From Trichodelitschia bisporula (Eukaryota), in assembly GCA_010356995.1 (NCBI GenBank), contig ML996693.1:1178001-1242000 (forward strand): a stretch of DNA of 64,000 nucleotides, given 5' to 3'. The position numbers were made by a program, and so were the translations under genes. How positions within the stretch are numbered: the first letter of the stretch is position 1; each line of letters begins with the position of its first letter. The notes beneath the pieces are model-generated. The model was not told the DNA's origin. It saw nothing but the letters and a program-made list of their open reading frames with translations, and did no database searches. Below are positions 1 through 64,000 of the stretch, piece after piece.

Positions 1-899
1 ACGGCGATATACATAGCACGGCCCGGGCGGGGGGTGGGGGTTGTTTGCGTCAGCCCTACGGCGCGTGGGGTTGCTGCTCGCTGCAGTGAGCATGCGAATG
101 CGGGCAGCGCTGCGGTGCGGGCGGGCCGTGGGTCTGCCTTCCCGAAGGGGGGATATGATACGAAAGGCGAGCTATTGGGGAAGAACGGGGGTAGAGTACC
201 ACAGACGGGGCTGACGGGTAGATGACATGGCGGGGACGATGGAGCCTCGGGTTTATGCGTGAAGCGCCCGCACAAGCGCGCCGGGTACGACGCAGACTAC
301 TGGCGGTCCGATGCTCCAGCGCAGCAGTACTTGCGTCTTCACCGCAAGGCCGCCGTGTGCCTCCTCAGGCTACGTGGTCGTGCAGTGCAGCGACGGTGCG
401 CGTTGTTGTGGTAGCGGGGCTGCGGGCCGCGGGGCTACTTGAGGGTACCCCGCTCTCTCGACCTCTTAAAGAATTTCCCGAAGAAGCGGTGACGGCACGG
501 CTGTTATTGGCTGCGGGGGTGACAGCGAACATCACTTCTCACCCCGTCCCTTCGCATTTTAGCTGCCGAAGCCGGCGGGTATGAAGGGAAAACTCGGAAG
601 CGAGAGCCAGGGAGGCCGCCGCCGTTGTAAGTTTACCAGTACGCTGCGAACCTCGCTCCTCCAGAACGGCGTACTACGGTAGTGCTTTGGAAGCAGGCGA
701 CTGGCCTGAAGGTAGAAGTGCCTCGTGGTAAGCTCCGGCTAATTCTACAATCATATACCCGTACACAACCAATAACTGCTCACGAACATGCGCCTTCTCG
801 CTGGAACCTCCAGCGGTCCCACCAGCTCTCGGACGACCTGATAGGAGCATGGCTCAGGCACGTACATCCGTACAGCTGCAATGAGTCCGGAGTGAAAGC

Positions 900-1135
900 G
901 TTGATAGAAGACAAAAACCAGAAGAGAGCAAGAGTGGTGGGGCCGCTTATATCTAATAGAACCATAGGTTTGACAGGCGCGCTATGACTACGGTGTTAAA
1001 TGAAGAGTCCATCAAAGACGAATAGAAGAAGAGAGAGTCGGAGACGCTCGAGAGTAAATGCACGATGTGGCAAATGTCCTCCCATGTTTCCTTTCTTCTA
1101 TCATGAGCACATTGCATCATGTTCTTTCCGAGAGT
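900..1135 (-). repeat. Degenerate dispersed repeat fragment (homologous to 60461-60632 and 50275-50295)
   Basis: Reverse complement of 953-1135 aligns by eye with 60461-60632, including an identical 18-mer GAACATGATGCAATGTGC; reverse complement of 932-952 matches 50275-50295 at 18/21. Confidence 0.6.
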
Positions 1136-3031
1136 GCGGCCGCTCCTTCCAAGAGTATAGATGCTCCTTCCCTTTCACTACATCACGACCAAGTTCTAGG
1201 CAACCTAGTCAGAGAATATGTCGTAGAGGCATTCCTGTTGATATTGCTCGGATTCTTTCGAGGCCTGGTTCTGTCTAGCACATACGGGTACCCTCCGGAG
1301 GCGTCAGACCAATATCAAAGCCTCCATATCCGTTGTTGGGACTGGTCACAACATGTTCGTTGCCGGTTGCCAGTTCTCGGGCTGTAGTATGGTCGGTGGT
1401 TGCTGTTGCTGCGCAGAGTTCTCCGAGAGGTACTGTAGAAGCCATACTTCTTGCATATCATGTCAGTTCCATTCCAGCCCCTACCTTTCAAAATGCTGCT
1501 CAGCTCGTGAGCTAACAAAGGCAGCGAGAGTCCTCCGTTGATATGCCGTCGTCAGTGAATATATCAGTAAATCCCCACGCAAACATCTCGCTTTCTCGCA
1601 CGAAAGCCCTCCGCCTCAGGGAGAACATCTCCCGCCCGACCAACCAGACGGTTTTCCGGGCCTCTTGGCCAGAAAAATCTGAGAAAGCCCAATAGCAGCC
1701 CCCCTCAGCCGCGCCCCTGGGAAGCTAGGCCCACAACCCGCAGCCCGAACGCGCCCGCTAGCACCAGCGACGGCGAGCTTCCAATGATCGCCCAACCAGC
1801 CCCCTGGTACCCGGGCCCCCCACGCACGGCACGCGTGGCGCATGGTCCGTGGGCGGATGCACCCCAGAGTTTCCGCTAGGCGGGATTGTGGCGTTTGGGG
1901 CGTTGCGGCTGGGAAGGCGGGCGGGAGAGGTGGGGGAACCCCCACTGGGGGGGACGGGATTGCGGTGTTGTATGGTGGGGGATTGTGAGGGAGGGAGATG
2001 GTGTTGGTGATGTTACTGTTGGGTTTAGTTATGGGGGGATGGAAAAGCAGTGGGTGTGTTGCGGGCGGTATGTTGGATGTCACTTTAGGGGAAATGGTGA
2101 CTGATGAGTTGTTTGATGAAGTGGGAGCAAATTTCGTCGCATTAACAACCATCATTTTGCGATGAGATGAGGTCGCAAAAATCGAACTTACCTCGGCCGC
2201 GCCCAAAACACCGACAATCATGAACCGGAAATTATGGAGCATCGCCGCCGGGTTGGAACAGGCCCAGCCATGCAGCCCTACTGTGTCCAACCCGGTTGAT
2301 GCTCAAGTTCATGCGATGTTCATCTACCGCCCACGTTGCAGACAGCCGCCAGAACAGCGTCGTAGATCCGGGGAAACGCTACCATCGAACCTCGGTGTCT
2401 ACATACCGCACCGTCGAGTTCACGTTCAGCATCCAACATGCCATTCAAACATGCCATCATATACATGATGTCACCACAGCACTATTCTGATATATTCCGG
2501 TTACACCACAGCGGCGCGGCTATGAGACATGCGCGCCGCGTCAAGCCTCACCAATAGGAACACAAGCACCTCATCCGTGGGCGCTGCATCGCAGACGCCG
2601 TCCCACAACTCTGGAATACCGCCGCGGCCCCTCTCCCCTACATCCGCAAAACGAAAAAAAACCCAACTTACTGTTACTCAATCGCCAAGTATCGCAATTC
2701 GCAATCTCCCACCGCCTCCCTCCCTCCCGACATTCCGCGCCCCACTCCGCGCGTCCCAGAAATCGCCCATTAACCGTGCCCAAAGCCGTCATTTCCCGGC
2801 CCTCAGAATACAGTTGCGCCGCCAACGTACCGACGCCGCTTGCCGTTCTTAGGGATAGCTATATTTCCTTTAGCACCGTAACTCCCGACGACCCGACGCC
2901 GAGGTGCGAGGTGCGTGCACTCTACCGCGCTCGCCCCTGGCAGCGCGGGCAGCTTCCTCGGCTGATCCCCGGCACACGCTCCGCCGGCGCGCGCTGCCGG
3001 TCGTTTTCCCGTTTACCTACCGCTGCAGTGC

Positions 3032-3124
3032 GCGAGTCGTGGGAATTGCTTCAACCTTCTAGCCCGTCTCTTTGCGAGTCGTGAGGAGTGTTTGTGGTCC
3101 TTCTAGCCCGGTTCTTTACGAGTC
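3032..3124. repeat. Degenerate ~43-bp tandem repeat (about 2 units)
   Basis: CCTTCTAGCCCGTCTCTTTGCGAGTC (3055-3080) recurs as CCTTCTAGCCCGGTTCTTTACGAGTC (3099-3124); GCGAGTCGTG at 3032 and 3074. Confidence 0.7.
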
Positions 3125-4677
3125 AGGCCTGAGTCGCGGAAGGTAAGTTGTTCGAGAAGGTGAAACACGCGACTGGAGCGCGTTTCTGGAAGGAGTTCCG
3201 CCGGTCTAGCGACGCGACTATTGGGTATGGCGCGGAAAGGCGCACCGGCGGGAGGAACGCGCCGCGCGGTTACCTGGGAGTTGGTATTTATCGATTGGCT
3301 TCATAATTTACCGGTCTGGTTTACCCTCCTGTTGGGTTTGTCGCGATGGGGCTGCTTGGGCTTGGCTTCGTTGCCGGCTTGATCGTCGGTATTGGGCAGT
3401 GTTCCTTCTTTTACTCGGAGGTGGTGTTTGGGACGGGACGAAGGTGCTCAGTATCAGTCGGTGACCGATACCGCATCACCAGCCAGCCTCGCGGTCCTCA
3501 GCTTCCAACCTCACATCCAGCTGCACATCTTCGCCGAAGAGAGCGCAAGGCTGAACCTGCTATCCATTACCGCAGACACCAACCAAGGCAGCCAACAACG
3601 CGGATCCCCCGCAACCGATACCGCCAAATCACGTGCAATTCCCCATCCTCAGCCAATCCGCACCCCAAGTCTCCGGCCTCGCATCTCATTCCCTCAGCTC
3701 CCAGCCGTCGCAGCTCCCCCACTCACGCCCTCCCCGTACATCCCCCCACCGCTACACGCGCACCGCGCACCCTATCGCGTCCCCCGCCCGCCCCTCCGCG
3801 CGCTCACAGGCCGCCCATCGGGGCTGGAGACGAGGCTGGGGCACTCGCTCGCAGGCACCCAGCTTGGGCACTCTTCGCCGAACTCTGCTGTAGAGTCGCG
3901 ATTCGTAGGCTCTCTCACCGACAACGCGTCGCTCTCGTTCTCACGCCGTTGACTCGTTGTTTTCTCCCCCGCGTTGCTCCTCACGTTATTTTCAGCCCGC
4001 TACCCCATCCGTGCCCGCCCCCGCACGCCACGCCCCCCTGCTGTCTCTGGTGCACTTCGCAGTCCCGCGCCGCCGGACCAGGCAGTTGTGGGCGCGCGGT
4101 GGAAATGAGCGCGCGACTCCTACCCCCACGGCACACCCGCGCGGGTGACATCTCACTCACCCAAACCCCCCCGCCCGGGGTGTGAAAAACAGAATGTCAT
4201 CTGCGCTGCCACATTTTTGCATCGTTACAACGTTATTAGGATGCGGGGTTGAGTGCGATCTGGAAGCACGCAATGTTGCGAGGTCGGATGCGTGGACTTG
4301 TCGAGTCATTATTTCACACTGCGTGTGGTTAGTGGGGACGCGCGCTGCGCTCGAGGCCCGCTGGCTGGACTGCTCTGGAGCGGCGGGGGCTGCTTTCGGC
4401 GCGCTGATCCCGCGGCCCAGATGCTGGGCCGTGTGGGCGCTACGGAGGGGAGGATGGTACCGTATTTTACGGTACTACGTACGGCCTGGCCCGCGGGGTG
4501 CGCGCCGGGATCCGTCGCCGTTTGAGGAGGAGAGCGAGTCGTGGGGGTTTGCGTGGAGGCGGGGGATGTGCGGGACGAAACGGCGAGTTGTGGAGGTAAG
4601 ATGCGAGTCGAAGGGATAACTGTGGGCGTTTTGCGAATTTTCGAGGCGTTTGTGTGCGCATAGCCGGGTGCAGTATA

Positions 4678-4719
4678 TGTTGTTGTTGTAGTTGTTGCTG
4701 TTGTTGTTGTTGTTGTTGT
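4678..4719. repeat. (TGT)n microsatellite, imperfect
   Basis: About 14 TGT units with two interruptions. Confidence 0.9.
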
Positions 4720-6266
4720 TTGGTTGTGTGTGAGGATTCGTCCTTGCGACAGCTCAGCAAGCGGCCATCTTGCTTTGAGTACCATAGTTGCATGAATCCG
4801 GCCAACGACTCACTGCAGCAGCTGCGCGATCGATCAGCGGCCGCCTGTCGGGCAACAACCAAACCAGGGCGGTTGCGGGGCGGCGCTTCCGCATGGGGAA
4901 ACCCCTTACACGCGCCCGCCGTCACATTCCCTATCGAGATGGCGCGCGGCCCCCAGAAGTGTGTGACGATAATAGACCGTGTGTGTGTGTGTGCGCGGCA
5001 CGGTGTGTTTAGGGGGGGCGAGGAAGGGAGGCGCGGGACGATGTACCGGTACGTCCCACGTCGCAAGCGCCACTTCACAATCCACCTCCCATTTCCCCGA
5101 CCTCCTCCCTTCCCCCCCCGCTCCCTCCGGACCGCAATCCCTAACCCGTAATCCTCCATTTTTGTTGCCCTTCCCCCACACTCAAAAGATTTTCCACCGG
5201 CCGCGGCCCGGGGTAAATCGCCTGTGCGCACAGCGGAGTGGCACAGTCATACGCGTACTGCTCTCAGCTAATCCCCCGTAATCCGCATGCGCCGCGGCAG
5301 GCAGACAGGCAGGCAAATGCAAGTCAAGCAACAATACAACAACAAGCAACAAAGCGAGTCACCACAGCGTCATAACCCATCGACCAACCTGTTTTGCCCT
5401 CCGCTTTCCAACGCAAACAGGATAACCAACAGCGCAGGCGGCAACACGCTCCCACTCTTCCGAAAGCGCACTTTCTCTCCCCCCATCCCCCCATCCCCCC
5501 ACCGCCGCCAACGGCCTCAACGCCCCAATCCCACGCCTCGCTCCCTCACAAGGCGGTGAAAACACACGAAGCGCCAACCCGGTCTTCCGGCCGCGGCAAC
5601 AGGCCCGCCGCACGCCCGGCCGCAGGGGTGTCGGGGGGAAAGTGAGAAGGCGGTGCGCACGGGCAGCCAGTCAGACGGCGCGGAAGACCAAGTAGCGGTG
5701 TTGGGCTTTGGGCGCCGTCCCTTCGTTTTCTTTTCTTACGGCGCTTTTGCGGGCTTTTTGTCGGGTGTACTAGCGGGTGTTCGGGACGGGGGGGGGAAAG
5801 ACGGAGAAGGGGGGAAAAGGTCGCGCGCAATAGCCCAGATCGTTGAATGCCGGTCCTGATTCTGGGGGCGTGTGGGATGTCTCATGGTATATCAGCGCTG
5901 GCGTCGCGCGCGCACTGGGCTGGCGCCCCCGTTTTCATCGTTGCTATCCACCCACCAACCCACCCACGCGCATACGTCTGTTTGGCTCGTTGCCTTTTCT
6001 TTCCACCCCCATCAAAGAACAGAATATGCCAATGTGATTGTTGTCACATTTTTCACCCCCTACCCCGGTAAACGCCTGCATCCGCTTTACCTCCCACGCT
6101 GTCTTGCAGCCTCCTTGTTGGCCAACGCCCACACCGCAACCCCTTGCGCCTCCATACTTATACTCTTCCACCCCCCCACCCCTTCCTCCCTCAACCATCG
6201 CATCTCGCAACCAACACCACCACCCTCACACCTCACCACCTACGGTCCGCAACCGACCTCACAACC

Positions 6267-6776
6267 ATGACCACCACAGCAGTATCCTACACGCACATCA
6301 CAATAATGGACTTCACCACCTCGCCTCCCTCATCCACCTCCTCAACACCCACAACCTCCATCGGCTGGCCCTCCCCCACCTCGTCCCTCTCCAGCAGTCC
6401 CCGGAGCATCTCCTCAAGCCAACCGCACAACCTAATCTGCGCCTTTCCCTCCTGGCCCACCGGCCCCAGCCTGCACCGCACACCCTTCACATCCTCCGCC
6501 CCCAGCGCCTTCATCTCCGACGCCGACCTCTTCCCCGATGAGCTCCTCGACGAGTCCTTCGCCGGCCCCCTCCTGCGCGAAGCTCCCGCCCCACCCCGCG
6601 CCATCCCGCTCGCCGCCCTCCCGCTGGCGCCGCTGTACGCCCAGGCCAAGCCGAAGAAGCAGCGCCCGGCCGGCCAAGCGCAGGAGCCGAAGCAGCGCCG
6701 TGGGAGCAGGAAGGCGCGCCGCACGAGCAAGCCCATGACGCCGATTTCGGAGAGCCCGGAGGCGCCGAGTGAGTGA
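6267..6776 (+). CDS. Small Ser/Pro-rich hypothetical protein (169 aa; alternative start 6306)
   Basis: ATG in ACAACCATG context after a CT-rich leader; C/G-ending codon bias; CAFPSWP...SAFISDADLFP segment resembles a conserved filamentous-fungal hypothetical family (recalled); basic C-terminus. Confidence 0.7.
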   Translation: MTTTAVSYTHITIMDFTTSPPSSTSSTPTTSIGWPSPTSSLSSSPRSISSSQPHNLICAFPSWPTGPSLHRTPFTSSAPSAFISDADLFPDELLDESFAGPLLREAPAPPRAIPLAALPLAPLYAQAKPKKQRPAGQAQEPKQRRGSRKARRTSKPMTPISESPEAPSE

Positions 6777-9700
6777 GCGGATCGGATCAGTGGCGCGGTT
6801 TGCCTCTTGTGAGTTTGCACACAGCCTGTTGCGTCACGTGCGAGGCTAATCATGTGATAGTGTATGAGTCACTCTGTCCCTATCTTTGTTCGAGAAGGAT
6901 TTCGGACACGACTCGGATTCGAAGGCTCTATTCGCATGACTCGAGCGCGATATGTCTTCGGCGCACGTGCGCTATGCCGCGCCACGTCTTTGTTCGTTGA
7001 CCGCGACACTCCCGCCACATACGCGTCATGAGTCGGACTTCACCCCGGCCGTGCGCGACGCGACGCGACACCAGCCTGATGGCAACAACGGAGTTTGATG
7101 ACGCGTGGGCTCTCGTCTGCGACACGAGTCCAGTTGGTGGAACGAAAGAGGAGGACGAAAGGCGCGTGCGTGGCTGCGGCGCAGCCAATGCCCATCGGTG
7201 GCGTGTGGTGGGGCTGTGTGCATGGTGTGTGGCTGGGTCGTCACTTCTTCGGAGGGGCGATGGGATTTGCATTTGGGTTTGCGTTTTGATATGGCGAGGC
7301 GTTTGGCTTGTCGCATTTCTGATATCCCTGGGTTGGGTTGGGTTTGCTTTGTGTTTTGTTCGTTCAGCACGGCGTTTGCAGCATGGCGGTGATACCACAT
7401 TTCGCAATCATCGCATCAGCATCGAATCGTCGGGCGGGACGAGGGAGGGGAGTTCATTGTTTATTCGCGCATATCGCGCTGGCCAGCTAGTCTGGCCCTC
7501 ATCGCTTCGCATCATCAAGCATTAGGTAGTCCACAAGCAATCACAAACGAAGCAATACACTATCACAGCCTAGCTCTCCGTGATTTTTGTGAAGTGGGAT
7601 TGGGATGCTCCTGGTGGTGCGTGCTGATTTGCCCAACCCCGCGCCTTCGATGTGCGCAGAACGTGCTGAACCACACCGCTGGGCCGGCGACGCGGCACGA
7701 GCTGGTGTGGCGTTGAGAGAGCGCGGGGGAGGGGGTATCTGTTACGATATGGGGTGATAGGCTGCGCGGGGGTTGCGGGGATGAGGGAGGATGTGATTGA
7801 TGTCGTGATTTGGACAGGATGTCTATTGTTGAGGTTTGAAGGAATGGCTAGAACTTATGTTGCGATTTTCAAGGTCTCAAGAACAGCCACGATCGGAAGG
7901 GCTCGACTGGACTCCGCTTCGACAAACCCAGACCGATGCGGTTTCGCACAGTGCAACCACAGGCGAATCGCACCCTGCGCCCAAGGCCCCGATGCCTGCA
8001 TCGTGTTCCTGGACCGGGATCCCGAATCTGCGCTGCGAGTGAGTGCTGGGGTGAGGCCAGGCCATACTTCCCAATTCTTCACTTCTCGTCGCTGGTTGGA
8101 GTCATATGAGCAGCGCTCGCTGCGGCGGGGGTTGGAGGAGGATCCAATCGCACGTTCAGATGGGCATTTTCAAGGGCTGTTCTATATTCCCCGAAGCCAG
8201 GCTCTGGGAGGGGGGGGGGTGTGTGGAGGGGCGGTACGTACCCCCATCGTCCTCACCTCACGATGTACGAAGTACGTCCTTCCAACTCTCGTCGTCGGCT
8301 CCACGTTGTAGAACCACAACCACGCCCGCATCGAGGCTTCCTTGCGCGCGCTGTGCGGCCGCGCACGTCGCCGCCTCGATATGCGAGGCCAGCGCAGGCA
8401 CACGTTCATCATGGCAAAAGCACGCTATGCGGTGGAACATCACCCCCCTCCCCGCTCTTCCCCTCCGGGACCCCCAGCGCCACGGTTACCCTGCCCGTCC
8501 GGGCCCAGGCCTCACAGCATGCGACCCGGGCATCACAGCATCGGTTCCTGAGTCTGCAGTGCCACGGCTGGGTGCATTGGAGACCGCATTGGAGACCGCA
8601 TCGGCCGGCCAGGCCAGAGTACGGCATCAGGACGCTGAGTACGGGACCTGCGATGTGCGGGACACGGGCATGCAATAGCGGCGCCGATATGCGCGGATTG
8701 CGATAAGCGGGCGGCAGTGCGCCGTGCGGCCGTGCGGCCTGCGGCCTGCGGCACGGCGGGAGGGAGAGAGGGCCGTGCCGATGGGCGCGCGCTAGGGCGG
8801 CGGGACGGCGAGTGTGCGATGGTTGCGGAAGAAAAAGTCGTAGGATGGATAGATAGACGCATATAACGGGTGCAAGTGAGAGGACTGGTTGGAATGGGGT
8901 GTGTGCGGAGTGGGTACCGCAGGCTGCGTACCGCAGACCGCGCAGACCGCTGCGGCCGCATTGGTTGTGCACCTCGAGCTGGGGACGGAAATAGGTGAGG
9001 GTGCATGGGGCTCGGATGCTGTCGGTGGCTTCCAACGACTCTCAATATTTGTTCCTCGTCGATGTCTTCCCCTCAGCCTTACATGATATTGCATTCTCAA
9101 ACGTCGCCAATACGTGCAACTACCGTAGCAGTTGCCATATTCTCACTCCACGTCCTCCTCCTGCTCCTTTTCCATCTCTTTTGCTCACTCATCTCGCCCC
9201 ATCCCGTGCCTGTCTGCCAGGCATTTTGTTCGGCAGCACACGACGCCCAAAACGCCGCGCTCCATGCAGCACATCCCGGCCTGCGCACGCCCATTGGCCT
9301 GTGAGCGGCCGCGCCAGCGCTTTGGATCTCGTTGCCTCTCTCCACACAATCCACACCCTTTCGCTGTTCTCTCTTCTCTCCTTCTCACGCTCTGCTCAAG
9401 CTTCTTCCTCCGTCATTCTGCGAGCCATCCATTGACTGGTGTGCAACTGGACCTCACCAGACCGGGTGAGACTCCCAACGTACCACTTCAGCACCGGAGC
9501 CGTGCCATTTGCCCCTCTTTTTCATCCCTCGAGTCCAACGGCTCGAGTCTCGTGTTCACCCGTACCCAAGTTCCAGTCGGCGCAGACCTGTCGTGATCTG
9601 TTCCTGTCCCTGAAGCCGGGACTAGTTCTAGCAAGGTCAGCCAGTTGAGTCCGTGAGTCCTGGAGGCGTGATCTCGGGCGTGATCTCTTTTGTCAAATCC

Positions 9701-10772
9701 AAATCCAGCCCTTGCTTATCCTCTCTTGCGACTCGCTGCCCAGGCCTCTTCTTTCCCTTCCCGCAATATGGGCTTCGGGCTTCGATAGTACGAGTTTGAT
9801 GGAGCCCTTCGTCCCATGCCATCTCCATCCCGTCCCTTAACTGCTCGCGACACTTGAGCCCTTGAGCGACTCATAGTTAGCGACTCATAGTTAGCAACGG
9901 CTATATGCGGACGAACCATTTGCAAATTGCTGGGCCAATCCTTCGACCTGCACGCTGCAAGACCGCAAAGGCCTGCGGGCGGTGAATTGATGCTGATGGC
10001 CCGACCCACAGCGGCGGTGTTGCGGTGATTGAGGCTTGTTCGCTTCTTTCCTTTGCTGCCCTGTACTGCCCTTCTTGTTCTTGTCATCTCTCGTCTCTGT
10101 TACCACAGTCTCTCACGAGTCGCAAATGGGGTGGGAAGCACAACAACAACAACGACAGCCTCAAGCCTCAACAAGGCTAGCCTAAAGCTCCAAAAAGATT
10201 CACGACCACAAAACTCACAACCCAATCCCATCAACCCCTCCACCATCCCTCGTAACCCATGTGGCCCATTGTTGCCCATTGTGTGCATTGTACGGAGTAC
10301 CCGTTAGGCGTTGTGCCCCGAGCCAGCCAACGCTCGTTCTTTTCACCGCAGGAGGAAGCGCAGAGCACATCTCGTCGTCGAATAGTTGGTCGTCCATTTA
10401 AGCGCCCACCTGTGATTCGGTCTCCACCATCAAGGCCCTGCGCGAACAGTGAAGAAGCTCTCGGGACCCCTCCCCTCAATCCCCTCTCCACACAACATCC
10501 ACACACACCCCCCCCCCCCCCCCCAACCCTCCAACCCTCTCTCACCTCTCTCTCTCACGCCTCTCACGCCTCTTACGCCTCTTCTCTCACCCCATCATCC
10601 TGAACCCCAACCACCCCCTCCATTCGATCAAACTCGCACGCTTTCTTACCCATCCCCATCACTTCTTCACATCCGCGCCGCCCGCCCATCACCTCGCCTC
10701 TCTCCCTCCTCCCCCGCCTCCCCCAATTCAGCCCTTGCTCTTTTCTCTCAACTCTCTCACACTACTCTGTCC

Positions 10773-10802
10773 CTCTCACTCTCACTCTCACTCTCACTCT
10801 CT
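10773..10802. repeat. (CTCTCA)n microsatellite in a pyrimidine-rich tract
   Basis: About 5 hexamer units; a C16 run lies nearby at about 10508-10523. Confidence 0.8.
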
Positions 10803-11611
10803 CCGCCAGTCCTAGAAGAGCATTTTGTGCATGCATGTGCCGTGCCCCAAGTCTCCTAAGCACTGACGCTACTTCCTCTCATACTGCCTTGTGTAGCCGC
10901 CCAGCTGCCACACTACTTTCTCTTCCTCACTCTCTTCCCTCTCTTCTGCAAACATCTGCACATTGGCAATTGTACACGCAGCTGCCGAACTTCTATCAAA
11001 CTCTTCCATCCCATTCTTTTCCTCCCCTAAACCAACCCCATCCCCGGCAAGGCAATAGGCCCCCCGCTCGCCCCCCCCCTCCCCCCCTCCACCCCACAGG
11101 AACCGTGGCGGCTATATGCATTTCTGAACCGCCGCGCTGAACCGCCGCACGCACATGGTAGACGCCTGCCCTCACAGGCCTCATCCCTCTCTAAGCGCAT
11201 AGAAACGCTCTGCTGGGTAGTAGTGGTTGGCCCTACTAGCAAGAAATTCTCCTGTTGCAGGATCGCATAGGGTCAGTCTCCCCCCTCGTCGGCCTCGCAA
11301 TTTATTTCCCTGCAACACCATTCCCTCCCGTGTTTGTGAACCTTTGGCGCGGGGTTGTCAAATCCAGCCGAAGCGAAAGAGCAACCTCCAAGCAAACCCC
11401 ATCCGCACCCCCCCCCCCCGCGACAACCCGTCCACCGGAAGTATTGCTTTGGAGCAATCCGTGTTCGAGCATCGCTTCGCGGAGGAACCGCCTCTAACCA
11501 TCGCCCGCCAAACTCGCGATAAAATTGCGCCGAGTGCTCGTCAATTGCGCCCGCGAGTCGGCTGACGCTGACCTCTTCCCCTCACAGTGAGAGCGCAGGG
11601 CGACGCTCATC

Positions 11612-14600
11612 ATGTCCATTGCATCGCGGTCGTCGCACGCCTCGCGCGGCTCGCGCCACAGCAGTCGATCGAACCGGTCGCTGCCCCCGCCGGCCCCGAG
11701 TCTGACGCCGTCCAGCGACGCCGTGTTCGAGGCGTGCGCGGCGACGGCGTCCTTCTTCCTCTACGCACAGCGCAACGTCATCATCTGCCTGCATGTCGAC
11801 ACGCTGGCCATCGAGCGGCGCTTCGAGCGGCATCGCGACAACGTGCTGTGGATTACGGTCGACAATGTCAGCGACAAGGGCAACGGCCGTTTGGTGGTGA
11901 GTTACGATGCTAGCCAGACGACTATCGTGTGGGATCTGTTCTCTGGCGACGAGGTGGCGCGGTTTGCTTCGTATGAGGAGCTGCGCGTGGCGGTGTGGAT
12001 GAAGAACTCGAATCTTGCGTTTGGCAACTCGCAGGGAAATGTCATCCTCTTCGAGCCTACGACGTCGGAACACATATCTGCGCGCACCATCTTTGATCCC
12101 ATAACCGCCTTGGCGCCGTCAACAGATTGCCGAACGTTCGCTATCGGGTAAGTGGTGGAGGAGTGAAGATGCGCCGCGGAATGCTGACATGCCACAAGCT
12201 ACATGAACGGATCCATACTCATCGCCCATATTCAGCCGCAATTCACCATCCTCCACACTCTCAGCACTAATCGATCACCCTCGCCCATCAACAAGCTTGC
12301 CTGGCATGGCTCGTCTTCAAAGCAAAAGTCCGACATGCTGGCTGTGCAGACGCAAGACGGCGATCTGCGCGTCTGGAGCATCCCCAAGGTACCTAACGGC
12401 GACCAGCCGACCATCATCCGTGTGCTATCACGCCATGAAACGGACCGCCTATCAGGACCGTGTTGGTTCGGATGGTCGAAGATGGGGCGCATCGTGCAGT
12501 ATTCCGAAGGGTGAGTGGCGAAACTTGCAGCCTGTGAAAATGCGAGGCTAACCGCCCGCAGAATGACCTTCGTCTGGGACGTCCGCACAAAACGCGTGAC
12601 TTACGAATCCGTCCCTACGATTGATGGCATCGTCGGCGTCGCCAACTTCGGTCCGACCGCCACTCTCTTCACTATGGGCCGCAACCACACGGTCCAACAG
12701 TACGATCTTAATCCTAGCTCACGCCCGACGCTGGTCCAAAACGTGCAGCACGTGCCATCGAAGCTCCCGCCATCACCACCGATATCAGACGGCGATCAGC
12801 GCAAAGTCAGCCGCTACGTCACAGCCGACCACTCTATCGGCGCGCAAGGCGCGCTTCCATCTAGTCTGCCGCTCTACCTCGAGGTCGAGAGCAGCGAGGG
12901 CGAAGCTACCATGTCGCCGTTGCAGCGCATCGCCCGCGAAATGGACCAGCTCGACGAAAGCCGCGACACCGTCGGCCCCCTGAGCCCGAGTAATTCGTCC
13001 AAGGCCTCCACCACGTCCCGCTCGTCCCGTGGCGGCGGCCAGCGTCACCGCCTTCCCCAGGCGTCGCCCAAGCCGCTGCTCACCTCCAAGGACCGTCCCG
13101 CGTCGCCGCTGTCTAACAGTGCCAACAGCGCAAGTACAGCCACCACCTTCTCTTTGGGCTCGACACAGCCCGCCCTCCCAGGCGCCAACCGCGCCGCCGC
13201 CCGCGAGAGCATTTCCACGCGCTCGTTGCTGTCGACGTCGACGTCTAAGTCCAAGGGCTCACGCCTGCGGCAGGAAGTCATGCGCAGTCCCGAGTCGCCG
13301 CACCTACCAACCATCGTCGACCTCTTCCCGTACACGCGGGCCCGTCTCAGCGAAGTCCCCTTCCGCCCGCCACAGTACGACGAGCGGCGGCAAACGCCGG
13401 ACCAGCTGCGGGCGCAGATGCTCGAGGTGGTGTTTGGGTGGTCCAACGACATCGAGGCGCTGATTCGCGACGAGCTGGAGCGCTTCCCGCCTGGGTCGAC
13501 GGGCTCGGTGCTGCTGTGCAAGTGGCTCGGCGATCTGTCGTCTGAGATGGTGGCGTCAATGATCAGCAACCAGAGCCCGACGTCGTCTAACTGGATGCTG
13601 CTTGCGCTGAGCTCCATGGGCCAGGGGTCGCAGAAGAAAGTCGGCGATGCGTTTGTCTCGCGCCTGCTTGAGTCAGGCGACATCCACCCGGCCGCTGCTA
13701 TTCTCATCGGCCTCGGCGAGTACAACGATGCGGTCGAGGTGTATGTCTCGCGCAAATACTACATGGAGGCCGTGCTGCTTGCTTGTTTGGTCTTCCCGCA
13801 AGACTACCAGCGCCACTCGCACCTCCTGCGCAAGTGGGGCGAAGTCGCCATCCAGAAACACCAGCCCGAACTCGCCGTGCGCTGTTTCTCATGCACAGGT
13901 CTCGAATCTACGGAACCCTGGTTCTCGCCTGCCGCCCAGGACGCCGTGTACGTCGCACAGCAGCGTGCGCTTGCTCCGGATCAAAGCCAGCCGTCGCCCC
14001 GTCTCGCCCGCCTGCACCCCTCGGCCGCGGGCCTGAAACTCGTCACCGATTTTACTAAGCCGGCAATTGAACCGAAGTCGGCGCTCGACGATAAGACGCC
14101 AATGGTGTACGGCATTACGCCGATCGACACTGCCCTCTCCCCCAGCGGCGTGCAGCACCTGCGGCCCTTCCGCCGCGGTGATCCCGAGTCTGCAAGCCGC
14201 ACCGCCACGCCGGGTGGGTTTGCGCGCAGGCGCCTCCCGTCGCAGTCGGCTATCGATCGTATCCGCGGCGGCACGGAGCTCAATACGCCTATTGCTGAGG
14301 ATGTGGATGTGAATGAGCCCATGACCGCTGTCAAGGAGAAGGTGTGGCACGACCGGGATAACTTCCGGATGCGCAGCACGTCCGTCGGCCAGGGGAGCCA
14401 GATCTCGAGTAGCACGCTGAGCGCGACGCTGAGCGCGACTTCGTACCGCCGCACGGGAGGCGGTTTGCCTTCGCCGAACCCGCAGCTCATCCAGCGGTTG
14501 GCAGATAGTCACCACCGCAACGGGTCGCGCGAGCGCAAGCCTGAGGGCTTGTATCTGCACATGGACGACGTGGTGACAGTCGACAGCACCCTGCCCAGCG

Positions 14601-17029
14601 CATCCACAGTATCTTATTCTGGCCTCCGCGGCGCCAGCCCAACCAGCATCAGCGTCACCCGCGACCAAGCCATAAGCCCCATGTCCGACCGCCGCGCCGC
14701 CAGCGCAATGAAGAGCAGCAAAGCCAAGAGCATCGACCAGTACATCAGCAGCCTGGAGGAAGCAAACTACCACCAGAAAACCAAGCGCTCAGCCTCCAAG
14801 ACCCGCGAGCCCAGCCGCGAGGGCCGCACTACGAGCCGTACCTCCCACCGCGCCCCCTCCGCCGGCCGCGCCCAGGGCACCCGCTACGTCAAGCCGGCCA
14901 AGCGCTCCCCTTCCTCGCCGGTGAGCATGTCCCCCGACGACCCCGCGCTGCAGACTAGCTCCACCTTCGACGACGAGCGCTACTACCGCCTCGCCAGCCC
15001 CGTCGAGCCGCTCTCCGCCCATCCGCGCGAGCGTGAGCCCCTGAGCGCCCGGCCTCACGACTCGCACGCCAAGGACCTCGCCTCAGTTACCAGCCGCAAG
15101 AGCTCGAAGACGCGCCGCGGCGAATCGGCCGATCGTGCCGGGCGTATGCGCTCTAAGAGCCGGCCTGGGGGCGAGCGCGCGCCGTCCCGGCCCCGCTCGC
15201 CGGACGAGGATATCCGCTCTGAGCGGAGAGGCCGCAGCAAGGCGCGGCAGGAGGGCGAGCGCGAGCCTAGTCCCGTTAAGCGCGTGCTCACTATCGATAC
15301 CTCGACCAGTGTGCCCGTGCGCCCGCGCGAGCGCAGCGAGAACCGCGTTAGGAGTCGTAGTCGTGATCGGAGTCGTAGCGCAAGGCGGCCTGTTCGGGAC
15401 CCGTCGCCTGCGGACTCGCACGTCACGTCCGGGAGCAGGCGCAAGGCGAGCCGCAGCCGCATGCCGAAGCTGCAGACGAACTTCTCCGATCCGACGATTA
15501 TGACGAAAAAGGCGCTTGCGGCGAAGGAGTTAGAGGAGCGGAGGTTGTCGCTCGCGCGTCGCCCCTCGGCTCCTGCGATTATCCATCCGGATGAGCTTAG
15601 CGTGCCCCGTTCTGCGATTGACCGCTTGCCTACTTCGCCTGGTGGGTTTGCTGCTTCGCCTATGGGCGGCATGCCGAGCGAGGCGGAGCAAATCCGCGGG
15701 AATCCGAATGATCTGCGCAAGCTGGCGACTGCGCAATCGGGTGCTATCCCGAAGGCCGCGCCCATGGGCCTGCCCGCCACGCCCCGTGCGATGCGCCACC
15801 CGACATACACCTTCGACGTCACCGCTGCCACGCCGGACGTCCCCTCCGTGCCGCCCATCCCCGAGACCTCGATCCGGCACAGCACGGAGCACTTCCAGAG
15901 CCCGGTCGTGCAGGGCGAGACGGACGATAACTTCATGCTCCCCGCCGTGACCTTCGTTCCGCGGTCTGCGTCGGCGCCGCCGGAGAAGACTGTTCCAAGG
16001 AAGGCGACGGATGGGAAGGCCCATGGCCATGGCCGGAAGTTGAGTAGTAGTGTCACGGTTATCCTCCCCCAGGCCGGCGCGTCGGTCCTGCCGATGAGCA
16101 TCGACGAGGCGCTGCACGGCAGCGGTGCGAATGTAATCCACGTCGCGAGCCCGGGGGGCAACGCGCAGCCGCTCCCCGCCGTGGTCCCGGAGCTGCAACA
16201 CCTGAACATGCCCCCGCCGCCGCCGCCGCCGCCCCCACCGCCGTCTAACCTCTCAGCACATCTCTCCGTTATCGACCCCGAAAACGCCCCTCCGACGGAT
16301 ACGAGCCGCACCGTCTCCCCCACCGCCGAAATGCCGTCCCTGAGCAGTTCGCCCTCCCAGAATCGTCGTGGGCGGAACAGCATGAGCGAGAACGTAGGGC
16401 TTAAGCTGCGCAGCGTGCGCGACCGCATCCGCGACCGCAGCGCGTCCCGCAACAGGACGATGAATATCTCCCCGCCGATCCCATCCTACACGCCCAGCGC
16501 GCCCTACGAGTCGCTCGTCGGCGTCCAGGAGGCAAGTCAGGGCGGCGCAGCACCGCCCCCTCCCCCGCCCCCTCCGGTGCCGTATGAGTCCCTCGCGCAA
16601 CCGGGCATCGAGCCCCTGCCGCAGACCACGTTCGGCGGGTACAAGAAGGAGACGCGCGCGCAGGCGCTCGCGCACGGGGAGACGCTTGCGGCGGAGCGGT
16701 ACACGCCTGCTCCCTCATCCAGCAGTGCGAGTCCGGCGCCGTACGAAAGTATGGCGTCGCTTGGGGGGGTGGGGTATGGTGGGCCCAGTCCGCAGCCACA
16801 GCAACAGGTGGGGGGTGTGCCAAGGGACACGACCTACGCTGGCTATCGGACGCCGAAGGAAATTGCGGCGCAGATGGCGGCGGCCGCCGAGAGGCAGCAG
16901 CAGGTTGAGGAGCAGATCCAGCTTGCGAAGGCGGGGTTTGCGGGGTATAGGCATCCGAAGGAGGTTAGGGCTAATATGCCGCCAGAGAGCTATGGGGCGG
17001 GGAGGGGGGGGGAGGGGGAGATGTTTTAG
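11612..17029 (+). CDS. Large WD40-repeat protein with helical/TPR-like middle domain and long disordered Ser/Arg/Pro-rich tail (~1771 aa)
   Basis: Exons 11612-12147, 12199-12510, 12562-17029; introns GTAAGT..GCTGAC..AAG and GTGAGT..GCTAAC..CAG keep the frame. WD-type repeats (TTIVWD, GDLRVWS, FVWDVR); helical block (AAAILIGLGEYNDAVEVYVSRKYYMEAVLL). Confidence 0.88.
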
Positions 17030-18390
17030 GTGGTGAATGGGGGTTGATGAGGGGGTGAGAAGTGGTGAGAGGTGAAGATGGTTTGAGAGTGATGGTCCGT
17101 TTTCTTGCTTCTTGGATACCGATACGGTTTTCCGCTGGCGACGGCGGAGGCCTTTTTGCTTTGACTGCCAAAAGTAAGGATCTGGCATGATTAAACGACG
17201 TTTATTTTCTTTCTTGTGGCATTTTTTTCAGGCTGGGCTTGCTGGAGAAGAGATATACCTTGTTTGTTGTACACTTTCAGCGGGGTTTCGACTCCCTGGC
17301 TGCTTCGGTTGGTCTGGGTTCGTTCTTCTCAGGCATATTTTTGACATTTCGATTCGATGGCCTCTGGGGTTTGGAAGACGGGCTTTTTTTGGGGTTGATA
17401 AGATTTGGGGTTTGATGTGATGTTTTGGGTGGGGTTTGAGCGCGGTGCATTTGGGTTTTCATCTTCGAGTTTGCTTCGAGGGGTGAGCATTGGGTGTGTA
17501 AGGTTTGGGGTTGCATTTGGTGCTTATGGCTTCGTGTGGCATCCTCCGAGGGAGGTGGGAGGGGAGGAAGGGGGGAGGAGGATTGAGAGGTGAGGCTGGC
17601 ATGTGGACTACGAAGAATGAGGGGTGGGATGTATGTAGGACATCGGATAATTGATACTGCTGTGGTGTGCTAGAACATTTTTATGCCGTGAAGTGGAAGT
17701 GAGGTCCTCATCTGTTTTACACGTGATACAAGTGGGCCCTTTGTTTATTCCACGTCAGGTCAGCGTCATCGTGAGGTCAGGGGGGGTGGTGTGTGGATGG
17801 GGTGTGTGGGTTAGGTATTGCTTTGAAATTCAGGTTGCGGTAGTGGCCCCGGGCCGGCCCGTGGTTGGCGGCGGAGGCGGGCCGATATCGATAGAGTATC
17901 GATAGGATCGCTGCACAGCCAAGGAGAAGGGGGAAGGGGTTGGGGATCGTGGCTCTCGGCACGGCGAAAAAAGGGTGGATTCGGTGCCTGGGTGCGCGGG
18001 ACGGACGAGGCTGGACTGACAGGAGACAGGAATGATATAGCAGCGGGCCGAGGGGGGTTGCGTGGAGTATGATCTCCGCCTCCGCCTCAATCCCCGAGAT
18101 ATTCCCCGTCCTTGAAGAAGTTCAGACAACAAATATGCCATGCTCACAAAGCGTAGTTGCCCCGTCCAATTGACTCAATATGTTCGGACAGAATATCTCA
18201 CCGAAGCTTACGACGGCTCGCGTCCAATCACAACCTTTCCCTGCACGATACTCGTATGCATGCGGGGTGCCGGCATCGCATCCGTGATACGGGGCGTGAC
18301 TCAGCGGCGGGGATATATCCCCTCCCTCCTTCCACTTCCTCTATCTCAACTACCTCTCGTCAATTTTCGCTTCACAAGAACCAATTGACC

Positions 18391-18575
18391 NNNNNNNNNN
18401 NNNNNNNNNNNNNNNNNNNNNNNNNNNNNNNNNNNNNNNNNNNNNNNNNNNNNNNNNNNNNNNNNNNNNNNNNNNNNNNNNNNNNNNNNNNNNNNNNNNN
18501 NNNNNNNNNNNNNNNNNNNNNNNNNNNNNNNNNNNNNNNNNNNNNNNNNNNNNNNNNNNNNNNNNNNNNNNNNNN
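18391..18575. other. Assembly gap (185 N)
   Basis: Run of N; hides the 5' end of the next gene. Confidence 1.
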
Positions 18576-18577
18576 CC

Positions 18578-19339
18578 GCCCCAGGCCACCCCTCCCGCAC
18601 CCTCCGCATCCTCACGCCCACCTCAGTAGCCTATCTCGACTCCACAGGCAGCGGCTGCGAAACCATAGCGCACAGCTACGAAAACGGCCGCGTAACGCTT
18701 ATGTTCTGCTCCTTCGGCCCCGCGCCCCGGATCATGCGTCTATTCTGCACGGGCCGGGTCGTGGAGAAGGGCGCGCCGGGATGGGCCGCTGCTATGGCCC
18801 TGTTTCGCACCGAGAAGCAGGCGGGGGATGAGGAAGCCGTTCTCTGGCCGTCCGGGAAGCGCGCGGAGGGGGAGTGGCAATCTGACGCCATCGCCCGCGC
18901 CAGCCGCGCGGTGATTTACCTGGATGTGTTCAAGGTGCAGACGAGCTGTGGGTATGGCGTCCCGCTGCTCGCGCCGTCGGGTGTAGGGGAGAGCGAGGAT
19001 CCGTCCGACCCCACTGGGGGAATGATGAAGATGGAGGCCAAGGGGGACGGGGGGTTGTGGGTTGATCGGGATGTGTTACCGGGTTGGGGGGCTAAGAAGA
19101 CGGAGAGTAGTTTGAGGGGGTATTGGGTGGATAATAACTTGAGGAGTTTGGATGGACTGCCTGGACTGCGGGCGGCGGGGGCGGGAGGGTGGAGGGTGAG
19201 TGTGGGGGGTGGGTGGGTGGGTGCTGCGGTTGTGTGGGTTTTGGTGGTTACGTCGAGGATTTTTGGGGTGGATGTGGTTGGGCTTACGGTGGGGGTGTTG
19301 CTGCAATGGGTGGAGGGGGTGAGGGGTTTGGTGAGTTGA
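18578..19339 (+). CDS. Pyridoxamine 5'-phosphate oxidase-like FMN-binding family protein (5' end in gap)
   Basis: Frame open from the gap edge: VAYLDSTGSGCETIAHSYENGRVTLMFCSFGPAPRIMRLFCTG...KVQTSCGYGVP...NNLRSLDGLPGL, typical of this family; hydrophobic C-terminus. Confidence 0.85.
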   Translation, partial: APGHPSRTLRILTPTSVAYLDSTGSGCETIAHSYENGRVTLMFCSFGPAPRIMRLFCTGRVVEKGAPGWAAAMALFRTEKQAGDEEAVLWPSGKRAEGEWQSDAIARASRAVIYLDVFKVQTSCGYGVPLLAPSGVGESEDPSDPTGGMMKMEAKGDGGLWVDRDVLPGWGAKKTESSLRGYWVDNNLRSLDGLPGLRAAGAGGWRVSVGGGWVGAAVVWVLVVTSRIFGVDVVGLTVGVLLQWVEGVRGLVS

Positions 19340-19567
19340 GGTGATGAGAGAGAGGCGGAGGGTTTCTACTATCAGCCGAGTCTAATACGAGTCACGATAC
19401 ACCATCACGTAACCATAATTCACGTTTCAACGAGCACACTGTTGACATCAATTGTGCGTGTGTATTGTTTCGTTCGGTCAGCAGGGCTAATCAGAAGCTT
19501 AGCCCAGCCTCCGGCCACACTGTGAGGAATGACCATCCCACCTAACAGCGCGGAGCAAACCGTAGAA

Positions 19568-22500
19568 CTAAACAACGCTGTACCGCCCACTCGCCGGCGC
19601 GCGACTCTCGCTCTCGACAGCCGCCATCGTCCCCTCGCGCAAGAGGCGCATGAGCTCGCGCATCGCCGTAGTCTAGTGTCATTAGCCAACTCATTCATCA
19701 AAAACCGGGGGGGGTGTCAAAACTCACCACCACAACCTCCGTATCGCCCTCAACAAGGATATACAACTTCGGCTGGCTCCCCTCCGGCACACTCGCATTC
19801 GCCGGATAGAAGTTCCCCTTCGTCGTAATGCTGACGCCAGTCGCATCCAGGATCTTCGCCACATTCGTGCGATTCGTGACCGCCCACCGAGCTTTCTGCG
19901 GGTAGTCGTTGATCTCGAGCGTTGCATGGAAGGCACCAGCGTCAGGACCCTTGTTATCGATAGGCTGTCCCGGGCGAAGGCGGTTCGTCTGCGTAAGGCG
20001 CTGGTTGATGAAGCTAGTCACGCCCTTGACCTTGTCGAGCGGGTTGCCGTCCGCCTTGGGGGCCTCGGTGCGGTGCACCACAATCTCCGCATCAATCGCA
20101 ATCTCCTTCGGCACACGCGAAGCCGAAGCCGAAGACGAAGAAACCACCTCGCTAGGCCCATTGAGCAGCACATCCTTGTCCTTCTTCCCGTTCTCCTTGT
20201 CATCCTCATCCGGCTCATCGCCCGTCTTGAACGCCTTGCGCTGCAGCGAGCGCACTGCGTCACGGTCCTGGTCTAGCTTCTCCAAGCCCTTGCCGCCGAA
20301 ACCGCCGCGCGCGGCTTTTTCCTTGCCGGTCTTGACCTTTTCCATGAAGGAGTCGGACATCTTTTGCAGGGCCTCTGGGATCTCTTGACCGGAGTATTTG
20401 AGCGCTTTGATTATGTCGATCGAGTAGCGCTCCTGCTCTTCAGTGATGAACGTAACCGCCGTGCCCTTGTTGCCGGCCCGACCCGTGCGCCCCGCACGAT
20501 GAACGTAGTCCTCGAGATGGTTGGGTGGATCATAATTGACCACTAACTTGAGTTGCTTGACATCCAACCCACGGGCGGCGACAGACGTGGCGATCATAAT
20601 CGGAATCGCACCGTGTTTGAAGTCGTCAATCGTAGAATCGCGGTCGTACTGATCCTTGCCGCCGTGAATCGACCCGCACGGGTACCCCTTGTGCAGCAAC
20701 TCATTGAGCAAGCCATCCGCCGCCTCCTGGCGGTCCACGAAGATCAACGTACGCGCATCCTCGTCCGTGTCGTACAGCTCGCCGAGCAACTCCAGCAGGC
20801 GCACAAACTTGGTGTTCTCGGGCCGAACCTCGACAATCTGTGTAATCTCCGGCGCGACGACGCTGCGACCGCCGACGATGATCTGCACCGGGTCCTTGAG
20901 CGCCTTGCGCGCGAGCGACTCCATGATGCGCGGGAATGTCGCTGAGAAGAGCACCTTCTGCGCGTCAGGCCGAATGTTCGACATGATTTTAGACACCTGG
21001 CTCTCGAAACCCATGTCAAACATGCGGTCCGCCTCGTCGAGCACGAGATACGTGATGCGCCGCAGATTAGTCACACGGCCCGAGTTGGCGGCTAGAAGAT
21101 CAATCATCCGACCCGGCGTGCACACGATGACATGGCATCCCTTCTTGAGCGAAGCAATCTGGTCGCTGATCGGCGCGCCGCCATAGGCACACACGGCTTG
21201 CAGGTTGAGGGCCTTGAGAAACGGACGGCACTCCTTGTGGATCTGGGTGGCCAGTTCGCGCGTCGGCGCCAGAATCAAGCTGATCGGTCCGTCGAGTTTA
21301 TCGAGCGCGCGCTGCGCAAGGATATGCCGGCACATCGGGAGGATGAAGGCAATTGTCTTGCCAGACCCGGTCTTCGCCACGCCGATAACGTCACGGCCGG
21401 ACATGATGGCAGGAATCGCCTGTGACTGGATGGAGGTCGGCTTGTAATAGCCCAGACTGCGAATGACGTCCAGAGTCTGCACGCCGAGACCGCATTGCGC
21501 CCACTTGAGGACTGGTTTGGGAACGTTCTTGCCGTCGATCTTGATGCCGTCGAGCTCTAAGCGCAGGCTGGCGACCTCATCCTCTGACAACGCGGCCATC
21601 TCAGTCGACTCAGTGAAGAAATTCTTGCGGAACGGCTCGTAGGCGATCTTGGAGTGGTCCACAGTGGGCAGGTCCTTCTTCTTGCGCTTACTAGCGGCCA
21701 TGGCCAGAATGTCGTCGGCCTCGAGTTCGACGGGATCGCGCTCCTCCTCATCTCCGTAGATAGCCTCGGCCTGGGGAAGCTTGCGCTTCCGATTTTTGGG
21801 ACTCTCCTTGCCCAGGGTGGCCATGAAGGCATCCAGCGGGTCGATATCGTCCTCCGAGGCGCCATTAGATTCGGCAGCGGGGGTTTGAATGGCAGGTGCA
21901 TCGGTCATGGTGGCATCCCCAGCGGCAGCTGCCTGAACGCGCTGCTCGTGCTTTTCGGCCGCCGCGCGCGCAGCAGCGGCAACCTCCTCTTCAGTGCCGG
22001 TATCGTGCAAATCGGTTCCATCCTCGTCTTCTGGGACAGCAACGGCATTATCGAGGTCAGGGGGCGGGGGGGTTGGCAGCTTCTCGAGCTTCTTACGTGT
22101 AGCGACTTCATCCCCAAAGTCCAAACCCTTTTTTTTCTCCGCCTCCTGACCGGCCTTGTTCATGAAGCCGAATGCGCTGACGTTAGCGGCTTTCTTCGCG
22201 CGGCTCGAGGTGGCTGCGCCTGTCAGTACTGCTGGACAACCGAGGGAGCGAGACTGACCAGATTGTGTCCCGACTTTGGGCGGAAGCGTCGGCATCGTTT
22301 TAGCCGTCACAGGAAGCGGGACGTCGCTTCCAAGGGCCTTCGCAGCTCCAGTAACCTTTTTAGGCATCGTCTGTGAATCAAACGTTCCTTGAAAGGGGGT
22401 GGGTGATTGGTGACCATTTGCGTCGCCAATGATCGTTGCAGGTGAGGCAATGCTAGCCGGTGTCGAGTCTTTCTTATCCATTTCCTGCAGAAGTGTGCGC

Positions 22501-23193
22501 GTAGTGACCGCAGGCGTAGTTGCTTCTTTCTGCTGCTTCTCGAGCTCGGCGGCAGCCTTTGCCTGTGCCTGCTTGGCCTTCCATGCCTCTAACTTGGCCA
22601 GACGCTCCGCTTTCTTCTTGTCTTCGTCAGTCTGTTTGGCCACAGCGGGCTTCGCGGGCTGCAAATCAGTAAACGTTCTCGTAAAACCACAAGCTTGTTC
22701 ACGACAGCGACATACCTCGGCGGGTTTCTGCACGGCCTTGTCATCCTTGCGCTTCGAGTCAGTAGAATTATCGCGTCGACGCCGCGTACGGTCTCGGGAG
22801 TCGTCTCGCCTGTCCCGGATATCCCTATCCCTGCTGCGGTTCCTCCTGTCGCGCCCAGGGGACCGAGAGTGGCGGCGCTCGCGCGAGCGATCATGGCGGA
22901 CTGGGCGGTACGTGTCTTCGGCTCTACGGTCTACCGAGCGGTCACGACGCCGGTGCGAGTCGCGGTCACGGTAGCGGCGCTGTAGGGTGATAACAATCAG
23001 TAAGTGCTTCAAAGGCAACCAGCGAGAGGGGAGGACTTACATCAGCGCTGCGAGAACGGCTCCGCCGGCCATGATGGCTCCATGCTGGATCCCGCCGGTC
23101 CCGAGGGAAGCGGTCCTCATCGCGACGAGAGCGCCGGCTGGCCGAGTACGAGCTTCCTGTGGGTGATGGTGAGCGCGTCTCCCGGCGGGGCAT
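19568..23193 (-). CDS. prp5: Pre-mRNA-processing DEAD-box RNA helicase Prp5/DDX46 (~1135 aa)
   Basis: Exons 23193-23041, 22979-22716, 22658-22259, 22213-19728, 19672-19568. RS-rich N-terminus, DPLDAFM motif, [33 protein letters not shown], and C-terminal [13 protein letters not shown]-like region. Confidence 0.95.
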
Positions 23194-23579
23194 CTTGATG
23201 CACCCGATTGGTGGTGAGCGTTACACTCGTGTATTTCCAGTCAGCAGCGAGATTTGGTGAGTCGTGGAGTTTGTGAGGTGAGGGGGGTTCGACACTGTTA
23301 TGGTAGGTTGTGTGCGACCGATAAGGGGAATACGCAAGTGGTTGATGGTTGTGTGGTGGGAGAAAGTTGGAGAGCAGTTCGGGGCGCCGCAGATGATCCG
23401 CTCGTTCACTGCCTGGACTCGGTGCTTGGCTGTGGCGCAACATGGTTGATTGAGTGTGGCTTGAGGGTCGGAGGTGGATTAGCTTTAGGCCGGCCCCTCG
23501 AAAAAGTTCCTCCACCGGCGTCTCACTTTTGCTGCTGAACGCTGAGCTTCGTGTTCGAAGAACCACAAAGCAATCCGCC
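23194..23579. promoter_or_regulatory. Bidirectional promoter between prp5 and erb1
   Basis: 386 bp between divergent ATGs; contains CGATAAG (23319-23325, PAC-like) and GAAAAAGTT (about 23500, RRPE-like). Motif function is inferred. Confidence 0.55.
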
Positions 23580-25958
23580 ATGTCTACCACAAATCTGAGC
23601 AGGAAGCGCAAAGCTTCTACGAGCAATGCTCTTCCCGAGCCTGAAATCGACTCCGACGCCGAATTTGCCTCTGATCTGCTCGACGGCGCCTTGTCGCAAA
23701 GCGAGGACGAATCTTTTCACAGCGGGTCCGAGAGCGAGGTAGAGGAAGAGATCGAGGAGGACGAGGAGGACGAGGAAGACGAAGAGGATGAGGGAGACGA
23801 AGATGAGGCAGACGAAGAGTCCGAAGACGACGACGATGGCATTCGCGAGCAGCTCCGCAACCTCTCCACCTCCGAATCACGATCACGGCCCACCGTTAAT
23901 GGCAAAGAACCCCCGGTACAAGAGAAGGAGGAGGTACGGATAGGTGCGCACATGGAGGACCTCGAAACGAATTATACGGTCACGACGGATGCCAATGGCA
24001 ACGTGCGTTACGTTTACCAGGAGATCGACCCCGTGTACGACTCCGACGACTCCGACGCCGGAGAGCAGACCAACACCATCGGCAATATCCCTCTCTCCTT
24101 CTACGACTCATACCCACACATTGGCTACGACATCAATGGCAAGAAGATCATGCGGCCCGCCGAGGGCAAGGCGCTCGACGCCCTGCTCGACAGCATCGAG
24201 CTCCCCAAGGGCTGGACTGGCCTCACAGACCCCATGACCGGCAAGCCCTTGAAGCTCAGCCGCTACGAACTCGAGATCCTCAAGAAGATCACGCGTAACG
24301 AGGTGCCCGCCGACGGCTACGACCCCTATCCCGACATGGTCGAATACTTCACCAACACCGAGGAAATCATGCCGCTGAGCGCGGCCCCCGAGCCCAAGCG
24401 TCGCTTCATCCCCTCCAAGCACGAGGCCAAGCGCGTCATGAAGCTCGTCAAGGCCATCCGCGAGGGCCGTATCAAACCGCACCGCGAGGAAGCCCCCGAA
24501 GAGGAACAAAACGTCGTCAACTACGACATCTGGGCCGACGAGCAGCCGCGCCCAGACAACACGATGCACATGCCAGCGCCCAAGCTGCCGCCGCCCGGCT
24601 ATGAAGACAGCTACCACCCCCCGCCAGAGTACCTCCCCTCGGCCAAGGAAAAAGCCGCCTGGGAGGCCACGGACCCAGAAGACCGCGACCGGCCCTACCT
24701 GCCCACCGACCACGCGGCCCTGCGCAAGGTGCCCGGCTGGGACAACGTAAAAATGACCTTCGAGCGCTGCCTCGACCTCTATCTCGCTCCGCGCATCCGC
24801 CGCTCAAAACTCAACATCGACCCCGAGTCCCTCCTTCCCAAACTCCCCTCCCCCGATGAACTCCGCCCCTTCCCCTCCACCTGCCACACCATCTTTTCCG
24901 GCCACACGGGCCGCGTGCGCGCCGTCGCCGTCGACCCAACCGGCACCGTCGTCGCGTCGGGCGGCGATGACGGCACCCTCCGCGTCTGGGACATTCTCAC
25001 GGGAAGGCAAATCTGGTCCCGTCGGTTGAGTCGCGAGGACGCCGTCGACGTGCTCGCCTGGCGTCCCGGCACCGACGCGTTCATTCTTACAGCCGCCGTC
25101 GCCGAAACACTCTACTTCATCCTTCCCCACGCGCTGCCCAGCGTCACACCTGCGATCGGCCGCGCCAGCCTCGCGCTCCTCGACGCGGGCTTCGGCTACG
25201 CGGCTAAGCCCACAAGCTCCACGGACCATGGCCTCAAGAAGGAGCCTTCCGCGACGTGGTCGCGCCCTTCGGCTGCCCTCGCGGACGACGGTGTGCTGCT
25301 GCAGGCCGTGCTGCGCGCGCCGATTAAGGCGATCACCTGGCATCGCCGCGGGGATTACCTCGCGACCGTCGCGCCGCGGGGCCAGTCCCACGCCGTGGCC
25401 ATCCACACGCTCAGCCGGCACGCGACGCAGCTGCCCTTCCGCAAGCTGAAGGGCCTGCCACAAACGGCTGCGTTCCATCCTTCCAAGCCTATATTCTTCG
25501 TCGCTACGCAACGGAGCGTGCGGAGCTACGATCTCGCGGCCCAACAACTACTGCGTATTTTGCAGCCCGGCGCGCGGTGGATCTCGAGCATCGATGTCCA
25601 CCCGGGGGGCGATAATGTGCTGGTCGGGACGTACGATAGGCGGCTGCTGTGGCATGACCTGGACTTGAGCACGAAGCCGTATAAGACGCTAAGGTATCAT
25701 GAGAAGGCGATAAGGGCGGTGAAGTTTCACAAGGGGGGGCTCCCGCTGTTTGCGGATGCGAGTGATGATGGGACGGTGCAGGTTTTCCATGGGAAGGTGG
25801 TGGGGGATTTGATGGAGAATGCGACGATTGTGCCGCTTAAGGTCCTACGGGGACATGCGGTTACGGGGGCGCTGGGGGTTTTGGGGTTGGATTGGCATCC
25901 GGTGCAGCCGTGGGTTGTTAGTGCGGGGGCGGATGGGACGTGTAGGGTTTGGTGTTAG
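23580..25958 (+). CDS. erb1: Ribosome biogenesis protein Erb1/BOP1 (792 aa)
   Basis: Single exon; acidic N-terminus, BOP1NT region ([51 protein letters not shown]), C-terminal WD40 propeller. Confidence 0.95.
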
Positions 25959-27715
25959 TGGGGAGGCAGGAGATCGATGGGGATGTTGGGAGCATATATC
26001 GTGGAAGTGGAGTGGTAGTGAGATGTAGAGAGCTGAATATGGCATCAGGCAAGACTAATCATCTTCCCCACCCCCATCCCACTGTCAGACTCCAGCAAAC
26101 ACGTCCTGCATTATACGGATCCTATTATCAGTGCCCAAATGGAGATTGTAGGGACCGAGGTGATCGATTCACAGTCATGAGGAAACGTACCCAGCTCCCA
26201 CAGCTAGGCTTGACTCTCTTCTTTTCTTCTTCTCTTCGTCTTTGTCAAGTCTTCACTTCACACCGTAGCCATTTCTACCTGTCAAACCTATGCTTCCATT
26301 AGAGCGTTAGGACAAGATGCTGGTGTGCAACAGAGTTAGGGAGGTGAGGCTCTTGACTTGTGGGGATTCACGGCATCTGATCCTGGCGTTCATCCAAGTT
26401 TCACGTTGTGAACATGACATACATGGTTTAATGGCTTCAGATCCTCAATCCTTTGGGAAGCGGATCATCGTTTCAACGGTTGGACCTTCCATGCAAGTGC
26501 CTTTTTTTTTTAAGAGAAAACCTAGCACTCACGTCCTTCGCAGATGTCATCGACGCGGTAAACCTGTGCAATTCCAAACCCGACGTCGAGCATCGGTCCA
26601 GGCTCGCGGCGGCAAGCGTCAGCCTTGCCGGCCCTCTCTCATACAGTAGCAGCAAATGAGCACGAGCCTCACCTTATCGCCAGTTCAATATACTGCAGAA
26701 GATTGGATGCGGCTCTTCTCGTCCCCACATGGCTGATTCGTCCAGGTCTAGGTCTCATTGTTTATCACACCTGCTATCCCTCCCCACCTCACCCAGCGCC
26801 ATGGACCAAATCCACTCACCTCCTCTCCCTCAATTTCCAGGTGGCTGTGGTGCTACATATATCTCCTGACCCTCGATCTTCAATCTATCGTCCCGGCATC
26901 CACCCGTTCCCAGCACCCACGCCCGGATTACGGGGCGGGGTCACGATCGCTCCCGGGATCGATATTGACCGCTAACCTCACGAGCAGGGTAGGCCGGCCA
27001 GCAGCGCGGCTGTGCTGCCGGACACGAGATGTCCTTTTTTGCAACAGGACATTCGCAAAATGGGGATATAGGAATATGGTGGGATGCCAGCACTTGGTAT
27101 TGCCTCGTCGACGCCGATATGTCCTGAAACTGGATGAGTGCAACAACAGCCGACAAGGCTGAACCCAGCCTTTCACTGTACCACATACCCCCACCCCCCA
27201 GCCTGGCCCACGCAGTATCATCGCCAGCACCCCGGCCCACCCGCATCATCGCCATCACATCCCTCGTATCGTCCGTATCATCGGCCCAATCAGCCCAGCC
27301 TCGCCACGACTCGAAATAGATCCTCCAGTATTATCACCCGCAGGGCTGAGTACCCCCCACCCACATGCAGCCTCAATTCAACGGTCAAGCTGCAAGACCG
27401 TTAGCTGCATTGCTGACTCCCCATCCCCAGCGCCGAACATACCAGCGCAGACAGCTTCCTGCGGCCAGCGGTCTGCATCCGCTCCACCGTCACCGTCAGG
27501 CCACCGACAAACGCCCACGTTGCGCGGTGATGCCGTGATTGCGCCCCGCGGGGTGCTGCAGGAGGGCTGGGATGCGGCCCGTCGTGCTGCAGGGCGCGGT
27601 GGAAGGGAGCTGCAGGGAGCGGATACGAAATACATAAGGTTGCACTGCTGCATCCTGCATCGCGAGACCCACACCACGCCCGCCCTCCCACACTCGCTCA
27701 CGCACACTCGCTAGC

Positions 27716-28908
27716 ATGTCCACCCACACTCTCCTCCCAGTCGGGCTCTGGCTCACTACGCTCGCTTCCCTCGTCCTCGCTGTCCCCTTCGCCAACACCA
27801 CCACCTGCACCTCCTACGGCGTCGACTTCAAGGATGGTGGGAGCTACTTCATCAACAGCGCCAGCAGCGAGCCGTTCACCGCCATCAGCCAGTTCAGCGG
27901 CTGCTCCGGCGACCCGGCGTCCATACTCCTCGTCCTCCCCAACAGCGATGAGCTAGACTGCGGCACCGTGCCCACGTCGCCCGACTTCACGAACGAACTC
28001 GCCACCTGCCCGGTGACGAAGGGCGGGTTGGTGAGCGGGGAGTACCTCCTCCTCCTCCTCGGCAACAACGGCGCAGACGCACCCTTTGCCTACCAGCGCC
28101 AATTCAGCCTAGACGTCGGGCCACAAGCAACCGCCACCTCCACCCAGACCATCTCCCTCACCTCCATCACCACCCCCGTCGTAACCTCCACCAGCACATC
28201 CACATCCACCCTCCTCACCACCCTCCCCGCCAATTCCACAGTCACAGTCCCCAACTCCTCCGCCGCCGGGACGAAGACCCTAACCCCCTGGCCCAAATAC
28301 ACCGTCGCCACGCACACCGCGACCTGGACGCGCACGAGATGGGTGTTTGCGAAGCGGTCCACAGTTAGCACGACCGTGACTGCGACGTGCACTCTCCCGC
28401 CGCGGGCGCAGCAGCCGGATCCGATGCTGCAGTTTAAGCCGCGGCATGCGCTGCCGTACGGGTTCAAGCTGCCGCGAGGGGCGGAGAAGCGAGACTCCCT
28501 GCCCTCTGGGCTCGCGGGGCTCGCGAAGCGCGCGCCCGATGCGCCGACCGTGACGGTGACGGCGAGTGATGCGGTGTACACCACCATCACAGTAACAGGC
28601 GCGCCGAGCACGAACGTGCTCAGCACCGTCGTCACAGCCACGGCGACGATAACCCCGCCACCGGAGACGGTCGTTGCGGCGCCGACGACGGTGACGGTTA
28701 CGCTGCCTCCTAAGACCAGGACTATTTTGCGGTATACCTGGACGGTGTCAGCGACGACGAGGACGATTGCCGCGACGTAAGTTATCTGCATTCTTGGTTT
28801 GGGGGTGAGTACTAACTGGATAGACGGACGATAACGACGACTGTGACGCCGAGCTCGGTGAAGGAGGAGTGTAAGAGGAATGGGGGCCATTTTTGGGGAC
28901 GGTGGTAG
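27716..28908 (+). CDS. Secreted Thr-rich protein (~381 aa)
   Basis: Exons 27716-28776, 28824-28908 (intron GTAAGT..ACTAAC..TAG). Signal peptide, Cys-containing N-terminal domain (CTSYGVDFKDGGSYFIN), Thr-rich tracts, KR dibasic sites. Confidence 0.85.
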
Positions 28909-29005
28909 GAGATGGGGATGTGATGAGATTGGATTGGATGTAACTGCATAACTGGCATATGGCGCGTAATAGCTGCATAGATAGCGTAATGTACACACAA
29001 TGAAC

Positions 29006-31025
29006 TCACCCTTCATCCTCTCCGCTCTGCCCTCCCCGCCCTCGCCGCCGCATCAACCGGACGCCCAGCTCCCATGCCTTACGGCTCAGCGGCTTGTACA
29101 GCAGACTACTCTCGTTCGTGCCCGTCGTCATACTGAAGATGGACAGCGCAACAATCGACGCAGCGAACACACCCGCGAACCATTCCCAAAAGGCCTTGAC
29201 CTGGAAGCTCTGATCCGTGAACTGGCACGAGAAATACGCGCACACGACGCTGATCGGCATGAAGAGGATCGTAACCTTAGCCAGCAAGATCGTAATCCGG
29301 GACAGCCGCTCAACCGAATACGACTCCTTGATAGCGATAAGATTGAAGTTCTTGTCCCGCCCGTTAGCCTTATCCCACGTTTCAGAGCACTACACTACTC
29401 ACCATCATAACCATCGAATCCTTCTGCTCAAGACACTCCTCAATCTCCGCCACAGCATACAACTTAATCCGATGCTTCAACCTCTCAAACCTCATCCGCG
29501 CCGCACTACTCAGCGCCACCCCCAGTAAATCCCGTCCCGCATCCACCAACCCCGGGTGCGAACTGCTCATACTCGCGACTCCGCTGCCAGCCGCTAAGAG
29601 ATGCGAGTTCTTAAGGCTAGCAAGCGACTGCTCTTGCTTTTCGAGTACTTGCTCGATGAGCAAATTGTACCCTTCGTAGAGACGTTTGAGAACGCCGAGT
29701 TGCCGGCCTATGTGGTGCAGCCGGTCCACGTGCCCGAGATCCGCGCGCGTGAGCATTTCGACGCGGAGATTGTTGAGGAGCGCGGCGTATTGGTGCTCGC
29801 GCCGCGCGATGAGGCTGTAGGTTGTGTACCAGTCGTCGAACAGGTAGTAAAACAACAAACCCGGTACATCAGTCGGTCGATGCGCGGTCTCCTCCTCTGA
29901 CGACCCGACGCGCGCGCGGATGGGGAGTTGTTGTGAATTGGACTCGCTCACGCGGGCCTTGGAGCATTGCGCGAAGACGGTGGAGAGGTTGCGCCGGATT
30001 ATGGATAGGTGTTGTTGTTCGCGTAATGAGAGGGTGCCGTTGCGGTAGGGGAAGGGGTCTTCTTGGATTGTGATCACCGTTTTGTCTTCGCAGAGGGCGA
30101 GCCAGGACCACACCCTTTTGCCGGACGGGAGGTTTTGGTGCACGGGGTCGGAGGGGGTGCCAGGGAGGGGACCGGTGCAGTGCAGGGTGTTGAAGCCGAG
30201 GCAGAGGTCTGCGATGTTAGTTAGAGAGAGAGGATGGGAGAGGTGGGGAGTGAGACGTACAGCGGCGCCCGGAGTCGACGGTTGAGTAGTGCCAGATTTC
30301 GTTGGCGAGGACGTATTGGTTCAGCGTGTCGTTGTAGTTTGGATCTGCGAGCTTTAGTTCGTCGAGTCCGATACGCTCTTCGAGATCGAGGGAGGGGTCG
30401 AGGGAGGAGGATGTTGGGCTTGGTTTGTGGGATTCGTGGTCGGAGCGGTCTGGGGCGCGGCGGCGGCTGCTGGATGTGGAGGAGATGTTGCTTTTGGAGG
30501 TGTAGGCTGAGCGTGAGTATTTGAGGGGGCTGGAGCACATGAAGCCTAGGAGGCGGGGACTGAAGTCCCAGTGTTTGGCGAATTCCTGGGGCGTGAGCGG
30601 GTATACGGATGGAAGGACGGAAAGAGGGACATACAGTGAGCACATCGCGTTGCTCGTGGGGGATCCAGATATTGCTGCTTCGTTAGCTAGATCATATTGC
30701 CACAACGAACTTACATCCACCTCGTGTTCAGCGAGGGTGGCCGCTGGGAATGTTAGCATTTTGGCTGTATCGAGCCGAGATGTTCATGTACAGGCGATTT
30801 CAGCAGTTTTGCAAAAGAGTCGGCTTGCAAATCGAACCCGCCCCACGCTTCATCATCGCTGAAGTCTATAAGGAAGTTACGGCTCTTCGGGTTCGCCGCA
30901 GCACGCATAAAGGCATCCATGTTGGCAGGAACATCGAAATTGCGGATGGCTTCATTCAGGTCGGCGCTACGGAGCAGGCGGTAGTAGTCTGGGAGCTGCG
31001 GGTCCATGGGTGGTATTCGCTCCAT
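29006..31025 (-). CDS. CorA-like membrane protein with two C-terminal TM helices (~592 aa)
   Basis: Exons 31025-30792, 30743-30715, 30674-30635, 30585-30261, 30208-29403, 29350-29006; canonical introns keep the frame. C-terminal ERLSRITILLAKVTILFMPISVVCAYFS...TM2 pattern of fungal CorA-like proteins. Confidence 0.82.
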
Positions 31026-31654
31026 ATTGAGGTCTTGAACTGAGGTTTGAAGTGTAAAGCATAGTGAAGAATACCGAGAGCACAGCGGTTATATCTTATG
31101 AGGCTCAGGCTCGTCACACGGGGCTGAAGGGTGGTGCCTGATCAGGATCACGGCCAGGTCTCAGTTGCTCACGGGATGCAGTGCGAGTGACTCTATATGG
31201 CGGGGTCAGCGACATCATATTGGGAAGACAAAGTTTAGCAGCAGGTGATAGCAGGATGTAGATAGATTCTCTTAAAGGCTTGACTCAAGTTGGTGAGGGG
31301 TGGTGATGAGATGATGAAGAAGGAGGAGAGACGAAGTTGGAGATGTTGTCCAGACCGCCGTGCACGGACCACCTCGATCTGCAGGTACAGAGAGCTCAAC
31401 AAGCAATAAGCAGCCAACACAGCCAGCACAGCTTGTCTCCACTTGACTCATTTGCCAGCGCAGCAGCGGCGAGCTGAACATCAAAACTATGCCGCTTCTC
31501 AAACCCACCCCTCCTCTGCTCCGCGCCGTCGTTGTCATCGACGCCTCCATAGCAAAGTCACCGCCATAGCAACTCACCCTCAGCTACACCCCACACCCCG
31601 CCCTCCTCATCCAGCACCAGCATAAAGCGGCAAGCCCCCAACCTGCAGGTCCAA

Positions 31655-32253
31655 ATGAGTGAGCCATCGCACGCACCCGCACTCGCCTTACGCGCGCTGA
31701 TGTCCACCCCACAGCACGGCGTCCCTGCCGCACCTTCGCCCTGCCGCGGCAGTGCGCCTCGGCGCCCGCCTGGACCGCGCTTATAGACAAGTTCAGAGCC
31801 TTCCGGTTGGAGGCTTTACGCACCTCGCCCACTGCTTTCACGTCGAGCCTCGAGCGGGAGCAGGCCTTCGGGCGCGACGTATGGGAGGAAAGGCTGCGCA
31901 ACCCGGGTGCTACGATAGTTGTTGCGGTCGAGGAGGGCGTGGAGACGGATGCGGTTGATGCGGCGCTGCAGAGCGAGTGGCTTGGTATGGCGGCACTTAT
32001 TGCGGCGCAGGATGGGGCGGCCGCGTGGCTGAATGGCGTTTTTGTTACGCCTGCTGCGAGACATCGTGGGGTGGGGAGTGCGCTGCTCAAGGGTTGTTTG
32101 AGGGAGGGGAGTGCGCTGAGAGCCGGCTTGCTGTATCAGGTCATGGTTTCGGCGGATAATGTTGCGGCTATCAAGCTGTACGAGAAGGCTGGGTTTGTGA
32201 TTTGTGACGATGAGAGCGAGAGCTTGCGTATGGAGCGGGTTGCGGAGTGCTAG
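31655..32253 (+). CDS. GNAT-family acetyltransferase (~180 aa)
   Basis: ATGA (31655-31658), intron 31659-31714 (GTGAGC..GCTGAT..CAG), exon 31715-32253. Motif A (VFVTPAARHRGVGSALL), NVAAIKLYEKAGF, and RLEALRTSPTAF N-terminal motif. Confidence 0.85.
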
Positions 32254-33340
32254 TGCGGTGAGATGGTTAGCGTCGGGGAGCTTGTGTACGGCATCGCAGT
32301 TTGCTGCTGGGGATGGGGGACAGGTTGTTCATGCAGTCGTTTTCGTCTCGCGTGCGATGGATCCAAAGTTCTAGTTTTCATGTTTCCTTGATCAGCGGAA
32401 GGTTCAACGGATGGCGGCATCTTTTGGTCAGACTGAAATAGGCTCAGGCCGTGATGGTATCGCCATGCTTAGACGTTTAGAGAAAACAAGTCGGCTGCTG
32501 ATCTTGCTCGTGCGTGCTCTGTCTGGCAGTGAGTTGTTGTTTACTTGTACGACATACGTCGCTTCGGCATCGCGTACAGAGTACATGCTGTTCTCGCCTT
32601 CAGCCTCGTTGTCCGGTGGTGGTGGAAGAGGAGTCTTTCCGTGCGGAATAGTGATCGCCGGCCTAGCGCATGGCAACGTCACTGCCAAACTGCAACCTGG
32701 GTATCCTTCTCCCGAAGCGCCCTTGATGATCGGTTTCAACGGACGGGTGCCGGAATGTTTCGTTGGGGCCGGCGATGTGGGGAGTGGCAATCCTTTCTCC
32801 AATGTACGTCATTCGAGAAGGATTTGCTCCGGTAGTGTATGATCGGGCATCTCGCGACTACTGGTGATAGTGCTACGAGACTATGGATTATTCCTGCCCA
32901 TCCTCTGCCTCACATAATAACCGGGCCTATGGACGGCGATCTGTTTGTTTGATAGAGTGCTGAAAAACGACATGCAATGTACAACTCTCACCTCATTGGC
33001 TTCCATCCCACCAGCCACAGCACGCAAGCCACCGGGAGGCACCGTCCCCGCCAAGACGTTTCAGCGCTTGCCCCAAAAAAGGCCGTTCCTGGCCACAACC
33101 CCTGCCTCGCGCGCCTCCCGGAATCTCGGCGTTCTGGCCCCTGGCTGGGAGAGAACAAGAGGAAGCGCTTCAAAGCCTCTCCCTCTTCCATCAAACATCC
33201 AACAAAAAGCCTTCAAGCGCACCTTCTTTGCTTTTCCTTGACCACAGTCTCTCCTTTCTCGGCGCTTTAAAACACCTTCTCTCGCTCGTCACGAGCATCG
33301 TTTTCTACCCATCCACACACCGCATTCTTCCACACCCATC

Positions 33341-34348
33341 ATGCATTTCTCCCTCCTCGCCGCCGCTCTCGCCGTCGCCCCGGCTCTCGTCTCCGCAAAG
33401 GGCACGCTGGGCTTCGCCCTCGGCACCAAGAACGCAGACGGCACCTGCAAGGCCCAGTCCGACTACGAAGCCGACTTCGACGCCATTGCCGACGCATCGG
33501 GCTCGAAGTTGGTGCGCGGCTACTCGGCCTCGGACTGCAACGCCGCGCAGTACATTCTGCCGGCCGCGAAGTCCAAGGGCTTCCAGGTTGTGCTTGGGAT
33601 CTGGTGAGTTGTGACAGTGAGGAGCAATTGAGTGGGTTGGCTGATTTGGGGAATGCAGGCCGGACGTGCAAAAGTCGTTCGACGACGACCGCAACATCAT
33701 CGCCAAGTACGCGCCGCAGTACAAGGACCAAGTCTACGCCATCACGGTCGGGTCCGAGACGCTGTACCGCGGCAACTTCACGGGCGACCAGCTCGTGGAC
33801 AAGATCAATATTGTCAAGAAGGCGGTTCCCGGGTTCAAGGTTGGCACTGCGGACAGCTGGAACAAGTACGACGATGGCACGGCCGATGCCCTCATCCGCT
33901 CGAAGCCGGATATCCTCTTCGTCAACGCGTTTGGTTTCTGGCAGGGGCAGAAGATTGAGAATGCTACGCACCAGTACTTTGATGATTTGAACCGCGCGTA
34001 TCAGCATATTGAGAATGTTGCCGGTGCTGATCACGGTATTGAGCTTTGGAACGGCGAGACGGGCTGGCCGACTGATGGTATGTCTATTAAGGTGGTCTAG
34101 AGTGATGAATGCTAACGATGATAGGCGGTTCAGACTTCAAGGACGCCAAGGCGGGCACCGACAACGCGAAGGCCTACTACGCCGGCGTGTGCTCCCTGAT
34201 TGACTGGGGCTACAACGCCTTCTACTTCGAGGCCTTTGACGAGCCCTGGAAGCCGGCGAGCATTGGTGATGGTGGTCTCGCGGCTGACGAGACTCACTGG
34301 GGCGCCATGACCGCGGACCGCAAGACCAAGTTCTCGCTTCAGTGCTAG
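33341..34348 (+). CDS. bgl2: GH17 cell-wall beta-1,3-glucanosyltransferase/glucanase, Bgl2/Bgt1 type (301 aa)
   Basis: Exons 33341-33603, 33659-34077, 34125-34348. Signal peptide, GTLGFALG, TVGSETLYR, GETGWPT, FEAFDEPWK. Confidence 0.93.
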
Positions 34349-34589
34349 AGGGTGAAGGGGACTAATTGGACATTGTAAAATGGGAGACCTTTTCATTCGG
34401 TTGCAGCAGATGGCATAGAAACGGCGTTTTTTTTTCTGTGGATGCTTGTGATGGTGTGCCGTGATTGATATTGACCCCTTCATTTGCCCGCCTCTCGGAC
34501 CCGAACATCGCCACCTGCCATCTCGCCGGGCCGCCGCGTCAACCACGAATGGAGCGAATGGAGCGAATGGTGCGGATAGACCGACTAGC

Positions 34590-34698
34590 TTCCGTGCATC
34601 AAAAGTGCTTCGTCCAATGTCTCCCACTGAGTTCCCCGTGGGCCACGAGGAGCTCAGTGGGAGAGGACATTGGACGAAGCACTTTTGATGTACGGGAA
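34590..34698. repeat. Near-perfect inverted repeat / fold-back hairpin (~50-bp arms)
   Basis: 34597-34620 is exactly complementary to 34667-34690; pairing continues inward to a tiny loop at about 34641-34643. Confidence 0.9.
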
Positions 34699-34813
34699 CC
34701 AGATGGGCCATATACCCGTATGGAGTATTACCAATCTGCATACGTGGTTGATTCAGTGGCAGCCCGTTGAAATGACAGGCAATGTTCGAGTCATAGACCC
34801 CGTTACCCCTCCA

Positions 34814-36636
34814 TCACTCATTACTCGGATACCCAACCTCGTACGTCCCCACAAACTCCTCCTTGATCGCGCGCACGCTGACGAAGCGGCCGAGCAGATT
34901 GATACTCCCCGCTTTGCTACTCATTGTCAGCCTCATCCCCAACCCAGAATCACCCAAAGGGAAGCACTTACTCATTCGTCCCACTCGCCCTCCCCCCCCC
35001 AAACGGCTGCTGCCCAACCACAGCTCCCGTACTCTTACAATTAACATAAAAATTCCCCGCCGCATCGCGCAGCCTCTCCTCCGCCTCCCTGATCGCGCTT
35101 CTGTCACTCGCGAACACCGCCCCGGTGAGCGCGTACTCGCTCGTCCCATCGATGGTCTTGCAAATCTCGCTCCAAGCGTCTGGCGTGCTGTCGTCGTACA
35201 CGTACACCGCGAGCACCGGGCCGAAAATCTCGCGGCTGAGCAGCGGGTGCTCCGGGTTCGTAGTCCGGTAAATAGTCGGCCGGACGAAGTACCCCGTACT
35301 CCCATCATACGTCCCCCCCGCCAAAAGCTCAAGCTCAGAATCACCCTTCGCCTCCTCAATAACCCCCTTAACCCTCTCAAACGCCTCCTTATGCACCAAC
35401 GGCCCCACAAAAGCCCCCCACTCCCTCGGACTCCCAACCTTTAACCCCTCCGTTTCCTCCACCAGGCCCTTCTTGAAATCCTCCCACGTTGATGCAGGGC
35501 AGTAGACCCGGGACGTGGCGCTGCATTTCTGCCCCTGGAACTCGAATGCGCCGCGCACGGTCTGCACTACCGCGTTACGCAGTTCGGCGGAGGAGTGCAG
35601 GAGATGGAAGTTTTTACCCCCCGTCTCGCCCACCAGGCGCGGGTACCCCGCGTACCGGCCCTCGGCCACGCCCCGCCCTATCTCTCCGTATAGAGAACGG
35701 AAGACGGCGGTCGAGCCCGTGAAGTGCAGCGCCGCAAACTGCCTATGCGCAAGCACAGCCTTCGTAACCGTCCCCGCATCCCCAGGCAAAAAACACATCA
35801 CCCCCTCCGGCAACCCCGCCTCCGCAAAAACATCCGCAACAACCATATTAGCAGCCAACGCATGCGGACTCGGCTTCCAAACCACCACATTCCCCATCAG
35901 CGCCGGGGCGGCCACCAAATTTCCCCCTATTGCAGTAAAGTTAAACGGGGACACCGCATACACGAACCCTTCCAAGGGCCTGTATTCCAATCGGTTCCAC
36001 ACCCCCGCGCTGTGGTGCGTGGGTTGTTGGGAGTACAAGGTCTCCGCGTAGGTGACGTTGAAGCGCAGGAAATCGGCTAGTTCGGCGGCGGCGTCGATTT
36101 CGGCTTGCCAGGCTGACTTGCCTTGCCCCAACATGGTGGCGGCGAGGAGGCGGGCGCGGTAGGGACCGGCGATTAGGGCGGCGGCGCGGAGGAAGATGGC
36201 AGCACGGTCGGCGAAGGGTGTGTGCGACCAGGTTTCTTTGGCGGCGAGGGCGCGGGAGATGGCGCGGTTGACGTCGGCGGTTGAGGCGGAGTCGGCTTTT
36301 GCTACGATTTGGGCGTGGTTTGAGGGGTTGCGCTGGATTTGTGGCGAGGGGTCGGGGGAGGCATCTGGTAGGCGGAGGGGGATGTGCAGCGGGAGGGAGG
36401 ACGAGAAGTCATCGACGGCAGAGGTGAGGGCTGCGCGGGAGGGATGGTCGCGGGCGTAGGTTTGCTGGGTTTGTTAGCGGGTGATAAGCAGAGGGATGGA
36501 GGCGCACGTTGGGCTCGTTGGTGACGGAGGGCGTTTTGAAGGTTGCGAGCGTGGCGATGGGTCTGTAGTGGAGGGGTCTTGCTCGTGGGATAAGGCGGAG
36601 GCCCGCGAGGCGGCGAGTGGAGGTTGGGACGCGCAT
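34814..36636 (-). CDS. put2: Mitochondrial delta-1-pyrroline-5-carboxylate dehydrogenase (574 aa)
   Basis: Exons 36636-36508, 36464-34972, 34916-34814. Arg-rich presequence, SPFNFTAIGGNL, FTGST, GETGGKNFH, FEFQGQKCSA, GQQPFGGGRASGTNDKAGS. Confidence 0.95.
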
Positions 36637-37387
36637 GGTGATGTGGAGGTGGAGATGGAGTTGGGAGGGCGGTGATGTGGGGTTGGAGCACAAGGCGGGG
36701 AAGTGTCGATCACCCCCTCAATGCCCAACAGCAGCAGCGCAGCGTACCGTACAAGCGTGCAACTCAATGCTAACAGGCGAGATCAACGACACAGAGTACA
36801 GGAGAAATGAGGTGTACAGCAAAAGAGCAGCTCAATTGCCCTTTAAAACCCTCCCCGCACATCATCACCTGCCCCATGCACGTCCCGACGCGCAGACGGT
36901 TGTTCGCGGCTTTGGCGCTGTGGCGGGGTGGGGCTAAAGGCTGGGTTGCGTCGGCTGGGTTGCGTCGGCTGGGGATCGGGAGGCGGGAGCTAAGCCGAGT
37001 CGGGGGACTTGGTGATGCGGAAAACTAGACGACCACAGATAACACACGGCACACAGCAAGCAGACGGTAATGCAGCCACCGGCACAATGTCAGAGCAAAG
37101 GGAAGCACCGTCTCACCGCCTCTATCACATCCATCACATCCATCACCGCGTCAAAGAGAGGAATAGAGCCGCAAAGCCGGATATATCGTTGCAAAAGGAA
37201 AGTCTGGCACAAAAGCACCACATCCTACAACCACTGCCTCCCATTACCCACAACGATTGTCCTTCATCCCCAATCCACCATTCATCCATCCATCCATCCT
37301 CCCCATGCCAAAGCCACCCTCCAACCTTTTGACTTCTAAGCCGCCCCCCCCCGTGTAAGACCCGATCCCTCACAACCCAAAACTCTT

Positions 37388-40300
37388 CTACGCAAAATCG
37401 GCGCAGTATGAGAAGCCGCGGAACTCCTCTTGCATTGCTTGGGAGAGTACTACATTCATTAGCACTTGCTCGGTTATTATAGAGAAGTAGAACTTACCCG
37501 ACTGCACCGGCGTCAGCACCGGCGTCACGCTCGTGAACTCCGAGTCGAAATTGCTCGTGTCCGTCGCGCTCGTAATCTGTGGCATAAACGGCGGTTGAAT
37601 CCGCTTGTGGTACACATCATCCCAGTTGATGTTGCGGAAGAAAGGTTGGCTCATAATCTCCTGTGCGTCAGTCGGCCCGCTGCCCAGCCGCAGCTCCGGC
37701 TCGCGTGTCAGCAGCTTCTGCAAGATGGAAACGCTATCGCGAGGCATGTGGATCGGATACAGCGGCTCATCCGCCAGGATGGCGTCGTAGATTTCGTCTT
37801 CGTCATCGCCGCGGAAGGGCGACTGCTGCAGCAGCATTTGGTAGATGAGGACGCCAAACGCCCACCAATCAACGGCACGTCCGTACTTCTTGTCGAGCAG
37901 AATCTAGGGATGTCAGCAAGGCCTTAACCGCAGGGAGTTAAACTACCTCCGGAGCCATGAACTCTGGTGTGCCGCAGAATGTGCTCGTAGTCGAACCATA
38001 CCACATGTCCTCCTTGCACAAGCCGTAATCGGCAATCTTGATGTGGCCATCGAGCGTCAGCAAGATGTTGTCAAGCTTCAGATCGCGGTAGATGACACCG
38101 TTCTCGTGGAAGTACTTGAGTGCGAGGCAGACCTCAGCAGCGTAGAACCTGACCGTTAGTTGACGTCCATACCGGGGACCTGAAACATACTGTGCGCGTT
38201 TCGACCCAAACTGTCCGCGCTGGATATGCAGCATCAAATCGCCGCCGCTGATATACTCCATGACAAAGTAAATGCGGGTCTCCGTCTGGAAGCAGGCGTG
38301 CAAGTTGAGCAAAAACGGATGCCGCTCCTTGTTAGCGATCAAGAACACGCGCTTCTCCGACCGCGTGCTCTCCACTTCGTCATTCTCGATGATGAACTCC
38401 TTCTTCAACACCTTGATGGCGTACAGCTTCTTCGTCGCCTTCGTTTCCGCCAGCATGACCTTACCAAAGTTACCCTTACCGAGCACGGCGAGGAAATTGA
38501 AGTGGTCCAGCCCGATACGACGTCCCGTGCCTTGTGCATTTGCCGGAGGTGCTGCGGGTGCCTTGCCCACCGCCTGCGACGGTGGGAGCGGTTTCGCGGC
38601 GGCCGGCGGTGCTTCGGGCGGCGGCTGTTGAATGACGGGTAACGGGTGCGGCTGCCCATACGGTTGCTGCTGCTGCGGTTGTGGAGGAGCCTGCCCATAA
38701 CCGGCCTGCACGGGTGCCGGCTGCTGGCCGTAAGGCTGAGTGCCATACCCGCTGACGGTCGCGTAGTCGGCGGGATTGTAGGCGGGCTTCGCCGGAGGTG
38801 GCGGCCCCTGCTCGTACGGATCGTGCGGATCCATGGCCCCATAGCCGGCACTGGATCCGCGGGGCGGCAGGCCCTGAGAATAATCGGTCGAAGCGCGCTG
38901 GTATGAAGGCTGTTTGGTTGGCGACGGTGCCGTCTTCCCGGCGAGAGCTGCAACGGCCGCAGTGGCAGCGGCGGACTGCGAGGACTGTGTGCGGTGGCCT
39001 TGCGGTGGGGGCCGAGTCCGGGTCGGCGACGGAGGTCCGCCATATGATATGCGTGCGGCCTCAACTGAGGTTCCCGACGGCGCATACGACTGCTGTCGGC
39101 CCTCGCCATAAGAGTAGCGAGGATCGCCGCCTTGTTCCTGGCCTGGCGGCGCGGGGTAGCTGCCTTGACCTGGGGTGGCGTTCGGGCGGCCGCTGGTCGA
39201 AGGGCGCAGGGTGCGCGAGCTCATGGACGTCGATGTGCCTTGCCGCTTCTTGGTGTTTCGGATTTCCATGAGCATCAGGTTGGCCTTCTCCATGGGCATG
39301 CCACAGAAGTCGGGGACAAAATGGATGCACTGGGTATGGCACGTGAGATCGCATTCTGACACGTCAGCACAGCTCGAATGACAGCGCGCGCAGCCTTACC
39401 GGAGCACTTTCGCGACTGCTTCTTGCCAAATGGCAGCATGTAGCCGCAGTGGCAGCACCAGTTCGCACCCATGTTGGAAAAGGCGTCCCATCGATGTGGG
39501 ATGCGGTGGTTAATCTTCCCCTCGTCTGGATCCGTCTCGGCGTTGGACTGCGTGATGCACTTGGTCACCACCTTGGGATAACACTTCTTGTGGCAGGTGA
39601 ACTTGCAGTCGGCACACTGCATCCCCGCCGCATACTTGAGAAACTCACCGCAGAGTGCGCAGCGCATGATGTTGTAGAACTGCTGCTGCATGAACTTGTG
39701 GCCATATTGCTCGTGAATCTCTTCCTTTTTCTGGCGAATGGCGCCCTTGCGGCCGAGGCCGAGATCGAGCGTTTTCTTGTCTTTCGTTTGCTTGACTGCA
39801 GACGTTAGTAGCTGGAGGGAGAAACGGCTGAGGGCAGCAATAGCACGACTCACCAAAGCTGATCGACAGGTAGATACGTCCGACCGGCTCAAGCGCAAAC
39901 CATGACTCGATGAAGATCGGTCCGGTCTGCGGCACCGGCCCTGCACCTGGCTGAGCTCCCGCCGGGCCGTGCATCACCATAGCCGGTTGGTTCGGAGGTG
40001 GCTGGAAGTGGATGTCTGGACGAATGCCGCTGTCACCCATCTTTTCTGCGGATACCCAGCCTGAGCTGTTGAACTCGGTTTCGATACGCTTACGGCGCAT
40101 CTCCTCGGCGATGTCAGAGATTCGGATCCAGAGCATGCCGATAGGCATTGGGTGGTCGCCTGCGCGGTCATATACCGTTAGCTCAATCTCGTTGGCACGG
40201 TCAATATCGATCTCGTGCAGCTCATCGGTCCATTTGTCATTGCGCGTCGTCTTCGTCCGCCCCTTGAATGTGTCCTCGACTTTGAATATGACGAAGGTAT

Positions 40301-41210
40301 CCGGGCCGCGGGAGAAACGGCCGGTGGAAGCGTGGTCGACATCGGCCACCCCGTGGATACGGATAGAGAGGTGACCGGTGAGGGGTTTGCGCTGGCTCGG
40401 GATGTTGAGCGAGTCATCTGTTAATGTTAGTGAGTGTTACACAGCTAAGCGCGATAAGAACGGAGTGCCTTACCATCATGCCCCCCGTCTCCATCTATTT
40501 CGACGTGCAAGTCCTCATACCGCTTAAGCGCCTGCTTCAGAAGTTGGATCTTCTGGTTGCTCTCGATGCGGCGCGCCTCGGCATCGGATTTGCTCTTGCG
40601 GTCACCCTCGATCTGGTACAAGCGCACCATCTTTTCTATACCATCCTTGTACTGCTTCTCAACACTAAGCTTAAACTCGAGCTGCGACAGCATGAGCTGG
40701 ATACGGGGTCCAAGATGGGGAGTATCCCATTTGATCAGATCTAGTGCGTCAGCCTATGAGCATCATAACGACGATGAACTTACCGAGCTTGCTGTAGTTC
40801 GGCCGCGCCCGCGGCACTCCTGACCCGGGGCCTGGCCGCGCAAAAGGCGCGGTTGGCGGCATCATCATGTTCCCACCGCTCAGCTGGCTGTAGTCCTGGC
40901 CTGGGTCACCATACTCGCCCGGTGGTGCGTATGGTGCCCTGCCTGCTCCTCCCGGGCCAGATCCGTAACCAGAAGAGCCGGCATCCATGTGCATGCCTTC
41001 GACGCCAGCCGTCATCTTCTTCATCTCGAGCTCCTTGAGCCGGCTCTCGAGGTACTCGATGTTGCGCTGACCATCGCGGATTTTGGTCGCCAGCTGTGAC
41101 ATGACAGCCGGATTGTTGGTCGACTGGCGCATCGCATTGGCGGCATTGATGAGCGCCTTCTCGCGGTCGATCTTGCGGATGATCTCCTTGGACACATCTT
41201 CTTCGTTCAT
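37388..41210 (-). CDS. pkc1: Protein kinase C, fungal Pkc1 (~1162 aa)
   Basis: Eight exons: 41210-40784, 40740-40474, 40417-39854, 39795-39400, 39355-38191, 38148-37947, 37903-37498, 37449-37388. Two HR1, C2, pseudosubstrate RKGAIRQK, two C1 and kinase domain ([16 protein letters not shown]), FRGFSY tail. Confidence 0.97.
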
Positions 41211-41896
41211 GATGGGCAGTGGGGGGGAGGGGTTGCGCCGTCAGCCGGCCGGCGCGTCAAGCGCAAACTTGGTGGGCTTTCGCAGATAAAGGCAAACTGT
41301 AGTGTGTGCGCGGGCAGAGGCGATGTCTGGGTGTGCAAGTGGGTGCGAGTAGGTGTTGAGGAAGCCCTCGATTTTCAGGGCGACGGCGAATGGCGAACGG
41401 GGCGACTTGCGAGTTTGATGGGCGGGGGTGTAAGGCTGCTGCTAAGCCACGGGCTGAGTAGAGCTGCTAGGGTTGGAATGGGGAGGAGTCGCTCGGGGGG
41501 GCGAGATTCCGAAAAGTGTGATGGTAAATGGGTACGCAGTAGGGCTTTGAAGAGCGATGTCGCGGGTGGTGGTGAGTGGATAATGGAGGGGTGTTGTTGG
41601 GGTGGAGGTCACGTTCGGTTGGCGTTGGAGGGGTAGAGAAGGAAGCTGAAAGACAGCGCGGGAGAGTGAGGGGAGAGAGAGAGAGAGTCAAAGCTCTGCA
41701 GGCTCGGAGGCGGATATTATGCGGAGGTGCAGACGATTACTATGGAGAGAGAACTGCAGACTATCAGTAGCCTTGGCTTATGAATTTAAGCATACACTTT
41801 GCATGGCTAAGGCATGTATCATCATATTTAGCTGTGTGTTTATCTCTGCTGTACAGTGGCATGCAGAGTGTTGACTCTCTTCTCCAGCACTCTATG

Positions 41897-41932
41897 TATC
41901 GAAGCATTCAGTTATCGAAGCATTCAGTTATC
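41897..41932. repeat. 16-bp tandem duplication
   Basis: TATCGAAGCATTCAGT x2 plus TATC. Confidence 0.8.
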
Positions 41933-44900
41933 CGTCTAGCTTCCTGTCCTTGTGAATTCGCTCATTGTACTTTATCGATCTCCAGTGTGTCCCAAAGACT
42001 TCTAGCTCGCACATGCCTTGCCGAATCCCAGCATCCTCGGGCAATGACAATTATCACGTTAACTCATCCAGCTCTCGTATTTTCACCTCACCACCAAACG
42101 CTTGTAGCCTCAGGGAAGAAAAGCCATAGCCAGCAACCCCACGAACTCCCATTCGCAGTCAGCTAGGGGTAATAGTCACCGCACTACGGATTCGACTCCG
42201 ATGAGTACTATACATCCTTACGCATCTACTAGTTCTAGTTCTAGCTCGCTCAATCTCACAGCAACGGGCCGTCACGAAGCACAAGCAACTCGGTGAAACA
42301 TTACACTTAAAGTAAGGTACGGACATCAGCCACTACAAGGGAACATTCAAAGCATTAAGCGGTCTTTCTTTTTCTCAGTGCCTTTGATTCTATACCAGGA
42401 AGTTGCTTTGAATCCTCAGCGCCTTTTGGGGGCTGATGTTGTTGTGGTGGAAGGTACATCGGTCATGATATATGTGGTCAGTTCTTGCGATATCTCAGTC
42501 TATTCTTCTTCTCACGCATTCATCTCATGTTTTACAGATCAAGTACCCATCTCATATCTTCCATCTCGAGCTGCCTTCCCATGACTTCCACCTCAAGCTT
42601 CAACGACGCAATTGACATGACATACTGCAGTGCGGTGAACCCAGAGTGTACGAAACCTGTGAAGTCATGGGCGATTCATTATGGCGTCCGACGACTACAC
42701 CTTTTCCTACAAGCAGGATTTTCTGGATATGTTGGAACCGGTAGTCGTGGCTTGTGATTCCGAGTAGGACTTCGAAGCCGAAACCTTCGAGCCAAAGATG
42801 ATGCAGCCACTGGGCTTACAGCCGGCAAGCCAGTTCTTTCAAAGGACGTCTTCCACAAGCAAGCCTATGTCGTTGATCTGCAGCACCGCGAGGAACTCAA
42901 CGAGCTCGGCGTCTTCAAGATCTTAAAACCCTCTGAAAAGGTAAACAACTGGATAGCGGTGATTAAGTGGATGACAGACACTAGAACGGGTCATCGGCGC
43001 TCCGCACCCAAGACGCTCGGCGTGGTCGGCGAGTTCGCCTTCGACGAGGACTGTCCAGCCCGCTGTTTCTGCCGGGCAGAGGCGTGCGGGGGAACCCGGC
43101 ATTCCAAGTCGGACCAGTTGCGGATAACGGAGAGGATGACGTCGCTGGCCGCAAGTGCTGGGTGCGATAGGCTTTACTGTGGTTCTTTCTGATGATAGTC
43201 GTCCACCCGCCGCGTAGTCCTCGGGGCTGGTCCGATCTCGGGATGCCGCTGTGTGCCCGCGGGGGCGTGGAATAGCTGGGAGCCGAGGGAGCCCCACTAT
43301 CGGTGCGCTGCTGACCTTGGGTCTGCAGTTCCTGCCGATGGCCGCAGTCGTTGGGCTTTAGGCCAGGAGCTTGGCAACCGTAGAGCACACATTTTGAGGC
43401 TCTTGTCGAGTCGGAGTAGTGTAGCAGTCTACTGCCTGTACGAAGGGCCATCTGCCTCCACTTCTGAGGAGAGAGAGCTAACACGAAGCGGTCTACAAGA
43501 AGCATAAGCACTAACAAAATATGAGAAAGAAGCGAGGGAGCTGCATGCTAAGAACGCGAATACCTATCCCACGCTCGGCAGCGACCTGGTCGGTTCAAAT
43601 TTGTCGATGATATGACATGCCCATCGCCACCAAACAATGTACTGCTCAACAAATCGATGAAGCACGCTGCAGAAGTCGACAGGAGACATTTGCCGTAGTA
43701 GAGGATGCTATGATGGTGAGGTTCAGATGTTTGGTGAGAGTTGGCGGCTCGGCTAAATGCGAGGACAAGTTCCTCGTCGATGACATGTTTGGTAATGTGG
43801 ATAAAGACCTATGTTCTAGGACTGGACTATCCATATGGGATGGTCCAAAGCCCATGCGAAGAAGTTGTTGCACTCCTCAAAAAACTTGTAGCCGCATCTT
43901 GCCGGGATCTTTGCCGAAAAGAGGCAAAGACTATCGGGGAGGGTGCCATGACTTTGTCACCTGGCCCTTGCGTGTGAAGGTACGTGGTTGATGGGCTACC
44001 CGGAAAAGTCGTGGCCGCCCCCTCCCGATGAACTGTCTGTATTACTCAGTGAAAGCCGGGGCCGGAGGGCGGCCCCGACTTTTTCGGGTAGCCCTTTGTA
44101 CCACGTACCGTGAAAGGTGTCGGGAAGCTGCGCGCCGTATCCTTGGCCGAACAACAGTACTGGCACGTTAGACGCGTCAAAAGGATAGAGATGGTAGTAT
44201 TACACAGTATATGAGTCAAGCGTGCTCTGTCCAATAGGTAAGGGAGGAAAGGTAAAAGACAAGCGTACCAGAAACTCAACATCCACCCGCATCATCCACC
44301 CAAGAAATGCCGACCGGAACCCGGCTCGCATCCCCCACCACCTGCTCCCAAGACGGTGGACGTAACGCGCGGCGCGCCCGGGTTCGGCGGCTCGGCCTCA
44401 TTCCAGATTAGGCGCGCTGCTTCCTGCTGCGAAGCGAGCCGTCCTTCTAGGGCAGTCGGCCGGGGACGTGGAGTGAGAGGATAATAGATGTCGAGATAAA
44501 AGGGAGCAAGAATGAGGATGCGGAGGAATAAGGTGGCATCGTCAGCGGCAGACTCCGCAACTCCGTGTCCCCCGAAGGATAATTTCCTGAGCCGTGGGAG
44601 CAAGGTCAAGGTACTGGTGTTGTGTACTCTCTTCAGACGGAGCGTCAAGGGCACAAACGCGCCAGACACACCCACCACTTCGCTTGTCACACCTCCCACG
44701 CAATCGGCTTCTCCCACCTTGCCATCCATCCCGAGGCCGCGCGGCGCTTCTCGCCAGACAGATTGAGGCCGTCGTCTGTGCAGTCTACTTGGGGAAGCTG
44801 TGTACCCCATGCGGTTTCGCGATCCTCGGTCCCCTCAACTCGCATCCCTCTTGCCGCGTCGCTTCATGTGGCTTGACCATCTTCTTTTATGCTCATTCGT

Positions 44901-47098
44901 CATCCTGTCCCGAGATCCCGCAGCGCTTCCTCTCATCAACGGTACCGTATTCAGCTTCAAGCCCTTCCGACGCCATACCCTACATGCCGTGCAGAGCTGT
45001 AATGCCGTCGCCCCGATCACAGCGACTTTACGACCCCCTCTCCGTATCTTCGCTTCAGAGCAGAGCAGATGTACCCCCATGCCATGCCCTGCATCGTATC
45101 CCCCCATCCATATCCTCACCCACCGGCAACCATCCGCTGCACCCCTCCTCACACACTGTACTGCTGCATCGACGACCCCGGTAAAAAGTGACAAGCCCTT
45201 TTTTCCTGGTGTATCCGCGTGCGGCGGCGGCGGCGGCGGCGTACCGCACGGCACCCACACCCTTCTAATCTTTCCCCCCCCATCCCCGCGCTCCAATCCA
45301 GCTTGCGCCGCCTCCGAACGGCCTAGCCGGCACCACGGGTCATTGCCCTTGGTCGGCGCCCATTCCCCTTCGGCTGTGGAATTCTAGTCTTGCTCCCGCC
45401 TTCTTCAGCTCCCACCGTCTTTTCCTTTTCAGCCTACCAGGGAACTGAGTAGGTAGCTACGTACTATTTACATGAGCCGACTCTCGGGCTCTTTTCTCGG
45501 CTTTCTTCTTCCTTGAGTTTAAAAAGGGCCCATTTCTCGGACAGCCGTCAACCTTACGCGTATTCGGCTTCCCTGGCAATTATTTTTGATCTGGCCTATT
45601 CTGTTCTACGGTTGTAAAGCCGGGCCTAGCTCTCTCTCCCATTGCCAATCCCGACCCGGTCGGTCAGCTGCATTGCCGCGCCGCCGTGCCTGACCTTTCT
45701 TAAGACTGCCTAAAAGCCTACAGCCTGGGCGTGAAAGAGCTCTCGGAACCCTTTGGGAGTGGCAGCCAAACCTCTTTATCCAACCCCCCCCCCAAAAAAG
45801 GGTTAAATAGGTTTGACTCGGTCCCTCTTGAGGTCATACCGAGTTATCTACCTGTCGCTGTCGTCATCACAACGTGTCGTCGGGCAAAGAAACCGAGAAA
45901 GAGAGGGAGACTATCGCCATTCTCTTCCGACAAAAGGGCACCCGCGCACCGCCGCCGTGCACACCCGCCGCCCCGTCTCGCCGCCCGCCGCGGCTGCGCA
46001 GCAACAACCCAGCTCCTCTACCCCATCCCTTCCATCCCCCGTCCATCTCCGGCCTCCAAGCTCTCTCTCATCCTCTGTGCATTTCGCTTCTTTCCCCCTC
46101 CCTTTCACACGCTCCTCTCGGAAATCCGTCCACTCGCGCTTGTCAACAACTCCTTCCCGCCTGTCCCGCCGACCGGCCTCTTTTCCACCACCTAACCTCC
46201 GTGGCTCCCCCCCCTCCCAAAGTCCACAGTTGTTCTTGACTCTTGATCTCTTTCCTCTCAACCTCACCATCTTCCACTTCCTCTTCCATTATTTCCTTCA
46301 TCCTTTCCATCACAAACAAACTCACGTCCAAAAACCGACGAAAGCCATCTCAAGCACCCCTACCCCCCGTGCCTTTCCAAGCCCGGGTGCACGCACCACA
46401 ACATCCGACCGTGTCAGCTCTTTCCCACTCTTACGCTCTCAGCACCCGTTCCTGCCGTTCCCGCATCTACTTCAACCCGCCTCCCCCCCCCCGCTCCGCT
46501 CCCGTAACCGATTCTCTCCACCACCCCAAAACATCCGTGTCCCGTTTCCCAGCCCCCTCCCAAACACTTTTGCCATCCGCGTCCACAGCCGCATCCCGCC
46601 ATCAACCACGCAACCGCCCTCGGTCTTCGTTGAACTGCACTACAATACCGTTACAACCAGATCTCAACTCGACATTGCCTGAATAATTTCTGCCTTCGTG
46701 CACAAATTGTTCACGGAACCTGCAGTACCCGCGGCGCGTGTGTCGTGCCGTTCCCGCTGCTCCCGGTTCCGCTCTTTCACCCACCACTCAGAACATAACC
46801 CCCACCAGTTGCGACCGTGGAATCCCCACCCAATTCCACCATCACGGCCGGAACGGCGCCTTTCAACGGCGCAGCCTCGGAACCCTCCCCCACGCCTCCT
46901 GGTGCGGTTCAGAGCGCTGCGCGTCGTCTCCTAGCCGCGGCGTCGGGCGAGGGCGCTGGCCCGGGCGAGTCGCCCAGTGCACCGTCGACTATCTCGGTAT
47001 CCCACCCAGCGAACGCACACTCCAAGACGGCGAACTCTGCCGGGGCTGGTCCGCGACCCACGTCGGCAACGTCGCCGCGAGCGGACCAGCCGGCGAGG

Positions 47099-49811
47099 AT
47101 GCGCTCGTCCATCGCGTGCGCGCGCTGCCGCCGCTCCAAGGTCAAGTGCGTCAACAATGGTGTAAACACGACGTGTCGCGCCTGCGAGACGAGTGGTCGC
47201 GAGTGTACCTACCCGCAGCCCGCTGTCACTGGCGCGTCCATGGCGGCGGCACGCGAAGCTGCGCGTCGTGAGATCAGTGGCGGTCCCGATACCTCCGAGG
47301 TTCGTTTCTTGTCTCTTCCCATTGCGATCCATCATGATCACGTGTTAATATCTTCCAGGCTCACCACCCACCCAAGCGCCAACGCGTCAAGCGCATCTTG
47401 CCCTCGGGGCACACTGGTACCAAGGATGTGTCGACCAAGGAGAGCATGCGGGCCATCGTGGATGCGCTGGACCCCACTCTCTTGAAGCCGCACGTATGGG
47501 TCGAGCTGGTGAGTACTCCGATCTCTCATCTGTGCCTCTCCCGTCTGACCCTTATAGTTTGACATCTGGAACCTGCACTACTCGACCGATTTGCCGTTCA
47601 TTCACCATCCAACGTTCCTTAAGCAGCTCCGCCAGCTTACGCCGGCCGGTGAAGTTGTGGATTTCAACTCACCCCGTCCCGACCGCGGGTCCACAATGCC
47701 GCCGGCTCCCGACTTCTGGCTGCTTGGCTTCCTAGCGCTGACGGCCAAGTTCCATCTGCTGCTCGTCACCCATCACTCGCCGCGCTCGGCCACGCGTCCG
47801 AGCAACCCGTTGATTGCTTCACATTACTACGCGTCGGCTTGCCGTGTGCGCCTTGCGATGGCCGCCAGCGAGGACGCCCCGCCAGACTTGCATCGTATTC
47901 AAGCGCTGCAGATGCTAGCTTTTCACGATTGGATGTCTGACCAAGGCCTCAAGGCGTGGTCCGGCACGGGGACCGCTCTACGCTATGCCCAGTCGCTTGG
48001 CCTGCACATTGAAGCGTCCCTTGACGATGAACCTGATGCGCGTTGCGTCCCACTGCACTACGACCCACCCGACTTCGGTGGCGAGAGCCGTCGTTCCAGC
48101 TCTGTGACGTCAATCGCGTTCATCGAGAGCGAGGTTGCGCGCCGCACCTTCTGGAGTGTATTCATCTTCGACCGAGCTTTGAGCAACAGCAAGTACCGGC
48201 CGTCTGTTGTGCACCCGGTGGACGTGCATGTGCAGTTGCCGAGCAGCGAACAGACCTTCACCTTTGGGCGTGCTGTGCGCACGGCCTGCATCGTTGACAA
48301 GCGAGGCGGGCATGGTACTAACGGCAGCGCCAAGGTGGAGGGTGAGCCCGGGCACAGTCGCAGCAAAAGCCTCAGCCACGAGCCGACCGACGAGGGTGGT
48401 GTGCCATGGGAGCAGGGGCCAAATGAGGGTGTTGTTAGCCGCTACGTCAAGGCCATCGATTTGTATGGCAAGATTCTGCTATATGCAGATTGGGGTGGAC
48501 GGAAGTAAGTTTTGATCCTTAGAGTGTGGTACGCCCACTTAATTCGTCACTGACATTCCAGACGCGAGGTCTACCCTCCGTACAGTCCGCACTCCAGCTG
48601 GGCCGGGCTGCACGCACAGCTCTCGGCCTTCCGTACGTCGCTGCCGCGTGAACTTACACTCAACCCGGACAACATCTCGGCACACATCACGTCGCGCACG
48701 TCGACGTCGTACATTGCGTTGCACTCCGTGCTGTTGCTGTGCGGGGTGATGCTTAACCGCGACCTGGTGTCTTTCTTGCCGTTGCGCACCGGGCCAGCTG
48801 ATGGTCCTACTGATCAAGTGCATTCCTCGACCGAGGACGCCAAGGAGCAGAAATTATTCTGGGAGACCGGTGCGCGTGAGCTCTTCCGATCGGCCCGGGA
48901 CTTGGTTGATCTGCAGCGCATCTGTCAGCAAGAGTGGAACATCGCGGTAGAGACGCCGATTGTGGGCTTCTCGGTGTACTTGGCCGCACTGATTGGTATG
49001 TTCTGGTGTTCATTTGCTCGTTCGCAAGCTAACTAGTCCAGGTGTCTACGCTATCAACTTTCCCTGGATGGACCCCAACGGTTACATGTCGCAGACCCTG
49101 CAGACTCCAAATCCTCCACCGCTCGATAAGGCCTCAACGGGACTCGAAGCTGCGCGTTTCGCCATGGAAGTCCTCTCTCACCTTCGCGCCCGCCTCCCCA
49201 AGGCATCGGGTTGGCTGCATACTCTCGCCGCTACGCATCGCTACTTCATGCGCACGCGCCGCGACTTCAAGCGGGCCTTCTGTGTCTATGGCGATAAGAC
49301 AATGCCCGGCCTAGCGGAGGGCCGCGACGACTCGCGCGGCATCGAGATCGCGCTGCGCGACGTCTTGCCCCAGACCGACGCCGACGATGTGCTCGATGAT
49401 GAAATGCCCGATGCGCCAGACGGCGAGTCCTTCGAGGAGGAGGACCCCGAGGACAAGCCCATCACTGTCGCACCACCTCCCGAGGGTAGGCAGGACAAGT
49501 GGAATGCCATCAATGCATCAGCCCCTGCCGCGCCCCCGCCTCCGCACGCGCCGGCTCATCAGAGCACGAATGGCGCGCATGGGCATGGGTCCTTTCCGCG
49601 CCGCGATGCTCCGCTCCCGGTACGCGAGAGTGTGGGCGGGCCGCCGGCTAGCCGTGAGCAGGCGGAGGCGTGGTTCGATGGGTTGCCCATGTATTGGGGT
49701 GCCGATGACTGGGTTGCGTTTGCGGATGGGGGCGAGATTAAGGAATGGCTTGCGCGGGTGCAGGAGAGGGGCCGGGCTGGGTGGCTTGGGACTGTGTTTG
49801 AGGGACGCTAG
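47099..49811 (+). CDS. Zn(II)2Cys6 transcription factor with fungal TF middle-homology domain (833 aa from ATG; 927 aa if started at GTG 46817)
   Basis: Exons 47099-47299, 47359-47508, 47558-48504, 48562-48995, 49042-49811. CARCRRSKVKC..CRAC..C cluster; LPFIHHPTF; ARRTFWSVFIFDR. Confidence 0.92.
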
Positions 49812-52109
49812 GTGAGGTTGAGGGAGGTTGTACGCATTTTCGTTGTGATGATGGACGGGTGGGAAAATGGGAAAATGTACGATACCCTTTTTATGTGTTG
49901 TTTTCCGGTTCTTTTTATGAGTTTGTGGGATGGGGGGCGATTATGGGTGGGTTTGCAGGGTGTTTCGTGCCGTATTGATGTTATGAGAGTGCGATGGGTA
50001 ATTCATGGTTGTATTGCTGCTCTATGGATTTGACTCTACTGGACGTTCGTGATGTGGTATGGGAATGGGGTTGGTGATGCCCTTCTCGAGATGGGTTCTT
50101 GCTCTGAACAACTCCTGCGAGCTCTCCGTCTTCGCATAGCAGGCATCGGGGGAAGGGTGACGTAAAAATATGGAAAGACCATTCGTACTATTGGAAAGAG
50201 CATACTTGCCCGGGGAAGTGGGCGAGGGAGATAATGGAAGGAGCGCTGGAAGATACGGACGACAGTGTATCGTAATATGAGCGGCCCCGTCACTCACCTT
50301 TCTGTTTTGTGCATCGTCCTTCTACACACCTTTAATCTGCTTTCGTTGTTTGTGAGTTCTCTTCCTCTTCTCGACTGAAGATGTGCGTATCCGGAATAGT
50401 CACGACAAGTTCTACATGCTTACTGGAAGGTATTCGATCGCGACGATATCAGTGGTGCTGGTTTGAAGACGAAGTGAGTCTGTCTACAAGAATCCCGTCT
50501 AGAACTAGAAGCTAAGATTGATCTTCGCCTGCGTCCGGCCCCGAAATCTGGGACGATTAATCTCGAGCATCAGCATTCAACGTCCTGCGCAACCTTTGAA
50601 TATTCCGCCGGGCGAGGGGAAGAATGTGGAACAGTATCGGAATCCCCCCGACCAGTCATCCCGAGCCGCATCTCTTCAGCAAACACAGAGCTAGGCCGGT
50701 CACTGTATTGACCACATGAACCTTCGTCCCCCTGGTCCAGCGCTCGGCGGCTTACAAGTTGGCAGCTGGCGCGCTCCGTTCGGCCGTACCCTCGGCATCG
50801 GCTGTGTTGCCAAAGCATCATTTGCGCGAGCCCGAAGATTCTGATACTGAACCGGCAGACGGCAAATGGCGAACGGCTACATTCTAGCCAAGTAGCCGCT
50901 AGGCCAACGAGTCCATCTTCCTACGGACAAGGCGCGGAAATGGGAAAATCCTCCGAGGGGACTGGACGCGGTACACACCAGCCTTGTCCAAAAAGGTTCT
51001 GGTGTGGAGCGGCACTCCATGCGCGTGCAGCCATGCAGGGAAGCCGACGATCATCACGGTTCTCGCTGTCACGAGGTGACGTACGTTGTACTCGGAAATA
51101 CAAGACCATGCAGCCCAAAAGCTTGACATCAACATCAGTGTCAAGTCAAGCGCGTCTCACGACAAAGAAAGCACGCTTCTAGCACCCAAATCTCAGCCAC
51201 ATCTCCATAATTACTACGCTACTGGTTTTTCTAGTCCTGTTCCGGTGCAAATACAGCCGAGGAGCAAGCTCCGGCGGACAGGGCCGTGGTGAGCATGATT
51301 TCCGCGTTGACAGTCACAATGAATGCCTGTTAGCTTTGGACACCATATTGACAGTGGTACGACGGATGGCGTGTCTATGGCAGGTAGGGACACACTGAGG
51401 TGGACGGGGCCGTCGTGAGAATGGCCAGTAGGTGAGGTGAGGAGGTGAGGTCTGAATAGCAGTGACGGATGTGGCTGCCAAGCTCGGCCACCCGCGACGG
51501 CACGCGCCCGCAGACTGCGAGTTTGCCGCTCGTCCTTCATCCATGCACCCCGGACCCCAGAATCATCATGCGAACCGAGGAGACGGGAGCGAAACTCTCC
51601 AAAGAAGGCAGCGACCGGTGAAGATGGCGGGGCGAAATGCGGGGATGGGATGCGGAGAAGTGGAGAAGTGGGGTTGCGCTCGTCCTCCCAAATTCCCACG
51701 ATGCAACCTCGTAGTCCCGCCATGCGCTGCGACGGGCTCGCGACTCTGACATTCAAGGTTCTCCCACGTCCACTGGGCTCCCTTGATCCGCTCGGCCCCC
51801 CTGCCATGGCTTTCTTCCAGAGCTTCCAGCCACTGCCGTCCCCGGCATTGCTTAATTGTCGGCCTAACGCTGTGATCTCCCGGCCTATGATGTCCCGAGC
51901 GCGGACGTTGAGCTTGGTCCCGCTGGCGGGGATAATGCCGTGACACTTCGTAACCGGCGAATATGCGGCAAATGGGTATAGATTGGGAGCACATATAACC
52001 GGACGGATCGACCCGTGCCCGTCAAATGTGTTTTTGCGTTTTCTGATCGCGAAGATTTTGTCCAGGACACTTCACACAGACTCCAAGGCGAAAGATAGAG
52101 GCGATCACG

Positions 52110-53785
52110 ATGGGTTTCCCTAAGGTGTACAACACCTACTTTCTGGCCATAGTTTCGACTATCGGCGGCATGCTGTACGTTCTTGTCAGCGGTACCTTGT
52201 CTTATCTAACCATTTAGCTTTGGCTTTGACATCTCGTCCATGGCGGCCATTGTCGGGACGGATCAGTACATCTGGTACTTCAACAACCCGCACGGTGTTA
52301 CGCAAGGTGAGTCGAGTTCGTTATGTCTGATTCAAGTCTAACTTTTCAGGTGCAATTGGCTCCGCGCTGGCCGCCGGGTCCGTCATCGGTGCCCTCATGG
52401 CGGGCCCAATCTCCGACAAATACGGTCGCCGGGACAGTATTGCCTTTGCTTGCATCTGGTGGCTGATCGGGACGGCGGTCCAAGTCTCGACAAAGGGCGT
52501 TGGACAACTGATCGCTGGGCGCATCCTCAATGGCGTGTGCGTCGGCATCACGTCGTCGCAGGTGCCGGTCTACCTCGCTGAGATTGCGAAGAAGGACAAG
52601 CGTGGCAGCATCGTCGTGATTCAGCAACTCGCCATCGAGTTTGGTATCCTGGTCATGTACTTCGTCGGCTACGGCTGCTCCTTCATCGGCTCGCCGAAAT
52701 CTACCACCAGCTTCCGCACTGCCTGGGGCATCCAGTTTGTCCCTGCTGCGCTGCTTCTTATGGGTCTGCCGTTCCTGCCCCGCTCGCCACGCTGGCTCGC
52801 CAAGGTCGGCCGCAAGGAGGAGGCTATTGATGTTCTGTCGAAAATTCAGGCTGGGGGCAACCGAGCCGACCCGCTCGTCGTTGCCGAGCTGCAGGAGATT
52901 GAGACTGTGCTTATTGCTGAGCGCGCTGGGGCAAAGGGGTGGCGTCGGTTTATCGACAATGGCATGTGGCGCCGCACGTTTGCGGGAATGAGCGTACAGG
53001 CGTGGCAGCAGCTGTCGGGCGCGAACGTGATGGTGTACTACATGGTGAGTGAGGCGACCGTTTTTCCGGCACCGCTAACAGCGCAGGTTTACGTGTTCTC
53101 CATGGCTGGCCTGCACGGCAACATCAACCTGATCAGTTCCGGGATCCAGTACGCCCTGTTCATCATCTTCACAGTTTTCACCTTCTTCTTCATCGACCGG
53201 ACCGGGCGGCGACCGCTCCTCATCTACGGCGCAATCGGCATGGGCGTGTGCCACTTCGTCGTCGGCGGCATTCTGGGCACGCACGGGAAGTACACGCCCG
53301 GCGGTGTGGACGGCAACCTCAACGTCGTTATCTCACTCGACCCAGGCGCCGCGTCGCACACCGTTATTGCCTTCTCCTACCTGCTCATCATCATCTACGC
53401 GCTGACCCTCGCGCCCGTAGCCTGGGTCTACGCGGCGGAGGTGTGGTCGCTGGAGACGCGCGCGTACGGCATGGCGCTCGCGAGTATCGCAAATTGGCTG
53501 TTTAACTTCGCGCTGGGCCTGTTTGTGCCCCCCGCTTTCCGCAATATCTCGTGGAAGACGTTTATTATTTTTGGGGTGTTGTGCTTTGGCGCGGCGGCGC
53601 AAGCGTTCGTTTCGTATCCTGAAACTGCCGGGAAGAGTCTGGAGGAGATTGAGGAGATGTTTAGGCCTGGTGGCCCCAAGCCGTGGAAGACGAGGGTTGG
53701 GGATTCGCATCTTGAGGCGAAGGTGGAGGAGGTAAGGGAGCAGCAGGAGAAGGCGGGTGTGGTTGAGAAGACGACATATGTCTAG
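52110..53785 (+). CDS. MFS sugar porter, high-affinity glucose transporter (HGT1-like clade) (515 aa)
   Basis: Exons 52110-52174, 52218-52306, 52350-53044, 53087-53785. FGFDISSM, DKYGRR, PRSPRWL, QQLSGAN, DRTGRR, PETAGKSLEEI. Confidence 0.93.
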
Positions 53786-54303
53786 TGCGGGGAAAATGAT
53801 CAGTTTGGTCTGGCAGGGGTTAGAGATACCTATGCAAGCAATTGGAAGACGATGTTTTGTCCTGCCTGTGTACCGAAGTGTGTACAAGCTTCCAGTAAAA
53901 GTGTCCGTCGAACGACAAGGCTGGATAAAACGCCACATGCGAGGCTGATCCCAACCCGATACGGCTAAAGCTGCACCTCCGCTAGCCCGAATCAAGCTGG
54001 GCCATGACGGCATCTACTCTGAGAGAAGGAGCACTTACAAGGGAAGAAAGTTGCCACAACCGCGGTTTGCATGAGACCTGGACCTTCGGGACGACAGTTG
54101 CGATTTGATGTTATCGAGGGGTGGACCCCCGAGCGGGAGTTAACGTCATACCTACGTAGTTATAAGAAGCAGCAATCGGTGCTGTTTGCCAGTTCTCCAA
54201 CCGCCTCACGCGAACAAGAAGCTTAAAAAGATTCCGCAACTGAACTCTCCTCCTACACTACCTCCTCAATTACGTTCCCACCTAATCCTCACACATCACC
54301 ACA

Positions 54304-55284
54304 ATGTCTGCCATCAAGCTCAACACCGGCGCCAGCCTGCCCGCCATCGGCCTGGGCACCTGGCAAGATCCCGACGCGCAGCAAGATGCCGTAGCCGCGG
54401 CTCTCAAGGCGGGCTACCGCCACATCGACACAGCAACCGTGTACGGCACCGAGAAGGCCGTTGGCGAGGGCCTCAAGAAGTCTGGCGTGCCACGCAGCGA
54501 GGTCTTCATCACAACGAAGCTGTGGAACAACAAGCACCACCCCAATGACGTCGAGAAGGCGCTCGACCAGTCGCTGGCCGACCTCGGGACCGACTATGTC
54601 GACCTCTGGTTGATTCACTGGCCCGTTGCATTTGGTCGCGGAGAGGACAAGTTCCCCAAGACCAGTGACGGCAAGCCGATTACTGAGAACATTGACTTCG
54701 TCGATACCTACAAGGCTATGGAGAAGTGCTTCAAGGCTGGCAAGGCCAAGGCTATTGGTGTCTCCAACTTCAGTCATGCCGAGATGGAGCGTCTACTGAA
54801 GGAGACGAGCGTGGTATGTTGCTATTACTATCATTGTTATTGAACGCCGCTAACAAACCAGGTCCCCGCCGTGCACCAGATTGAGCGCCATCCGTGGTTG
54901 CAGCAAAACAAGTTTGTCAAGTGGCTCCACGAGAAGGACATCGCCGTCGTCGCGTACAGCCCGTTCGGCAACGCCAACCCCATCTACGAGGGCACCAAGG
55001 AGCTTGGGCTGCTGATCCAAGATCCGACGCTCGTGGAGATTGGCAAGAAGTATGGCAAGTCGGGCGCGCAGACGGCGCTGGCGTGGGGTATTTCGACGGG
55101 GTGTGCGGTGATTCCCAAGAGCAAGTCCCAAGAACGTGTCAAGCAGAACCTGGAGGGTGACTTCAAGCTGTCCGAGGAAGACGTCAAGAAGATTGAGGCG
55201 ATTGACAAGAAGGCGCGGTTTAACGACTCGTCGGCGGACTTCGGGTACGACTTTTTCATGGATTTGGATGGAAAGAAGAAGTAG
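54304..55284 (+). CDS. Aldo-keto reductase (310 aa)
   Basis: Exons 54304-54813, 54862-55284. Catalytic tetrad contexts HIDTA, VYGTE, TTKLW, LIHWP; IGVSNF; IPKS. TATAAG at about 54161. Confidence 0.94.
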
Positions 55285-55766
55285 GGCGGTAGATGGTGAG
55301 CTAGCTTCACCCAAAACGAACTGTATGAACTGTAGTTTGCATGCGTATGGCGCTCAGAAATCAAGTTGTTTTCTAGGAAGTGAGCATGACCGATGAGCGT
55401 GATGCCGTTCTTGTGTTAACGGAGCAGCGGGAAGCAGAAAGCTAGTCACTGCTTCAGCTTTCGAAGCTGTACACAATGCAGTCCTGTGCACATGTGCTAC
55501 TTGTTAATGGCGGGCCACCTTCGGGCAGAACTGGTGGAGCTCGGGGATTGGGATGAAGCTCGGATCACTTCCGTGTCTTTTTTTCGGAGCGGAAAAACTT
55601 TACACCGAAAAAGGTTAGGTATTTCTTTCGCGACGCATCCCCGAAACCGAAACTTCTTCAACCACCAGCTTGCAGCTTTGCAGCTCCCACCCCACAGCCA
55701 GCGCTGGCCGCTGGCGACTGATTGTATCTGTCGCATCGAGGTAAGCAGATCGACTCTTCCTTTCAC

Positions 55767-55849
55767 TACAATGATGAGGAGCAAAAACACGAACAATCCA
55801 ACTCCTATCAATCGTGAGGATCATAAGCTCTACAATCTCTCTGAACTGT
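55767..55849 (+). ncRNA. Box C/D snoRNA guiding the 25S A-loop region (G2917-equivalent; SNORD69-like)
   Basis: Box C ATGATGA 55771-55777; guide GAACAATCCAAC 55791-55802 complementary to 25S GUUGGAUUGUUC; D' CCTA 55804-55807; C' GTGAGGA; box D CTGA 55841-55844. Confidence 0.78.
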
Positions 55850-56014
55850 CACGGCCCTCGATTTGTTCGTCACCCGCTGTGTTCCCCAGCTAACAGTGTA
55901 CAGAAATTTCTCACTGTAGCACTGCGACGTGCCGACAAGACGCTGACCGCAGCGCCCTGCTGCAACTGCGCTCCCACAATCTCAAAAGGTACACATTGCA
56001 ATTTCTTTTCTCTC

Positions 56015-56105
56015 TGGGATGATGATAATGTGACATCGGAAAGGCATTCCTCGATCTGAATTCAATGTGGATCACGTCTTTAAAGTTTCAGCCTTGTCTG
56101 ACCTC
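56015..56105 (+). ncRNA. snR41: Box C/D snoRNA, snR41-like (18S Gm1126 guide) with a second 18S guide
   Basis: Box C 56019-56025; D' guide AGGCATTCCTCG 56042-56053 with CTGA 56056-56059; D guide AAGTTTCAGCCTTG 56083-56096 complementary to 18S CAAGGCUGAAACUU; box D 56098-56101. Confidence 0.85.
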
Positions 56106-56182
56106 TGTCATTCTGCTTATCTTTGCACGTTCTTTGCGACCGTAGCTAACCACAAGCAGGTACATTTGCTCCTCTCCATCTC

Positions 56183-56315
56183 TCCAATATGACGAAACTT
56201 GACGAACGGGCGGTCATACTGCGTTCTCCTCGGCCGCGTCCGCCAAACAGGACGTACAATCCTGGGGCGTGGGCTGGGGAAGAACTTGCTGAGAACTCGT
56301 CAGCTGAACATTGGA
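56183..56315 (+). ncRNA. snR70: Box C/D snoRNA snR70 (18S Cm1639 guide)
   Basis: Terminal stem TCCAAT/ATTGGA; box C ATGACGA 56189-56195; guide ACGGGCGGT 56206-56214 complementary to 18S ACCGCCCGU, D' CATA places the +5 rule on the expected C; box D 56304-56307; lies between the snR41 and snR51 homologues. Confidence 0.82.
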
Positions 56316-56392
56316 CACACCGCCATGGTGCTTGAACTATTGTGGGCAAAGCTGACCGGTTCAGGTACATGTGCTCGTCTTTTTCTTGGTTC

Positions 56393-56558
56393 CCATCAAT
56401 ATGATGATCAACATTCACACTGTGTGATTGGACTGGCGTGTAAACGACGTCAGCTCCAAATGATCTTACAACACTGAAAATTCTGATTTAATGAGGTATG
56501 TTCGACCCCCAAGTCCAGGCCCGGGAATGACGCTAACTGTCGCAGCCTGATTTGATGG
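56393..56558 (+). ncRNA. snR51: Box C/D snoRNA snR51 (18S Am100, 25S Um2729) interrupted by a 50-nt intron (56496-56545)
   Basis: Terminal stem CCATCAA/TTGATGG; box C 56401-56407; D' guide ATTCACACTG 56413-56422 with GTGA; D guide CTGATTTAATGAG 56483-56495, then intron, then C and box D CTGA 56547-56550. Confidence 0.87.
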
Positions 56559-56686
56559 CTTTTGCCTTTTGCTGCTTCAATGTGTGGAGGCTAGCCGCTG
56601 ACTATGTCGCATTCTAGGCAAGTTCGTCAGGTTGTGGGAGTTGTGCTTGAGAGCCTGTGGTAAGCCGCCCCTCTCCTTTTCCCCTC

Positions 56687-56769
56687 TAGCCTGATGAGAT
56701 ACACGAGACGCTGCGTTCTTCCTGAGTGCGCCGATGAAGAGACAACTCACCTTGGAGACCTGAATGCTA
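56687..56769 (+). ncRNA. Box C/D snoRNA with 5.8S A43 guide and 25S guide (SNORD55/U55-like site)
   Basis: Stem TAGC/GCTA; TGATGA 56692-56697; guide GCTGCGTTCTTC 56710-56721 (5.8S GAAGAACGCAGC) with CTGA 56722-56725; guide CACCTTGGAGAC 56748-56759 (25S GUCUCCAAGGUG) with CTGA 56760-56763. Confidence 0.85.
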
Positions 56770-56912
56770 CTGCTCCACTTGCTTTAAAAATCCGGTCGAG
56801 GCCCCGCTGACTGGTGACAGGACTCTGAAAATCGGCTCGGCCGATGTAGATAGCAATGTATACCCATGCAACCCGATTCTCTGAATGTGCGTGCTCCGAC
56901 CATTAGTGACTA

Positions 56913-58088
56913 CTATATCCAGTAATTATCCCAATTGAACTTGAGTGCCTCGTTTCCCCACGAGCACCAGCCGGCGACGAGATGGCGTGCATAAATTTCC
57001 CATGCATTATACCAGATGGGGCCCTCGCGCTCCGCGTACCCTGGCAGCAGTGGCTCGAGCAGCTCCTTGAGGCAGGGCTTGCGCGAGTGCAGGTCCGGCA
57101 CACCAGCAATGACCCTTCGCGCCGGCTCCTCGCATGCTGGCGCGCCCTTGCGCCCGACAAGCAGCATCTCCCACGGGCATCTCCACGCGCCGTCGAGCGG
57201 CGTGACAGGCTCACCAGCTTCGGTTATCTTCACCCAAATCCACTCCTCGACCAATGTCACGCCCCAGGCATCGAATATGCCGTTCCGGCCGAGCACGGAG
57301 TTACGCACAGCAGCCTTGTTCGTGATCCACACCGCCACTATCCCGTCTTTGACAGTAGACCATTGATAGGCCTGCGCCAGACCGACGAGTTCAGCGGTAA
57401 GGACATCAAGGGTGCGGGTTGTAGGGTAGGCGCTGCTGCGACCAGCGGACTTATTCGGCCAGGGCGGATCGAGGAGGAAGAGGCTGACTGATGCGCGATT
57501 GAGGTGCGGTGGATGTGATGGGATCGTGTGTAGCGTATGGGTTGTGAAGGGGGGAAGATGGAAGTTTATATGCTGGGGTCGCCACGTCGGGGTTGGGATG
57601 GAGATGTGCAGGGTGAGGGATTGCGGAGCGCTGGTCGCGTTGCTGTATGAGCCGGGGTAGTTGGAGCAGAAGAATGGAGGCGCGGGAGGCGCAGTGATGG
57701 TGTATGTACGCGCTGGGACCGGGTTAATGGCACCGAACAGGAGGGCCGGGAGGCTGGCTTCTGTCTCGGTATCGGCTGGCTGGTTTGTCCGGCGGGGATG
57801 GCACCATGGCCCCGTGTGTTGGGAGCTGATGTCAGGCAGGGCCGCGCGGATTAGCGCGATGTAGATGTCCCGCTTTGGGCCGGAGTTTTGTGATGAGAGG
57901 CGCTCGCGCGCTGCTTCGCTTTTGGGTTCGGGAGTGGTGTAGGGTGCGGTTGGCGGGGGGCGGGAGAGGAGGTGCCGGGTTGCGGGGGCGTAGGGTGTGC
58001 CTTGTGCGTGGGCGATTGATGTCGGGATGTCGATGAGGGTGATTGTGTGGGAGGGGTTTTGGTAGAGGATTGGCGGAGGGAGAGGCAT
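56913..58088 (-). CDS. MT-A70 family N6-adenine methyltransferase, METTL4-like (391 aa)
   Basis: Single exon from ATG 58088; LLDPPWPNKS catalytic motif, VAVWITNK, EEWIWVKIT..GEPV, VPDLHSRKP, EIYARHL..GWCSWGNEALKF. Confidence 0.9.
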   Translation of the reverse strand: MPLPPPILYQNPSHTITLIDIPTSIAHAQGTPYAPATRHLLSRPPPTAPYTTPEPKSEAARERLSSQNSGPKRDIYIALIRAALPDISSQHTGPWCHPRRTNQPADTETEASLPALLFGAINPVPARTYTITAPPAPPFFCSNYPGSYSNATSAPQSLTLHISIPTPTWRPQHINFHLPPFTTHTLHTIPSHPPHLNRASVSLFLLDPPWPNKSAGRSSAYPTTRTLDVLTAELVGLAQAYQWSTVKDGIVAVWITNKAAVRNSVLGRNGIFDAWGVTLVEEWIWVKITEAGEPVTPLDGAWRCPWEMLLVGRKGAPACEEPARRVIAGVPDLHSRKPCLKELLEPLLPGYAEREGPIWYNAWEIYARHLVAGWCSWGNEALKFNWDNYWI

Positions 58089-59018
58089 GGTGATATTGAA
58101 GGGGAGGTAGGGAGAGGGTAGGTTTTGGGAGGTTGAGTTTACGATCTGGATGGTGTGGGAGAATTGCGTTTGGTGATTGTGAGTGTTGAGTGTCGTGGAG
58201 GGGTGTGGTTTGGGGATCTGAGGTGGTTGTCTGCTGGTGACGCAGATGCGGATTGAGGCTCGATCCCGGGTTTCCCAATTCGGCTGCATGCTAATTTGGA
58301 TCGAGATAGAGAGCCCGGACTAGCAGAAAGAAGCTTTGCCATTCACATGACGGACATTTTACTCCGTCAGTGTGGAGTATTAGCTTGTCCGATGCTACCC
58401 GCCGTCAGGTGCCGAGGGGAAAGGTGAGGGGATCGCTGGTGGGGATTTACGGGCCGGGACGAAAAGGCGAAGCAGAGAAGCCGAAAGCGGAGAACAATAA
58501 AGAAGAAAGCGAAGATGGATGAATCTCGTGAACGATACTTTATCAGGCAAACCGTCGTTGGTGTTGAGCATCCGGCTAGATCATTGTTCACTAGATCATC
58601 GTCGTTGTGTAGAAGATCTCATGCCTATCTCCGTCTCACGTTCTCCATCTCCGTTCTCGGCAACCCGGCCGGCCTTTTCCAAGGGGTGAAGTCACTCGTC
58701 ACTCCGCCCCCCCCGGCTCCCCCGACCCCCCGAGGTCAGTGCGCTGACGCAACCGTTCTCAACTCTTTTTCGCCATCCATCCGCAGCGCCAACCCGCTGC
58801 CAACCCTTCTCCACACGCTGCTTCTCCACTCCACCCAAACCTAGCGACTACATACCAAACATACTTCATGGCCAGCCCCAGTATCTCATTGCTGGCTTCC
58901 TTCGCGCTGAGGTAGTCTCCCCTGCGCCTCTTATCCGAGCGAGCGCGGGATGCAAGACCGCCTCGCAGGGCATGAGCAGCACCTCCAGCCTCCGCCCTCC
59001 TCGACTCCTTCTCCTCAA

Positions 59019-60250
59019 ATGTCCCACCTTGCCACAGGCACGGCGCCCGCCCAGGCAATTCCTCGCGAGCGCCGCACTCCCCGCGACCATGCCGTTTGTC
59101 CAACGGACGACGAGGCCATCGTGCCCAAGCAGCAACCCGCCGAGCGCAAGACGCTAAGCAAACAGAGCCCGGAATACATATGGAAGAGCGGAGTCGCGGG
59201 CGGGTTGGCGGGATGTGTGGTGAGTTGCCACGTGCGAGACGCGCGATTGCCATGCTGATGACGCAGGCCAAAACCGTGGTCGGTCCCCTTGACCGCGTCA
59301 AGATCCTTTTCCAGACTTCCAATCCCGAATTCGCGAAGTACACGGGCAAATGGTCTGGCGTGGCTGTTGCCATGCGCAGTATCTACGGCCAGGATGGTTT
59401 GCGCGGCTTGTTTCGCGGGCATTCGGCGACGCTGCTGCGTATTTTCCCCTATGCGGGCATCAAGTTCCTCGCCTACGAGCAGATCCGCGGCGTCATTATT
59501 CCGCAGCACGAGTACGAGACACATATCCGCCGATTTGCCTCTGGCTCCCTTGCCGGTTGCGTTTCTGTATTCTTCACCTATCCTCTTGAGGTCATCCGCG
59601 TGCGCCTGGCCTTCGAAACGAGCCATGAGGGTCGCAGTACCCTCCCTGGAATTTGCCGTAAAATTTACAACGAGCGTCCGCGGTTACCGGCCACGGGACC
59701 GACTAGCATCGATACATCGTCCGTTGGGCGTGCTGCAGTTTCCTCACTAACCGCTTCAGCCAATGCCGCCGTCGGCGCTGCGCCGCAGTGGGGCCTGATG
59801 AACTTCTTCCGCGGCTTCACGCCTACACTGCTGGGCATGTTGCCCTATGCTGGATCCTCCTTCTTCGCCCACGACCTCGTCGGCGACATCCTCCGCATGC
59901 CGCTGCTCGCACCCTCTACCACCTTGCCCGGTACGGCGGGGAGCAAGTCAGACCCACACAAGCCGGCGCAACTACGCTACTGGGCCGAGCTGATGGCGGG
60001 CGGCTTTGCGGGCTTCTTCAGTCAGACAGTGAGCTACCCACTCGAAGTCATTCGGCGGCGGATGCAAGTAGGCGGTGTGGTAGGCGACGGTCACCGACTA
60101 CGGATTGGGGAGGTTGTATCAAGGATATGGGCGGAGAGGGGGTGGAGGGGCTTTTTCGTTGGCTTGGGCATTGGGTATGTCAAGGTGGTTCCGCTGGCTG
60201 CGACGAGCTTTTTCGTATATGAGCGCGCGAAGTGGATGCTTGGGATTTAG
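59019..60250 (+). CDS. leu5: Mitochondrial carrier, Leu5/SLC25A16-like CoA transporter (~394 aa; in-frame upstream ATG at 58950)
   Basis: Exons 59019-59219, 59267-60250. Three carrier signatures (PLDRVKILFQ, PLEVIRVRLA, PLEVIRRRMQ); GHSATLLRIFPYAGIKF. Confidence 0.9.
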
Positions 60251-60460
60251 CGCTGCGTTGGGCTTGGGGCTTGGATGTGGGATAGACGGATGACCTGCGG
60301 AGGTGCTTGGCGTTTGGTTTGGGTGAGCTATTGCTAGTTGTAGATACCTCAGTGCATTTGAATTGAGATGTTGCATTCATTCGTACTCATCTCACGATCT
60401 TCTCGCGTTCGGCTGATGTCGACCAAGCAGGAGCATTGATATGGGAAGAAGGGGCATACT

Positions 60461-60632
60461 ACTCTCGGGAAGGAACATGATGCAATGTGCGCATAAGGGG
60501 AGGCAGGAGCATATGATGATACTTGGCATCATGTATACAGTCTTGGGCGGCTCTCGACTCTCTTCTTTGACTCCATCAAACCCTTCACTTCATACCGTAG
60601 CCATCGCACTTGTCAAGCCTATGTTCCATTAA
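60461..60632 (+). repeat. Degenerate dispersed repeat fragment (homologous to 953-1135, minus strand)
   Basis: By-eye alignment over about 170 nt, with mostly transition differences. Confidence 0.6.
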
Positions 60633-60923
60633 GAGTGCATAACGACCAACGCCAACGCCAGTTACGTCACACATTGGGCGAGTAGAATACCCTAATTTAC
60701 AGCGACCGTCCCAGCCCAGCCAACCTCCCATCAACAAACGCCTGTCGAAGCGGGGCGGGGGCTCCAATCCAACCCGAAGCGGGGGGGTATCGTACAAGTA
60801 CAGCCAAGAAAGCAAAGAGCGCCCTGTATATATCCGCCCATAGCCAAAAACCAGCACACCGATTACCGCATTATCCCATTGTCACTGTCGTTCCCGTTTT
60901 TGCGTCGCGTTTTCTGATCTTCT

Positions 60924-63624
60924 TCAACTTGGCTTCGAGTTCGCGTTCTCAAAACCCTCCATCATCACCCCAGCCGCGCTCCAGTCGGGCATCGCATCTA
61001 GCATGGCGCTCCAGTTTTGCTCCATCCCTTCTCCGCCCATCTGCCAGTTTGCATCGAAGACCTGCGTCTGCGCCGCAGCGCCTAGGACCGGCGCGCCGAA
61101 GGCTCCGCCCTGCGTCGTCACGAAGGTCGAGAACTCCGCCTCGGAAACACCATAGCTACCTTCCCCTACGCTGCTGAGGCTCGCGCGGCCCGTCGTCTGG
61201 GAGTTGTAGCCTACGAATCCGGTGGTATTAAACGACCCCGCATCTTCGCTCGGCGGTGTGAAGCTCGCGGACTGGCTCGTGCCGCTGCGACTTGACGCGC
61301 TCCCCATGTTCGGACTGCGGTCCGCGTCGCTCATCGGGCTGTTACTATCCGACAGCGGAACGACGCGAGCACCACTGCTCCCCGCGCGGTACAGGTTCGG
61401 AGGACCAGCGGATTTCCCCCGGCTAGGCAGGGCGTAGGGATCAGCGAGGTAGGCCAGGGAGCTGGGGTCGATGTCGAGGTTTATATTCGCGCGGGCGGTG
61501 TGGAAGGGCGGGCCGGGGGAGTCGGTGGGCGGGGTTGGGAAGCCGTGGGGTGAAGTGGCGGTGGGGGTAGGCGCGTCGGTTGTGTCGCGGATGTTGACTA
61601 GGGGGGAGCATTTTGAGGGGTCGAGGGGCTGGATGGGTGGTTAGTTTAGGGATGGGGAGGTGTGGGGAGGGGGGGACGCACGAGGCTGGTTTTGGTCATG
61701 TACCGCACGGACTCTCCGAAGCCTGATACTTCGAGGTCGACGTCTAGCTGCGCAATGAAGGATTCGGAGAGGGGATTGCGTCGTTTGAGGGCGTTCATGG
61801 CGGCGAGGAGGAACTGCAACGAGGACATCATTTGCCCGTCGTTGGGGCGGAATTTGAGATACTGGATGAAGACGCGGTTGGCGACGTAGAGGGAGAAGGT
61901 CATGAAGGGGTGCATCTGGGCTGTGTTAGCTTCGATCTTTGTTTAATATATCGGAGCCTACTTACATTCCCGAGATCGAGGTGGCTGATCATGCGCATTA
62001 TGCGCGCTATCTCTGCTGCTGCTGTCACACATCGTACACGGCTTTCCGACGCTACGTTCGCTGGCAACCGGTGCTTGTCGGCCTTGAAGATGGCGGCCTG
62101 GTGCAGGCAAATGGCTGATGTGTGCATTAGCATGTTAGTGAAGATAGTGCTCGGGTTCGGCAACCCTGCGGGCAGGCGCATGGAGTCGGGCATGGACAAG
62201 GCCGTGTGCGCGAGGATACCCTCCAGATCGCGATGCCGCTGCCAGAACTCGCCGTTCAGGTCATGGTCGTCGTTTGCCTTCGACGGCCGGTGCAGATGTA
62301 GCAGGTTGCGCCCAAGCAGCACCGCCATGATGATCACGCCGGAGGTGCTGTGCAGCTGAGCGGCGCCCGTCGGCTTGAGCGCCTGCTCGAGAGAGATAAG
62401 GGGCACAGGCGTGCCGCTTTCGAAGGACGCATCCGGCGCAGGCAGGTTAGTCATTATGTCGGTTTCATCGATAGTCATGGGCCACCCGGTGCCAACACTC
62501 GCATACCGGTCCTGACAAAACGCAATCCAAAACGTGCGTCTGCGCTCCTCGGCCTCAATCCAATCCTTCGCCGGCTGCAGACACTGCTTAACATCGAGCC
62601 CCACGCCATCGAGCCGCTGCAGGCCAAGCATCTGCGCCAACCGCACAGAGCGCCCGACGCTCATCCACGCGCGCGGAAAGTACATATTCCGGAACTCGTG
62701 CATGCTGACCAGCAGCCAGGCCTGGCAGTAGCCGACGTTGAGCAAGGACTCGCCGTGCCGCTTCATCTCGTCGTTGTGCAGGTACTTGCGCGCGCGCTGG
62801 TAGAAGGTGTCGGTCAGGGACTCGTACCGGTCTGTGAGAGAGGCGGCGTGGCACCAGACGGCGTAACGGAGGCTGATGGGTGGGCGCATGTGTGGTGCTA
62901 GGCTCATGGAGGCGAGGAAGCGGCCGCGGTGGATCATGGGGATGGCGGGGTGGATCTTTTGGAAGTAGACTTCGTTGCTTTTGGGATGTTAGAGGGTGAT
63001 TGGAAGGGGTGCTGGGACGTACAGCTCGTTGATTGTGTCTTGCGGCGGGAGGGACTCTTCGAGTCCCATTCCTACTACTTCCCATGAGAAGGGATCTTCG
63101 GCTACTGTTTCGGCGGGTGCGTCTAGGAGGACGAAGTCTTGCTGCGATAGTGCCTCCCGGCCCATACCCATATCCGTGGGCACTGTTGGCGAGAAGGTAT
63201 TCTCAACGGGCCGCGAGGCAAAGGCATTCTCAACGGGCGCCCGCGCGGTCGCGAGCACTGACGACGACTCAGGTTCCTGCGATTTGAGTAGAGTCTCGAC
63301 TTGTTCTACGGAAGGTTAGTCACGCTCAGCACCCCCGATATATCACATACGCAGCCTCGCCTCGAGCAGCTTCACGTAGCCCCGCTTGGGCCCGCTCTTC
63401 TTGCGGACCTCATCATAGGTGCAATCATGGCTCAAGCGCTTGCAGGTGCCGCACGTCGGCCGGCAGCCGTCGCAGCGCAGCTTGCGCTTGCGGCAGAGGA
63501 TGCAGGCGATGCGCTTCGTCTTGGGCTGGCCCTCGTTTGCGCCGACGGACCGCTCGGCGTCTTCGAGCGGCTGCGAGAGGTCGTTGAAGTAGTCTTCCTT
63601 TGCGGAGTCGGCCGACTCGGGCAT
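60924..63624 (-). CDS. Zn(II)2Cys6 transcription factor, probably PRF-like binuclear zinc family (835 aa)
   Basis: Exons 63624-63351, 63305-63023, 62977-61966, 61915-61682, 61628-60924. CILCRKRKLRC..CGTC..C followed by RKKSGPKRGYVK; EERRRTFWIAFCQDR. Confidence 0.92.
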
Positions 63625-64000
63625 CGTTTTCCAATCCGAGGGGCAGGTGCTTTGCGGATGCGGGTCACGGTGTGGGCGAGGACACGGAGTTCGGAAGGAC
63701 GATGGGAGACGCGGAGTCGGGAGGTGGTGGGCGGCGGAGGGGTGTTTGTCCGTCGGGACAATTGAAACGGGTTGTTCGGTGGAGTTAACGGAGGGGAATT
63801 GGGAGGGGACAGACACGAGGAATCGGGAACGACAAAGGCTTTTTAAGAGGAAACTAAGCAAGAGCTTCCCCGAGAACTAATTATACAGCATCTCCCAACC
63901 AGTAAGTACGGAGTACGAACTTGTAGAACCGGGCCTGATGCGCTTCGAGGGGGTGGGAGAAAGAGATGAAGGTTTTGGTGGTGAATTAGGCATCCGCATT

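Follow-up and report, generated by a model that had tools for sequence, protein, structure and literature searches.

The 64,000-nucleotide stretch of Trichodelitschia bisporula contig ML996693.1 analysed here (the window) contains a non-coding snoRNA host gene at positions 55741-56820 of the plus strand. The gene lies between an aldo-keto-reductase-like ORF that ends at 55284 and a minus-strand ORF at 56913-58289, and the longest ATG-initiated ORF in its spliced RNA, with transcript ends assumed, is only 16 amino acids long. Its content identifies it as the host of cluster III, a conserved set of fungal box C/D snoRNAs (snR41-snR70-snR51), in the form found in filamentous ascomycetes. A central triplet of introns, designated I to III, is flanked by two further snoRNA introns, A and C. 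Each of these introns carries one snoRNA, and all five box D motifs are located 44-48 nt ahead of a CTRAC branch motif.

All features of the host gene lie on the plus strand. Intron A (55741-55903, 163 nt) has the donor GTAAGC, a branch motif CTAAC at 55890 and a CAG acceptor. Its C/D snoRNA was located by eye at about 55766-55850, with box C ATGATGA at 55771-55777 and box D CTGA at 55841-55844, and is labelled U45 solely on the basis of its position in the cluster described by Luo et al. (2013; PLoS One 8:e58547, PMC3596301). Exon 2 (55904-55988, 85 nt) is bounded by RNA joints and ends in CAAAAG. Intron I (55989-56159, 171 nt) has the donor GTACAC, a branch motif CTAAC at 56146 and a CAG acceptor, and contains the snR41 homologue at 56015-56103. 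This snoRNA matches the Rfam family Afu_455 with 63.2 bits (cut-off 48), and its score against the Rfam snR41 family is 26.7 bits, which is under the cut-off of 50. Intron II (56160-56364, 205 nt; donor GTACAT, branch CTGAC at 56352, acceptor CAG) carries a C/D snoRNA at 56184-56314, also located by eye, which is closed by the terminal stem CCAAT/ATTGG and has box C ATGACGA at 56189-56195, box D at 56304-56307 and the guide-like stretch GAACGGGCGG. The same motif is common to 39 of 46 related lineages and the folding of this snoRNA beats that of shuffled sequences (z -2.6); the name snR70 is given to it from position only. With E values up to 10 allowed, the snoRNAs carried by introns A and II still match no Rfam family.

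Intron III (56365-56617, 253 nt) has the donor GTACAT, a branch motif CTGAC at 56598 and a TAG acceptor. It holds an snR51-like snoRNA in two pieces, 56393-56495 and 56546-56558, with box C at 56401-56407 and box D at 56547-56550. An snR51/snR67-like Rfam match at 56397-56503 reaches 31.8 bits, under the snR51 cut-off of 44. Downstream of it, exon 3 (56618-56659, 42 nt), which starts with GCAAGT, is included in RNA contigs and is followed by intron C (56660-56820, 161 nt; donor GTAAGC, branch CTGAC at 56807, acceptor CAG). The snoRNA of intron C, at 56687-56766, is an Afu_294 / SNORD55-39-like C/D snoRNA (Rfam 49.1 bits, cut-off 43; SNORD39/55 E=0.004).

The RNA data consist of assembled contigs of two runs, X1 and X2, which come from one sample of one study. 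The RNA label is itself a guess; we take these contigs to be RNA-derived because five deletions bounded by GT..AG sit at the predicted introns. All contigs compared with positions 55400-57100 are at least 99% identical to the window. Contig cover is missing over 55571-55684, 55742-55855 and 56711-56767, where the data are uninformative, and contigs of this kind drop rare forms and leave lariats and RNA ends invisible. The flanking introns are removed through the joints 55740^55904 (intron A, X1) and 56659^56821 (intron C, both runs), the numbers giving the last base before and the first base after the deletion. The final product of the central triplet is observed in the dominant spliced contig, which has the joint 55988^56618. 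Here the whole 629 nt are gone with GT..AG ends, at a depth of 29.9 in X1 and 213 in X2, and the contig continues to 56645.

The first intermediate is observed as well. In one X1 contig of low depth (5.0), and in that run only, the joint 55988^56160 removes intron I (171 nt) and leaves intron II still attached. This contig is 23+7+23 letters long, the size of a complete k=31 bubble. Seven letters (given as GGTACA) are common to both sides of its joint, because of which template switching by the reverse transcriptase is conceivable. Unspliced contigs cross both junctions without a break. A first-pass annotation of this DNA, made from the sequence alone, had predicted intermediates joining 55988 to 56160 and 55988 to 56365. 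The former is thus seen; the latter is not found among the X1 and X2 contigs, which drop rare variants, and the same applies to the joint 56159^56365, which would indicate removal of intron II alone. Since the contigs lose rare variants, the absence of these two joints is no evidence that such RNAs are absent.

In baker's yeast, snR41, snR70 and snR51 are carried by an intron-less polycistronic transcript, which is processed by an endonuclease and exonucleases. The same three snoRNAs follow each other in the same order on one transcript here (the middle one by position), and it could be thought that a single 629-nt intron (55989-56617) is excised at once and that an RNase III-type endonuclease, together with exonucleases, then frees the snoRNAs from the lariat or the precursor. 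The dominance of the 55988^56618 contig agrees with this scheme, as does the location of the baker's yeast orthologues in an unspliced primary transcript, described in the text of Luo et al. (PMC3596301); endonuclease-type processing is also described for cluster I in the text of Donovan et al. (2016; PMC5033589). However, the intermediate 55988^56160 speaks against excision in one step. Moreover, unlike the intron-less yeast cluster, each snoRNA here has full splice signals, with a separate branch motif 44-48 nt downstream and a separate acceptor, and these are conserved in relatives. Folding of the two inter-snoRNA spacers revealed no processing stem beyond what shuffled sequences form (z -1.17 and -1.13) and no obvious capped stem, so that the locus does not have the properties of an endonuclease-processed cluster of the baker's yeast type. 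We therefore regard removal of the 629 nt as one intron as very unlikely.

The splice sites themselves abut at both internal junctions. Junction 1 (56159-56160) reads GCTAACCACAAGCAG/GTACAT at 56145-56165 and junction 2 (56364-56365) reads GCTGACCGGTTCAG/GTACAT at 56351-56370, the slash marking the boundary; at junction 2 there is no other AG between the branch and the acceptor. A third string, GCTGAC...TCTAG/GCAAGT, is present at 56597-56623. The first-pass annotation had placed all three strings at exactly these coordinates and had noticed that the two GT junctions share the donor GTACAT, and both observations hold. The core motifs CTAAC..CAG/GTACAT (56146-56165) and CTGAC..CAG/GTACAT (56352-56370) are 205 nt apart. 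Across the 64-kb window the pattern CTRAC-N(2-25)-AG/GTACAT has two matches, both at this locus, and 100 first-order Markov simulations of the window, searched on both strands, give an expectation of 0.03 per window and a maximum of 1. The shortness of the motifs is the only point in favour of the view that they merely resemble splice sites, lie side by side by chance and have no function in splicing. Such a coincidence is refuted by the simulation, by the RNA joints at the predicted positions and by the conservation of the motifs in 46 lineages, and is extremely improbable.

At junction 1, a 3-nt CAG exon had been suggested as an alternative. It is rejected, since the deletions in the RNA are exactly 171 and 629 nt long, have GT..AG ends and leave no room for it. 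Because the 629-nt joint retains no letter of either junction, the exons at both places are truly of zero length. For junction 1 this is supported by the sequence, the RNA joints and the relatives; for junction 2, by the sequence, by the product 55988^56618, which keeps no letters of it, and by the relatives.

The earlier picture of intron III was incomplete in that it missed a 50-nt intron, intron B (56496-56545; GTATGT...CTAAC...CAG), the removal of which is observed in both runs as the joint 56495^56546. Intron B interrupts the snR51-like snoRNA, with the 3' guide (..TTTAATGAG) on its upstream side and box D (CCTGA) on the other; the letters before the intron on the 3' guide side are ..CTGATTTAATGAG. 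Six related lineages lack intron B and have the uninterrupted sequence TTTAATGAGCCTGA, which is the exact product of intron B splicing here. Both the 5' guide TTCACACTGT and the 3' guide with box D (TTTAATGAG/CCTGA after removal of B) match the uninterrupted sequence of these six lineages. Judged by this sequence comparison, the third snoRNA of the triplet is an snR51 homologue.

The terminal stem CCATCAA (56393-56399) / TTGATGG (56552-56558) encloses this snoRNA only with the box D that follows intron B. The stem covaries, with at least five Watson-Crick pairs in 26 of 37 lineages (36 relatives and the window) and 22 different helices, compared with 17.5% for stem flanks combined from mismatched lineage pairs. 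The stem and the B-less relatives therefore define intron III as the segment 56365-56617, inside which a nested intron needs to be removed to make the snoRNA, and as B is nested inside this snoRNA, intron III is not correctly drawable without it. Reading intron B as part of a stwintron was rejected: it is located between the guide and box D, far from the donor (56365) and the branch (56598) of intron III, and by this placement it is a nested intron. Contigs of both runs that keep introns II and III already lack intron B, and the X2 contig of this kind, which starts at 56040, also keeps the junction between introns I and II unbroken.

For a view of the same junctions in related lineages, the last 19 bases of the snR41 homologue were searched for in metagenome contigs, which yielded 113 loci. 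Scoring was limited to the 68 loci with at least 650 nt downstream (45 shorter loci were left out), and these formed 53 clusters at 95% identity, the window included. Six of the 52 non-window clusters were dropped on inspection as not being cluster III, namely three with a plant-like snoRNA arrangement without splice signals (L002, L060, L067), two that are apparently inside coding sequence (L008, L045) and one with an ambiguous arrangement (L065), leaving 46 lineages. Conservation of the signals is observed at both junctions. At junction 1, all 46 lineages have a branch motif followed by AG/GTA (a pattern search found 45, and L069, with the branch GCTTAC, was recognised by eye), and in 40 of the 45 pattern matches the distance from box D to the start of the branch motif is 49-61 nt. 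Junction 2 has AG/GT in 36 of the 46 lineages, AG/GC in one and AG/GT with the variant branch TACTAAG in two, an exon of about 42-60 nt is kept in five, and two are ambiguous. Intron B is likewise missing from both ambiguous lineages and from four of those that keep the exon (L011, L028, L048, L063), and these six look like an outgroup state.

At both junctions GT and the A at +3 are essentially fixed, and there is free variation between branch and AG as well as from +4 to +6. A site serving only as an acceptor would not be held to such a pattern, and the retention of AG/GT(A) at both junctions argues that both internal donors are used. The +5 position of these ratchet donors is weak: G is present in 24 of 85 compared with 32 of 34 for the donor of intron B (Fisher p = 1.4e-11), where, as in all our lineage counts, the lineages are related and not statistically independent.

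This conservation also bears on a model with one donor (55989) and three alternative acceptors (56159, 56364 and 56617), in which the internal GTs are unused and partly spliced RNAs are dead ends. The model was named by Luo et al. (PMC3596301), who, in the text of their paper, could not exclude it. It predicts the contigs 55988^56160 and 55988^56618 equally well, donor 55989 has a real upstream exon, and lariat starts at 56160 or 56365 lie beyond the contig data. However, an unused donor would not be conserved as the internal GTs are, with GTA after the AG of junction 1 in all 46 lineages and AG/GT at junction 2 in 36 of 46, next to variable neighbours. In addition, a transcript using the first acceptor would never free the two downstream snoRNAs. 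As described in the text of Chen et al. (2018; bioRxiv 10.1101/226894), the spliceosome profile of an S. pombe snoRNA host gene has ends at its zero-length exon. Alternative acceptor choice from a single donor is hence unlikely in our judgement.

We consider it quite probable that the host transcript is spliced recursively through the two abutting junctions. Two exons formerly present between the central introns have been lost, so that the AG of intron I now abuts the GT of intron II and the AG of intron II abuts the GT of intron III. In the first step, exon 2, ending at 55988, would be ligated to 56160, which would release the snR41 lariat and rebuild a 5' splice site, AAG/GTACAT. The rebuilt site would next pair with the branch at 56352, by which the middle snoRNA would be set free, and the site rebuilt at 56365 would in turn be used with the branch at 56598, so that exon 2 would finally be joined to 56618. 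Exon 2 would thus be the 5' exon carried through every recursive step, and each lariat would carry one snoRNA, 44-48 nt ahead of the branch motif. We infer that donors 56160 and 56365 are used, and that they are used in 5'-to-3' order. Recursive splicing had been proposed in the first-pass annotation for all three junctions; for the two GT junctions the proposal is upheld by the joints 55988^56618 and 55988^56160 and by conservation, and for the GC site it is not.

The GC site had been put forward as a third abutting donor, at 56618. The RNA instead keeps the 42-nt exon 56618-56659, which is followed by a consensus donor, GTAAGC, at 56660, and the X1 and X2 contigs contain no joint with 56618 as donor. 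Inclusion of exon 3 and the donor at 56660 lead us to reject a GC ratchet with a zero-length exon at 56618 in this organism. It is possible that the GC site acts as a minor alternative donor. Among the relatives, the first AG of the intron III acceptor is followed by GT in 18 of 36 lineages by a strict rule, and the count rises to about 24 of 36, by eye, if a second AG in tandem, a few bases downstream, is also accepted. The window itself has AG/GC at this place and the 42-nt exon in its RNA, and in the relatives a consensus donor is always present 40-60 nt downstream.

The abutting-intron layout is real and ordinary for the clade, and it was already published for filamentous fungi in 2013. 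The novelty that the first-pass annotation had held possible is thereby lost, as the text of Luo et al. (PMC3596301) reports cluster III without its two interior exons, in an 'intron-intron-intron' arrangement, in all Euascomycetes examined. According to the same text, three introns were gained by Euascomycete cluster III, namely those of U45 and U55 and, within snR51, intron B, which carries no snoRNA. Among its 42 ESTs, intron I alone is removed in 18, introns I and II in 14 and all three in 10; none lacks intron II or III while keeping intron I, which is consistent with stepwise splicing in the 5'-to-3' direction. Set against that text, the cluster described here has the same snoRNA order by position, the same loss of two interior exons, the extra flanking snoRNA introns (A and C in their naming), intron B in snR51 between guide and box D, and RNA with intron I removed and introns II and III kept. 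Nothing essential differs, and T. bisporula is one more species. The Neurospora snR51 homologue is called exon-encoded in the text of Liu et al. (2009; PMC2780460).

Zero-length exons are also described for yeasts. The text of Donovan et al. (PMC5033589) reports recursive splicing in Debaryomyces hansenii, where the exon separating snR41 from snR70 has zero length, and a further zero-length-exon case in cluster II of the Candida parapsilosis group, and that of Chen et al. (bioRxiv 10.1101/226894) reports one in SPNCRNA.445, an S. pombe snoRNA host gene, mapped by spliceosome profiling. By the same method, a zero-length exon in a Cryptococcus protein-coding gene is given in the text of Burke et al. 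(bioRxiv 10.1101/224170). According to these sources, the cases in D. hansenii, the C. parapsilosis group and S. pombe resemble ours in that a 3' splice site abuts a 5' splice site between short one-snoRNA introns of a non-coding host. In contrast to the single zero-length (or 1-nt) exon per cluster described for the yeasts in these texts, two are present in a row here, both regenerating AG/GTACAT. The S. pombe case, as presented by Chen et al. (2018), is backed by direct spliceosome profiling, whereas ours is based on contigs and sequence. As the principle and the cluster are both in print (Luo et al. 2013; Donovan et al. 2016; Chen et al. 2018), our finding adds an instance and no concept.

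What we add to Luo et al. (2013) are the contigs of this organism, the counts in 46 lineages, the weak +5 position of the ratchet donors and the tendency towards AG/GT at the third junction, some of which may already be shown in the figures or supplements of that paper. The literature on snoRNA recursive splicing and zero-length exons in fungi, within the text portions covered by our search, makes no mention of the +5 weakness of ratchet donors or of AG/GT at the third junction. Recursive splicing at ratchet points is also known from the long introns of Drosophila and vertebrates (Duff 2015 and Sibley 2015, as cited in the text of Burke et al., bioRxiv 10.1101/224170). In those animal ratchet points, as here, a juxtaposed AG/GT rebuilds the 5' splice site and the final mRNA retains no trace of it.

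The introns of the locus studied here are 171-253 nt long, and only 24 of 85 ratchet donors in the lineages have G at +5. Animal ratchet introns, in contrast, are tens of kilobases long, the benefit of recursion being thought to lie in their piecewise removal, and their ratchet donors are close to consensus. For the cluster described here, the likely reason for the abutting introns is that each lariat then contains one snoRNA at a fixed distance from the branch point.

The residual value of the locus lies in its annotation and in small observations on donor strength, on the third junction and on early removal of the nested intron. Gene callers will draw a single 629-nt intron here and will overlook junctions 1 and 2 as well as intron B within the snR51-like snoRNA. 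As a tentative idea, in which we place little confidence, recursion may serve as a timer for a snoRNA that itself needs splicing. Weak ratchet donors would slow down the removal of introns I and II and thus delay the intron III lariat, leaving time for the removal of intron B, which would place the 18S guide next to box D; the third junction would be an optional ratchet, or 'recursive exon'. This is consistent with the unspliced contigs, since the only ones seen are already without intron B. The ratchet donors leaning on the acceptor AG in place of a G at +5, the semi-conserved third junction and the early removal of B would matter only if shown to set the order of splicing. The locus as a whole is a clean natural example of extreme exon shrinkage in a non-coding host gene. 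On the recursive reading, the spliceosome can pass through abutting introns, rebuilding the donor each time and releasing one snoRNA per lariat at the right distance from the branch point.

The snR51-like snoRNA encoded at 56393–56558, inside intron III of the non-coding host gene, is split by a spliceosomal intron of 50 nt (intron B, 56496–56545), which lies between the 3' guide and box D. Intron B is already gone in RNA contigs that still retain the surrounding introns, and the terminal stem spanning it shows covariation in 26 of 37 lineages. Luo 2013 (PMC3596301) report this intron under the name 'intron B', and Liu 2009 (PMC2780460) had earlier classed the Neurospora homologue as exon-encoded.

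The position of the nested intron varies among the related lineages recovered from metagenome contigs. In two of them (L020 and L021) it lies 3 nt further upstream than in the other lineages, about 490–560 nt past box D of snR41. Its boundaries in these two read TTTAAT/GTAAG...AG/GAGCCTGA, those of the other lineages TTTAATGAG/GT...AG/CCTGA, and the spliced product is identical despite the 3-nt offset. The shift with an unchanged product makes L020 and L021 an apparent case of intron sliding.

The guide arrangement of the snR51-like snoRNA also varies. Downstream of its 5' half in L033 and L078, the snoRNA seems to stop at an internal CTGA, and the guide containing TTTAATG belongs to another snoRNA, housed by the following intron. 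Judged from sequence, it is as if the two snR51 guides had been divided over two snoRNAs in these lineages. In the window, positions 56470–56486 (ACAACACTGAAAATTCTGA) give a sub-threshold Rfam alignment (21.8 bits, cut-off 55) to the part of snR67 that comprises its 3' guide and box D, and the snR51-like RNA may therefore have a third guide-like element there.

The RNA contig carrying the last exon of the host gene (window 56821–57100 and beyond) continues across the minus-strand ORF (56913–58289), a further stretch of over 3 kb. Therefore, either the 3' end of the host gene overlaps the convergent gene or the assembler has fused two overlapping transcripts. Elsewhere in the window, 185 consecutive N (18391–18575) represent an assembly gap or a masked stretch.

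Donors of the zero-length exons, collected from lineages L003–L080 together with window positions 56160 and 56365, follow the pattern AG/GTA with positions +4 to +6 free. G is present at +5 in 24 of the 85 such donors, whereas 32 of 34 nested-intron donors carry it. Pairing of these donors with U1 may rely on the AG of the preceding acceptor at −2/−1. At the third junction, GT directly follows the acceptor of intron III in 18 of 36 related lineages under a strict rule and in up to about 24 of 36; in the window GC occupies this place (56617/56618), and the 42-nt exon is present in the window's RNA contigs. A consensus donor lies 40–60 nt beyond the junction, and the junction and this downstream donor together resemble a 'recursive exon'.

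Follow-up and report, generated by a model that had tools for sequence, protein, structure and literature searches.

The 64,000-nucleotide stretch of Trichodelitschia bisporula DNA analysed here (hereafter the window) carries, inside an intron of a host gene, the parts of a box C/D snoRNA resembling snR51. The locus raises the question whether such a snoRNA, being itself the cargo of an intron, is split by a second, complete spliceosomal intron, which has to be removed before one of its guides comes to lie against box D. According to our analysis, the locus is very probably an snR51 (CD_6 family) gene of a filamentous ascomycete, split by the ancestral Euascomycete 'intron B', which is nested in the host intron. 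The nested-intron arrangement of snR51 is already known (Luo et al., 2013, PLoS One 8:e58547, PMC3596301).

Parts of the split snR51 and the register of its guides

Direct reading of the sequence found every motif of the original prediction in its place. The parts of the snoRNA and of the nested intron are arranged as follows:

56393..56399, + strand: 5' arm of the terminal stem, CCATCAA, pairing with 56552-56558
56401..56407, + strand: box C, ATGATGA, aligned to box C of Rfam snR51 and snR67
56413..56427, + strand: D' guide ATTCACACTG (56413-56422), spacer T and box D' GTGA (56424-56427)
56461..56466, + strand: putative box C', TGATCT, assigned by eye
56471..56486, + strand: U2724-type guide ACACTGAAAATT (56471-56482) and proximal CTGA (56483-56486)
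56483..56495, + strand: 18S A100 guide CTGATTTAATGAG, aligned to the Rfam snR51 guide and completed by C56546 upon splicing
56496..56545, + strand: inner nested intron of 50 nt, with GTATGT (56496-56501), GCTAAC (56532-56537) and CAG (56543-56545)
56547..56550, + strand: distal CTGA, box D of the spliced snoRNA
56552..56558, + strand: 3' arm of the terminal stem, TTGATGG, perfect complement of 56393-56399

The predicted RNA possesses a box C, a box D with a terminal stem, and guides of at least 10 nt in methylation register, as is characteristic of box C/D snoRNAs. The putative box C' is kept in related loci in its position and TGA core, reading ATGAAC, ATGATC or GTGAAC. The branch adenosine of the inner intron is A56536, located 9 nt before the 3' splice site.

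With the inner intron removed, the distal box D sits one base after the 18S guide, and U56492, which becomes the fifth base upstream of this box only after the removal, pairs with the target A. The register computed for the spliced sequence, with U56492 in the fifth place, bears out the earlier claim that splicing sets the A100 guide against box D. Moreover, the guide 56483-56495 together with C56546 is complementary to both 18S arms of the DNAzyme 10-23-snR51-A100, and the unpaired A100 between these arms lies opposite U56492 (PMC3938493). The same source gives 18S Am100 and 25S U2729 as the positions guided by snR51. As for the second of these positions, the fifth base counted upstream from box D' is A56419, and both the D' guide and its register are the same as in Neurospora crassa CD6, for which Liu et al. 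(2009, PMC2780460) depict, in Additional file 4, the pairing of the D' guide with 26S-Um2687; yeast snR51 is named in the same paper as the CD6 homologue. Since 26S-Um2687 of N. crassa is the equivalent of U2729, the register agrees with the target proposed for the D' guide in the original prediction. Pairing with rRNA was assessed on the yeast and N. crassa sequences printed in these papers. Thus, the locus combines both snR51 guides with a place in an snR41-snR70-snR51-type cluster, having an Afu_455/snR41-like RNA upstream.

The host gene and its introns

Contigs from two runs (X1 and X2) of one sample in one study were examined over positions 55500-57200. The runs are not recorded as RNA; they were taken as cDNA because each of the five joints has GT..AG ends and neither run covers the bins 55500-55670, 55842-55898 (inside intron A) or 56697-56810 (inside intron C). 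Together with the sequence, the contigs delineate, on the + strand at 55741-56820, a non-coding snoRNA host gene of the type known from filamentous ascomycetes:

55741..55903, + strand: host intron A with a box C/D snoRNA inside; GT..AG joint 55740>55904, in run X1 only
55771..55777 and 55841..55844, + strand: box C and box D, respectively, of the intron A snoRNA, from sequence
55989..56159, + strand: host intron I, with an Afu_455/snR41-like snoRNA (56015-56103) inside
56160..56364, + strand: host intron II, adjoining introns I and III without exons, with cag/gtacat at both ends
about 56183..56315, + strand: C/D-like RNA in intron II, boxes and stem assigned by eye
56365..56617, + strand: host intron III (outer), containing the split snR51
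56618..56659, + strand: host exon of 42 nt between the joints 55988>56618 and 56659>56821
56660..56820, + strand: host intron C; joint 56659>56821, in both runs

The D' guide region of the snoRNA in intron A is similar to that of N. crassa CD17. The Afu_455/snR41-like snoRNA of intron I scored 63.2 bits with Rfam RF01860, above the gathering score of 48, and an Afu_294/SNORD39-55-like snoRNA at 56687-56766 in intron C scored 49.1 bits with RF01506 (gathering score 43). The RNA of intron II was recognized by eye from ATGACGA (56189-56195), CTGA (56304-56307) and the stem TCCAAT (56183-56188)/ATTGGA (56310-56315), and an Rfam search at E<=10 gave no match for it.

The joint 55988>56160, which removes intron I alone (X1 only, depth 5), fuses the exon straight to GTACAT at 56160, and the joint 55988>56618, with introns I-III all gone, is present in both runs. 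Intron III has the donor GTACAT at 56365, the branch GCTGAC at 56597-56602 and the acceptor TAG at 56615-56617. Hence the bounds proposed earlier for the host intron, 56365-56617, are present, but this intron is not a solitary one, being the third of three exon-less, abutting introns (55989-56159, 56160-56364 and 56365-56617). A joint using the donor 56365 alone is not among the five contig joints, which testify to presence and not to absence. We are confident, on these grounds, that snR51 occupies the last of three exon-less introns of a conserved snR41-snR70-snR51-type host gene. In related loci (described below), NAG/GTR was found 37-59 nt 5' of box C in all 75 unique intron-bearing loci among the matches listed, the reverse-complement control giving 4/75.

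Removal of the nested intron

The inner joint, 56495>56546, removes exactly 56496-56545, has GT..AG ends and is carried by one contig per run. In X1 it is record 4 (438 nt, depth 20.3), covering 56158-56493 and 56544-56645, and in X2 record 8 (556 nt, depth 54.9), covering 56040-56493 and 56544-56645. The interior of the inner intron is covered by no contig while being joined across, and the shorter side of the joint is 102 nt. The junction 56495/56546, proposed earlier as one to be checked, is therefore exactly where the cDNA-like contigs of both runs join. The intron displays a GT donor, a CTRAY branch and a YAG acceptor and is removed in two runs (of one sample), as is expected of a U2-type intron.

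The same contigs are unspliced across 56159/56160 (X2), 56364/56365 and 56617/56618. Splicing of the inner intron thus takes place in transcripts that still contain the outer introns. As regards the claim that inner splicing must precede outer splicing, the part concerning order agrees with the contigs, which lack the inner intron and retain introns I-III; that the order is obligatory we infer from these contigs taken together with the consideration that the outer intron, once excised as a lariat, would have ceased to be a normal substrate for splicing. The proposal that the use of the outer donor with the inner acceptor acts as a splice-order switch finds no support in the available data: the respective joint (56365 to 56545) is not among the five contig joints, although contigs show presence and not absence. 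Neither the ends nor the abundance of the mature RNA can be seen from contigs.

It could be argued that the whole arrangement came about by chance or by misassembly and that the joint is a contig error, all the more so as a single sample supports the joint. We regard this as hardly credible, because the joint is shared by two runs with 102 nt on its shorter side, the same architecture was found in the 75 unique related loci among the matches listed, and the arrangement was described independently (PMC3596301).

Related loci among metagenome contigs

Scanning of metagenome contigs with the two guide motifs gave at least 116 loci, which together with the window make 117 sequences. The nested intron in the same register was present in 91 of the 117 (matches listed and the window), the sequences being distributed, among the matches listed, as follows:

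GT donor directly after AATGAG, 46-68 nt, AG, one base, box D: 91/117
Intron-less: 21/117
Contig end just after the GT donor: 4/117
False match (L108), without box C: 1/117

After deduplication, the matches listed comprised 93 unique loci, 75 of them intron-bearing and 18 intron-less. The 75 unique intron-bearing loci among the matches listed have inner introns of 46-68 nt (median 53), with GTATGT as the commonest donor (30/75), a branch reading CTAAC, CTGAC, CTAAT or CTGAT (CTRAY) in 72/75, and the acceptors CAG (33), TAG (25) and AAG (17). The acceptor is followed by one base and then by CTGA or CCGA in 91/91 sequences listed (74 CTGA and 1 CCGA in unique loci). As the regular expression used for classification itself required the register of AG, one base and box D, the weight of this result rests on the failures, which amount to only four sequences, all at contig ends. 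The alignment across relatives suggested in the original prediction thus does reveal a recurring nested intron, in 75 unique loci among the matches listed.

The intron-less loci are informative in another respect. In 9 of the 18 unique ones listed, AATGA, GC and CTGA follow each other, which is the predicted spliced junction of the window; the yeast-like AATGA, CT and CTGA occur in 8/18, and the remaining locus (1/18) reads GA between these motifs. The intron-less L072 has flanks similar to those of the intron-bearing L036 and L064 and is genomic, since it lies on a 55-kb contig. Contigs of 16-112 kb carry the intron-less L072, L006, L008, L029 and L031. L049 (1109 nt) and L115 (3576 nt) are possibly transcript-derived and were left out of the consideration of genomic intron loss.

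Presence of the intron is reflected in the Rfam scores. In the genomic, unspliced sequence of the window, snR51 (RF01214) aligns at 56397-56503 with 31.8 bits. The displacement of box D by 50 nt keeps this value under the gathering score of 44: the guide matches, and box D of the model lands on the inner donor GUAUGU. The scores of related loci with the same model were:

L029: intron absent, snR51 57.2 bits (gathering score 44)
L006: intron absent, snR51 54.1 bits
L072: intron absent, snR51 52.1 bits
L049: intron absent, snR51 46.3 bits
L115: intron absent, snR51 39.5 bits
L036: intron present, snR51 43.0 bits
L064: intron present, snR51 38.6 bits
L026: intron present, no snR51 match at E<=1

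Judging from L072 as compared with L036 and L064, the displaced box D costs about 9-13 bits. In L115, loss of the intron is not accompanied by a score above the snR51 gathering score, so that the loss is not always enough.

The terminal stem and the 3' end of the snoRNA

The 7-bp terminal stem, 56393-56399/56552-56558, closes only beyond the inner intron. Its pairs have probabilities of 0.76-0.99 when the sequence is spliced and of 0.64-0.92 when it is not. In the related loci the stem was assessed by the duplex energy between the 16 nt upstream of box C and the 16 nt after the distal box D. In the 75 unique intron-bearing loci, the mean energy with the own partner was -7.94 kcal/mol, as compared with -4.45 +/- 0.25 (best, -5.30) with swapped partners, and was reached by none of 200 permutations; for all 93 unique loci the values were -8.44 and -4.19 kcal/mol, respectively, again with 0/200 permutations. 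Stem sequences vary, there being 60 distinct 5' arms. The terminal stem across the inner intron covaries, and with its arms perfectly complementary in the window, the stem proposed to close beyond the intron is well substantiated. Contig joints, conserved register and stem covariation converge on the principal claim of the original prediction, namely that an snR51-like RNA is interrupted here by a complete spliceosomal intron.

These data bear on a different view of the locus, according to which only a short form exists: the snoRNA would end at the proximal CTGA, the 50-nt intron would be no more than an alternative intron of the non-coding host transcript, and neither the distal CTGA nor the stem would have a use. 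Several annotations are in line with it. In N. crassa, CD6 was published as a 76-nt, exon-encoded snoRNA with the D' target only (Liu et al., 2009, PMC2780460); the proximal box is box D in the annotation of Canzler 2018 and snoStrip, and box D of Rfam snR67 aligns at the proximal CTGA. We consider this view very improbable. It accounts neither for the acceptor, one base and CTGA or CCGA in 91/91 sequences listed nor for the covarying stem beyond the intron, and the intron-less relatives have box D exactly there and, with the exception of L115, pass the snR51 gathering score. In addition, the A100 guide is kept in lineages such as N. crassa, where the sequence upstream of the proximal CTGA is no U2724 guide, and the 18S duplexes in Additional file 4 of PMC2780460 contain no A100-type site.

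Comparison with CD6 is instructive in itself. Common to CD6 and the window are the D' guide, the position of box D' and an A100-type sequence followed by 'gua'. CD6 differs in that the accessible part of the paper notes neither a D guide nor an intron for it, and in that its sequence before the proximal CUGA is not the U2724 guide (PMC2780460). The cloned letters of CD6 stop at ...CUGAUUUAAUGAG (...AAUGAG), after which come the uncloned letters 'gua', corresponding to the intron B donor. The clone therefore ends at the donor, as would be expected if its remainder failed to align to the genome.

The proximal CTGA and its U2724-type guide

We return to the split snR51 with the distal box D as the preferred reading. 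The original prediction had treated CTGA 56483-56486 as nothing but an alternative 3' end that would speak against the split gene. This description does not suffice, as the motif bears a conserved guide of its own (17/17 in Rfam snR67; 32/93 unique loci). The snR67 model (RF01177) aligns at 56397-56488 with 21.8 bits, below its gathering score of 55, so that the RNA is not a member of snR67; the match is good only in the last 17 model positions, comprising the D guide and box D (17/17), posterior probabilities being low elsewhere. A56478 holds the fifth place upstream of the proximal CTGA, and ACACTGAAAATT has 11/12 identity, in the same register, to the D guide of N. crassa CD49 for 26S-Um2682, the counterpart of 25S U2724 (PMC2780460). 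Compared with snR67 and CD49, in which this guide of 11-12 nt likewise adjoins CUGA on its 5' side and keeps the register, the guide of the window is embedded in snR51, and its putative box D, CUGA, is at the same time the start of another guide.

Of the 93 unique loci among the matches listed, 32 have the exact 12-mer, 30 of them with the intron and 2 without it. In these loci the inner introns are otherwise dissimilar (median similarity ratio 0.52), and the base immediately 5' of the 12-mer is common to only 0.66 of them. In Canzler 2018, the U2724-type site is listed as a D-box interaction of snR51, the proximal CUGA being box D in some lineages; Onygenales and some of the Dothideomycetes have this target on snR51, Sordariales have it on snR54 (CD_49), and snR67 serves it in Saccharomycotina alone, which amounts to one carrier per lineage.

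In view of these facts it may tentatively be supposed that one gene yields both the spliced RNA and a form made of box C and the proximal CTGA, the latter being a short RNA (about 95 nt) or else the long RNA in another conformation. ACACTGAAAATT would then methylate the 25S U2724 equivalent, alongside the methylation of U2729 via box D', and the ratio of the forms would depend on which comes first, assembly of the snoRNP on the proximal box or inner splicing. The supposition is favored by the 17/17 match with that end of Rfam snR67 which holds its guide and box D, by the register equal to that of CD49, by retention of the 12-mer in 32/93 unique loci listed in spite of dissimilar inner introns, and by the single carrier of the target in each lineage (Canzler 2018). 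The pairing data speak against it. The flank after the proximal CTGA has no locus-specific complementarity, its fit being -5.99 kcal/mol as compared with -6.11 in permutations, 158/200 of which reach it, although this control is weak because the flank is nearly constant. In the window the proximal duplex has -3.3 kcal/mol and the distal one -9.9, and the distal duplex is the stabler in 46 of the 75 loci. The longest contiguous run of pairs at the proximal box is not higher in the guide-bearing loci (3.25) than in the others (3.79), this score (offsets <=4) underestimating stems which are bulged or farther from the boxes, for which reason duplex energies were used instead. Furthermore, identity within the 12-mer group is circular, the group having been defined by a regular expression, and the proximal CTGA, whose letters are fixed by their complementarity to 18S, does not testify independently to a box. 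Finally, 56471-56482 could provide accessory base-pairing beside the U2729 site, a concept described in PMC3116282; snR51 was not found named for such pairing in the accessible part of that source.

A broader conclusion, that in the lineages with the 12-mer, that of the window included, a single snoRNA gene combines three rRNA guides with two alternative D boxes, whose competition sets the ratio of the products, appears to us rather doubtful. Under it, 25S U2724 (plus U2729) would fall to box C paired with the proximal CTGA, and 18S A100 (plus U2729) to box C paired with the distal CTGA, which is reachable only after nested splicing.

Relation to known systems

The suggestion of the original prediction that a snoRNA intron nested in a host intron might be a new combination does not stand, the arrangement having been in print since 2013 (PMC3596301). 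Luo et al. described 'intron B' in the intronic snR51 of cluster III in all Euascomycetes examined, placed between the conserved antisense element and box D and nested in intron III; introns I, II and III are exon-less there, the U45- and U55-associated introns flank the cluster, and a single gain of intron B in the Euascomycete ancestor was inferred. Their 42 ESTs revealed stepwise 5'-to-3' removal of the introns, 18 being without intron I only, 14 without I and II, and 10 without all three (PMC3596301). The window matches this description part for part, with no structural difference from what is given in the accessible part of the paper. Added by the present analysis are RNA evidence for this organism, the count over 93 unique environmental loci, the covariation of the stem across the intron and the coexisting U2724-type guide, the last two as compared with the accessible part of that paper, whose text does not discuss the U2724-type guide. 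Figures S4-S14 of the same paper (alignments and ESTs) possibly display the terminal stem already, or the order in which intron B is removed. No later literature on the functional side of snoRNA nested introns in fungi was found.

Yeast snR51 has in common with the window box C, the D' guide, the A100 guide, their register and the snR41-snR70-snR51 cluster, but, unlike the window, its gene has no intron. Stwintrons resemble the locus in being introns within introns, with removal of the inner one expected first; in a stwintron (PMC8469720), however, it is a splice signal of the outer intron that is broken up by the inner one, whereas in the window the inner intron interrupts the snoRNA cargo. 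Assignment of the locus to stwintrons was rejected, the outer donor (56365), branch (56597-56602) and acceptor (56615-56617) all being intact. Distances of 131 nt and 51 nt separate the inner intron from the outer donor and the outer branch, respectively. The U3 snoRNA genes of yeasts and other fungi also contain a spliceosomal intron, splicing of which is needed for the mature RNA; these genes are transcribed independently, and the U3 intron is not known to be nested in a host intron.

Proposed maturation and its meaning

In the split snR51, the contigs show the inner intron leaving with the outer introns still in the transcript, and for the steps that follow we propose a course by analogy with known snoRNP biogenesis. 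The core proteins would gather on the C/D kink-turn, which the terminal stem closes, after which the outer intron would leave as a lariat, to be debranched and trimmed by exonucleases to the snoRNP borders. The product would be a snoRNP-protected RNA of about 116 nt, in which the 7-bp stem would clamp box C (56401-56407) and box D (56547-56550). This RNA is predicted to guide two 2'-O-methylations, one at the 18S A100 equivalent, directed by U56492, and one at the 25S U2729 equivalent, directed by A56419 together with box D' GTGA.

Such a gene represents a rare case in which pre-mRNA splicing assembles a non-coding RNA that is itself the cargo of an intron, and this imposes an order on the splicing events. 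The window is a further instance of the published arrangement and not a new kind. Its consequences for snoRNA catalogues, which disagree with one another, are more direct: N. crassa CD6 appears as a 76-nt, exon-encoded, single-guide RNA, and snoStrip puts box D at the proximal CTGA. Our results point to the spliced snR51 as the 18S A100 guide in Pezizomycotina; as this guide belongs to the spliced RNA, covariance models miss the intron-bearing snR51 on genomic DNA, with 31.8-43.0 bits against the gathering score of 44.

Most of the remaining interest of the locus lies in this correction of the catalogues for Pezizomycotina snoRNAs and in the possible alternative use of two D boxes. A second box D would bear on how a single snoRNA gene serves several sites. 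If such use is true, both Luo et al. (2013), with box D past the intron, and Canzler 2018, with box D at the proximal CTGA, would be right, and the kinetic competition of snoRNP assembly with nested splicing on one precursor would decide in what ratio two ribosome modifications are made.

Exon-less succession of introns I, II and III

Introns I (55989-56159), II (56160-56364) and III (56365-56617, the outer intron carrying the snR51 box C/D snoRNA) of the host gene follow each other without any exon between them, the acceptor lying directly against the next donor (cag|gtacat) at both 56159/56160 and 56364/56365. The acceptor|donor junction ahead of the snR51 intron was kept in all 75 unique related loci among the matches listed, and Luo (2013; PMC3596301) had already reported the exon-less I-II-III arrangement. 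In one contig of a cDNA-like run, the exon ending at 55988 was fused straight to the intron II donor (GTACAT, 56160), and this contig looks like a recursive-splicing intermediate. Directly behind the acceptor TAG of intron III, the exon opens at 56618 with GCAAGT, which has the look of a GC-type donor; since 56618-56659 was used as exon in the runs, this motif is probably not in use as a donor.

Neighboring RNAs and gene

The following features accompany the snR51 intron:

55771-55844, + strand: C/D snoRNA in intron A (55741-55903), a host intron backed by a splice joint
56183-56315, + strand: candidate C/D-like RNA in intron II, recognized by box and stem motifs
56183-88 / 56310-15, + strand: its 6-bp stem, TCCAAT / ATTGGA
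56189-95, + strand: its variant box C, ATGACGA
56304-07, + strand: CTGA at its box D position
56913-58289, - strand: 458-aa ORF, opposite to the host gene

The intron A snoRNA gave no match in Rfam; its stretch 3' of box C (…CACGAACAATCCAAC…) is similar to the D' guide of Neurospora crassa CD17, for which PMC2780460 gives 26S-Gm2875 as the target. No Rfam family was found for the intron II candidate at E<=10; going by where it lies in the cluster, this RNA would fill the snR70 slot. Roughly 90 nt separate the stop of the convergent ORF from the last host intron, and unstranded contigs of 3.5-4.4 kb (two runs, one sample) continue past 57200, being probably the last host exon merged with the ORF gene.

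Variants among the snR51 relatives

Among the metagenomic relatives, L089 possesses CCGA instead of CTGA as the box D beyond intron B (the inner intron splitting snR51), and in L048 the inner intron starts with a GC donor (GCAAGC). The snR51 of L072, situated on a 55-kb contig, is devoid of intron B, and its flanks are close to those of the intron-bearing L036 and L064. The L072 sequence is identical to the spliced product expected from these look-alikes, and the comparison suggests that intron B was precisely lost in some lineages.
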